Below, one piece after another: positions 1 to 64,000 of a stretch of DNA of 64,000 nucleotides; position 1 is the stretch's first letter, and each line of letters begins with the position of its first letter. Below the pieces are notes generated by a model. The model was not told the origin of the DNA and did not search any database. It worked only from the letters and a program-made list of their open reading frames with translations. The position numbers were made by a program, and so were the translations under genes. This DNA comes from Trichoplax sp. H2. Its lineage: Eukaryota. The stretch spans positions 62,001-126,000 of the forward strand of contig NOWV01000012.1 of the NCBI GenBank assembly GCA_003344405.1, written 5' to 3'.

Positions 1-3000
1 TAGTTTTGTAGGAAAATCGAAACGTGGACGTGATCACACTAATAATGCATCCAATCATAATCGTGTCGACCGTGATCTATGGAAATCAATTCAATTAGCT
101 ATGACTGATTCACAAAAATTTATTGATGCTCTATGGAATATACAGTGGGAAGAAGGTTTAAGTCCTGACAAGTTGGCCATTATGGAAAATTACTTAGGCA
201 AAAAATCACCTACTAACTTAGCACAAACAAATAATCAATTAACGGGACTAAGCATTACTGAAGAAATGAATCAAAATCACCACCATCATCACCCCATTAC
301 ATCAAATTTACTGGCATCGGGTAGCACATTTTCTCCACGTCGATTATCAAGCTCTACATCAGTAAGTTTTCAAACAGGAACACAACAAACAGGTGCTGTA
401 CCACCTCCTAATATTACTATTGCAGCTGCTAAATATTCATCGGAAGATGCTGCTATCTTAGTTGCATATATTATGGCATTAGTTGAATATACATATCAGT
501 ATTCACCTGTACGTGAGAAAATTGAGCGATTACAAGAATTATTGATTGAAAAAGACGAAGATGAAAGGCGTGCTGCGGAAGAAGAGGATGAAGTTGAACA
601 AGAGGAAGAGCAACGAGAAGAGATACAAATTGAAGATGAATTGTCTATCGATGATTACGACCGTATTGAAGAAGAAGCACACCAGTTGCAGATTGAATAT
701 GACCGCGCAGCTGTCGAAAAGCATATTTTACAAAAGGAATACGATATTAATACACAACGATTGCAAGCAGCTATGGAAGCCATCAATAGTCTTGAAACAC
801 AAACAAAGTTATGGCAAGATCTAGTCGATGAGAATACATCATTAGATTTACTACTAGCTAATTGTGTTTGTGCTAGTGCATTTTTAGCCTATTTAGGACC
901 GCTCGGTGCCGATGCACGATCAAATTGCGCTGCTGAGTTTATGCGAGCGTGTATGAGGAATAAATTACCAGTAGCTAAAAAAGCGATATTTACGGATGTT
1001 ACCCTAGCTGAATTTGTATTAGGCCAAGCTAATTTAAGGCGTATTGAAGTAAGTGAAAGGCTTCCTAAAGATATTTTATCGCAAGAAAACTTCTGCATCT
1101 TCAAATACCAAGTTTATTGTAATTCATGGATATTGTTATGTGATCCACAACGTATCGCATCCACATATGTCGCTGCTAATGTTGACGACATTACTATAGT
1201 TCGCTATAAAGAATTACGTAATCAACTAGATACATGTTTAAATGATGGTAAGGAAATACTAATTACTGACGTAGACACCAAGAGTATACTTGAAGATAAA
1301 CGCTTTTCGATACTATTGCGCCATGCTGATCTATTTGATAAAGAGCGTGAAACATTTAAAATGATGATTGGTGATCATGAAGTTGAATGTAATCCACAAT
1401 TTAGAATGACATTATCAACGTCTTGTCTGCCTATGAATGTACCAGATGAGTTGGCATCTCAATTAAGTGTAATTGAATTATCACATTCAACCCAAGGTCT
1501 CGAGGAGTTATTATTGGATTTCTTTATGCAAAAAGAGAAAACGCGCATTGATGAAGATAGCACACAAATCGCTGAAGAAATGATCGCTATCTATAATCGT
1601 TTGGAAACGATTGAGCAAAATATGCTAGAATTATTATCATGCAATAATAAATTACTCCACGATCTGACGATGACTAAAAAATTAACCTCATTAAAGAAAG
1701 CTTACGATGAAGCTATTGAAAATCAAGCTAGAGTCAAAGTTAACGAAGATAACATCATTAATACACGGCAGCATTATCGACCTGTAGCGAAACGCGGTGC
1801 AGTCCTATTTAATGTCTCCAAGCAAATGGCATTAGTAAATCCAATGTATCAGATATCATTAGATCAATTTTTGAACATGTATTCAACATCGATATTGCAT
1901 TCAGATAGAACTGTTGTTAAAGCAGTCGTTGATCGTCTAACACAATTAGTCTTCTTTTCAATCGCGCGTGGCTATTTCGAAATTGATCAATTTTTATATG
2001 CATTGCATTTAGCAATTGAAGTCGAAGGGTCGGAAGGACGTGTTGGCAATCTAGAAAGAGAATATCTTATATCACCGACTTTAGCTAATCAACTTATGAT
2101 GGCTCAAGGTAAACCAGCGGTCTCTGATTTGCCACCAAGTAAACATATGGGTAAAAAACCATTTGAATGGATGTCTGATGATCAATATCAGAATTTATTA
2201 ACATTGGCTTCATATTATGATTGGTTTACTGATTATTTTGAACGCATGACACGTGATGGTCGCGAAACTCAATGGCGTGCATTATGTGAACATTTAACGC
2301 CTGAAAATGCTGCATTACCTGATATTATCGAAGATCGCTTAAAACCAATGCAAAAATTATTAATATTACGCGCAATACGCCCTGATCGGCTATTGCAAAC
2401 TACCGCTGCGTTTGTTGTATCAGTTTTAGGTAAACGCTATGTCGGTGAGGTTGCATGTGATTTGACAACGTCGTACAAGCAAGGCAATAATCGCCAACCA
2501 ATGCTACTGGTATTTTCCTCGGAAGCTGAAACTGCTGAACGCTTAGTTTATGATTTTTCTGTCAAACGCGGTATACCGTTAGTTAATTATAATATGTGCG
2601 ACTCAATAGCTGAAGAAAGTCGCATTAATAAAGCTGTTCAACGTGGTATGCTCAACGGCCAATGGGTAATGTTACATAATGCTCATTATGCACCCCATTT
2701 ATTAAATACGCTAAATACAATCTTATCGGATACGAAACAAATTGATCCATCATTTAGGTTATGGATATCATCAAAACCAAATACGATATTATCACATCAG
2801 TTATTACAGTCATCGATTAAATTAGTTGTTGAACCACCTAAGCGCATGAGAGAATCAATATTAAGCTGCTTAAATTGGATCGAACCGGATACATTCAAAA
2901 CAAGTCAGCGCTCAGAGTGGATACCGTTATTGCATAATCTGTGCTTACTGCATAGTTCATTGCGCCTACGTACAAGATACAAGAATCGTGGTTGGAATGC

Positions 3001-5229
3001 TCCATATGACTTAGAATGGAGTAATTCAGAATTTTGGCAAGCTATTGAATTCTTTCGACGTGAATTTGCTAATATTGGTGTATTAGAAAGTAGCGGCGGT
3101 GCAACTGGTGTAAAAAATATAACTTGGACTGGTTTACGCACCATGTTATCAGAAGTTATCTACGGCAATATTATATTCGATAAATTCGATCAAGCAACGC
3201 TAAACGCTATTGTTGAAAAATGGATTAATTCAGGTGCAATTAAACGTGATTCTGAGCCTATGAAGGTAAAATATCGCGCACCTGCTATTATTTTTAGTCC
3301 TAATGTCCGAATGTCAGCTATAGCTCAAGCGATGGAAAATGTAAATCATTCAATATTAGATGTGCCTGAAGCATGTGGACTACATTCATCATCTGAAGTA
3401 GCGCTGGATGAAGGACCTTATCTATTTTATATGCTAAGTAAAATTATACATGATATGCCAGATATTGGAAATCGTAAATGGAACCAGGATCAACAAGTTG
3501 CTACCTCGGATAAAACAATTACTGTTAATCAAGCTTTAGCCATACCTCACAATACTAATGCCCAGCCATTACATACTGCGTATTCTGATCTAGATATAAT
3601 AATATCATCGACTTTTATTCCTGGCCGTCGAAGTCGTTATGTTGACATACATGAAATTGCTATTAATCTACTAAGTAAGTTACCAAAAGGCTGGACACGA
3701 GAGTTCATTCATGAAAGAATTAAAAAGAAGAAAGGATCTATTCATTCGCCATTTAATCAATTCGTATTATCTGAGGTTGAATTAATGAATAAGTTAATTC
3801 AACAGATTCGATTAACTTTAACAAGCCTTAAAGAAGCTACACAACATGACTTACTGGGTGACCATACTAATGATGATGCATTACGAGCTGCAAGCGATCT
3901 ATATTACTTGAGAATACCTGAAGATTGGTGTAAATTGGGTGGACCCTCAGCACCTCCGCATCATTGGAATTTAGGTTATTGGATCGATGATTTTAATAAA
4001 CGTTTTCAACATTTAGACAGAATGCTGTTACAGGTAAGAAATAGCTATTCTGAAATTGTCAGGCACACCTAGTCATTCCTCGTACTAAACTTTAAAACAA
4101 AAATAGTTACAATTTCTACTTAAACTCGTATACTATAACCTACGTAGGATTCTCTCGAGTAGTACAGCTATCCCGCTGGCTTCCTAGGATATATGTTTAA
4201 TATTTACTTGATAGATTATCTCAAAGTAATTTAAACCATGCTAATTATTTCCCATTCCCATTCTGCACTATTCTTGTTATAAAATAATTTTAAATATTTT
4301 ACTAGCAAGTTCAAACTAGTATGAAAGGCTTATAAAATATAATGTATTTATTTTCTATATGAGTACATAAATTATCCTTCTTAATATCTTTCTGGAAATA
4401 AAATATCAATATTTTTTATTATTTCTTGCTAGACTCGAGATAAAATTCCCGCGTATTGGCTCGGTGCTCTATTTCGACCCCAAAGTCTACTTGCTATCAT
4501 CAAACAGGCATGTATTTGATATCATAAAGTGCTAGTAAGCAATACCAGATCTTCAAATGATATGCATATTGACTAGAAAGAATATTATAATATTACTATA
4601 ATATATTCAGCGTTTAATATGAATAACGAGTATGGTAAACTACTCTGTATACGAGCACGTATTTGCTATCTACTTATTGATTATCTTGACTAAATATCAT
4701 TAATATCGTATCGTTGGACCATTGCAGGATACAATTCGCGCACATTATAAGCATGGCATAGCAGAAGAGTACGTCTTACAAATTGAATTAACTGCCAGAG
4801 ATAAAGATCATGTAAGTAAAAATATTTAAAAATCAGAAAATTATATATAACGAAAAACGATAAATGTTATAATTGATTAAATTTGAATTTTTTTAACTTT
4901 TATAGCTAAGAGATGCGCCTAATGAAGGCATGTTTGTCTATGGAATCTACGTTTGGGGAAGTTCTTGGGAAAAGACTGCCGGTGAACTACAAGATGCAGC
5001 CCCTAAATCAAATCCATCATCGCTTCCAGTCATTCATATCACTGCAGTACCAATATCAGATAAACCATGGATAACCGATCCTAGCTCATATCCATCAGTT
5101 TATCAATGTCCATGTTATTGTTCCCGTATGAATCGAGTGGAACCATTATTTTGCTTAGATATCAAAAACGATAGTGGCGGATCGCGCTGGGCACTTAGAG
5201 GACTGTATGCAACATTACGTCCATTTTAA
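1..5229 (+). CDS. Divergent dynein heavy chain, 3' part (stalk/MTBD, AAA5, AAA6, C-terminal domain); 5'-partial. Exons <1-4033, 4433-4507, 4728-4811, 4906-5229
   Basis: The frame of ORF 101-4072 is open back to base 2. Dynein-like motifs: AFLAYLGP, WILLCDPQ (AAA5), IGDHEVECNPQFRM, GLEELLL, YRPVAKRGAVLF, NPMYQISLDQF, RAIRPDR, GQWVMLHNAH, FRLWISS, EPPK, GWNAPY. Spliced exons add PAYWLGALFRPQSLL, PNEGMFVYG, LPVIH, YQCPCY and WALRG. All three introns are phase 0; the middle one is GC-AG. Confidence 0.9.
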
Positions 5230-7533
5230 TCTTATTTTTGATATGCTGATGTTTTTTATTGTGTCAGATACGAATTTTAATTTCTCTAAAATTAGTTCAT
5301 ATATAGTTAGTACAAAAATATTACAAAGCTTTCTTTCATTATCATCTTCATGTATGAATCGAAAAGTATCTATTTTTACATATATAAATTTGCACAATTT
5401 ATTATGACGATACTTTCAGACAGGAGAAGACATTAACGTCGTTGCTTGATTTTTCTTCATTTAATATATCATATATCAAGTCTGTTAATGTTGCAAATAT
5501 CTTGTGCCGTAGAGTTACTTTGAAATAGTAGCTTGTAAAATTTTTATTTAGCATTGTTTAATCACTTCTATACATGAAATAGCGCAAATATACCAGTCAG
5601 TATATTAAATCTACTTTACGCGTGTCTTAAATAAAGTAGGAATAATTGTCATATCGGATATGACATATTGTTCTATATTGTAATATTTCAACATAATTAT
5701 ATCGATATATATCTTCCTGTACAGTATCTATAGCAATAATTATTTTAAACTTTTATGACCTTCATTAAATGTGTGATTGTTGTTAATTATTTCTTGATTT
5801 TAGTTGTATTTTGAGTATGAATATGCTATCTACGCTTGTATATTAATAAATAATTTTTAATTCTACCGAATAAACGATACTAAATCTACTCCACTTGATA
5901 ATCAACGATATTAAATATCGTATGCAAATTAACAATAGTAAATTCTTGTTACAAAATTAATATCAAATCATTCAAATATGTCCGAAAAGTTAAATAGTAT
6001 GTCAACATTGAAATGAAGCTAGAAGAACTAGGAGCAATTTGTTATAAATATTATTAGCGATTTTTGAGTACTGAATATATTGTGGATAAACATTAATATA
6101 TTAACGATTTTATAGTAAGAATTCTTAACTAGCCCATGATTGATAAGCTAGTTGTTTCATTTGTATTCAACAAATGAGTGTTAGATACAGTGTAGTAAAA
6201 ATAACTTTCAAATATCCCCAGGGCTGCTTCAGTACTGATGAAATTTAATGTAAATAAATCTGTACTCTAAAAAAGCTCTGAAATTGATTTCAAAAATAGT
6301 ATTACCTAAGCTATAGTAGCAGCTAATAAAGTATTGTATGCGAATAGTAACAATAATCTATCAAATTAGCTAACGACTGCTACGTATTGGCTTACTGGCA
6401 ATGGTAATATTATTGGTATTGTGATGTAGTAATTATCAGTCATTGAGTAAAATAGAAAGCATCAGGCTATCTATCAGCTAATTAATAAATAGCTAAATGT
6501 AAAACTAGCCATTTTAAGTTTATTACTTTATCTATCGTGATATAATCAAAACTAGGATTTTTAACACATTTACTGGCAACAATGTAATTTTAAAGTATCA
6601 GCAACATTTCATGCTCCACAAGTGATTAAATGTAATTAATATGAATGCAGTTATTAAGATTTCATTAATAGTTAATTAAAGTTTTATTTTATCATGATTG
6701 CAATCACAATATTTAGTAGAAAGCCATTCTATCATAAATTTTTAATAATTCTATCCGGTGAAAAATGAAAATCAGATATAATATGACATGTTCAAACTGA
6801 AATAATCAGCATCAACTAAATTATTGTAAATATTACCTTAATATGATATTATGTGTTATTGGATAACTGCAGCCTGCAAATGCTTTTTGTAACATACAGT
6901 TCCTAAATTGCGAGCTTACGTGTAATACTATTATATGTATATACCCAAGTAATTAATATATAGAATTCCATGAGAGTAAATGAATATTGAAATTATGATA
7001 GTAAATACGTTACTTCGGAGTTGACAAGTTTACCATTAATCTAAAAAATTTTCATAATATAGATTTATTCATTTTGCTTATTAGAACTCTGATGAATTGG
7101 CACATAGTCCTAAGCGTAGTTCGTGTAATAAATAAACATCATCAATGCTAGTATTACTTTTTTGGGTTATCCTGTTGTAAATTATGAGTGATTATACAAA
7201 TACGATAAAAGTGTAGAATGAGACAAGATTAAAATTGAATTACGCTACTGTGTATCTGAACTGCAATATCAGCTACAATCCGCATAAAATTCTATCGAAG
7301 TATATAAAATATTCAACTTAAGATACCAAATATTGCCCGTGATCACTCGATAAACAAGTTAAAAGTGTTCTAATGTGTGATTTATGTGATGGAAGTCTGG
7401 CTAAAGATTTGTAATTCGGAGTGAATACTCAGAGTTAAAACTGTGATAGAAAAGAAATCAAAGCTGGTGAAGAAAGGTATCAAGAACTCATTAGTAGGAT
7501 TTAATGAGAGATAGCAATCATAACTATACGTGT

Positions 7534-9252
7534 TTAATAGTGAAATCCGCCACGTTTAACAAATTCATCCTCACGTAATCGTCCACCGCGGCCAAACAAA
7601 ATAAAATGCAATCCCATTAGTATTCCAGCAACTAAGCCAATGCCATATTTAATCTTACCCTCAGCACAATCCAAACCTAGTTGAGATGGTGGTATTAAGT
7701 GTCGTGGCAACTCAGCAGGTAAATCGCAACCATCCAATTTTAATTTAATTAAATACAATGCCAGAGCAAATTCTTCATCATCCAAGAGATTGTCACCATC
7801 ATGATCAGCCAACACCCATATCTTACCCAAGACGCTATTAGGCAGTTTAGATTTCATCATTTCATTTTTAGCATCATCTGATGATATCCTGCCTTCAATC
7901 GGATTTAAACTATAAAATATTTTATCATATTTGGATTTGTCATAACGTACTGCCCAAAATGGTGAATTAGCACCGATATCCACGCCACTTATGGCTAATG
8001 TAGAGAATGGCCCTTCCATTCCTAAGCCAAAGGCACCGCCACGTATGGCTGGTGTTAAAGAGCTGGCTTGTAAAGCCATATCTTTCAAAATTGGTATCTC
8101 ACAGAGTAACATTCGATCAACAATTTCGATTAACTTTGGCTTCAAAGTTTGAAATTTAGAGAAATCAGCTGTGCGCAAATATTTCTGAAAAACTTCAATA
8201 GGTGGAAAATCACCACGCGGTATTCTATATTCTTCCTCAACATGGAAATAAATATCAGATAGATTAAAGATTAAATTATCTTTTCGAGCTTGTTTACGAA
8301 AGATAGATGGCATCTCTTTTTTCAAGTAAGCAATTAAATGAGCATGACAACGTACTAAACGCGATCTTTTAATGACATAATCTAGCTTTTCCATAGCAAG
8401 ATCACGTGGTAAATTTCTTAAATCTTCAAGCAAATCTTGCTTTTCAGCTTCAAGTAATTGTCGACTCTCTTCAGTGGATAATCGACTAAATGGCTCATCC
8501 CAAAATGAGCCAATATAAACTCGAGGAACAAAGCGCGACGGTATAATTTTACCCAGGTAGAACATTAACGCACCGTAAACACGAAATAATTGTTGATAAT
8601 CGATTAAATCGGATTTATTCAAGACAATGCGGACTTTATGGATATTTTTGGTTAACAAATCCAAGATAGCTTTCATTTCATCGCCAACCTCCAATTTTTG
8701 AGCGTCAAATAGTAAGACAATACGATCAGCATGTTCCGCAAACCAGTCGATAACACGTGGAAAATCATAGCCGCGTTTAACATTGGACATATCGCTTAAG
8801 ATACCAGGTGAATCAATGATTGTTAAATTTTCCACCACTGAAGATTGGATTTCAATACATGTTAACTCATCCAATAGGTTATTACCGAATTTACCTAATG
8901 CGCGATAATCTTTGCTTGGGTCGGATACTAAAGCATGACCAGGCAACAATTTGTCATTTTCACCATACGATATAGTGCAAAAGTTATCGGTTGATGGTTC
9001 AGGACTGACCTTCATACCAGGATAGCCACGACTTAACAAATACTTGATAAATGTAGTTTTTCCCGTACTATATTCCCCAACTAACAAGATAGTGGGTTTG
9101 ATATTAAAATCTTTGTCACCCATGGGTGGTAAATCGAAATTATCAAAGTTGTAATATTCCTCCAAAGGCAAGACTTTATTCTTGTAAACTTTTTGCAACT
9201 CATCCATGACACGTTGTAGTGCCTCAACTTCTCTAGTTTCGTTTAGACTCAT
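7534..9252 (-). CDS. EHD: EH-domain-containing dynamin-like ATPase (EHD family), intronless core
   Basis: First ATG is at 9252; the track start at 9300 is TTG. P-loop GEYSTGKTT, PEPSTD, IIDSPGILS, RGYDF, LLFDAQKL, VLNKSD, RVYGALM, RVYIGSFWD, GPF linker, and EH domain KSKLPNSVLGKIWVLADHDGDNLLDDEEFALALYLI..LPAELPRHLIPPS. Confidence 0.95.
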   Translation of the reverse strand: MSLNETREVEALQRVMDELQKVYKNKVLPLEEYYNFDNFDLPPMGDKDFNIKPTILLVGEYSTGKTTFIKYLLSRGYPGMKVSPEPSTDNFCTISYGENDKLLPGHALVSDPSKDYRALGKFGNNLLDELTCIEIQSSVVENLTIIDSPGILSDMSNVKRGYDFPRVIDWFAEHADRIVLLFDAQKLEVGDEMKAILDLLTKNIHKVRIVLNKSDLIDYQQLFRVYGALMFYLGKIIPSRFVPRVYIGSFWDEPFSRLSTEESRQLLEAEKQDLLEDLRNLPRDLAMEKLDYVIKRSRLVRCHAHLIAYLKKEMPSIFRKQARKDNLIFNLSDIYFHVEEEYRIPRGDFPPIEVFQKYLRTADFSKFQTLKPKLIEIVDRMLLCEIPILKDMALQASSLTPAIRGGAFGLGMEGPFSTLAISGVDIGANSPFWAVRYDKSKYDKIFYSLNPIEGRISSDDAKNEMMKSKLPNSVLGKIWVLADHDGDNLLDDEEFALALYLIKLKLDGCDLPAELPRHLIPPSQLGLDCAEGKIKYGIGLVAGILMGLHFILFGRGGRLREDEFVKRGGFHY

Positions 9253-9564
9253 CTTGATATCGATTAGAGCAGTAGCAATCCAATGATAAAAACTATACAA
9301 AGATCCAATAATAAAATTGCCTGAATCGTTGATTGATTTTATTAATGTTTTCTTTAGTATGATACGATATAAAGTCCTTTATACTTTTACGGTATCTATT
9401 TCTAAACTGAATAAGGCAGGCTATCGGAAAGTGGAATGAATTTCTTCTGTACTTAGACCAATTAGTGGAATTGAAAGCAACTTAGCTGCGTCCAAGTATT
9501 CAAGTTTCCTTCAAAAAAATAAATTAAGGATTAGCGCATATAGAGAAAGAGTAATAGATAGAAA

Positions 9565-9648
9565 GATAGATGAGTAGTTGGATAGAATAATCAAAAATTA
9601 ATGACAGATAGATAGATGGGTAGTTAGATAGAATAATCCAAAATTAAT
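9565..9648. repeat. Two-copy 46-bp-period repeat inside a purine-rich GATA/TAGA tract upstream of EHD
   Basis: gatagatgRgtagttRgatagaataatcMaaaattaat at 9565 and 9611. Confidence 0.8.
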
Positions 9649-11412
9649 TAGAGATATAGACAACTAGAGAGGTAGGTAAAGAGATTAGTAGAACTCAGCA
9701 TAGAGATCGTTTAATAGATAAAGAAATAGGTAGACTGTTGGATATATGTTTTAACTGAATTACGCCTGAGGATATTTAGCTAATTTAAGCTAAACTAAAA
9801 TTGCTGTAAATCAAAGTTATTGCAATACTTTCGTTTGGTTCCTACAATAACGACGATATTCCCCGCCAATTAAAGTAGCAATGATTCATTCTTAACTGAA
9901 GTTCTTCAAAGATTACCTTTATCAAAAAATGGCTTAGCTATGTACTATATATGTATACTGATTATTTATGGATGCTTCCAAGATTACAGCCCTTGAACAA
10001 CTATTATTTACTTTTAAATATTTAGTTACTTACTCATAGTATTGGAGCACGTCCCTCCTAGAAATTGCTGCTAGCCTGAAAAGGTTAAAACGACAGCAAC
10101 GACTGTTAACTTTTCCCTTTAGCTAAGATGAATAACCTTTAGCGTCTCTGGCCTACATCAATGTATTAGCATTCACTGCGTCATCATCTAATCATGATTA
10201 GAATAGAAATAGACCATATGTTGTAACATAGCATATGGTTACTAGATTGAAAATCACCAAGCCAATGTCTTATCATTGGATATCAATAATTATATACATA
10301 TTCAGCGTGCTTAATACTTAATCTTTGGGCGTCGTCAAAGTGATGACTAACAGTTAACTAACCAATAAAGCAAAAGTCATGTACTTAAAATTGCCATAAG
10401 TAAGCTATTTAACGAATCAATTTAGTTAAACAGTCTATCAAGGCTTTATATGACTTTGAACAATTAGAACCAAATGATTAATTATTACGTTATAACTACT
10501 GTAATAAAATCGATCTAAGTCGAGCCAATCTATAAAATGTAAATTTCCTCTTTGGAATTGAAAAGACCAATTTTTTCCCTATAAAGCCTCAGATAAACTA
10601 TGCATATAATCGGTTATCACTTTGCTTTGAAAGTAATCTACAATTTAAAATATAAAATAAGGTTCTAGCAATCTGATTCTATTTAGATGTAATATGATTG
10701 AAACGCTTCTAACTGATACTATAATGAGTAACTTTCCGTTACGTGATTAAATCAGTATTCTCGTTGACTAGAATAAGTCATTGCTTCGCTTCTACGCGTA
10801 GACTGTGCTGGTATAACATCATTAATATTTTTGCCTACATTTTATATACACATCATATTAAATATCAGATTCCGAAAGTGTTACGTGAAACAATTGTTAT
10901 GAATTGGTATAAACATATGCTTTCGTTTACCAGTGACGCTATCATCTATATGCAACCGTATTGTTCGATTCTGCTAGATCCCAGAACGATTGCTTGATGA
11001 AATGAACATTCAATATGAATATAAAAATATTAATAATATCATACTTAAATAACATTACCGGTTCATTTTGTTATAAGATCCATACTTATTTCTTACAGTC
11101 TCTTACAATGATAATTTTCAATTCATAGTAATTTTTGTATAATGAAATCAGGCGGCATTAGAATATCTTCCTATTAGTAGCAAAATTAACGATAGTCAAT
11201 ATGAAGAGCAGTATGTCTAGAAAATTTATTACTCTCGATTATCAATTTATAGTAATAGTACGCGTATGGACTATTAAATTATGGTAATTATAGGCAGATT
11301 AGCACGATCTTGATACGAATCATATAACCATTAAAGATGAAGCTCAAGAATCGATAAACGATAATATTTTAAGTAATATCTAAGTATGTTTGCGTAATCA
11401 ATCTTGCCATTT

Positions 11413-11433
11413 TATATATATATATATATATAT
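11413..11433. repeat. (TA)n microsatellite
   Basis: About 10 TA units seen directly. Confidence 0.9.
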
Positions 11434-13242
11434 GTATACCCTCCGCTATGTATAACCGCTAAATTACTTTATTAAGCCTGGAGTAGAAGCCTTAGATCGG
11501 CTACTGTTCTATCTTCCAATAGCAGCAGTATGATAGAGACAGTACAAACTTAGTCAATACGCAGCAGCCTCTACTTTGTAGATTTTACAATATGAATTAA
11601 TCCTTTCAATCAAGAAATAAGAGCTTATAGTATGTTATTATCTTTTATTAGCATATTAACAGCTTGGCAACTTCAATATTGCTCCTTCAGCTAACGTACA
11701 CTAGTCCCTTGTTTGCAAATTTCGAATATAAATTGGTCGCTTTAATCTGGAATTCAAAGCTTGCAGCGTACAACGCATCATCTTCAGATGTTGGTAATTC
11801 GGCTAATAGGCAGTAGATTTCGCTCTGGAGTATCAAATGTAAATTAATCCTTCTAATCAGGTAATGAAAGTTACAGTGCATTATGTACTATTGTTCATCA
11901 AGCTGATGATACATTCATTATCCACGGAATTTACGATCTCCGCTAATATACTAGCACAAAAGTCCCACTTAGTAAATTTCGAATAATTTTAATCTAAAAA
12001 TGAAAACAGTTTTCATTCTGTGCGAATTAGCAGAAAAACAAATTGTTAAAAAAGGAAAATAGAATCAATCTCAAATAACAAAGAATTACCAGTATTTTTA
12101 AATATCTCACACTACGATTCATTGATCAAAGGCGAAAAGTTTCTTTTTCAAATCTTGTTATACTTAAATGCAACATATTTATTTCTCCATAGGGCGCAGA
12201 CATAAAGCAAATATGAACATATAAGCTGTGACATTAGTAATTAAATGATAATTGCGCTAAAATTGCATCTAATTATTAATATTGTTTTTGGGGAATTAGA
12301 CTTGCAAGGTGTAAAATTAATCAATTATTTTGTCATATATTGGATGATTTATAGATTTCACTCAATAAATTCTGTTAATCTGTTAGGACATCGAAGACAA
12401 GTAAACTATTTTAGACCGATGTCTACAATCGATATCACAAGATTTAAATAGATTGCTCCATTTTATTAATCAACACAATATTATAATAAGAACAGGAGAG
12501 CTAAATAAAAATTTTTCTATTCCAGGAAATATTTAAAAATTAAATTTCACAAAGCCTAATTTCATTAATGATTATTATAGCTTAAAGGAGTACAGTAGAT
12601 GATTCATCAATATTTCAGTTTGGTAGAACTGAATAATATGTCAATTACAATTTCAGTTCAGATACGTAAATTTGCGATTGATGTTGAATAGCCAGCAGCT
12701 TAGAAGTACCACTAGCAGATAAAAGGCAATTTCAATTAGTAATCGAATGATTACTCAGCCAATAATTTAAAACTTTACTTACTTTGTTGTCCCAATGTAG
12801 TAAACCTTTTCGAATAGTTTTACACAATGTTGAAAGTCCTTGAAACAAAATAATAATAATATTAACGGACGCATTGCTTTCAATTCATATTAAACTACCA
12901 ATTTCAAGTTAAGAACAAATTTACCTCGTTTCTTTTCGCTATGGATCTGAATTCAAAAAAATTCTCATGAAAGCCTATTAGTATAGATCTTTCTATAACT
13001 AAATTACAACAGTTACAGGAATAAATTAAGAATATGTATGATTATGTTCTATTCTAGTCACGATCAAGAGAAAAAGTAATCTACTAGGACAATACGAGTG
13101 TCTTCATTTTCTCATAATAAACGGTTAGGAAAATGGTTGTGTATATATGTGAATTTAACAAACCTAGCAATTTCTTTAGCTAAATAATAATAGCAACAGA
13201 AGTAAACTAATGATTATTATTATAAATAGATAATTATCAATC

Positions 13243-16200
13243 TTAATTATGACCAATGATTAAAATCACTTTTAACTGTATATGACAATGTTTCATTACC
13301 ATTTCAAAATAGCTAAGATACGTATATATTTGTAAAGCTAATAGCAATGCCCTAAGATTTCAAATGACATCTTAGACAAAGAAGTTAAATATTTCATATT
13401 ATATATGGGTTTTGGTGATATTGTAGTGATGGAACATTACATGGTACTATAATCTTACCAATTTCTGATCAGCAATCTATAGCAATCAAGAACATTAGGG
13501 CTAGGGTTGTTATCATATTGTATAATTAACTAATACTTAACGTACACAAATAAATACAGCATCTAAATTCTAGGCCTGCTTGACACTATCTAACTCATTC
13601 ACTCACTCACTCAGCCACTGTTATGCGTGTTCATGATTAAGAGTTGAGATCTAATCATGAGTAGGTATAAGTTGGTGACAGTAAGCCTCTTAGTCATCAA
13701 AAACTATGTAAATATATTTTTTGCTTTAATAATAACGAAAACATTTACAAGACTGAGATAAGATTTTAAATTTTAAATCTAACAAATATTAAAACAATTC
13801 ATAACTATTATCGTTAATCATTATCACTGGATGTGACTTAGTAAATTTTAACAGCAGACAACCCCATTTTATCAAAGTAGAATCTATAGTTATTATTACC
13901 TGCAAAAGAAATAGATGCTGAAAATTTTATTGCTTGGTTATATCCATGTTTCCTAATAGGTATTCCATTCATGCAGAATAAAAAGCATTGATCTGTTCGT
14001 AATATAAATAAAGGAAAACGAATCATTCTGGAAAATTTAATAGTTATAATGTCAATTCCAGTCATGATTATTATGTTATAATATGTATACAGTATGTGAA
14101 GTTATAGAATAGCGATAAAACTACCAATAGTATAATGGAAACTTGATTTCAATCCTAAATACTGTTCTTACCTTCAACACAAACTAAAACTGTGCTGTTA
14201 TTAAACTGGTATAAGCATGAACAATCCAACATGCGATCTAGAATGCATAAATTGCATATCGTGAAATATCAGAAATTCAATTAATAGATAATGGTCATAC
14301 ATAACTGATATTATATTTTTAGCGACTTTAGATAGCGGGCTAGCAAAATAATAGATTAAAGATAAAGTTTAAGGTTAGAGTTGAATTCTCAGTAAGTTAT
14401 ACATTTATAAACCTACTGAAGTTCACGTAGTTTTCGTTATCTGGCCAAGCTGAAAACTGGCGATTTAAATCAATAGTAATAAAGTCGACGCTTGAACTAT
14501 TTGGTCTAAGTATAATAAATAATCATTTATAATAAATACAGGAAATCTTTAGCGGAAAGTTCTATTATAGTTATGCCGTATTTACGTTAACTGAAGATAC
14601 AAATAGTAAATAATTAGCTAACATTTGATTGACTCCAACGCATAGAAAAGGATAATCTTCTGTTCTTGTGTAAAATATTTCCATAATATTGCTGCTGACA
14701 ACTGGTTGATACTTGAATATCTAAAGGATTAATATAACCCAATTGCATAGGAATATTAATTTATTCTTTAGATGCTGCATTACAAAATACATTTACAATG
14801 AAAATTAAAAATACAGTAAAGAAATCTGCTATAATTTAAAATGATAAATTACGGCAATATGTAACCTTAACTTGTACAAATTTGCTTTCTTTGAGGACAT
14901 ATTTCATGATTAATATTGAATCCGACAACTGAGCACATAGGAAACACCGTTGATTATCATATGGATCAGCGCCTAATTATATAGAAAGTCTTAATTTTAT
15001 TTGCCATAAATACTATTTAATGGGAACTAACGGCAAATAATTTTAACCATCCCGTGATATTAGTGTATAAATTTAAAGGTAAGAAGCTATAGCCAATTGA
15101 TATAGTATTATGGACATAGATCTGCAATGCTTAAGTGAGAATGGATTTAAAACAATTTATACGGCATCATAGGTGGAGTATTTGATATTATAGTCTACAA
15201 TGGTACTGGCTATATGCATTTACTGGCATATAGCTAGAGTTAATACTTTATGACATATCAGAGAATATATAAATATAAAATATAAGTGAGAGGATAATAA
15301 TACTTACGAATAGTACATCTTTGACACGAAGGAAGCATAGAAATTAGAGCGTCACCAATTGGGTATCTGCTAATTGATATTATAGAAATAGCATATAATA
15401 GTTTGTTCTACAAATTTTTGACAGGAGTATGAGGCTAAAATCTATTAAAACAACATAAGATACATTTGCAACCTGTTGCCTATCCTGTTGCTCCTTGTGA
15501 TGGATTTATTTAATCTTGGGAAGAAAGGGCGCGTCAATTTTTTGATATCATAGAAACACAGCGTAGATAGATCATGACCTTGATCTATGAAGATATTGTA
15601 ATTAAATAAACTGAAGGTAGTTAATTTGTTTTATATTACATCTAATAAGATTATAGAGATACTCTCAGATAACATTGGTCAATCTAAGAAATATCAACAT
15701 AACGTAAAATAGAGTAAACTCTTAAAAAAAATTTTCTTGGGCAGATTCTAGAAGACTACTGTATCGGAACAAATATTTTAGCAAACAATATATTATGATA
15801 GCATAAAAGACTACTATCAATGCTAATTATAAATATCTGATAGCAGCAGCTGTTTAAAAGTAAAAGATCTCTAACATAGCTATAGCATTCTTATAGAGTA
15901 TAGGTTATAATCAACTAAGCAATGAGTAAAAAAGCTTATCTAACATACCCGTGATAGCTACCAAGATATCGGTGTGAATATCAATCCAAGACGTTCTTCC
16001 TTTAGTAATTTCATAATAGCATTGCTGCAATATAGGTATGATGTAAAAAATCAAGCGCAGCCTGATTAATTATCTGTCATCACTTAAAATTAGCATGACT
16101 AGAGTATTGTCTTACCGATTTATTATCAGCATTGGATATTAGGATACCAGTTTCTGTACCCAGTATAATGAATTTTTCTAATATGAAAACAGAAATTTAA

Positions 16201-19200
16201 AGACTAGAAGATTAACCAGAAATGATTGAAGATAGATTCAAATTCAACAACGATACCTAAATGTCGCAATAACTGAAAACGTACCATTATTCTTCGATTG
16301 CCATATTGCTGCTTTATGAATACGCTTTACGGTATCGAAAGGTAATGACGCTGTTATGGTACATTTATAGGACAAATACTGCATTGTAAATATAAAATTA
16401 GGTAATTGATAAGATAGCAGATGAATTTACTATTATTAATTGTGCTACCTTGCACATAAATCTGTATAAATGAAATAAAATACCTTAAATGTTCCCTCTA
16501 ATACTTGAAATCGTTGATCTGATTGCTGACGATTACTATCGGTGGAAGCATCAGAGATATTTTTTCGTTCTCGTCGTATTAAGAAAGAGTAGGCATGCTG
16601 TAGATTTGAACCAAGTCGAGCAAATTGCCTAATTTTCAATCATACAAAATTCAACTTTGAGCTTTGGTAATTGAATAAATTGTTAATAGAAGTGCATTTT
16701 TACACGTTAACCCGTTACCTGTGAGCTAGTAACATATCAGATTTATTCTTTATCTTTTCATGATCTTTAACACGCTGGCTATTATCGGTGGGAGAAACAA
16801 GTTTTGCATGTTTCTCTGTAGATCGTCTAAAATATAACCATAAAAATTTCTTTCTCTAATATCAAAGTTTGATCTATCTTTGTAAAACAACGCTGTTCTA
16901 TGGTCATACCTGCGAGTTTTTGTTACGTCTAACTTATTCGTCATCTTTTGATCGTTGTGAATATAGTGGTTATTAGAAGAAATACATCCTGATGACTTCG
17001 CCACCTTAAATTTATCCAGATGAGATAGACGATATGATGATTGTAATTCCTTATCGTCGTTTTCCTTAGTATGGTCAGTACTGAGACATGATGCGGATGC
17101 TAATGATCCAGCCTCTTTTAATTTAATAAGCTTATCTTCCATTTGCTCCTGAGCAATTGTATCAGAGGGGAATACTATAACTGGACAAGCACGATTACTT
17201 AAATAAGGTGAAGGCTCCACTGATTTCCTTGTTAATGGTTTTTCTAAGGATAAATTTTGGCTGCAACTAAGTATACACGCAGCAATCTTGTTTTGGTCAC
17301 TATCATTTATATTAGGAGAAGATTGTAATAAATCCATTCTAGCTGGATTCACTTCTTCACTTTTAATTAGCATATACTCCATATGCTGGTATTCGGATAT
17401 TGTTGAACTTTTCTTATCTTGACGGACAGGTGGTCGAGGTAGAAGAACTGGTGGTCTTTTTCTTGCCTTTCTTTCTTTTGAAACTTCCTTTCCATCGTTA
17501 GCTGTAGATGTATCTTTTTTGTCTTGGAGAACTGGCCTACGAGGAGTAGGTATTGGTGGCTTTCCTTTTTTAAATTTGTCTGATAATTTCTTTGTACACT
17601 GCTGACTTGTTGAAGGTTTGACTGTATTAACATTTACATAACGAGCTTGCATAGATAGTCTGCTTTCCATAGATTTATTCGAAATTGCCCTATCTCTCGC
17701 TTGTGTACCCGTATCCTCGGCCTCTGCTGTAACAATTTTAATTGTCTTTCGATTAGATTTCAATAGTTCTAAGCTATTTTTACGTTCATTATATCTCACA
17801 AAACTCCTGCTCACGAATCATTATTAACTTACTACAAGCATCTCCTTTCCTATCATGATCAGCAATTGTAAGTAATAAGGAATCGCTACCCTTCTTACCT
17901 ATAACAACCAGAAAGCAAAGTAACTTTATATGATATGTAATTTTAAACTTTCACAATAATTAATCATTTATTAAGATACCGATCAGCGATAAGCCAACAA
18001 CTACAGTATCTTTACTAAGGCGTTTTGATTAATTTTATACTTATTAATTGCATATATCATTACATAATGATATAGTGATCACCCTAGAAAATATTTATCA
18101 GCTATAGAAAAATTATTTAGTAAGACTGGTGTCTTACCTATTACATCAGGGTAGATATTGGAAGACGGTATGCTTTGTGATATTTCTCTTGCTAAAGATA
18201 GAGCTGTATTCTGGGTATTTTGCTCTTTAAGGGAATCTATCATACCCGTAAATTAATATCTCTTACTAGAATTAAATATAGTAATTAAAAGCAATTTTAA
18301 GATTAATCAATCTTACATGAATTGATATCGTCGATATTCCACTTTTGACCGCTTGCAATAGCTTCAATAGGATTGCTTTCACTGCTGCTATGATTCACTG
18401 ACACGGTAGATTGAAGGGATTGTGCTGTTTCTGAGGAGTTGCCCATGCCACCATGCCAATCCTCTTCCGCAGGGATTATGTGTAAATTATGGGGATGAGC
18501 GGGTAAGATCGAGGTCTCCATTGGGTGTTTGCACTCTTTCATTATACTTGTATTCCTTGAAGAGCGAGATTTATTGGAAATAGCAGCAGCTCTACTCCTG
18601 GAAACGTGTATGCTGGGATGACATGGTTTCGTCAAAGGCCATATATTAATTTCTTGTGATACATCTTCGACGGAAGATTGACCTAAAGGAACATTATCTA
18701 CGTTATGCCTATAAGCACACAATTTTGGTGAACGTGGAGGTACAAGTGGTCTGTTTGCAGTTTTTGTTGATTTCTTAACTGCATCTTCCAAATGTTGCTG
18801 ATCTGATAAGGCTAAATCCACATTGCCATAAGATGGATGTGATAATGGTAAACACGAAAGTACTGGCGGCCTGTTTCTTGCTCCGCTCGGCTTCTCAACT
18901 ACGTTCCCTAGCCATCGCTGATCTAATGAAGACACTATATTCCTTTCCCGTAGTATGCTGTTCGTCAAAGCTTGATTTGACGAAGCTACTCCTCTATTCC
19001 TTTGAATAGGATGTAACATCGACGAACATGTAGGTATTGATGGCTTATTTTTTGTTTTATTCCGTTTAATTTCTATCTGTTGGCGAGCTGGAGAATGCAA
19101 AGTATCCATTTCCAGTAAAGTATTATTAGGGATACAAGATTGCTCCGATAAAGGTGCTCTAGCATTAGTTGGAGTCGGAAGTGTTTTCGGTGAACTTGGA

Positions 19201-22200
19201 GATATTGATGGCCTTTTTCTTCTGTCACGCAATTTTTTAGCTGAATCTTGCGTCTGCGGCGAATTTTTCTGACTTTCCGTCATAATACCTAGCGTTGCGG
19301 AAGACTCTGGCTTATTCAAGCCGTAGTCGTAAAACTTTAACGGACGAGGTGGTTTTAGAAGCAATTCTTGCGATATTTTATACTTTTTAGTAGTGATACT
19401 GGAGGATCGATCTGCTAGTCGCGATGTTTCCATCTTGAAATGGTCTGGTAAATTTGTTATGTTAGATTGCTCATTTGCATTATTCGACGAGAGATTGTCT
19501 TGAATCGTCGAAGCTACGTTAGCTCGATCTCTTTGGTTAGGCATCGTTGTTATCTTCGATTGCTTGTTAATATTTGATGAAATATCATCTTTAATCGTCG
19601 ATACTATATGAGAACGATTGCTATAAGAAGATGGCGTTGAGCTAACAACTCCTACTTGTCTTGGTTTACTCTCTTCAGCAGTATCAGTGATACTACCTAG
19701 CGCAGGACTGGTCCTGTTATAACTATTATCTCCATAATCGTCACAACTGATTTGAGTAGGCGATGAGCAGACTACTTTTATTTGATTTGATTTATCCGAA
19801 AGAATGCCTGATATACTTCTGCGAACCTCATGCTTAGAGGAATGCGACTGAAGAGTTAATTTTGATTCCAAAGATTTATTTAATACACTGTTAACTTGAC
19901 GATCAGTAGGAATAGGAGGTAATGGCCTATTTTTCATTCTACACTTAATTCTTTCATCCTTTATCCGATTATTCTCAGCATCAGGTGCTATTTCATAAAA
20001 TCTTTCTTCAATTATAGAGATTGTTGAGTCCTTTTGCATAACTGCATCAACTTCTTCCATTGAATCGATTTCAGGATATTCGTGATATTTCTAAAATAAA
20101 GGGACAAAAATTGACAATTTCTTTTATAAATTATTCCTTTTACCAGCAACACAATCAAAACAACAGCACAATAATTTAAAAAGTTGAAGATGAATTTGCC
20201 AAAATTCCTATCAACGAATACACTAGGTTTACAAGGATAACAGTCGTGATCGGAGATCTATAAAAACTGAAATATCTTCAGATAGTTAAAGTGACTTTTA
20301 CAGTCAATCAACACAACTTATCAACCGTAAATTTAATGCAATACTTTAAAATGGCGATGAATTAACAATTGCAATATGCAGACTCTTGATATTGCTGTGA
20401 CTGAATCAAATATGTATGAGTATAGACTAATTCATCCTTAACCGATTGTTATGATGAATTATTATCACCCGCTGCAAAATTATAACATTGCCATGACTAT
20501 TAGATAGATGAAGATATCTTATATCTTTAAAGATTGTGGTAATGAACCGTCATCTGTAGTCGAATCATGATATTGCAAAGTCGAAATAGGAAAATTGGCC
20601 AGAGAATATACATTTGCACATACAACATATTTATGACGTATATCTTGTACTGATATTAATTTAACATGTTCGCATCAAAATATACCTATATCTATAGTAG
20701 TGTACCTTATATAGCATGGAAATCGTTCTGTGAGAGTATAGAGAATGTCAAACAAAAATTTATCTTACAGATCCGTGGATTATTAACTTATAGCTGTTTT
20801 ATCAGTATGAAGTATACAAGTTACGAGCTAATAGTAAACCTGCTGGCTACCTTAGTATTACTATGTTATTACTGAAATATAGCAAATACCCAAAGGGTAA
20901 CTCTATAACATGCAGCCAGTATCATTCTAAGTAGCCCTTCGCAGCTAGCTTAGTTTAGCTCGTGAGCATCTCAAAATGGGTCACATATAACTTATCTCAG
21001 TAACATAGTAACTATAGTATTTTAGCATCATAGCAATTTATTCACTCATTAATGAGATCTAGCCGACCTATGATTTACGAATTAGCAAATAAACGGGCCT
21101 ATCCGGTTAATAGTACCAGACACCATTCGGACCACCAGCGATATCCTAACCCTAACTTGACTACTTTAGAGTGATGATATATTAATTCAAATTGCCAAAT
21201 GAATTGTCAGCTTATTATAACGTTTTTTTCAGTATGAATTAACTTTAATAATAAAATCGGGGCCCCATTTTAGCGCTGCGTGATAGCGGTATTTATATTC
21301 GGTATTCACGGTATTGGTTAATGCTATCTAATATACTTACATTATACTGTGCGCATTGAAGGTTGCGATAATACGCATCGTAAAATAGAAAATTTGTAAA
21401 TATTATTTTTAGTTTGCCATGAATTACTAAATTGACATTAGTATGAAATACTATAATCATTGCACCAGACCTTTACTGCATACTTGCGTTAGTAAGATCT
21501 CGCCTGTGGGCTATGTACGATAGTACAAAACGTACTGTGGTTATTATACAACTACAGAAACTACATCGAACGCTGAGCGTGAATATGACCAAAGCATTTA
21601 CGTACTAGTACAGTGTAAAGTTGTATTCTGTGCAAATATGTCATCAATGAGTGCACTCTATCAATCAATGTTATATTCTAATATTGCGTAAAATACTCGA
21701 TTATCCAAATTGATCTTAACAAGTTGTTGGTAAACAATATACATTTTATGTAGGAAACTATTTATCTCATCTAATTGATTCTAACAATCATTTACTTGAT
21801 CGTAACAATAATATTACCATAATTTTCCATTTCTCCATTAAATCTTTCATTAATTGTTTGGATAAGGATCGTTGAAATAATGAAGCCTAGCAAATAAGAA
21901 ATGTTAAAGCAAGCAATACTTCCATTGGCATGGACTTCTTATATTTATCTTATCAAACCTTTAACAACGATGTCGCTGATAGCCGTCTTTTGTAATTCCT
22001 TTGGAAGCAAGAATCAAGGAATGTATGGAAACATTGAGTCCTAATTTTATCATTCATTGAAAAGGTTAATCATCAATTAATACGAAATTTATATTTTCTT
22101 TACTTTTATAAATCATATATTACTATTGATCTTTTGTTAAACGAAAAAATCATTTTTAAATCTAATTATGCAACATCCTATTCAGGAAAAAATAAAAATT

Positions 22201-25200
22201 TGGGGTCCAACCATTTTTTCTCATCTTTCAATTTTAGAACGTTCATATCTGATTCCTTACAAATACGAGATGACTCTCTAGAATAATAATTGTATATAAA
22301 ACTATGTCAAATACAAAATACTGTCAAGGTACTATTCACCATTTCATTTATTTTTAATGGATGATAATCATTGCCTATGTTTCACAATACTCTCTACATC
22401 TATCTCCAATGCAGGCGGGGTTCCTTTGGTCATTTCAAGAGCAGTAATACCAACGGCCCAAATATCAATCTTGTTACAAAGTAAGAAGTAAAATTTAACT
22501 TGGCCTTCGAAGAAGTCTTTCTAAACTTAAACTAGTTTATTGTCTGTAGTTCGCATAGCATCGCTAGTAGACGACAGAAAAATAGTTTACTATAAACTTG
22601 GAACTATCCGATATTTGGTTCGAAATTCATTTCACTTCCTTCTCAATCATAATATCTAAACCGCTTACTCGATGATCATAATCACGCATTTCGTCCGGGT
22701 CAAACATTTCAGGAGCCATCCTAAAATTTTAGGATAAACGTCAGACGAAACATTTAGTAGTATTATTACACGCGGCTATATTTTTAAATAAAATGTTACA
22801 ATCGATATTGATATTACCGCATACTGGTTTTGGTTCATTTTATTTAGATCATTAAAATAATAATTAGGAAAAAATCTGGTCGTTCTTGTTATTTATCAAG
22901 TCTATTCTGGATTATGTAATTCTATCAACTAGAGTATACTGTAGATAGCTACTGTAATCCAAGCAAGGTTTTAGGAGTATCACAACAGCAGTTTTGACTC
23001 CAAACCTATTAAATTTCCATAAAATAACGATAATATCTATGGTTATTATCAATGTTGTTAGTATTGTAATCAGGAATTCTCGCGACCTATTAACATATAC
23101 AATATAAGGATTACTATAAGCCAAGTATTAGCATTAGCGGCTATACAGTGTAGGAAGATTGTTATTTATAAACTTCTAAATCTTAGCAAGAGTGTATAAA
23201 CTACAAAATCTTTTAAATTCAACTTAAGTAGAGTATGAAAATAGTAGCTATCTTAAATAGTGTGGTTTATATTTGTGCCAAATATCAATAGCATTCACAG
23301 CCATATTATAATCTTTGCATAGCGAGACTGCAATCTTCCCAGTCTATTGGAATACGTACACAGTATGAATAGCCATAACCTGAACAACATACTACTGAAA
23401 CTAATAACTGTTTAAAATGATACAGTTCAGCTTTTGAATTTCTAGATATCAACAGGAGCTTATGTACTACAAGCCGCTATAAGCTAATCCCAAATAAAAT
23501 AAATAATGGCCAAATTATTACTCTTATTCGTGTTACCATTCTTTTAAAATTCTTCGATTTAAAATTGAAGTAAAATACCAATAACGTATATATCTATATC
23601 TATATCGATGATATTATAATTTCTTGGACTCTTACTTTAAGTATACAGCCAGGAGGCTTTTTAATTATTGCAAAACTATTCATAGCTCAAGCAAACTACG
23701 ATAAGAAAATCTAATATTACAGAAACCTATCAGCTGTCAGCCAGATTGTGTAGAAATTCCCTACTATTAACGAAACACCGTATTTAGTTTATGTTCATGG
23801 ATATGTTAGTAAATTAAACTCTAAGTCTTTCCAGGATTTCGAAGCGCATAAACTATCCCAACTTAAGTATAATCATACAATAATAGCAATAAAGATCTTA
23901 TAAACGTAGCTTAATAACTATCTTTAAATTTTAACAAGCTTAAGTAAATATCTAAGGCCGCTTTAGCTTGATCAATCAATAAGTTTATGTCAATAGTATT
24001 ACTAATACTAACGAATTTTAGGAATTATAACTTGGGATATTTGCTAACTGAATTATCAATATGATTTTATAGGATATTGGACTTCTAAACGCCTACCAGT
24101 AAATATAGTGTGATTTTAATTCAATCAATCACTAAGTTAACATTACTGGCTATAATAAAAATTCTTTCGTATTTTTTCGGATTTCTGCTGTACATTAATT
24201 TGTACAAAACTTTGGTAACTTAACAGCAATACTACAATAATAGCGACAATGATCATAACAACATATTTCTACTTTAATTTTTAAACTTTTAGATACGTAA
24301 AGGAGTTCACAAACTCACCGAAGGTAAATACTAGTTTTATATTAATATTAGGGTAATACGTATGAATGAAATTCCACTGCAGGAAACTTTTAAATTACTA
24401 GAATAAATAAACTACCGTAGACCGAAGCCAATGTTAGTAATGTTCACGAACAAGCCTATGATTGGTAGCGATGAAATTGTGGTTTTGGACTTATATTTTA
24501 GTATTCGAGTGCATAAAACTGCTATAATCCGAGCTAGATACTAATCATAGCACATAAGGGTTTCTGTTAACGTAATTCTCTTGCATTTCTTAAATTTTAT
24601 CTTTCTACTATAGTATAATAACTGTTATAGCATAAAAAACACAGTAGTTAAAGAATATAACACTATTAACATAATTAAGCTTAATAATTAAATTTCACTA
24701 GCAGAGTTTGTAATTATTAGAGAATGTTATTGTAAGTCAACTTTTTTCAGTCTAAGGTCATGAATTTAATGATATTTAATTATTTTTAATGACTAAAACT
24801 TGATTGATAGCTTATAATTTGCTTACAGTTATGACTAATACTTTTGCATTTGCTGCCCTAAACTCGAGACTATTTAATTAAACTTAATAATTAAGCATTC
24901 CTTAAATACTAAATATTTTTAATCACTAGTAACATTTCATGGTATATCAACTTCCTAGTCTAGTTTAGCAAGTATAATGACATTTAACGGAACTTAATGA
25001 CTAAACTGTACTTAAATAATGTGTGATAATTATTATTCACTCTTAAGATTGTACCTTTCCACTCTAGATTACGGTAGGATTCAACATTGTACGGGATAAA
25101 TTTTAATAAGTTACTAAGGTTATATGTTATAATCCAATATGAGATAAAAGTCAACCGACGGGAATACTTTATGGAAGGTAATTCAGTGATAATCAATTAT

Positions 25201-28200
25201 AGGAATGATTCGTTTTTCTACTGCCTTTAGGTATTAAGATTCTTATAGTATAAATTATATTCTTACCAACATGAGGAACCAACGTAGCTACTTCGCTTCC
25301 TAGAATTAAGACTCAATCTCTTTGACAATCCAAAATCCGCTAAATAAATTTCGGTCATGACAAGAAAATTAAATGAAATATATATGCTAAAATTCAATAT
25401 GTTCCAGTAGCTTACCCAATTTTATACCGCCATCTCCGGTAATCAAAATATTTGCCGTCTATATAAAATTTATAAGAATTTCAGTTACTACTTTCAGCTA
25501 TACTGACTAGCTACCTCAACATCCATTTCAAGCGATAAAACGTAGATAAGTAGGAAAAGTAATTTTACCTTGATATCTCGGTGTATGATATTGTTATTAT
25601 GAAGAAATTCCAATCCCTACAGAACAGAATTAAAAGGAATAGCTCATACTTTAATATTGCTAAGATTGCGTAGCTATTAAATGTGCTATCTTAGATTTGC
25701 AAACAAACGATATTAAATTACCAATAAGACTTCACGACAAACGAAGGCTATTACATCTTCTTCAAAACCTCTCAAGCCTGATTTGAAGAATATCGATATT
25801 AGAACCTCTCAGGTTCACAAAAGACCTTTTTAAAAATCCAGATACCTAACACAAGTGATACTAATGTATTACGTAAAATAAGAGACGAAATGACAATATT
25901 TCATGTCCATTTCGAGACTAGTTGTTTTTGTTAGCGCCAGATGCATGCAAGTAGTTTACCAGATCTACTACAAGAGCGACCGAATTTGTTGCTTGTATTG
26001 GTATCATAAATAAAATAATTCACTAATCAGACGATTAATAATGTGGCTTTCATTACTATTGCTCGCAAGTTCATCACATAATAAACAGTCATTATAACAT
26101 CCTCACTATTGGAATCAACGTAACATAAGTTCCTAGATATAGCGAGAAATTTTATGCTAGACATTATACCACACTTCGGTAGATAAGACTTTAAAATAGC
26201 CCAAACAGAGAGGATCTTCTTAGTAAGTACAAACTCACTATTTTTCCATATATCAATAATCATTTACTATGATAGGCGATTATCGCTTTCTTAATAGCTA
26301 CTAAATTTGCTGCAAATCCCGTCTCGGATACTCCTACATTTATCACTAGATCTACCTCCTTTACACTAATCTATACTATGTGACCTAACAGTAAGCAATC
26401 TAAACTTCATAAAGAGTTAACATATTCTGCTAGCTTATATCTACTACAAATAAACTGCTATTCGTAATTATACCGTCTTTTATGTTCGATGACTAACATT
26501 GTGCATCTTTTATCATTATCGCTAACAGTAAGTATTTTTGCTCGTCGATCACCTATAACTACAGTACTTTTTTCCTATTGGGGATACCATAGCCTCCTGC
26601 TACTATACGTGATTAATAGTTTATGATATATCTATTACGTAGCCTTTCTATAGGAAAGAACTTCCATGTAAAATATAGCAAAGATGATTTCAGTAAGCGA
26701 ATTGTTCATATATTTACTATATTACATGACTAAATGTTATGGCTTCCATCATCGTTAGCAAGAGTAAGTATACTATCGAATAATTCTGCATATCTACTAT
26801 CTTCCTTCTATGAGCTACTTGATGTTATTGCAGATAAAATCTGTGATTTTCCAGCGAGAAGAAAATTTTCTAACTTGGCCACAATATAATTCCTAATAAT
26901 ATCAATATGAGACAAAGTGATAATTTATCTCACATAGCTACTACCTTTCCTACTAGAGTTACTGTACTTCACCGGATGCGATCAAAATTAAGGTGATATG
27001 GCATAAATTCTATATCACCCTGAGATATTCTGATTAGTTACCTCTACTACGACCAGGCTTATTGCTTGCATATATAAGTTTATATATATGTAAGTTATAT
27101 TACTCTAATAATTAATAGTTGGTGAGGTAACGTAACAACTAAATTATCATAAATATCTACTAGGTTCCATATCAAGATTATTGCACCATACATATCACTT
27201 TAGTTAGTAACACAATTGTGATACCAGAAAGAATCTCACGTAACTACAATAAGGAAAACGTTCTTAGTTTGCAAATCGTCGAATTTCATATAGCCTACGA
27301 AGTTAGATGTTTAGTGTTGTAGCTTGCTTATATCGGCACTAAATACGGATCTCGCTTATCTTGAACGGCTACTACGGTGCTTTTATTAAAAGATACGCGT
27401 ATGGCTAAAACTAAATGATTTAAATTTCATAAAAGCAGATTACTGAGTAAACTTGAATAGTTGCCATCTTCTCTAGCGATAAACTTCTATAGCCTAACGG
27501 TTATAGCGATTAGTAGTACGAATAAGATACTAGAGTACCTTCTGCTCGGTTTAGTAAGACATTAAAGTAGATACAGAAAGTCCATATTTGTACCATGTTG
27601 AAATTATAATATTGTAGTTTCTATAATGAAAATTACGGGTAATGCCTTTATAATTGCAGCTTAAATAGCTGTACTGTATACTACTCGATGTGATCAGTAA
27701 GCAGTAAGCCATACGATACGACATAAAGTATCATTAAGTAATATTTTATGCCATATCAAAACTGTTCACTGTAGTTTCTACTATTTTAACTAACATGAAC
27801 GATATCATAAACTCTCTCTGACAACTATCACTACATACTAATCGATATAATCAAAATAATACTACTAATGTAAATATTGAAAAGCCTAGGTGTAAAACCA
27901 AACATTAAAGTAGAACTTTGTGGTGAAATTTTTCTTACCAGTATATACAGTTTTTTAGGTATAATGCGTTAGACAATGAATTCCACAATTTTCATTAGAT
28001 TTGATATACAAAATAAGATATGATACGAGTGTTATAACCCAGAAGCAAACGGCAAGACAATAAGGTAATCAAAGCTAGATCGATTTCAATCGTAAATTAG
28101 CTTAAATAAGAGAACTACCACAGTTATGGATTGATCATAGTTAGTTACCAATACAGATATTCCATAGCAATCAATTAACCAATTTACACACGTAGACTCA

Positions 28201-28843
28201 TTCTGATTAACTCAATGTTAACTAGAACTATTATGCAATTATTGTGCTGTATAACCCATTTCTACTATTACCTAATAGGTAGAACTAATTAGTTTTTAGA
28301 GTTTAGATAGCTGCACTAAATCATTGCACTTGAGAATAGATAAAGAACAAACTTACCGTAACACAAATCCAACAAGGATCCACCGCTACAGAATTCCATA
28401 CAAATGCCTAAAAATTCCTGACCCATTTGACCCTTAATGAAGCCATGCGCGAAATACTCAACAATATTTTTATGCGAGTTTGACCTTAAAATATCGACTT
28501 CTGCTGCAACATATTTCGTGTGATATCCTTGAAAATTTTACAAGAACTTATTAAATAATCTCAACCAATAATCGAAAAGATTAGCAAGCGTAATATACTG
28601 TTACATCCAAACAACAAGATTTGCGTTACTTGTTGGAAGCTTAATCATCTTCAGGGCAATATTCTTCTTTATAGCTGGTAATTCTACCTATTGTAAAGGT
28701 TACATACAGCAGCTAAAACGGATAGCTCTACAAGCAGAATATAGTAAATTTTTAATACTAACTTTATACACACAACCAAAGGCACCTTTTCCCAGAATTG
28801 ACAAGAATTTAATTGTCCATTGAGGATTATCTTGGTTTGACAT
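13243..28843 (-). CDS. MAP4K: GCK-I/MAP4K-type STE20 kinase with long linker and C-terminal CNH domain (~1600+ aa). Exons: 28843-28763, 28687-28630, 28527-28357, 25777-25722, 25616-25569, 25458-25416, 25339-25267, 22720-22669, 22469-22375, 22277-22212, 22040-21959, 21886-21818, 20090-18317, 18236-18138, 17898-17833, 17726-16910, 16826-16719, 16628-16484, 16378-16285, 16177-16116, 16024-15949, 15584-15473, 15369-15308, 14972-14866, 14720-14623, 14505-14417, 14237-14172, 13992-13900; tentative 13529-13459 and 13351-13243
   Basis: Phase-compatible exons give LGKGAFGCVYK, IALK, EVDIL..HKNIV, CMEFCSGGSLLDL, EEDVIAFVCREVLLGLEFLH, IIHRDIKTANIL, ADFGLS, WMAPE, DIWAVGITALEM and F.TFLDSCF. CNH-like segments: RIHKAAIW, FIILGTETGI, DPYDNQRCFLCAQLSDSILIMKY, EDYPFLCVGV, QFNNSTVLVC. 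The 3' end below 13900 is uncertain. Confidence 0.85.
21090..21259. repeat. Dispersed ~170-bp repeat, copy 1 (inside a MAP4K intron); possible non-autonomous mobile element
   Basis: Near-identical to 30690-30859 (taaacgggcctatccggtt...ataataaaatcg), with about three substitutions. Contains cctaaccctaac. Confidence 0.85.
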
Positions 28844-30669
28844 GCTTCCGACATTGAAATTCTATATAGGGCAAAATTTGCAAAACGATATGGAAACGAT
28901 TATTCTCGGTTTCCAGTCTGTAGAATTCCTGTAGTTCTATCAAATGGCAAAAGATCTTTTCCTGTAGTCGCTATTACTTACTTGTCAAATATTGTTTCCG
29001 CAATAAATGGGACATTACTTCTAAATTTGTCGCGCTAAATTCATCATGATAATGGCTATCCATAACTACTGGTACTATTTTATATAGCAGTATAATAGAG
29101 GTTATACTCTTATAATTTCTTAAAATGAAACATCTCAGATATGTAAATATCCACTTTTGGTAAAAAAGATTTAATACTTAATACAATTTCCTAATACGCA
29201 CTTACATACATTACCATGTGTTTTTATTTACTGTTAAGACCGAAGTATAAAGAACGCAATACATATCCCTACTCTAATTTAACGCCTTTATGGAATAACT
29301 TACATTAATGAGTTGTCCATACCAGGCATTATTTAATTAGGATCCAAAAGAATGTCTCATCCAGTAAAATAGCTCCCAGTTGGTGAATCTTATAAGTACA
29401 TTTACGCTATTGCATTTCTAAAAATGTCTTCAAAAGTACAGTAATACAGCTCTGCGCGAATACGGTAGAAAACAATATCTTTAATTCTTTCAATTAAGGT
29501 TAAACAAAAGCAAGAACTCTAATATGGAATACCTTGCAAATAGCCAAAACTTGATATATTCACCGTTATCCCGCTCAACCACCCTTGAAACGAGCAGCGC
29601 CGGGGGTATTTATACTACTGTTAGATGACTGCGATTATGGGTTCATTTCAATAGGTCAGTATAAGATTCTTACAGTATTTTTACCTTAAGATTTCATGTA
29701 AAACGAATAGCTCTAAGGTAGTAATTTCTACAGAGTACTGATTTTTAAAATAGTATTCGTTATATCGCTAAGGGTGACCACTGGGCCTTTGAATTTTGGT
29801 TTGATGTAATACTCTGATGAAAATTGAATAAACATAGAATCTTTATAGAGTTTTCTACACAGCCATTTTGATTGTTACATTTTCTTATAACGGTTGTTAT
29901 CGACAGAGCAAGTTTGCTTGCATACGCAAGCGATCCTTAGACACATTATAATGATTGGTATAGAATTGACCACAGTACGAAGGACATTGTACCGCACTGT
30001 AGATATCTTACAGTACCTGCTAATCTTAACTTGGTATGTCCATCACCGTACATTAGTTATCATAATGTGCTTTGGACCATTAACTAATCTTAATATAGCA
30101 TTTCATAGCATTTCATCCTTCAATGCATTATTGAAAAGTAGTATTCTAGAAGCATAGCTGTGAATATAGTAGTGCCTGGCTATTACCGGAATATATATTA
30201 TGTCGAATGGTAATACTATCTGCTGATTATTAACAAATGAGTACATTATCGTAAACCGTCAGCAAAGCGACGCGAGTTTGTACTAGTAATGATCAGTTTT
30301 GCGCTTCTCCAGATTTGAATAGTTAATGCGCTGTACATATATTTAAAAATGAACTAACTATAAAATATTAAATATTATTTGGCAGCGGCAATATCGTTAC
30401 TTACATTAATATAGACTGGAAATGATGGTGCATAGCTTATTGATCAATCATAATTAATTATCGACTTTGCTCGAATATTTTAACTTTATTATTGATATTT
30501 AGGCTTGCTATAACAATTTAGAGGTAATTCCGTAGTGGTTTAAAGTCGGTTCATGAAAAGTCCTCCGTTTGTATATTGCGGTCACTAGTAACTTAATGTT
30601 TTCTCTCTTACTGGGGCTATTAAGCTAGACGTACTAATGTGCGAATTCGACGCGTTAATTGATCCAAAC

Positions 30670-30689
30670 NNNNNNNNNNNNNNNNNNNN
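30670..30689. other. Assembly gap (20 N)
   Basis: Run of n characters. Confidence 1.
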
Positions 30690-30859
30690 TAAACGGGCCT
30701 ATCCGGTTAATAGTACCAGACACAAATCGGACCACCAGCGATATCCTCACCCTAACTTGACTACTTTAGAGTGATGATATATTAATTCAAATTGCCAAAT
30801 GAATTGTCAGCTTATTATAACGTTTTTTTCAGTATGAATTAACTTTAATAATAAAATCG
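30690..30859. mobile_element. Dispersed ~170-bp repeat, copy 2, truncated on the left by the gap; appears inserted relative to the empty site near 30409
   Basis: Matches 21090-21259. It is followed directly by atatagactgg..., whose other copy at 30409 is preceded by unrelated sequence. Confidence 0.55.
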
Positions 30860-31678
30860 ATATAGACTGGAAATGATGGTGCATAGCTTATTGATCAATC
30901 ATAATTAATTATCAACTTTGCTCGAATATTTTAACTTTATTATTGATATTTAGGCTTGCTATAATAATTTAGAGGTAATTCCGTAGTGGTTTAAAGTCGG
31001 TTCATGAAAAGTCCTCCGTTTGTATATTGCGGCCACTACTGATTTAATGTTTTCTCTCTTACTGGGGCCATTAAGCTAGACGTACGAATGTGCGAATTCG
31101 ACGCGTTAATTGATCCAAACTCACTTCGGATCTATAAATCAGACCTTTAAAGATTCACTAAATGCTGCTAAATTTAAATTAGACATGGATCGATTTAATT
31201 CAATATCAAATCACAATAATAATTTCCTTCTAGGATCTACCGGAATAGGCAATAATATTAGTGCTACATGAATGAATATGGTACCCTACAGTGATTTTGT
31301 GATAAATAGTCCTCTTTATCTTAGCCTACGCTACTACAATAAGAAATTATAATCTAATTTTTATGGCAAATGCTTCCAAGTCAAATAGCTATAATGTTAC
31401 ATAGGCACATGTTTTTAACGTACTTTATACAGTGGATCTAGATTCAATAGTATAAGTAATATCATACACCAGTCACAAATTCATATATCGTTATGTGATA
31501 TTTATTGCATCTAGATATGCGCACGGCGATATTTTAATCTTTAAATCATCAATTCGAAATTGGAATTCCATAAGTACAACTGATATGGTAAGCTATAATA
31601 TTTTTGTTATTAGTAGAATAAGTCATCTGAGGAATTAGACACTGGCTATCGTTAAATAATATAGATCATAGACATATT

Positions 31679-34600
31679 TTAAAATTTTGTGCACTCGTAA
31701 CCATCAGCCCATGGCTGTTTCTCCCCAGAAGCGAAAAAGAAGTAAACTGCTCCACCGAGGATATATAGAGCAGATGATATATAAAATACCATCGTCCATT
31801 GTTCAGGTTTCTGCAAGTTTAAACATTAAATTTCCATCAAATCTCCCCTTAGGAATCCTAAATTTCTTAAATTAGTTCAAACAACGTGATACTTACCTCC
31901 TCAGTTGTTAAATACCCCACTAAAATTGGACTGACAATGCCAGGAATACTAGCGCAGAAATTCGTCATTCCCAACAATAAACTTGCATACTTCGGAGATA
32001 AATCCAAGTGATTCACAAGATATCCCGATTTACCAAAGCCTGAAAACCCTACTGCAATAGTAACACAAGCAACAGCTGCAGCTTTGGATTTCATTTGTGC
32101 GGTAATAATGAGAAAGATAGCTTGTCCAAAACATGCTGTAAGAGCAAAGTGATAAGACATTTAATCAGTTTATAATATTTACATAGCAACTGATATTCTT
32201 TTCATCAAATTTTCAATGTTGAGTGACTTGTATTATTATATATATTTAAAGCTTTAATCAATTAACGAACAAAGTTACCTATAGTATTAAACAACTTCCT
32301 AACTGTGGTAGTAGTAAAAGTATTGCGACTTCGCCAATAATCTGCAAGCTGTCCTCCTAACTGGCATGTAATACTCAGACATAAATATGGCAATGCCGAT
32401 AAAAATCCAGTCTGTTAATAAAATATGTGTAATAAATAAATAATTAATTTTCAAAGGTCAATAGCTGATAACATTGTCATTAACATTCGAACTGACATCG
32501 TTATCCTTCAAATTATCCTAAATTTTCTATTCCCTTACTTTTTCAATATCCATTCCGATAACTCTACTAAAATAGGTTGGTAAAGTTGTTAAAAAAGTAT
32601 AAAATCCCCAATTTTCACAAAAATGAGCTACCAAAATAGCCCAAAATGGAGGAGAAGTTAATATAGACTTCCATGGTGGACTTTTCTATATCAATGAAAA
32701 AGTAGCCAATAAATACTCGTGTGATAGGGAAATAATTTTAATCCATTAAGATCTAGCGGTAAATATATATTACACTTTAATACTAAGTAATCCAAGATGG
32801 AAATGGCTTATATCCTGTAATATAACTAATCTATTATTAAATCTTCCCTAAATAATTTATTTTGCTGAAACTTTTAGGAAAGATAGAGTAAATTCTGCTG
32901 TGAATACCCCATGAACGAAACGTTATGATTCAGAATGGCTTAGTTAAGCATTTAATTAAAATCCCTTAATATAATAATCTGCAGACATTGTCAAAAGTAA
33001 TTTATCGATTGGTAGATTCTATATAGAATGTTGCATATTTTATTAAATCACGTTAGCTGGGATTGCTTAATTAGCTATTTAATTATAATTGTCAAATAGC
33101 ATAATCTTATTTATTTAAAATTTTATGAAAGGGTAGAAAAACTTAACAACAGAATATGACCTACAGGACTGACAGAGCCACCTCCTAATGGTGTAGTTTT
33201 ACGTAAATATTCTAATTCCTTAGGTGTAATGGTAGGATGATTACAAGGCTGATCGTAAATTATAGCAAACCATACGATATACCAAACGATCCCAATTACT
33301 CCTAAATTAAATTAATAAACAATCTGTCGTAAAATACATTTTAGATATAGAGCAGATGATATTCTAATTTCAATGGCAATTCACGACAATAACGAACTTA
33401 CCATAAAAGTAAAACACACTTGACCAGCTTAATCTTTTAGTTAATTCCCCTGCAAGAGGTAATCCAATGACGGTGCCAAAGTAAGCTCCTATAAATTTGA
33501 GCAGTCGATAATATGAGTAAGTGGAGTTAGGTACTGTAGAAATCTAGTTCTGGTTAAAATTGATCTCCATAGCTTTAAAGTAAGATTTTGGCAACAACAC
33601 TGTAGTAGCATATTACTACATTTACTAAACATCAATCATAGAAGCAATATACAAATAATATTGATTACTAGTCAAATACGAATAAATCTGGGCGATGTTA
33701 ATTCTAATAATCCTGCAATGAGTTATAACTTGGATTTCATTGATTTACATAAAGAAGGTCTTCTGAAATTAGTAAAAAACATATTACTAATAGAGTGCCG
33801 TAGGGTTAGTGTAGAGTTAGTGATATGCGATATGTAATACTAAAAAACTATCAAAAGTAAAAGTAAATATTCGTGCTAAAAATAGCAGTTGATATTTTTA
33901 CACTATTGGTATATAATATACGGTAAATCAACATTATTATAATAAATTGATCATTTTCCTCATTTAAGCAGCTGTTACTTATATTTGCTTATTAATGTAA
34001 CATATCATGTACGATAAACAATATCCCACCATTAATTTAGCCAACAATAAAGATAGAGTAAAATTTCAACGTCACCAATATCCATTTTTTACTATGTCCT
34101 CGTTCTTTAATGCTAAATATCGCTAACAATGATATCATTTTATGAGAATTTTCGAAGAATTGTTGCAAAAGATACTCTTCAGAAGCATTAGAAAGTTTTA
34201 TAGTAAAGTACTTTACTTCATTAGAAATAAAGAGAAATGGAATTGAAACATTATAGTAATCGTGAGGTAAAACCTTCTTTTTCAGCTGTCTGAATACTTT
34301 AACATTGGGCAAATTACGAGTGTAAAGTAATTTAGTTTAGTCATATAAAGCTAAAGTTGCTGCATATGATTTTCAAAGCAGCGATACTGTATTCTCAATT
34401 GGTAGTGATTATAAGTTAATCAGGGTCTATTGTAAGGAATTGAGACACTGCAGGCAAGTCAACTAAAGCCTTAAATAAATGAAATTTATCCCCATATTTG
34501 GTTAAATTAAGTAGTAGATTAATTTTATCAACCTAAAATTAATCTACTAGTTATTCACAATCTAAATTAAATAAGGCTATTGTACAGTATATTTACCCGA

Positions 34601-36612
34601 CATGGATATTGTCGTCAATTTACTCTTTTCCAATGATGGTGCCCAAACGCTCCATATTGCGTGCATTGCAGGATATGAAAATCCCTGAAAACATAAATTA
34701 CCCATTTAAAATAAATTTTTACTTAGTTCCGTTATTTGGTTCTACTCTGCTATACGAATATTTGTGATAGAGCAAAATTGTCTTAGAACAGAAAAAAATG
34801 TTTCTTCTCTATTCTATATTTTGGTATATTTAACAATAAAAAGTTTATACCTCAGCAATTCCCTCCATAATTCTTATTGCTATAAGGGCTAAAAAATCCA
34901 ATCGTGCAGCAGGTGCAGTGAATAAAGTAAAGATAGAAGTGAATAATAATCCAATCCCAAATGTCCTTGTTCCACCAGCATAACCAGCTATCCATCCACC
35001 TGGTATTTGTGTGATCATATAACCCATAAAAAATGATCCTAAGATAACGCCTAGTAAAAGTAGATTACCCATATAAATAATTCGATAATTAACAATATTG
35101 CTTAGCTTTACACTAATTAACAAAAAGTGCAGCCTATGTAGGGTTATTGGCGATTGATTTTTGTTAGTATGGTGGCAAATGAAAGTGGCTTTGACTTCAG
35201 TATATACAGTATACTGTATATACGTGTACAGTTCAATATCTTACCTTGCTTTGTTGTATCCCAGTCAAATTCTTTCATCTATATTAAGGATATGTAAATT
35301 GTCAATTCATTTGTGTCGAATGATCTCTATCCCTATTAATTTCGTTATTTAAAGGTTGTAGGAAAATGCTTTTTACTCTGGATGATGTCCTTCCATATAC
35401 AGCATGCTATTTCCTAGATTCTTTTTTAGTTATATATAGTACTGTAGTCAGAAAATTTGAAACTGTCTATTTTGAATACTGTACATTTATCAACTTTTAC
35501 ACTGCATGTTTGAAATAATATGCGTAAAAATCAAAACCATTGGCTTTAATTTTTTGTTTTGGTGTAAAGTTATAATCATAGATACGGTACTAAAGTACTT
35601 TCGCATATTGATAATTTACTGTAGAATTACGACCAATCCTTGCTTGTGCATAGTGAATATAGTGAATAACAAAAGAACAACTACAAAAACTCAAATATTG
35701 ATAGAAATTATACATGTATCTGAGATGATTTTTAGCCATGTTATGTAATCAGATTTCATTTACAACATAATCATCTAGTGGATTGGCTAACAAATCAATT
35801 ATTTGGTCAAAGATTTCGAGAGTAATTCTTACTGAAATGGTGGCTTTCGAATAGCAATGCTTTATTACTGCCAAGGGTCTGCGATAGCGAATCGCAATAA
35901 CGCAAACCTCATACTGATTCTTGATCACGTAGACCTTATCAGATTTCCAATAGTAGTGTATTTAAGTAGATTGGATAACTGTTAAATTATATCATTGAAG
36001 TGACCTTAAGGGAATATTTCTAAACTGATTACTTCCAAAAGTTGTGCGAACTTCACTAATGGCTAGTAGAAGAGGATTCACTTGAAGTCACCAGATTTCA
36101 TTTACAATACAATCATTCTGTGTGTGACATTACTATTAAAACTGATACTATTCCATCTAAGGAACTGTAGAGAAAATATCGCCAAATGATCGTTTTCTAG
36201 TTAATATTATTGATCGCATAAGGATATTGAAACAGAACACAGAATTTTTTTCTCTTCCACATGCCCGAACATTAGTATTAATGAAATTTTGAGTGGCTAA
36301 TATTTTCATTAAAAAATAGTAAAGTCTTACATGTACAGTTGTATTATGGCGATGAACTGTTTTATTTGAAACCATATCAACTAGAGCAACGCTTAAATTA
36401 ATTCGCATGCCATAAACCAAGCTAAATCCAAGAAATGACATAATTGCCAAGACATATCTCTTAGGTATAAAATCACGGCATCGAATGCGTAGCGATTTGG
36501 GCTCCTCTGGATCTTCATATCGAAATGCCGATGGATGCTTTTGCTCGTCATCTTCATTATCAATCAACTTGCGTTCTTCACTGCTACGTCTTACAGGATG
36601 ATTTCCTGACAT
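31679..36612 (-). CDS. SLC17A5: SLC17 anion/sugar-acid transporter, sialin-like (MFS). Exons 36612-36331, 35278-35245, 35050-34851, 34684-34597, 33488-33402, 33301-33165, 32685-32539, 32411-32279, 32135-31897, 31810-31679
   Basis: [132 protein letters not shown]-terminal dileucine-type signal EERKLI. Exact orthology within SLC17 is not tested. Confidence 0.9.
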
Positions 36613-38918
36613 TTTTAAGCAGATCAAATTATTTCTTTATAATGAATACGGAAACCAAGGTTGAACTTTTAATTGCCAACGATAGCTATTTTTCACTGTC
36701 GCTAGAGTGATTGAATTATTATTATATAATCGTAAGTAACCGCTATATCTTTGCTGTTACACCATCAGCTTTACTTTTGGCAATTAATGTTGATTTCTGT
36801 GATACGATAGCCAGCAGTTAGTGGTCCAATCATTTCAAGAAATTATTTCTTAAAGTTATGATCAAGTTACGGTCCGATCTTACCTGATAAAATATTAAGT
36901 CAGTTGCCGAAGGAATATCAACAACGATTGGAGCACTGAATAAATAAATTGGATAGAATAATATTATTATAGAGCCATACTGTATTGAGTTGTTATGCTG
37001 AATAATATCTATACATAGCTATCTTAGAATAGTTGATATATTTGGTAATTCTAGTAATGTAATGTCGCAGTTATGACCATCGATCTCAAAATTTATAAAA
37101 AGGCAAAACTGTAAGAAATTAGTTTGAAATATAATTAATTTGAGAGAAAATTTGATTTTGTAGGTTTCACTCTTTTCGAAGTTATAATATGTCCCCAATT
37201 TAGCACAGTTTAGCTACCAAATTGATGACTTGTAGCCAATAGCGAAAAATCTCTAGAGTCGTAATCACGATCGAAGGAGAAATTTATACGTATCCATATC
37301 TCCTCTTTATTCTCAGCCGTCGCCCCTTTTAAGCATCTAAGTGAGTTATATCAAAACTCAGAAAGGAAGAGAGATTTTTAAATTTACATAATTTCGTCAC
37401 GTAAAGAACCCTTTTATTGATTATGGACAAAAAAATTAAAGTAAAAACTGCCATAATCACTTGGCAGTAATCCAGAAACGATGCTTCGTACTATTTATAT
37501 AGAATAACCCGATCTTCTTAAGTCAAGAACAGGTTTAAATGCTACATAAAAAATTTTGAGTGGTATATAGTTTCATTTCGCCCAGCCAACTTCGAATCAT
37601 TTTTAACATTGCTTTCAATCTTGTTTTCTGTACTATTGGACTCATTTTTGTATCACAGTTATCTAGAAATGTGTACTACATGCTAAAAGTTTATGAACGA
37701 TGTATTCATATTTGATTTTTTCTATTATTTAATAACAGGGAAAAGTAAATAAAGTGATGGAAAAAGTAAAATTCGACACTATCTGATAAATTTTTAATTG
37801 GGTCACCTTCTTCCGGCTCAAATTCATGTAAATTGATATCTAATTTTTAATCTTACTGTATGGGAAGCTAGCCAGTGAGACTAAACCCAAGCAATTTATC
37901 CTTTCGACAGACCTTCATAGAATTCATTGGGCTAATTGGCAGGCAGAGTAAGCTCCATTACAGTCAACTCCATTATGGTAAACTCTGGTGGACTCCGGAT
38001 AATAAGTTAGTCTTTTTGCAAACTCAAATTTAGTACCCGTAGAAGGGCATTGTAAAGATGTAATCATTAAGAGATTCTACGGAAATTTAGAGCTCAAGTC
38101 CTAGCTTCCAATACTATAGTGGTTATTAATATACAGAAAAGTTTTTAAGTTTTCATTTTTCTCTACTGACCGAACACAGGGAATACTGGGCAAATTTTGC
38201 GGTAACTTCAGGTGATTACTATTGATCAAATTTGATAGCTTCCAAAGTAAACTAACAAATCTACTCATCTTAGCCGAATTCGATCATTTCAAGTTGAATG
38301 AACTGAAAGTACTGTGCTTATTAGCTATTACTACCTATTATGTATCGGCATATCATCAGTATTAATAAGAGAGCAGATGTACTTTTCCTGATTGAGCAAA
38401 TAAATGATTTATTGCTGTCCTGTACTTCGTAATTTAAATCAATAGAGCGATCATGAAGTCAAAATACAAAGCCGAGAATAAACTCATTAATCTATTTTTA
38501 GCTGTTTAACCAAGATTTTCGTGATTGTTTTAAACGTCGATATCAAAGCTATTTATTGTCAGGTTGAGCAATACTATATGATTTTTATAACCATGATTCT
38601 ATTTGATGACCAACTAAATTTTTAGACGTAATCGGAGAATCGTCATCAAGTAGAATAATAATCGTAATCCAGTCGTAATACGCACATACACGTATAATAA
38701 TGTACTAGTCAGTAGTTATTAAAGTATGCATTTAAATTAAAATTTGCTATATAAAAATAAAAATTATCTATAGGCTTACTATTACCTTCTAAAGGCCTTG
38801 TCTAAATTAATACAAAATTAGTATTCTTAACTGTTATGATGAGCATAGTGGAATAAAAATTTTGAACTCCATTTTTACGTCTATTTATGTAATTATTTAT
38901 TATTTATTAGACACAGAT

Positions 38919-39056
38919 ATGCCGTATGGTCTAACTATAACGATGTGCATGAAGTTAACGCTCATCATTTTGATGTCGTCGTTATCATTGGTCCAAGCGA
39001 GCGTTCTTCTAAAACGAATAAGCAATCGTGATAGTACCGTAGTTATTCATGAATAA
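38919..39056 (+). CDS. Candidate small secreted peptide (possibly one exon of a larger gene)
   Basis: Acceptor-like ttattagacacag at 38916, then MPYGLTITMC-MKLTLIILMSSLSLVQA-SVLLKR-ISNRDSTVVIHE*. Signal-peptide-like segment plus a dibasic site. No homolog recognised. Confidence 0.25.
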   Translation: MPYGLTITMCMKLTLIILMSSLSLVQASVLLKRISNRDSTVVIHE

Positions 39057-41365
39057 CTGCTCTAAATCTACTATTCTAACTATAAACCTTATTAAAAGTA
39101 GCAAAGTACTTTCTTCTAACACTTTGTATTTCAAAATTTAATGATCATGAAATGAAGCGATTAATAAAGTATTTTTCGTCAGGAGTTGTTAGTTTTGTAT
39201 AGTCATGAAATACTAATTATGATATCCTATGATGACTATCATAATCCGAAGTTCTTAGTCACTACATCTTTAGACTTTCGAAAGTAAGGAATTCTCAATC
39301 TTTAAGTTACTAACAAATGCCTATCTTCTTTAATGGATCATCCCCATATCGTACACTTACGCACGCTGTACTGTACACTATTAAACTCCTTGAAGGAATT
39401 AAAATTTACTTTCAGTCCTCTTATTAGTAACCAGACTCCTCATTATAATAACTGTTTAAACTGTATACAGATATTAGAATACTTTCTGATAAATTTCACT
39501 CTTCTATTTAATTTCGAGCATCTCATAAGGTTCATTTCTCCACTTTAAATAAATTACGTAACCAATAAACACGGATGGATCTATAAGTACATAAACCAAA
39601 TCTGTATTTGATGCGAGATAAAACGGACAGTAAAAAAATTATTAGTCACTGATGAATGAATGACCGTAATTTAATAACGGTTCTACTTGCTGTAACCGCT
39701 TATAAAATCATGCTAATTTGTGCTCATGACTAGATTAAAATTGGATCGGCATGTAAAAATTCTCGTCGATTGATAGAACAAATCGGTTCTTTTAGACGTC
39801 ATGACACTCTCTTGAATGATTGACCTTTTAAAACATCGATACAATTCCACAAGGAGTAAGCTTGACTGAGATACTGCTCCTATGAAAACTATTGGCACTA
39901 CATAATTGTGATAGATTTGATTTTTCACTACTAACTCGATCATAAATGAGTAAAAAATCTCTTGAGAGTTTTAATAAGTCCCTGGTAACGGCATCATTCG
40001 AAATTTTGGTGCGTACCAATATTTTATAACAAATACACAGCATGATGATAAATTTATATGTTTTCTGCTTTCTAAAATAATGATTCCTGGTCTATTCTTG
40101 ATCTTAAAGTTGCAATCACTATGGTAAATTACTTTCCTTACAGTTTTAAAGTCTACGGAATACTGCAATAACTACCAATCAAAGATCATCGAATTATTCA
40201 CTTATTGCAGTATACTTATTTTCAGTTATCGCTTACCGTTTTAGCCTGATCTTTAATATCTGCTGCAGGCTAATCAAACTCCTTGTTCAGTTTTTTGTGA
40301 ATAACGTCGTATTAATTTCACGATCAAGTCAGATGAACTATCGAAAATTACTATCCACTACTGTACTTTTGTAGTAGGAGAAACCTCCTCATCTGTTATT
40401 GAAATCAATAAGTCATAATCGCCCCTTTATATTTGCAAGGCTAAATTATACAAAAAGACAATAGAAGTAGCCATTAGACTCGTAACAAGTAACTGCTGAA
40501 ATAGTATAGTAGTTGTTACTAGGTAACACTTTAGCCATTGTAAGTCCAATAATAGACTGTTTGTATAATGGTTAATGAAGTAGTCAGATAAAATTGATTT
40601 AACGTCTCATTTAAATTCTTCTTGCATGTATTTCTACTGTTCTACGTGCAATTTCTGGATACCTTAGAGCTTGCAAGCTTACGGAGAGATCAATTTTTTA
40701 AAGCGTGGTAGTTACCAAGTATTCTTTCTAAGAGAAAATGTCTTGATTATATAAATTATTGAACGTTTTATCTCATTCCTTCGCTTCTCGATTTACCTGA
40801 TATTTTGTGTTTACTGTTGTGCGATACCACAACAAAAACATACCAAAAATAATTTCGAAATGTCATATGACTGGGGCATTTCTCAATTTACTTGTGATAT
40901 CTTTCTTGATATTACAATATTCAATCATAACCATAACGTGTCTTAAAACCGGAACCAAATTTTTTAATATGATTACGATAATATTCCAACAACTAGGCTG
41001 GAATAAAAATTCTACAATATTTAGGCAAACTACGATAACCGGTAAATTTTTACTTGCATCTATTGTACAAGTATAAGTCACGTTCCTGGTTGAAATTCTT
41101 TGTCAAATAGACTATATATACGAATATCGTGCAAGCAATTGCTTTCCAGATTTTAGAGATATGATAAATTTGCAAATTGTGAAACTAGCAGAAACGATCT
41201 GATAAAAAAATATACCATTTGATCGTTGTAAACAATAGTTAGAATTTAGTAATGAATATTCTAATGGCTATCATGAAGGTAAAATAATGGCTACTTTTAG
41301 GAATACAAGTAAATATTAAAGACATAATAGTATATAATAACATTCAAACTAATAGTTTTACTGCA

Positions 41366-44300
41366 TTACATTTTATCTACACCGTCAATGCCAAGTAAAT
41401 GAAAAGATTTTTCCATAATTATAGCAGTTGCTTCACACAATATTAATCGATTCATATTAATCTTTAAAATTTCGCCCGTTTTCCTATCTTTCTCAATGCA
41501 ATAGCAGGTATCATAGAATTCAGTAAAAGTACAAGATAACTCGTACATAAAATCGCATAGCGGATGTAACAATAAGTCATCTAAAATTTTCTCTAGAATC
41601 TCAGGAAATCGTAATATTAGTTTAGCTAATTTCCACTCTTTAGGATGATCAAATTCAATCGAAGCACTTTCAGCAACTTTCGTCAGTTCTGAAGAGCTAA
41701 CATTAGCCAATCTTGCAATAGACCTATTAATATAGAGTCAATTACGAATTTATCACAAATGATGCTCACAAAAGATTTCATGCTATATCATTGCGATATA
41801 AAACCAGCGCGTGTAAGCATACTTACCTAATGCGGGTTAGAGCATATAACAGGTATACGGCCGTATTACCTTTGTCATCAAGCATCTGTAAGAGAGTTAG
41901 TAGCTGTTTGTAAAATTATGTGCGTAATAGTGGGAGAATATCATAAAAAAATACGACAGAGTTAATACCTTATCGAAGGAGAAAATATAGTCGCCTGTTC
42001 TGTTACGCGATAAATCAGCATATTTGATACACCCATAGGCGACAGCTTTAGCAGCAACTTCCAACTCTTCTTTCGATAAAACCTGCATCATCATTTAAAC
42101 AATAAATTAAATTTTTATAAATTTTAATACATGCTATATGTGAAGGACATGCTGCAGTTATAAACTTTTAACCAAAAAACATGCCTCGAACCCACCTTAT
42201 CTCTTCCTTTATCAATTAGCTTTGCTTTTGCTCTTCGAATTCCTTCATCTAATAGATCAACCAAGCGGACGGTATCAGTAGATCGAGTCTTAAATTTTTT
42301 CCTGATAAGTTGTATACAGGTATTAGGAATAGTCGAAGTGAGATCTATTATCAGTAATCTATCCGACTAACTTGTCTTCTCCTAAAACAACTCCAAAAGG
42401 AACATGAACTACGCGAACGTGTTTTCTGTTAACGTATCCAACAGCTTCGCTAGCTGAAAATATGATCTCGAAATGCAGGCCCTAGCATTAATAGACGCAA
42501 ACTATCACTACACAAGTTTTTAAATAGTATCCTTCACAGTGACATACTAATAAAGTAACATGAGTATAAAAATCTGCGAACCTGTCCTCCATCAGTAATG
42601 TAAATCAGCCAATCTGCCTTTTCATCCATAACTCGTTGTCTCATCGCAGCCATATCGGAGGTATCATAAGTGAAGCCTCCATCTGATTTAACGATCGTTA
42701 ATGGTACTTTTATATTAGGTACTTTCAATATTTTTCTTCCTTCATCAAGCTCAAGTAGACCTTTAAACGAATTGTAACCAAAGATCAGATGCTCACGAGT
42801 ATATTGCAAAGTCATCGCCAAATAAACTGTCCATTATTACAATGTATCAGTTACCTCGTGTATCTAGATCTTTAACGACATCAATCATCATATCCTGATA
42901 AAAAGATTCACCACGATTGACTACTTTCACGCCAAGCCGCTGATAGATTTTTTCAAATTCTACGATAAATTCCAGATCAGGGATATACGAGTAAGTTACT
43001 TTTTTTTAAACTTCAACGGTTATCAAATCAGATGTATTGATAGATTCCGAACAGTAAACCTATGATATTTGATAAAGATTTTAGGCCTACCGTTCTTTGA
43101 TACATCACATATCATCTCCCACGCTTTAAAATAATCACTTTCACGGGCCTGTAGTTTCACAACAGCTTCATACGCTCTTTTTTTAAATACTGCATCTTCA
43201 TCAAATCGCACTTTCGCAGCCTGTAAAATCAAGGGAATCGAAAATTTGTAATAAAAATAACGTAATGTAGTTGCTCAACTACGAAAGTCATATAAGGTGA
43301 ATTATATATACAATATATGAAAACCTTATAGAAAGCCTGCAAGTCTGCGATTGGAGGTGATTGGTTTAAATAGTTTGGGAAAGTGTCACGAAGATGAGCT
43401 ATTAGCATTCCAAACTGGGTCCCCCAATCACCTAGGTGGCTGATTCTATATTTAAAATGAAGTTATCTCGTTTAGAGAGTTTACTCTAATTAATGTACAC
43501 AGATACATGACCATTACAAAATCAGTAGGCCAAAGTTAGTCTGTAAAATTACGCCTTACCGCACAACGTCATGTCCGACAAATTCCAACAGTCTAGAAAT
43601 ACTGTCCCCTATTATGGTAGATCTAAGATGTCCAACATGCATCTCTTTAGCAACATTTGGAGAAGAAAAATCGACAAGAACGCGCATTTTTCGATTCATG
43701 ACCGGGGGTCTTACTCCATATATGATAATGTCGCTTAGTAACGATAAGATAAAATGCTTCTTGATAGTGATATTGATAAAACCAGGTCCAGCTATTTCAG
43801 TCTATTACGAAAAGAGATTTTTATCGTTTAAAATTTTGGGTTTTATTGTACAATATAAACACCTTTACACAAGTCTTATAGTCATATCAAAATCAAAATT
43901 ATTCAACGATTGAAATAATTTAATATAAAGTGGTACCTTTTCCAATACGTCATTCGCTGGGAGATGCTGAATAATCTGTTCAGCAACACTACGTGGAGAT
44001 AAAGATTTACCGTTTTCTTTCAACACCTGAAAGTTGGACATGTTAATTAGATGCGATTTAAGCTAAAATTATACTATTAATGGGATTGTATGAGCAAGAC
44101 TATATTCTAATTTCACCTTTGAAAGGATCATAGCATTATTGCATTGGTAATCTCCAAATCTTTCTTGAGTAGAAGAGTGTACGATTGCAGAAATCGATAC
44201 ATCTGGAAATGCTTTTACGATTGCCTGTTCAAAAATTCCTTGCACGACCTTTTGAATATTTGGCATAGCTTTACGCTTTGAAGCTTGCAGAGCTTCCTCT

Positions 44301-45495
44301 TCCTTTTTGATACTCTATTTTATGTTACAAATCACAGATTTAAAAGCGCAATTCCAACTGCGAAGTTTGACATTCGTTAAAACACGGTAAGCACAAGATG
44401 TAATGATTAGTAATGCAAGGGATTTAAAATCTGGGAACAAGGTATGCCATCCGAAGCTGCCATTGAGCACAGCTTATAAACCATTATATAGCAGTTATCA
44501 TGACCACTTTACAGAGTACTATAGATCAAACGGTAACACACCAATAGATCATAATAGTACGAGTCTTACTCTGTATTACAGTCTGTCTATAGTAAATTTC
44601 TTTACTTGCATTTGAGTAAAATTAAAAATTAAATAAATTTTGCTATAGCAGTACTATTAGATTACAACGATATAAACAAATTTTTATTATTGTTATCCCT
44701 CATATTCTAATATTATATTGCACGACAATCAGAAGTTGGCCTGATCCGAATCACAATTATATAATTAAGTCAAGATTTTTATTCAATTGAATACGAAGAG
44801 ATAGCATATATTATTTCAACTGCTAGATAATTACCAGATTCAAATGATAAATTCGATATCTTAATCTGTCATTCTGAGATTTTAGATCATTCACAATCAT
44901 ATCTGTAGCTTTGCCTTGGCTGCTTGGATCCGCATCCTTTTCCAACTGCTGGATTAACTTTTTTAATTCTTCGATTTCTGCTTCCTAAGGTAGTTACAAG
45001 CATCAATTGTTATAATGGTTGACAATAGTTAGACACTGTAATGTGACCCTTTTAAATTTAAATTTAGAGTTACAACTAATTAGCTTATTCTCATGTACCT
45101 ATTACCGTATAATAAGTATAACATAAATACGACATGGTACGTATTTTCAAATAGGTACAGGCGGAACTAAAGGAATGACCTATTTGACCGTTGCTTTCAT
45201 AAGATATATCCGAAAAATCACTATAGTATAAAGTGTATAACCATCTTTACTTACTGTAAAATATGCTGCGCTTTTGTTCAGCAAAGTGTACGAAAAACCT
45301 ATACTAAGATGGTTTGCCAAAAATCTAGCAGTATACGTAATTAACTACCTGTAACTGTAAAAAGCTAAGAATTGGCCAATAACTATACTATACAAATATA
45401 CTTTCATAGTTTAATGATGAGAAACGCAAGACAGCTTTACTGTAGCACTTTACTTTATCCGATAAAGAAATGAAGATTTTCATACTGTCTGACAT
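41366..45495 (-). CDS. RARS1: Cytoplasmic arginyl-tRNA synthetase with metazoan N-terminal coiled-coil extension. Exons 45495-45454 (tentative), 44984-44835, 44314-44117, 44026-43937, 43801-43560, 43445-43325, 43220-43091, 42959-42855, 42760-42582, 42481-42372, 42301-42196, 42082-41969, 41885-41827, 41723-41366
   Basis: [41 protein letters not shown] (HIGH-type), [56 protein letters not shown]-terminal [14 protein letters not shown] junctions are phase-consistent. The first exon is less certain. Confidence 0.95.
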
Positions 45496-46010
45496 TACTC
45501 ATCAATAAAAGGTGAAGTTGTCCATACTGTGCTGAATCGGATAAAGGTTTAGAAAAGTTTGGCATTACACGAGAGCAAATTTCGTAAATTCCTATTCTTA
45601 CAGATTCAATTCCCTTTTTTTTTTATCTCTATGGTTAATTTATAATCTACAGTACATAACTGTACAAGTCTATCATTTACAGTGCAGTAAACTGGCAACA
45701 TCCCTAATGGTGAATAAAACTCGCTAATAAAGCTGTATTGATGATTCAAGAAGCTAACGAGTTTTCAAAGCCACACAACAGTGTTGATTTACTGTACAGT
45801 ACTGTTGGCAATTTCCTACTGGCAATAGGCAGGGATTCCAGATTTAGTCCTTCATACGGCATACAGTTCTATTATATCATCTATTTACATGCACAGTATA
45901 GTGCGTATATTGAAAATGTTCTAACCGTGTTGGACGTCCTTTTAAGTAGATCTTCCATTCTCTTCCTCATGCGCTAATTTACCGGGATGTCAAGGGAAAG
46001 TGAAGGGTCA

Positions 46011-46554
46011 ACACGTTGTGACTTAGTATGGATTACGCCACCACTATTAAAAGACCGTGATTACAGTCATTCATAGACCTCTCAGAAACGATCGTACCGT
46101 ACTGTACTGTACAGTACAGTATTATTGCCCATTTATCTACAGTACTGTACAGTACTAATCAGGTACACGTTGCGACTTAGTACTGTACTGTATGGATTAC
46201 GCCACCACTAAAAGACCGTGATTACAGTCATTCATGGACCTCTCAGAAACGATCGTACAGTACATGTGTACAGTACATACTGTACTGTACTGTACTAATC
46301 AGGTACACGTTGCGACTTAGTATGAATTAGCCACCACTAATAAAAGACCGTGATTGCAGTCATTCAGGGACCTCTCAGAAACGATCATACAGTACAGTAC
46401 ACTCACAATGCACAGTACTTTGTATCGTAAACAACGTACGTACTGTACACTACTGTACAGTACATTCTAACACATACAGTACAGTACAGTATATTATTAT
46501 TAATACACTGTACTGTATTATTGCCCATTTATCTGTACTGTACTAATCAGGTAC
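46011..46554. repeat. Tandem array of three ~87-bp cores (46011-46097, 46165-46258, 46305-46390) with variable CAGTA/TACTG-rich linkers
   Basis: Core acacgttgYgacttagtatggattacgccaccacta..aaagaccgtgattacagtcattcatRgacctctcagaaacgatcgtac. The linker motif tattattgcccatttatct..gtactaatcaggtac recurs at about 46120-46166 and 46516-46554. Confidence 0.95.
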
Positions 46555-47825
46555 CTGATAAATCATGATGATAATGCGTACAGTACAGTACTGAACACTA
46601 ATGTACTGTACTACAACTAGAAGTACTGTAGAACCGTAATACAGTACAGTACAGTACAGTACATCACAATCTATTATACTGTGTACATCGATTGAGAATC
46701 CTTTCTCTGTGTAGCAGCATCTCTCTCTCTCTAATAATGAACTTTGTACCTGACGGACTTGAAGTAATAAAGTTCTCCTCTCTGAAACAGCTTTCTCTCG
46801 TCTCAGTCTAGAACTAGAAAGACACACTGTAGCTTAGCAGCAGTTTATAGCTAATTTGGATGCGAATAGTGGACAGTATTGTACACTTAAATGTACAGTA
46901 CAGGAGAGTGTACCGCTGCCAACATACAGTACAGTATTCCAACTTGATGTTTCAACATCTCAAACCATGGCTTTTACTTACTGGAATTCATACACAAAAT
47001 TTGGGCAATTCTATCAACATTTTATTCCGTAGCTCAAGTTTTAGATATCATCGAGCGACGGCAAAGTTAGCCGTGAATTTTTAACTCTAAATAAATAAAT
47101 TCCATCGCGCGTATTCCAGCCATACATCATCCCTACCTCAGCAACGGTAATCTGCGATTACAGTAAATTGCAGATAGTTTTCAGACGACGCGGTAAACAT
47201 GACGTAAAACATGCAGATAATGCGCTCCATCATGAACTGCTAAGATCTTTCAGTAATCTACGTTGTCTCAACTCCATAATTCATGTAATCAAGTGATCGA
47301 ACCCGAGATTTATGTAAAACTGCCGCTGTAGGAAAATTCCTTTGTATAGTAATAACTTATTTATTGAGATCTTGGTCTATCTTGACCCTTGTTAGTTTAA
47401 TAATTATAATTATATACGTGTATAATTATCGTTGCTAGACAAAATACTCGTTCAATGGAACGATAAACTCGGCATTACAACTGCTTTTAACCCTATATGA
47501 TTTAAATAAACTTGCATTGCTGATAATTAATAAAGAAAATTAATGTGCTAAATTACTGCAGTACTCGTTTATATATACAAATTTACTCTTACATACAGTA
47601 CAGGTATAGTGATTACAATATAAATAATAAATAATGATAACTAGGCCATCAGAGCTTCTCTATTTTAGTTATTGTTAATAGCGCTACATAACTGGTATAA
47701 GGTAGTAAGGTAACAGTCTCTCATACGAGGATGTATATGAGCGCATACGATTGCAATGACTCAGGTTAGTTACAGCTGAAATCGCAGTTAAATATTAAAC
47801 CATTAATCAGATATTCTATCTTTTG

Positions 47826-50800
47826 TTAGAATAAATTCAGAGTAACATTGGCCAAACTATTATGATGAATTGTATGACCATTGAAAGCCAGAACTAAACG
47901 ATAAATAGTCACACTTGTTCCAGTGATACCACATAAGCAGCCCAAAATGATAATAATAATGTCTTTCAAGATCATCCATTTGGAAACAGGAGGACAATAC
48001 GAATAATGTGTTCCAATCTCGATCAAAGCAGGGAAAACCAGGCACGCCATGCTGCCCAAAAAAGCTCCAATTAATGAAATAAATAAACCAAGCTTAGGAA
48101 CTGCAATCGCTAGAGCAGCTAATTAGATTGATATAACCACGTTAATATCATTGATACATATTAAATTATCACTCTCGTATCTCGTACAGCACACTGTACT
48201 GCTGCTATAAGAGCTACTACTGTGCTTATGCTTAAGATCCTAAAATTAATAAAAACTAAGAACTACACTATTTACCTGTTACTATGACCATTATAGTTCG
48301 ATATGCTAGATCAATTGATCCTTTTTTGATCTCACCAGCCTCAGCTAATGCATTACGTGACAAGTGTGTCAAAACCAGGTTCGCTGGGACGTAAAATTGC
48401 AGCAAATATGAGAGGAAGATGCTTATAGCATACAGACCACGAACACTTAGATATAGACTGAAATAAGCGGATAAATAAAATCATCAGATCCCTTTCGAGC
48501 AGTTATTTCGCAATGTGGGATTTACATTTGTTTGATAATTTGTCTTGGGAGTTGAAATGTATAATAAACACTATAGCAAAGCTAACAGGGAATAGAGTTA
48601 ATATATTTAGAATAATTATACTAAAAGATCTAAGGCGATAAACAAACATAACACCAAAATAGGAGTTGAATGCCATTCTGAGTTTAATAACAATTTTGGA
48701 AAAATGAAAAATATAGACTTATCAAAATTTTAGTCGGATGAAATACCGTATTATGTAATCCACTTACGGTGTTTTTGGTAAATTAAGTGTAATGCTACCC
48801 AGACTATAAGAGCCGTAACGAAGATAACCCCCAACAGCCATCAACATGTAGCAGATTGTAATAAAAGTCTGTGCTGCCCATAAAACTTTACTAAAATTCT
48901 TAGGCTTTTTCATCCTATTTTCTAGTGGAAGAACCTACAACAGAAGCAGTTATGTCTATAAACTCATAAAGTGACTCCATATTTATTACTAATTACGATA
49001 ATCTACAACGAAATGTCTGCTAAAGGGCTAGAATAATAAAAATCATAGTTCTATCCACTATAAAAAGATATTACTCACAGCACATATGCCTTCAAAAGCA
49101 AAAATGATACTTCCAAACGATAGGGGAATAGCATCAAGTGATGCAATTAGTGGTAGCTTTTCTATATGATGAATGCCTTGAAATATATACTGGTAAATAA
49201 TGATTAAACCAGTAACCAAGCAAATATTTGCGAAAAATGACATGTAAGACAGGATGTCCAGTGAGCGGATGTAACTGAAAACTATAAGGGGAGGCACCAG
49301 TAGCAGCATCCATATTTTTACATCAAAATGACCAACTAACTATTATATAAAGAATAGAGCGATTTAAAATTGAATGCCTCCCGCACATACACCAAGTCAC
49401 TTACTAACACATGTACTAAAGAGATCACATATAGGTAAACTACATTGAAATATCACATGGTAACATAAATCAATGAGATTTTTACAGAGTCAAATGTTGT
49501 TACATAAAATTTTTATTTACCTGCTTAAGATTTTCAGCCATAAAGAGTATATATGTTGCGCAAAAGCCATACTGCATCATCCAAATTACACAATTGACAA
49601 ATTTTCTATCATTTGCGGACGTTTTCAAAATAGAAATTATAAGTTTAAAACTTTTCAAGTACAGTCCTACTTTCAAACCGTAGTCATAAATAATTTTTAA
49701 AGCATTTTCCTTTTGGCGTATAATAAAACAGCCTAAATATTAATAAATTTAAACGCGATACCTATTTATAAAAAAATTATCTAGTCTACAAGTTAATTAT
49801 TATAATACAGCTTGACTGTTCGTGCGTTTAACTTTTGACGCAAGCTTACTGGATTATTTTAAAGTATTTTGCACAGTAATTTACTCTCACAATGATTTTA
49901 ACATTAAACACCTCTAGAAAGCCTTGACTCATTAACTCATCCGGAATGATTTTATGATAACTGATATAAGATACCGCAGTAAATAAAAAATTACTACAAA
50001 AAGGTTAAACTAGAATCATAGTGTTGTGTACTTTACCAGTAGCGCACTTTATCAACTCTATAATCATTTTGCTATGTAATGCATTCCAACACTCTTAACT
50101 AAAAAAGCCATAAGCCTACTTTGTCTTGAAAAATCTATATTTCTTTATACTATGGACTGTTTACAAGAATTATCTCAACGCAGTTAACAAATTATTGTAA
50201 TGTAGTATAGTATAATGTAATACATGGTAATCGACTGTTTAACGACAGCATGTTACCTTGTAGAATGGATTTTATCATGCCAATATTTTAAACTAACCTA
50301 GCATAAAAAGATTTCTTTGGAAAAATTTTAATAATGCTAAATTCAGCAGTTTTTCCGTAATCAACAGATGGTGCCTTAACACTAAATAGGAAAAACGACC
50401 GTTTCATAAGTTTAGTTGATATCATCAAAGGCACACTAACGCTTATGTAAATGTATGATTGTTATTATTATAAACCGTTAGTAAGATTTAAAATGATAAA
50501 TTAGATAATATTTACTACACTCGTATATATTCTTTGAAATACAGTAATACGACTGTATTTATGAAGGAGCATGTTTAGATAAATGTTCGATATAAGACTT
50601 ACTTTTTGCTGATTATTTGACTACTTGTAACCAACATATGCATACAATGAGTGGATAAGACAGCCATAAACAAAAGGAGAATTGGTCCAAACTAGAAAAG
50701 CGGAAATACAGTACTGTAAGTAATATGGATACAGTCCATACGCTATACTGTATAGTCTACAATATCTGCAGTATTGTTCATTGTATTAATTTCGCATCAC

Positions 50801-51940
50801 ACAGGTTTACAGCGTAGTGGTCAATCGTAGTGTGTTGCTTAATGATAAATTATAAATCAGGCGACTATACACTGTATACAGTAATGAAGATAAAGTATAA
50901 AATTCTTGCAATCAAGATCGTAATGACAAGTGTAGAGAAAGCACAGTACAAGAACGCACCATATCAATTTACAGTGTACAGTGTTACGGACATAAAAAGG
51001 AGAAAAATCAAAATAGTTATACGAATATACCGTATAGCGATATGCTTTCAAGGGATTTTCATTCTATCATATAACTAACTACAACAGTATGCTATGCTAT
51101 TCGAAAATCTGACATTTGTCAAAAAGTTGTAAATCACAAATTTACAGCGAGTACTGCGGTCTAAGGTAATGTTCTGTACTGTACGTATGAGTATACAGTA
51201 CTTACCAATAACCCGGAGTTTTTCATAGCAAACGGAAGACCCAATATACCGGTTCCGAGATTGACTTTTACTAAAGTCATAAATCCTTCCCAATCTCTAA
51301 TTATATTAGGATTAAAATATGGCAATTACAGTCAGGTAATTTTTAATATTGTGTTGTTACAGTGCTATTAAGATAGTTACTATTATAATAATTACATCAT
51401 ATAATGTATGGGAAAACAATACTTTTTACAGTAACGGAAAGTGAGATCTTTTTTAATGGACAATAATTTCGTATGAAGGAAACATATAATGCAGCGCAAT
51501 CATTTCATCTTTTCAAAATTAAAAATGCTATTTCACATCAAAGATATATGGTGTATGGAACGAAGAGAAAATCAGTTCTAGCGTACTAATTTTGAAGGGT
51601 AATAAGAAAAATATTATAGCCAATTCCAATTTAAAACCGAGACTGTCAAGTGGTAAACGTAAAGTAGAGAGAGCTAGTGTAAAAACGGCGGTGTTTTGTA
51701 TCAAGCTTTAATATTTTAACTTTTCTTTGATTTTATATACTGTACACTGTACAGTACTCGTATATCGACGAAGCAATAAAATAGACATACTGACCTTAAT
51801 AATTTGCCTTCATGAACGGTGTCAGTTCGTTCGTCTTCCGGCAGTAATTCTTCGCATTCTTCAGAGTTGATCTCTGAACCATATCCAACGTTATCCACTG
51901 GATTTAATAAAGGTTTACCTAACTTATTATCATCATTCAT
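47826..51940 (-). CDS. SLC36A: SLC36 proton-coupled amino acid transporter, copy A. Exons 51940-51795, 51296-51206, 50691-50603, 50381-50298, 49605-49521, 49339-49079, 48934-48768, 48457-48276, 48118-47826
   Basis: LVKVNLGTGILGLPFAMKNSG, HCMHMLV, DYG, QYGFCATYILFMAENLKQ, IRSL..LS..SFFAN, IFAFEGICAVLPLENRMKKP, GYLRYG..GSITLNLP, SYLLQFYVP, AIAVPKLGLFISLIGA. Acidic dileucine ECEELL. Confidence 0.92.
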
Positions 51941-54925
51941 TTCGATAGTATCGAATGCCTTGCTAATACGTTTACAAGCACCATTAAATGATATGTGAAC
52001 AAATACCAATTTATTACTTCAAACCGCGAAGTTTCGACTGCAAATTTTATCGCTAAAATTGAAGATGCGGGTTACACCCGTATTCTCACGATTAAACTAA
52101 GAATTTGAAGCCAAAAACTGTAAAGCAGCAGTGTAAAATGCTAATGAGATACAGTCCATAGATTTAACGATCACGATCATTAAACATAAACCAGAAGCGG
52201 ATAAAATCCCTAAACTGCATCTAATCCACTTTAATTAATATCACTGTGTTATATATGGTGATACAATACAATATCTGTAATATGATTGATTGAAACTTGT
52301 GACATGTGACCCACAGCTAGTAAGATGTCGCGTATTGTGGTATCCAAGATGATTGATAGCTTGTCCTCCTTTTTAAACTTTCATTTGCGAAATCGAATCA
52401 GTTTATGAACCTAGCAGTAATACTTGATGCAGCATGTTTATGATCGCAAACATAGAGGATTATTAACTCTATTCCAGTACTGGGAGACTATGATAATAAA
52501 GTGTAGGTAATAGCAAAATTAATTTACTGGTTAATAGACGCACGTAGTAAATTTAGTTTACGGACGATGCCAAAGGCCACCCCTTGATGAGTGATAAATA
52601 TCTATAAATAATTTAATTTAATTTAATACTCAGGAGACCCTAAATTAGAGTCGCTAGTAGAAAAGGCTTATAGTTGGCCCATACATGGACTACAAGAAAT
52701 ATTTGTAGTCTATGGTCCACGGTAAGGTACTGTAATCTATCCAGATCTTTTACACAGCATGGTCAGCGTGGTATATAGAGTACCGTTACAACCAGTCAAT
52801 AACGAACTAACGCTACTCGCTGGTAATACTGTCAACAAAGACAATAAGCAGACAGCGTACACGCCCAAAATATCAGTTTGCGAACTGTGATTGTATTTAC
52901 TGAAAAATAAATGGCAATCAACGATGTAGTACATCGTAATTCTTGAGCTAATACGGACAGGAAAATAGAAAGTTGTATGTGTCGTTGTTATGTATTATAT
53001 TGTGACACTAGGTCAATAATACTTGACAGAGTTAAACACGTTAAAGTAGCTTTAAACACAAAATCACTTTATTCTCGATTGCCTTCCCATAAATTACTTA
53101 TGATAAGTATACTGCATCAGAGTCATATGCGTAACAAGTCTTATACATAACATACGTGGTTAAAAATTAGCGTGAAAATATCAAAGCTGGCTGCATCTAC
53201 CTGTATTCATTTTAAGGTTTTGATTGAAAACCTACTTTTATGCGTGTGTCACCTACAATTTGGAATTCAAATCTAACGTAAAGTGCACTAGCACAATATG
53301 CTATCACTTCGCTGACAGAGACGTTGGTACTTTGTACAGTATGCAGTTTTATATAGCAGCTAAGGTAGATAATCAAGTTAGATAATCGATACAGGATAGC
53401 AAAAGAGGTAATAAATTAGTTAAGCGTAGTAATATCCGCAGTTATAACGTAAACTACCCCGTTAATTAAACATATTTTGTCAGACCTAAATTTATGCAAC
53501 GTACACGATCGTATTAGATACTATAGAACATAACGTAAAAAATAAAATAGCTAGTATCGCATACTCACACAAATCGCTACTGCATAGTATATAAGTTTAC
53601 AGTAATATATAACAACCAGGACCAGAAAACATTTCTTTGTATTTTTACCAAAATTTTTTGGTAGCCTTGTAATTACGAGTAATGATTTTATGCTAAATAC
53701 AGTACTAATCTTTAAGTCAATTGTGAATTTTGCGCCGGCATCACCGTGCTGCTTCTCATTTTTATATTACCAACAATAAAGTCGAAAGCATCTTAAATGA
53801 GAAAAGGAAAATTTTCCATTCTGCTTAATAAGCTATTCGCATATGAAAGCAAGAACTTTTACATGTAAAAAGTCCGCGATTACATATTAAATCACTTAAA
53901 ACTACACACTCTTATGTCAGATATACGACTAATGTTATTTTATATGATGTAATGTATTAGTAATTGTCATATCTAACGACACGTATTTTACTAGCGTGGA
54001 GAAGATATGTTATTGTAATGTTCAACTCATTAAATTACACATTAATACAATATTACAACAGATTATACTGTGATTATATCGCTGCTACTACAGCTTATCA
54101 CCATTATTAGATTATTTCTAGTTTAAACTAGGTGCTGAAAGATAATATTACATTAAATAACCGTTATCAAATACTTTGAGAGTTAACTCTAATTCACATA
54201 ACTTATAATTATATTAAAATTAAATTATTGCCAATTCATGAATCACGATACAAATTTTCAGTGAATTATTTAATGATGGTAAACAGTTGTTTTTATGAAA
54301 GAATTATCTGCAAAAAGCAATGATAAAAATACGCGTACGGGAATATAGGTGCAACGGATTAAAGGTGAGAATACGCATAGTAGTAATGGGCAGTAGGAAC
54401 TCCAAAAGATACTATAGGAGCTAGTTTACATTATAAGTGAAGATCACTGCACGTAGTGCGAGAGAGGTGAGAAACAGAAAACACGCTATGGTATAAGCGT
54501 ATATAAAGAGCTACTAAGATCTTCTAGTAGCCTATGGCTGTGTATATATTTATTCAACCAAGTAACCTACCAATCCGCAAAATAGACTTAATAGAGTGAC
54601 AAAATTACCTTTTAACATTCACTTAGAATTGCATAAATAGAGAGTAATAATATGCTCGTAAATAGATAATTCCAACATTATCCGTATATACAGCAAAGAA
54701 AAAGAGTTAAAATCATAAATAGTGAATACTAGGCCGTCAGTATTACCTCATTTTTGCCATTATTAATTACAGCAATCAGAAAGTACTCTATATAATAGAT
54801 TGTACAATAACAGTATCTCATACAAAGATGCATATAGAATCGAAACGATCAGTATACTGCTGTCGCCATAGTCGCAGTTAAATATTAAACCTTCAATCAG
54901 AAATTATATCTTGGTTATCAGAGTT

Positions 54926-57900
54926 TCAGTTCTGCGTAACGTTGGCAAAACCATGTTGATGATTTGTATGATTTCCGAAAGCGAGAACTAATTGATATAC
55001 AGATAGCCCCGTTCCAGCGATGCAACATAAGCAACCAAAAATGCCAATAATAATATCTTTCGCAAGTATCCAATAGGAAATAGAAGAACGGTACGAATAA
55101 TCCGTTCCAATCTTAATTATAGCAGGAAAAATTATACACAACATACTGCCTAAGAATGCTCCCAGTAATGAAATAACTAGACCCAGCTTAGGAACTGCAA
55201 TGGCCATAGCCGCTGAAAAAATATATACGAAACCATATTAATGTGAATTTACTCGCTAAAATTTTGATACTGAATTCATTGGCACTGCATAATAGCCGGG
55301 CGAGTATTGCTAATATGATATTCTATGCAGTAATTAAAGTAATTACCGGTACCTCACAGAGTATATCGTGCACATATAATGTACCGCTAAAGTAGGATAT
55401 TCTAAAGCTGTTTTATGCTTAAGATCTTATCGATTATAGAATCAAATTCAGAAATGCTCGTATGCTATTTACCTGTTACAATAACCATTAGAGTTCGATA
55501 TGCTAGATCAATTGATGCTATTTTGATCTCGCTAGCTTCAGCTAATATAGTACGTTTCCAATATGTTATAAGGAGATTTGTTGGGACGTAGAATTGTAGT
55601 AGGTATGAGAAAAAAATACTGGTGGCATATAAACCCCGAACGCTCAGATATAGACTAAAAAATAGACGGAGAAATTGTTAGCATGATCATTCTTAAGCAT
55701 CTACTTCATAAAGAAAAGTTGATTGCTGTTAAAAAACGATTTTTTTGCAATTAAGATATTCAAATATACTACCATGGTACAGTAAAACAAAGATTAGAAG
55801 TAACAATTCTATACTGATAACTTTGATACATGTACGATAATAAATAAAGACAGTAGTAATTTAGAGGTTGGATAGGTAATATAACCAAACTAATGATAAG
55901 TAATTTTAGAAAAATGAAGAATGCAAAGTGTGAACTTTTATAAAAATTTTCCTAGATGAAATACTGTCTTTGCAATTTACTTACGGTGTTCTTGGTAAAT
56001 TAAGTGTAATGCTGCCCTTACTGTGGGAGCCGTAACGAAGATAACCTCCTACAGCCATCAACATGTAGCAGGTTGTTGTAAAAATCTGCGCTGCCCACAA
56101 AATTTTACCAAAATTTTGTGGCTTTTTCATTCTATTTTCTAGTGGAAGAACCTATGACAGAAACAATTCTGTCTATAAACTCATAAACAGGTTTCATGTT
56201 TACGTTACTTTTATCTAATCCGTATTGGAAAGTATCTGTAGAAGAGCTAGGACAATAAATATTATAATTCCATCTACAATAAAGAATAATACTCACCATA
56301 CATATGCCTTCAAAAGCAAAAATGATAGCTCCAATCGACAAAGGAATAACATTAGGGGATGCAATTAATGGTAGCTTTTCTATATGATGGATACCTTGAA
56401 AGATGTACTGGTAAATAATGATTAAACCAATGACCAAGCAAATATTTGCGAAAAATGAAAAATAAGCCAGGATATCCAGTGAGCGGATGTAACTGAAAAT
56501 TATAAGTGGAGGTACCAGTAGCAATATCCATATTCTTACGTCAAAATGACCAATTAACTAATTGTATAAAGAAATATATGATTGACTTAAGTTAAATGGT
56601 TCCTATACATGGAGTACGTACAATATATCAGGTCTAACGTTAAAACTTTCGATATACTCTGACTTATCAACTTTACCAATCTTTTGTTTTATAACATTAC
56701 ATGATATTGTAAACCTATGGGATTGTTACTTAATTGAAGGCTGTTAAGTAAAATCTTTTTATACCTGTTTAAGATTTTCTGCAATGAAAAGTATATACGT
56801 GGTGGAAAAACTGTACTGTAGCAACCATATAGCACAGTTAACGAGTTTTCTATTAGGAAAAGTTATAAAATAAACATTGTAGGCTTAAAATTAGGTGGAT
56901 ATACGTAGTTCTACTTTTAAGTCATAGTTATAAAACTTTTATAAGGCATTATTAGTTAACTGCGTGACAATCCAAGTATTAGTTAAAATGAACATGATAT
57001 TTATCTATAAATTTTATCAAAATTTACGCGAAAATTTCCATAAATACAGCATGATCATTCGATATCTTTATTATAATTATCAAGACTGGCAAAAATTTTT
57101 AGAGTACCTCACTCAATAAGTCATTTCCTTCATAATAGCTTTAGTAATGAACAGTTTGGAAAACCTTATGTAACTCGCTAACTTATCTCCGGTGAATAAT
57201 ATTTACATATCATCGATATAATAGTAAAGAATGTTTTTAAAATGATTAAACTAGAATTTTTATTTACTTTGCAAACAGTACTTTCGACATTATAGCAATT
57301 TTATAGAATTATGATTTAAGCTCCTTAATATCTCTTTATTTAAAAATATCATAAAGTGTATTTTAAAATCCTTAGCGCACAAAAAAGTCGGATTTTTATA
57401 TTATGTAAAATTTGCGTCTTTCACTTTTAAAATGTTAGTTCAGATTGTAATTCTAAACATATAATAGTTTACAATTTAAACAATTCAGTAAAAGAAATGC
57501 TATAATGTCCAGCTTTGCAGAAAGTATAGGATGCTATAAAACTGCTTTTATTATAATAACATTCTTAACTAACCTAAAATATTGGGATTTCTTTGGAAAA
57601 ACCTTATCGATACTTAATTCAGCAGTTTTTCCATAATCGGCACATGGAGTCTTGATACTGAATTAGGTAAAATTATTGCATTAGTGGATAAATTACGTTC
57701 AATGATGTGGTTGTAGATGCATCATAATTATTTAAATTTTAAATAAGATCCAAAATGATAAACATTTAATATTTTCTGCCGCCATTTATATGCAGTAATA
57801 GTGTAATATTTGTAAATAAGCAATTGAATATGTTTAAATAAAGATTTTTAATGTAAAGACTTACTGTTTGCTGATAATTTGGCTACTAAGAACCAAGATA

Positions 57901-60080
57901 TGCATGCAATGAGTGGATGTGATGGCCATAATCAGAAGGAGTGAAGGTCCAAACTAAAACACAAGAGAACATTTGTAGCATAGATCGTCAAGCAATGCTA
58001 GTGATGTGCTATTAATCTAATATGAAATTAAACGTATATGTTACATTGGATGAGATATAAACAGGAAAATACTATATTGCCGTCAAGATTTACATTACCA
58101 CAACAAAGATCAGTGAACTGAATATTTAAGCTTTTATCAAATATTGAATGCGATATCATAGATTTCAGGATAGAAGTTTGGAACTCATATATTAAAACAT
58201 CAAAGAATTTGTAGTTTATTACTTTACTATAGGATTGAATGTGGTTGAATTAATTTTCAGCTAGAATTTAAATCGACAGGAAGCCGAAAAGGGGAAATTC
58301 GTTGTATATTAGTGATATTACCATCAATAGTGGTGACTGGTAGTATTCCTTATAATGAAAAATAATATTTTATTTGTCGTCGTAAATATTTTGTATGAAA
58401 GTCATATCATTCGATTCCAATGTAGCGTTATATATGATGATATCGAAATTAACTTTTATTGCATAAAACTTAACCGTTGGACAGATTTAGCAAATGCTCA
58501 GTAACAGTGGCAACACTCATAATTTAACAAATTATGCAATCGACTGGCGGATATTTTAATATCGATTATTGAATGCCTAAATAATAATGTGCTAATATAC
58601 AGTGTTGATAATCATGGATAGTACTGGTAAAATATGTATTACTTAACATTATCTGTTAAAGAAATTCATAAATTTAGCATTATGAATGAACTAACTACAA
58701 CAATAAATTGATTACTATAAAAATTTAATCTATTTATACGCGATGCGATGGTATAACTGTCTAGTTAAAATAAAAAAAAATCGGTATTGGTAAATTAAAT
58801 CGTATGTATTATTGGATGCACTGCAATAGGGAGCAAAGCAATTTGATCGCACCATCTTTACAGCTAATACTATATCTTATATTCAACTGGTTGCATCACT
58901 GTCAATCAATTATGCTGCTGTAGATAATCTATAGACAGCTTAATAATTTGTCAGTTATTATACTATTATGGAAGATAGGGCGACAGGTCCTTAGTGGTTA
59001 CTATATGTATCGTGAAGGTGTTATCGGGTAAAATTATCATAACCAAGGAATAAAATGAGGAACTATTTCAGTGAATAGTATTTGTGTAGGTTTATCAATT
59101 AAACTATGTATCGCGGTGAAAAATATAAGTAAGATAAATAAGTTTATCGCAGTACCACAGCTCTGTACACAAACTACCGCATTTTTAGTTATACTAATGT
59201 CGTATAATGCTCAGTAATGTATATTACTTAAAACGGAAAAGCAAAGATTCGCATACAATGTTGTAGAATAGTAAGAAAGAGAAATATACCACTAATCCGG
59301 CGTGTTTCATAGCATAGGGCAGAGCCAATATACCGGTTCCGATATTGCCTTTTACCATACTCACAAATCCTTCCCAATCCCTAATAGAATATATATGTAC
59401 AATAGATAACGGGATTAACTATGGCAATCGCAGCAATCGTTATATATATATTACTTAATATTGTGATGTTACTATAACGGTTATTGTAATAATAGTTAAC
59501 AATATCATACAAGATATAGAAGAATCACATATTATAATTTTTTATTTTACAATAACAGAAAGAGGGATTTTACGATTTACGTGCGCTACGATTACAGGAA
59601 CAAATAATACAGCAAGGCAATTTTATTTACTGAAAAATCGTATTATATTAGAGTCCTTGCGCTTCTATTAAAATGTGGCATAGATAATATAGAGACAAAG
59701 TTAGTCTTACAGTCTATATGTTACGATAAATTGAACGATAGCACTGCAACATTGCAACTAATTTCGTTGTTAATACTGCATTAACAAGTAGAGTTTGGCC
59801 GTAGTTCACTATATGATAGCAGTTAATTTGAGAAGCAAAGAACGAAAACAACAGCGTTTGTAATCTTCTAAATTTATGAAATAGTGAAAATAGGAGTTTT
59901 ATACCTCAAAAGATTGCCTTGATCAGCGTTACAACTTCGTTCATTCTCCGGCAATAATCCTTCGTTCTCATTGGTGTCTATATCTGAATATTGTCCCTCA
60001 TCTTTATTGCTATCCTCTGGATTTGAAAGATATTTATTCAACTCGCCATCATTATTCATTTTAGTAGTATCGGACGCCAT
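54926..60080 (-). CDS. SLC36A: SLC36 proton-coupled amino acid transporter, copy B. Exons 60080-59905, 59380-59290, 57953-57865, 57657-57574, 56849-56765, 56557-56297, 56151-55985, 55654-55473, 55212-54926
   Basis: MVKGNIGTGILALPYAMKHAG, HCMHILV, IFAFEGICMVLPLENRMKKP, GSITLNLP, SYLLQFYVP, AIAVPKLGLVISLLGA. Same nine-exon layout as copy A. Dileucine ENEGLL. Confidence 0.92.
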
Positions 60081-63000
60081 GATTATCTTCCGTAATTACA
60101 AGTAGTATTAATTGCGAGAAGGAATTTCAATCTATCACCAAAAGTTGAGTTGAGCCCTGAGGATTCGACTAAAAATTTTAGTGCTAAAATTTCGATACAG
60201 ATTACACTCATACATTCATAACTAACTAAAATTACTAATAATTAGAATTGAAAAGCAGGGTCCAGATGACCCTGTGTTACAATCTATGACTTTATCTGTC
60301 ACTAGCTTCTAAACTTGTTATAGTACGATAAGGAGTGATTCTTCCAATCTAGCAGTTTCCACTTCAAACAGCGTTGTACATTAAGTAATTTACTGCTGAT
60401 TCAATATACGTATTTGCATAGATTAATAACTAAAATAATTATAATTATATTATAATCACGTATGCGCAGTGCACTACTAACTGCGGCAATATGATGGTGA
60501 TTATGATCTTTTTATGGACTAATCAAATAATGGCAATTATAGTACAATCGAAGTACAGTTCTGCAGACTGTAGTCTACAGTAATGGGTTGGCATGCATTA
60601 TACATATATTGTTGTACTATACCGTCATATCGCTGTATCTATGCCCTTAGGGCTTAGGTTCTAAATACATCCAAAAGAATGAATCAGTCAAGAGTATAAT
60701 TGCGACGTCGATTTGTAAGCAACGATGCGGGATAACTAGCGGTAAATAGGATAAGACAGGCGTGGACCTTAGCTACAAATCCCCAGAACTTTTGTAGTAA
60801 ATGCCCGACTAGCACAATTAAAAAGAATTGTTTAAAAAATTTGCTATTTGTTAACCTAACTGTCCGGTATACATCAGTGCAGTAATCTCAAGTGATGTCG
60901 GCAGAACCACTAAAATAATTAATTACTTTACAGTTTCTTATATATAGATACTTTTTCTTGCATAGGTCCTAGTGTTGACGGCCTAGCTTTTCTGTTCTAC
61001 TCTACTATTCTTGTAATAAGCAGTGCAATAGACGTAATAAATCCATTAATAGGGAAAAAAATCAATTAGTTCGTATTACTTATAAGTACGAAAAGATTTT
61101 GGAAAAATTTCTTTCCAGTGTAGTGCTACTAAATATAGAGAATGTAAATAAAAAATGATCTACGGTATCATTCTATTGTGAAGATTTATTATGAATTACA
61201 ATGATGTACCGTACACCTTTTCCGCCTTTGGAGTTATAATTTTTAATCCATATATCGATAGTAGCGTTAGACGATATTTTACGAGTACTATCTTAATAAA
61301 GTAGACAGACTAATTTTCTACCGTGATTGCAAATGAAAAAATTTTACCACGATGAATCAATTGCAGGCCACTATACAGTAAAGTAGATTCCAATTTGAGC
61401 CTTAATTGAAGTCGGATCATATCTGATATGGCTGGTATCACACAATGACATATTTCTTTCCATGTTCTTACTTATCCAATGGCGAAGAATAATCTGCTAT
61501 GAACTAGTGAAAATTCAGACTGCACGTTAATCCTGAAAATATACACTCCCTATCTCGTACTGAAAGTCACAATTCTAAACTAATTGCACCATTTATGATC
61601 TCCTTTTATTAATTATCGATACTAAATTATATTTATAGCATCTTGCACGAGGAAATGAATTTTCCTGACTGCATTCAATGAATCATGACGTCAGTATATA
61701 TTACACAGGGACGTTTATCAAGAAACCTTATAAGATTGTATATATACAAATGATACCATTGGATAAAAGCCATAATATATGTTAAGTATATGAATGATAT
61801 TATTTTATACAAGATTATGTACGCGTATTCATAAAATTATCGTATTTAGCGACTTGCATCATTATAGGCGAGATAAAGTCATGTTATTCTAGTAATATTT
61901 TGATCGTTAAATTAGTCGTTTGATAAACGATCGCGAAAGATTTTAAATGTAGATACTGTAGCACATCACTGACACTAAAGCTAATAATAAAGATCGCTAC
62001 TATAAATTCGTTTTGAACTATTGTAGATATTGAAGAAATAAGAAGTTGAAGAATCGCGATCAGATATTTCGTGAGATAATTTTATTATGTCTCCACCTAA
62101 CTTGCAGTCGAAATTAAATTGTTACAAACTTACAAATAATGACGAAGTGTCGCAAAATTTCAAATTAATTACCTTATAACCTTTTTATATTCGCTCTTAT
62201 TTTAATGAGAATAAACAGTTATTCTTATGAAGAATTACCTATGGAAATAACTCCCAACATGGAAAGGGAAGTACTCGTATAACACATTTAGACTAAAATA
62301 GAAATATTTTTCTATCTAATAACGTAGTCTATCCGCCACTAGAAATACGATCATTTCTCAAATAATGGTCTTAGAATATATACCTTTCACTAGTCCTGCA
62401 ATCTACTTTGCTACGGGCATATTCGATATTAGACATCGTAACGCTGTCAGCATATAGAAATATGCAAGAATTCACAGAAGTGTGGATGAAATCTTATACC
62501 AATAATCATTTAATCTGCCTCAATTATTAATAGCAAAAGTAATGTAAGGTATCAAGATATACGCCAGTCGCTAAATTATGCTATAATTTTCTAACTTTGA
62601 CCATTATCTATCATAACGTAGCATTAGGTGAGCATTACATAAAGAACAGTAGAACAAGAGAGAATACGTGTATGTTTAAAATTAAATTTATGCTAGAAAA
62701 ATGACTCATGCTACTATTATTGATATGAAATATCAACATTTTATAAATTAGTCACGCGAAATCGGCAAACTTGCTGTGTTACTAGGTCATTGCATGCTAT
62801 GTAGTCGTCTACGTACAGTGTGACATACAAACACGCTGCGCCTGCTTACCTGCCTGAGGTATGCATTTAATAAAGCAAATCTTAGTAACTTTGCATATGC
62901 CTGAAAGTACGAAGAGAGCATTTTATTTCAATTTATTTCTAAAAGGAAATAATGCAAATCCTCAATTCTAAAAGGTAGTATTGAAATACTTTTGAAATAA

Positions 63001-63305
63001 TTGACAACAAAATCATTAGGATCTTCTTTGATCATTAGTCTCAACGATCACATGAATAGACTGGCGCTTGTATTATTCGTAATACTGTAATTGTATAGGT
63101 GATATAGTGGACTAAGTACATCAATTGATTCACATTACATCATCGCTCATATTAAGTTGAAAGTAGAGAATTTAATTTACGATATCTACATTCGTTTTTG
63201 TACAGCTGGGTGGTCGCGATGTCACGAAAGAAAAGAATAATCCAGAGTGACTGCCTAAAATAGTAATACTTTAATAAAAAATTACTAGCACTTGCTCCTA
63301 CACGA

Positions 63306-63974
63306 TTAACGCTTCTCAGGTTTTAAGGTTGGAGGTTTGAAAGCCGTCTTTTGATACTTTTCTTTATGTTTACTAACTCCTCCAGTTTTAAAATTCCTCC
63401 AATTATCAACTCTGTTCGTTCGAGATTTCTAAATATGCAATAAAGAGGAATTACAGTTACTATATGAAGAAAATCTATCAGCGTAGGGATGCAGTAAAAT
63501 TTCTTTAGATAACTCAACGCTGGCAATTCATCTATACTATTTTCTTGTTTATACCGTATTTATGTAATAGTATAATCTTGAATTCATACATAGTTCACGC
63601 TATAATTGTTTATCGGTTGATACATAAATACGATAGGATATAGGTATACAGTCAGTTACCTCCCAAGCATCTTTGAACTTTGCCTCCTTCTTTTTTCTTT
63701 CTTCTTCTACTATTTCTTCGTTCCTTTGACGCTTTCTACAAAGAGATTAAATTAACTAAACGTGCATCTATAAAAGATAACTTTGAAACATCTAATGCAT
63801 ATAAACAGGTAGTGCGCAATGATATCTTTAATAGATAAACTATTCCGATTTTAAGAGCTCCAAATTGATGTTTTTAAATTACTTTTCTTCGGTTTCTCTC
63901 CTTTCTAATTGCTTTCTTCTTAATTCGTAGTCGGCAAACAATTTAACTGTAGTGTTACGAACGAATTTCTTCAT
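63306..63974 (-). CDS. DNAJC8: DnaJ homolog subfamily C member 8, 3' exons only (5'-partial). Exons 63974-63883, 63735-63660, 63428-63306
   Basis: Spliced translation ..TTVKLFADYELRRKQLERRETEEK/KRQRNEEIVEEERKKKEAKFKDAWE/KSRTNRVDNWRNFK..FKPPTLKPEKR* matches the DNAJC8 C-terminus as I recall it (TMKLFAELE..KRQREEE..SRDGRVDSWRNF..RPPKVKMEQR). Not present in the ORF track in this frame. Confidence 0.85.
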
Positions 63975-64000
63975 CTAGATATGTAAAAGAATTACTCCAA

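Follow-up and report, generated by a model that had tools for sequence, protein, structure and literature searches.

The locus and its protein

The window analysed, 64,000 nt of DNA from Trichoplax sp. H2, carries a dynein heavy chain gene, an EHD gene and a kinase gene, in that order. The EHD gene lies on the minus strand, where the ORF 9252..7534, according to the ORF list and its translation, encodes a complete EHD of 572 aa (P0002). An identical 572-aa protein is already deposited (NCBI/UniRef/eukprot), and RNA contigs agree with the window over the EHD CDS with 0 indels. Features of the locus are listed in Table 1. The inferred second 5′UTR intron derives from record 3 of run X1, whose loose end at 10188 matches 11060-11089; in the 3′UTR there are AATAAA/ATTAAA signals at 6746 and 6688.

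Table 1. Features of the EHD locus (positions in the window)
Feature	Positions	Strand	Basis
3′UTR; contig ends between 6678 and 6838	6678..7533	-	RNA contigs
Hypothetical alternative terminal exon, inside the 3′UTR, unsupported	7382..7440	-	Codon score -0.062; no joint onto 7440
Candidate intron of the first-pass annotation	7441..7658	-	Donor-like and acceptor-like motifs; contigs unspliced in 4/4 runs
EHD, single coding exon, 572 codons plus TAA stop (7536..7534)	7534..9252	-	ORF list, translation, Pfam
49-residue C-terminal tail (residues 524-572), missing from other EHDs	7537..7683	-	Translation, codon usage, P0122
17-residue Gly-rich hydrophobic segment (residues 537-553), candidate membrane anchor	7594..7644	-	Kyte-Doolittle
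EH domain (residues 437-524)	7681..7944	-	PF12763, E 1.2e-16
Confirmed 5′UTR intron, 525 nt, GT..AG	9509..10033	-	Joint 9507>10033 in X6 and X1
Second 5′UTR intron, 871 nt, GT..AG, inferred	10188..11058	-	One contig

All four EHD modules are found by Pfam in family order, with every score above the curated cut-off: PF16880 (EHD_N) at residues 18-49, PF00350 (Dynamin_N) at 55-213, PF18150 (DUF5600) at 285-389 and PF12763 (EH) at 437-524. In a 42-sequence alignment that includes P0002, the protein keeps the invariant columns G59, G64, K65, T66, T67, D147, P149 and G150, and also N212, K213, D215 and W479. The motifs for nucleotide binding are present (P-loop G..GKT, DxxG, NKxD), as is the EH domain's Trp for NPF binding; the EH domain retains its D483/D485/D487 loop beside the invariant W479, and residues of the GPF region are likewise conserved. 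An AlphaFold2 model of the whole protein, built from a 42-row alignment, has a mean pLDDT of 65.9.

The N-terminal MFSW segment, nearly invariant in the 40 other aligned EHDs, is absent from both P0002 and its orthologue P0122. Its M and W columns, at least 90% conserved, are empty in P0002, and in P0122 the MFSW columns are filled by unrelated upstream-ORF residues alone. In EHD2 the N-terminus fills a pocket within the G domain, and switches into the membrane, as described in the available part of PMC9741607.

The C-terminal tail

Past the ...HLIPPS that closes the EH domain, another 49 codons (7683..7537) stay open before the frame meets a TAA at 7536..7534. The ORF, the tail, its hydrophobic stretch and the associated motifs all lie where the first-pass annotation had placed them. 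The hydrophobic segment contains four Gly and a His (Asn in the orthologue), displays a small-xxx-small pattern (G..G...G...G), and is flanked by KIKY on its N side and GRGGRLRED on its C side.

By codon usage the reading frame of the tail gives 0.483 bits/codon, and the two alternative frames give -0.331 and -0.92. This value falls within the range of the EHD body (0.266-0.641 over 16 in-frame windows) and is reached by 0 of 99 windows from the 3′UTR, where the maximum is -0.222. GC content is 0.408 in the tail vs 0.289 in the 3′UTR that holds the hypothetical alternative exon.

The orthologue P0122 is 92% identical overall, with the same frame, length and stop. The first-pass annotation had tied its proposal to conservation of the tail in orthologues, and P0122 has it, ending at the same stop with 39 of the 49 residues identical. 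Identity is uneven along the tail, the flanks matching at 13/13 and 17/19 positions and the hydrophobic core at 9/17; changes in the core are hydrophobic-for-hydrophobic, plus H>N. Taken whole, the tail is 80% identical vs 92-97% for the remaining protein, and the 18 codons 5′ of the ATG, when read in frame, give 7/18 matches. Word searches with region 500-572 among 67 candidates of near length matched P0002 alone, and with region 490-572 among 24 shorter candidates gave one match, P0293, a canonical EHD fragment without the tail. Since neither search gave another tail-bearing sequence, conservation of the tail is measured against a single orthologue. On codon usage and retention in P0122, the tail is more than a chance extension of the frame.

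RNA evidence and splicing

The RNA evidence consists of assembled contigs from four runs (X6, X4, X1 and X15), from which rare variants are dropped and which give no local depth; X6 is the only one recorded as RNA. The same runs join four real introns in this 8-kb stretch, three in the dynein gene and one in the EHD 5′UTR. The dynein joints (4031>4431, 4504>4725 and 4811>4906) are all found in X6, X1 and X4, and two of them in X15; together with the EHD 5′UTR joint in X6 and X1 they indicate that the contigs are RNA-derived. Intron residue in X4 has a depth of ~3, vs 109 for exons.

According to the first-pass annotation, removal of an intron at 7658..7441 would switch the product from an anchored to a soluble EHD. 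Its donor (agg/GTAAGA from 7658) and acceptor (a pyrimidine tract with CAG ending at 7441) do exist, and joining 7659 to 7440 is phase-compatible and yields a 19-residue ending, as it had said. Yet comparable motifs are frequent: GT[AG]AG has four copies inside the EHD CDS, and GTAAG has 129 in the window on both strands, so that the motifs at 7658 and 7441 are not beyond chance. The annotation had looked to RNA across 7659/7440 for a decision. Contigs of all four runs cross the interval unspliced (X6 6678-9507, X4 6758-9466, X1 6838-8736, X15 7122-7796), and the joint 7659>7440 appears in the contigs of 0/4 runs, from which minor isoforms could escape. The alternative exon, at -0.062 bits/codon, is not coding-like. 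The proposed switch is thus not borne out, and by its unspliced RNA contigs, codon usage and orthologue the tail has the marks of genuine coding sequence.

Membrane-anchor potential

The usual Kyte-Doolittle threshold for a membrane span is a mean of ~1.6 over 19 residues. On this scale the hydrophobic segment of P0002 averages 2.2 across its 17 residues and 1.88 in a 19-residue window, that of P0122 has a 19-residue mean of 1.62, and the simple Hessa sums, +1.5 kcal/mol (P0002) and +2.3 kcal/mol (P0122), fall on the unfavourable side. The hydrophobic moment of the segment is low (0.10-0.13). No other hydrophobic segment occurs in residues 1-523, where the best 19-residue Kyte-Doolittle mean is 1.07; the single one, at 537-553, is followed by 19 residues to the C-terminus. 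With no signal sequence and one C-terminal hydrophobic segment, the protein fits the formal layout of tail-anchored proteins, which insert after translation with the N-terminus in the cytosol, by GET/TRC40, by EMC or unassisted.

The AlphaFold2 model places a helix at 538-552, with pLDDT <50 across residues 526-572, and gives the tail no confident docking site. A search of the ESM Atlas with the tail returned 0 feature matches, and structure matches that were generic single helices with TM <=0.50. Because the segment is only marginally hydrophobic we grade anchoring as probable: judged from its sequence, the tail probably anchors this EHD in a membrane. For the tail-anchored, unspliced EHD of the first-pass annotation, then, the layout fits and the read-through form, dominant among the RNA forms, is present in all four runs, while the span of a bilayer is marginal at 19-residue means of 1.88 and 1.62.

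Comparison with EHDs and anchored proteins

Other EHDs were expected to end soon after the EH domain, and this is true of the 119 close EHDs compared, which carry 0-14 residues beyond the PPS/T motif, none of them hydrophobic. A comparable tail occurs in 0 of these 119 and in 0 of 37 EH-bearing representatives. The canonical animal proteins (EHD1-4, RME-1 and Past1) have in common with P0002 the four-module architecture, the P-loop, NKxD, the GPF region, and the Trp and Ca loop of the EH domain. They are 63-77% identical among themselves, vs 49-53% to P0002, which differs from them in having no N-terminal MFSW and in bearing the 49-residue hydrophobic tail. The available part of a 2026 review of the EHD family (PMC13282721) contains no mention of a tail-anchor, a membrane anchor, placozoa or Trichoplax, and uses 'transmembrane' for CFTR alone. 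Among the papers listed on Trichoplax EHDs, titles and the opening parts of abstracts hold no description of this protein, and among those listed on tail-anchored EHDs they hold none of an anchored EHD.

EHD relatives that have a C-terminal TM helix and no EH domain are common: of 18 TM-bearing representatives scanned, 17 combine Dynamin_N with DUF5600 and lack an EH domain. These EHD-like NTPases join an EHD-type G domain and DUF5600 to a C-terminal anchor, as P0002 would; in their bacterial homologues a pair of TM helices is present (Schaffer et al. 2020, PMC7016017). The anchors of the EH-less relatives are strongly hydrophobic, with Kyte-Doolittle 19-residue means of 2.1-3.2 vs 1.88/1.62 here, and where they have no EH domain, P0002 retains one with its candidate anchor after it. 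By sequence, P0002 groups with the EH-bearing EHDs, apart from the EH-less TM family. Atlastin and mitofusin, which belong to other G-domain subfamilies and are held by two-TM hairpins, are also dynamin-superfamily NTPases fixed in a membrane; their likeness to the candidate-anchored P0002 is one of functional analogy only.

Tail-anchored proteins such as ACBD5, GDAP1 and FALDH isoforms resemble P0002 in having no signal peptide, a hydrophobic segment near the C-terminus and a charged tail behind it. Such proteins are sorted among ER, mitochondria and peroxisomes by their TMD GRAVY and tail charge, according to the available part of Costello et al. 2017 (PMC5450235). Here the TMD has a GRAVY of 1.6-2.2 and the tail a net charge of +2 (P0002) or +1 (P0122), values that sit between the ER and mitochondrial regimes given in that part of the paper and single out no one target organelle.

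Genomic context

The gene order in the window matches TrispH2_001821 (DNAH5), TrispH2_001822 (EHD) and TrispH2_001823 (MAP4K2), and TrispH2_001822 and TriadG25492 belong to a common orthogroup, OG_7583, which also includes Hhon_g10653, Hhon_g10110 and HoiH23_PlH23_000317. On the basis of gene order, not of sequence identity, the window EHD is most likely the orthologue of TriadG25492. TriadG25492 is a gene of the lipophil cell, the digestive secretory cell type of placozoans. With a membership of 0.972 it is among the top members of the module Tadh.brown, annotated lipophil, alongside V-ATPase subunits; EHD paralogues and V-ATPase are enriched in the lipophil module (Najle 2023 supplements). 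By synteny we infer expression of the window EHD in lipophil cells, whose biology would gain from it a marker and a candidate mechanism.

Interpretation

EHDs are regarded as soluble ATPases that act through regulated recruitment and in which the EH domain and N-terminus exert auto-inhibition. On balance we favour the reading that the window encodes a divergent placozoan-lineage EHD paralogue, likely the orthologue of TriadG25492, whose tail is always included and is most likely a tail anchor, with no splice switch. The glycine-zipper-like segment is predicted to insert post-translationally as a tail anchor, and would then hold the ATPase permanently at an organelle membrane by its EH-domain end, replacing reversible recruitment by lipid binding. 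Such a paralogue would be a natural experiment on the EHD cycle under constitutive recruitment, since it has the full machine, lacks the N-terminal switch and would be anchored at the EH end.

In the available part of PMC9741607, the canonical EHD coat is ~12 nm thick, the EH domain sits atop the G domain, and the C-terminal tail of the EH domain auto-inhibits. Given this geometry and a linker of 13 residues to the anchor, either the EH domain would be kept off the inhibitory site, making a constitutively active, always membrane-bound EHD, or the anchor would be placed in a second, apposed membrane. The EH end, where the candidate anchor sits, lies in canonical coats ~12 nm away from the membrane that the helical-domain tips bind, and with a linker of just 13 residues the protein may bridge two membranes. 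A bridge of this kind, with tips on one membrane and anchor in the other, would be an ATP-driven tether or remodeller joining the lipophil cell's large acidic granule to the plasma membrane or to another granule; we regard it as an improbable elaboration, which if true would mean that an EHD has been turned into a two-membrane machine like atlastin or mitofusin.

The tail may instead be translated and under selection without spanning a bilayer, in a regulatory role: as a hydrophobic helix it could dip into one leaflet or into a lipid-rich granule surface, form oligomer contacts by way of its small-xxx-small face, or fold back into the G-domain pocket. We hold this to be unlikely. In its favour are the marginal hydrophobicity and 17-residue core of the segment, flanks (13/13 and 17/19) that are better kept than the core (9/17), a contrast that suggests specific protein contacts, and the loss of MFSW from P0002 and P0122, the EHD2 N-terminus being what normally fills that pocket (in the available part of PMC9741607). 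Against it, the low moment (0.10-0.13) with high mean hydrophobicity is not that of a surface-seeking amphipathic helix, AlphaFold2 finds no confident docking, and lipid-facing segments typically show such hydrophobic-for-hydrophobic replacement. Were the tail not to span a membrane, the result would be a modest one, a C-terminal extension specific to this lineage.

That the locus yields an anchored EHD from unspliced RNA and a soluble one once 7658..7441 is removed, in a ratio set by splicing, is in our view very unlikely. The motifs resemble those of the window's confirmed introns and join in phase, and rare isoforms would be invisible in contigs; but the joint is seen in none of the four runs in which four other introns of the same stretch are visible, GT[AG]AG arises four times in the CDS by chance alone, the alternative exon (-0.062) lies in AT-rich 3′UTR (GC 0.289 vs 0.408 in the tail), and the P0122 protein too carries the unspliced tail. 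We give hardly any credence to the remaining reading, a functionless tail arising by neutral read-through into former 3′UTR after loss of an ancestral stop, or through an annotation artefact. Confinement to one narrow lineage and the faster evolution of the tail (80% vs 92-97% identity) would suit it, but RNA contigs confirm the sequence with 0 indels, P0122 keeps frame, length and stop, the tail is 39/49 identical where 5′UTR read in frame gives 7/18, and its codon usage is the same as in the EHD body.

Placozoan paralogues

In a quick IQ-TREE run, P0002 and P0122 group with the Trichoplax paralogue P0125 with SH-aLRT 94 (mark 95), on branches of 1.19 and 2.01 that are long enough for long-branch attraction to be possible. 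The grouping is a weak hint that there may have been a placozoan-specific EHD duplication. P0125 extends 8 residues past the end of the alignment, and these are not hydrophobic. Further placozoan EHD paralogues are TriadG56433, 26061 and 18691.

Structure of the EHD gene

The minus-strand EHD gene encodes a protein of full EHD architecture, all domains scoring above curated Pfam cut-offs, with a tail after the EH domain (see the table). The hydrophobic stretch of the tail is exactly where the first-pass annotation had put it. The exact 572-residue protein has entries in NCBI, UniRef and eukprot; public gene models therefore already include the read-through tail. No second EHD gene was found within the 64-kb window. 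The mRNA combines an intron-free CDS with at least two introns in the 5′UTR. One contig, X1 record 3, extends ~750 nt upstream of 11060, toward where the next minus-strand gene, the kinase gene, has its 3′ end; a long 5′UTR of several exons or a conjoined (read-through) transcript could account for it.

Features of the EHD gene, contigs crossing the candidate intron, and neighbouring genes
Feature	Position	Strand	Source
Stop-to-stop frame, 614 codons	9378..7534	-	ORF list
ORF, 572 codons, ATG at 9252, TAA 7536..7534	9252..7534	-	ORF list, translation
EHD_N	residues 18-49	-	Pfam
Dynamin_N	residues 55-213	-	Pfam
DUF5600	residues 285-389	-	Pfam
EH domain	residues 437-524	-	Pfam
49-residue tail after ...HLIPPS, QLGLDCAEGKIKYGIGLVAGILMGLHFILFGRGGRLREDEFVKRGGFHY	7683..7537	-	translation
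17-residue hydrophobic stretch in tail	7644..7594	-	translation
Donor-like motif agg/GTAAGA	7658	-	motif inspection
Acceptor-like pyrimidine tract and CAG	ends 7441	-	motif inspection
EHD 5′UTR intron 1, GT..AG	9509-10033	-	joint 9507>10033 in X6 and X1 contigs
EHD 5′UTR intron 2	10188-11058	-	one contig, X1 record 3
X6 contig through 7441-7658	6678-9507		contig alignment
X4 contig through 7441-7658	6758-9466		contig alignment
X1 contig through 7441-7658	6838-8736		contig alignment
X15 contig through 7441-7658	7122-7796		contig alignment
Dynein heavy chain C-terminus	2..5850	+	neighbour of EHD gene
Gene with kinase fragment and long Ser/Pro-rich exons	~11-29 kb	-	neighbour of EHD gene
Very long Ser/Pro/Asn-rich ORF, 355 codons	16750-17817	-	ORF list
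Very long Ser/Pro/Asn-rich ORF, 595 codons	18303-20090	-	ORF list
Protein-kinase fragment, Pkinase E 8e-4, below Pfam cut-off	28316-28537	-	Pfam

Transcripts and coding signal

The first-pass annotation had proposed a splice switch between an anchored and a soluble EHD. Both splice-like signals are present and a 7659-to-7440 join would be in phase. Logan contigs of four sequencing runs (X6, recorded as RNA, and X1, X4 and X15, presumed RNA) were aligned over 3000-11000. Three joints in the adjoining plus-strand dynein gene (4031>4431, 4504>4725, 4811>4906) occur in contigs of X6, X1 and X4, two of the three in those of X15, and X6 and X1 share the joint of EHD 5′UTR intron 1; since introns are skipped, the contigs are RNA-derived. 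Unspliced or DNA background is low in X4, given a depth of ~3 for intron-derived contigs versus 109 for the spliced dynein contig. In all four runs a contig crosses the candidate intron unspliced, and therefore the dominant mRNA includes the tail, with a 3′UTR of ~700-850 nt. No 7659>7440 joint was found among the assembled contigs, which lose rare variants and could miss a minor isoform; the proposed switch is thus unsupported. Splice-like motifs are cheap in this sequence: the EHD CDS has four copies of GT[AG]AG, and the window, over both strands, 129 of GTAAG. Relative to the window the contigs carry no indels. Their 11 variants at 10 CDS sites are all synonymous (10 third-position, one TTA>CTA) with none in the tail, and two variants, at 7532 and 7391, fall in the 3′UTR.

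Coding signal was scored as a codon-usage log-ratio, with the dynein exon and the tail-less EHD body as the coding training set and four non-coding stretches as the background. The tail scores 0.483 bits/codon in frame and -0.331 and -0.92 in the other two frames; the EHD body, in 16 in-frame windows of 49 codons, ranges from 0.266 to 0.641. None of 99 3′UTR windows equals the tail (maximum -0.222), and the hypothetical alternative exon scores -0.062. By GC content the tail (0.408) lies above both the EHD body (0.366) and the 3′UTR (0.289).

Conservation of the tail

The 90%-identity cluster of the window protein has a single other member, the orthologue P0122 (590 residues, from a Logan contig of 4666 nt). 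Identity between the two is 50/54 in the N-terminal part, 211/230 in the G domain, 112/116 in the helical domain, 33/36 in the linker between helical and EH domains, 81/87 in the EH domain and 39/49 in the tail. The read-through tail is conserved in P0122, with the same length and stop; its 13-residue linker shows no change, the C-terminal segment shares 17 of its 19 residues and the hydrophobic core 9 of 17. The core changes (G>A, L>F, G>A, I>T, L>I, H>N, I>M, L>F) leave the segment hydrophobic and retain the small-xxx-small spacing. For a rough neutral comparison, the 18 codons by which the P0122 ORF call extends upstream of the shared ATG were set, ungapped, against the in-frame reading of the window 5′UTR; only 7 of 18 positions match. 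We conclude that the tail is a genuine, expressed feature that has been conserved.

Comparison with other EHD proteins

A first homology search gave 3028 matches among 8000 scored candidates, from which the best 120 were taken (119 besides the window protein). As the first-pass annotation had it, other EHDs end shortly after the EH domain: the 119 listed have 0-14 residues after the PPS/T motif and none has a hydrophobic ending, the best 17-residue Kyte-Doolittle (KD) mean over their final 70 residues being at most 1.21, versus 2.20 in the window protein and 1.91 in P0122. A representative library yielded 6420 matches at E <=0.001. Among the best 150 of these 6420, a hydrophobic ending was found in none of the 37 EH-aligning proteins (best 15-residue KD mean <=0.63), and 36 of the 150 have a hydrophobic 19-residue window at some position, near the C-terminus in 19. 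Eighteen of the 19 were scanned with Pfam, P0222 being left out; 17 have a G domain and DUF5600 and no EH domain, and in the other, P0262, DUF5600 is lacking and the EH domain is N-terminal. Anchored EHD relatives, on the strength of these 17, exist and are common; bacterial EHD homologues with two TM helices have also been described (Schaffer et al. 2020, PMC7016017). The EH domain is missing from the EH-less relatives, whereas the window protein keeps it before the tail. Among the matches listed, a complete EHD, EH domain included, with a C-terminal hydrophobic tail occurs only here. A term search of a 2026 EHD review (PMC13282721) gave no match for tail-anchor, membrane anchor, placozoa or Trichoplax. 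P0110, a protein from a Logan contig, is a mammalian EHD1 whose end, behind KRRHE, carries a FLAG-type epitope; it is a laboratory construct that entered the assembly of a public run.

The window protein has 49-53% identity to animal EHDs, against 63-77% among these themselves (58-sequence subset, after removal of three rows that were odd or long and of 61 redundant ones of mammal type). It is without the N-terminal MFSW segment that is nearly invariant in canonical EHDs, but keeps their nucleotide-binding motifs, GPF region and EH-domain Trp, as well as, at the tip of the helical domain, the basic patch (FRKQARKDN; consensus FGKDSKKKE). A very divergent EH-domain protein, P0125 (NCBI: Trichoplax adhaerens / Trichoplax sp. 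H2), is 46% identical to it and has no hydrophobic ending. A quick tree groups the window protein with this paralogue (SH-aLRT 94), a weak hint only, because both branches are long.

Does the tail anchor the protein?

The tail holds the one hydrophobic segment of the protein, 19 residues short of the C-terminus; elsewhere (residues 1-523) the best 19-residue KD mean is 1.07. Its hydrophobic moment is low (0.10-0.13) and its mean hydrophobicity high, and charges flank it, with a C-terminal net charge of +2 (+1 in P0122). TMD GRAVY and tail charge sort mammalian tail-anchored proteins (Costello et al. 2017, PMC5450235), and by these parameters the window tail lies between the ER and mitochondrial regimes. 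The main rival reading is a non-spanning hydrophobic or regulatory helix. The core is short, at 17-19 residues; its 19-residue KD mean, 1.88 (1.62 in P0122), lies around the customary 1.6 threshold, TM helices of the EH-less relatives reaching 2.1-3.2; and a simple Hessa-scale sum of +1.5 and +2.3 kcal/mol counts against anchoring. The AlphaFold2 model is mediocre (mean pLDDT 65.9), with a helix at 538-552 and pLDDT <50 over residues 526-572. Of the tail-anchored, unspliced EHD that had been proposed, unspliced transcription of the tail stands in all four runs; from sequence an anchor role is plausible, and we consider the chances that the tail is a membrane anchor roughly even.

Gene identity and lipophil cells

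The order dynein (+), EHD (-), kinase gene (-) equals that of TrispH2_001821, 001822 and 001823, annotated as dynein axonemal heavy chain 5, EH domain containing 4 and MAP4K2 (Najle et al. 2023, PMC10580291). From this gene order we infer that the window gene belongs to orthogroup OG_7583, with TriadG25492 of T. adhaerens. Placozoans carry an expanded EHD family by supplementary tables S3 and S4 of that study, which list no fewer than five orthogroups, a tandem pair included; T. adhaerens is represented in four. There TriadG25492 has a membership of 0.972 in module Tadh.brown, annotated lipophil, where V-ATPase subunits and tetraspanins are listed around it. Its orthologues in the other three species score 0.81-0.95 in modules associated with lipophil cells, and both communities of lipophil modules are enriched in the EHD_N domain (6 and 8 genes). 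The main text assigns lipophil cells, which have large lipophilic granules, a role in algal digestion; a term search of that text returned no mention of EHDs.

Possible mechanism

In canonical EHDs the G domains are topped by the EH domains, the membrane-bound coat is ~12 nm thick, and deleting the N-terminal stretch raises membrane recruitment and oligomerisation (Melo et al. 2022, PMC9741607). The segment deleted in those experiments is naturally absent from the window protein, and in place of the short auto-inhibitory C-terminal tail it has a linker of 13 residues followed by a hydrophobic helix and, last, a charged end. Because the one is lost and the other replaced, this paralogue may be constitutively membrane-attached. 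The tail might draw the EH domain off its inhibitory position and so yield a scaffold that is always primed; alternatively, the anchor might insert in a second membrane facing the coat. Likely substrates in lipophil cells would be the large acidic granule and its traffic.

Neighbouring genes

Both Ser/Pro/Asn-rich ORFs lie downstream of the kinase fragment on the same strand, and the three probably form one MAP4K-like gene, the neighbour TrispH2_001823. An N run at ~30660 (plus-frame ORF 30592..30774, XXXXXXX) is an assembly gap. Of the three introns confirmed by RNA at the dynein 3′ end, the middle one (4508-4727, plus strand) has no GT..AG placement within the joint ambiguity; its sole consensus-like placement is GC..AG (cag/GCATGT ... 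TGCAG/g).
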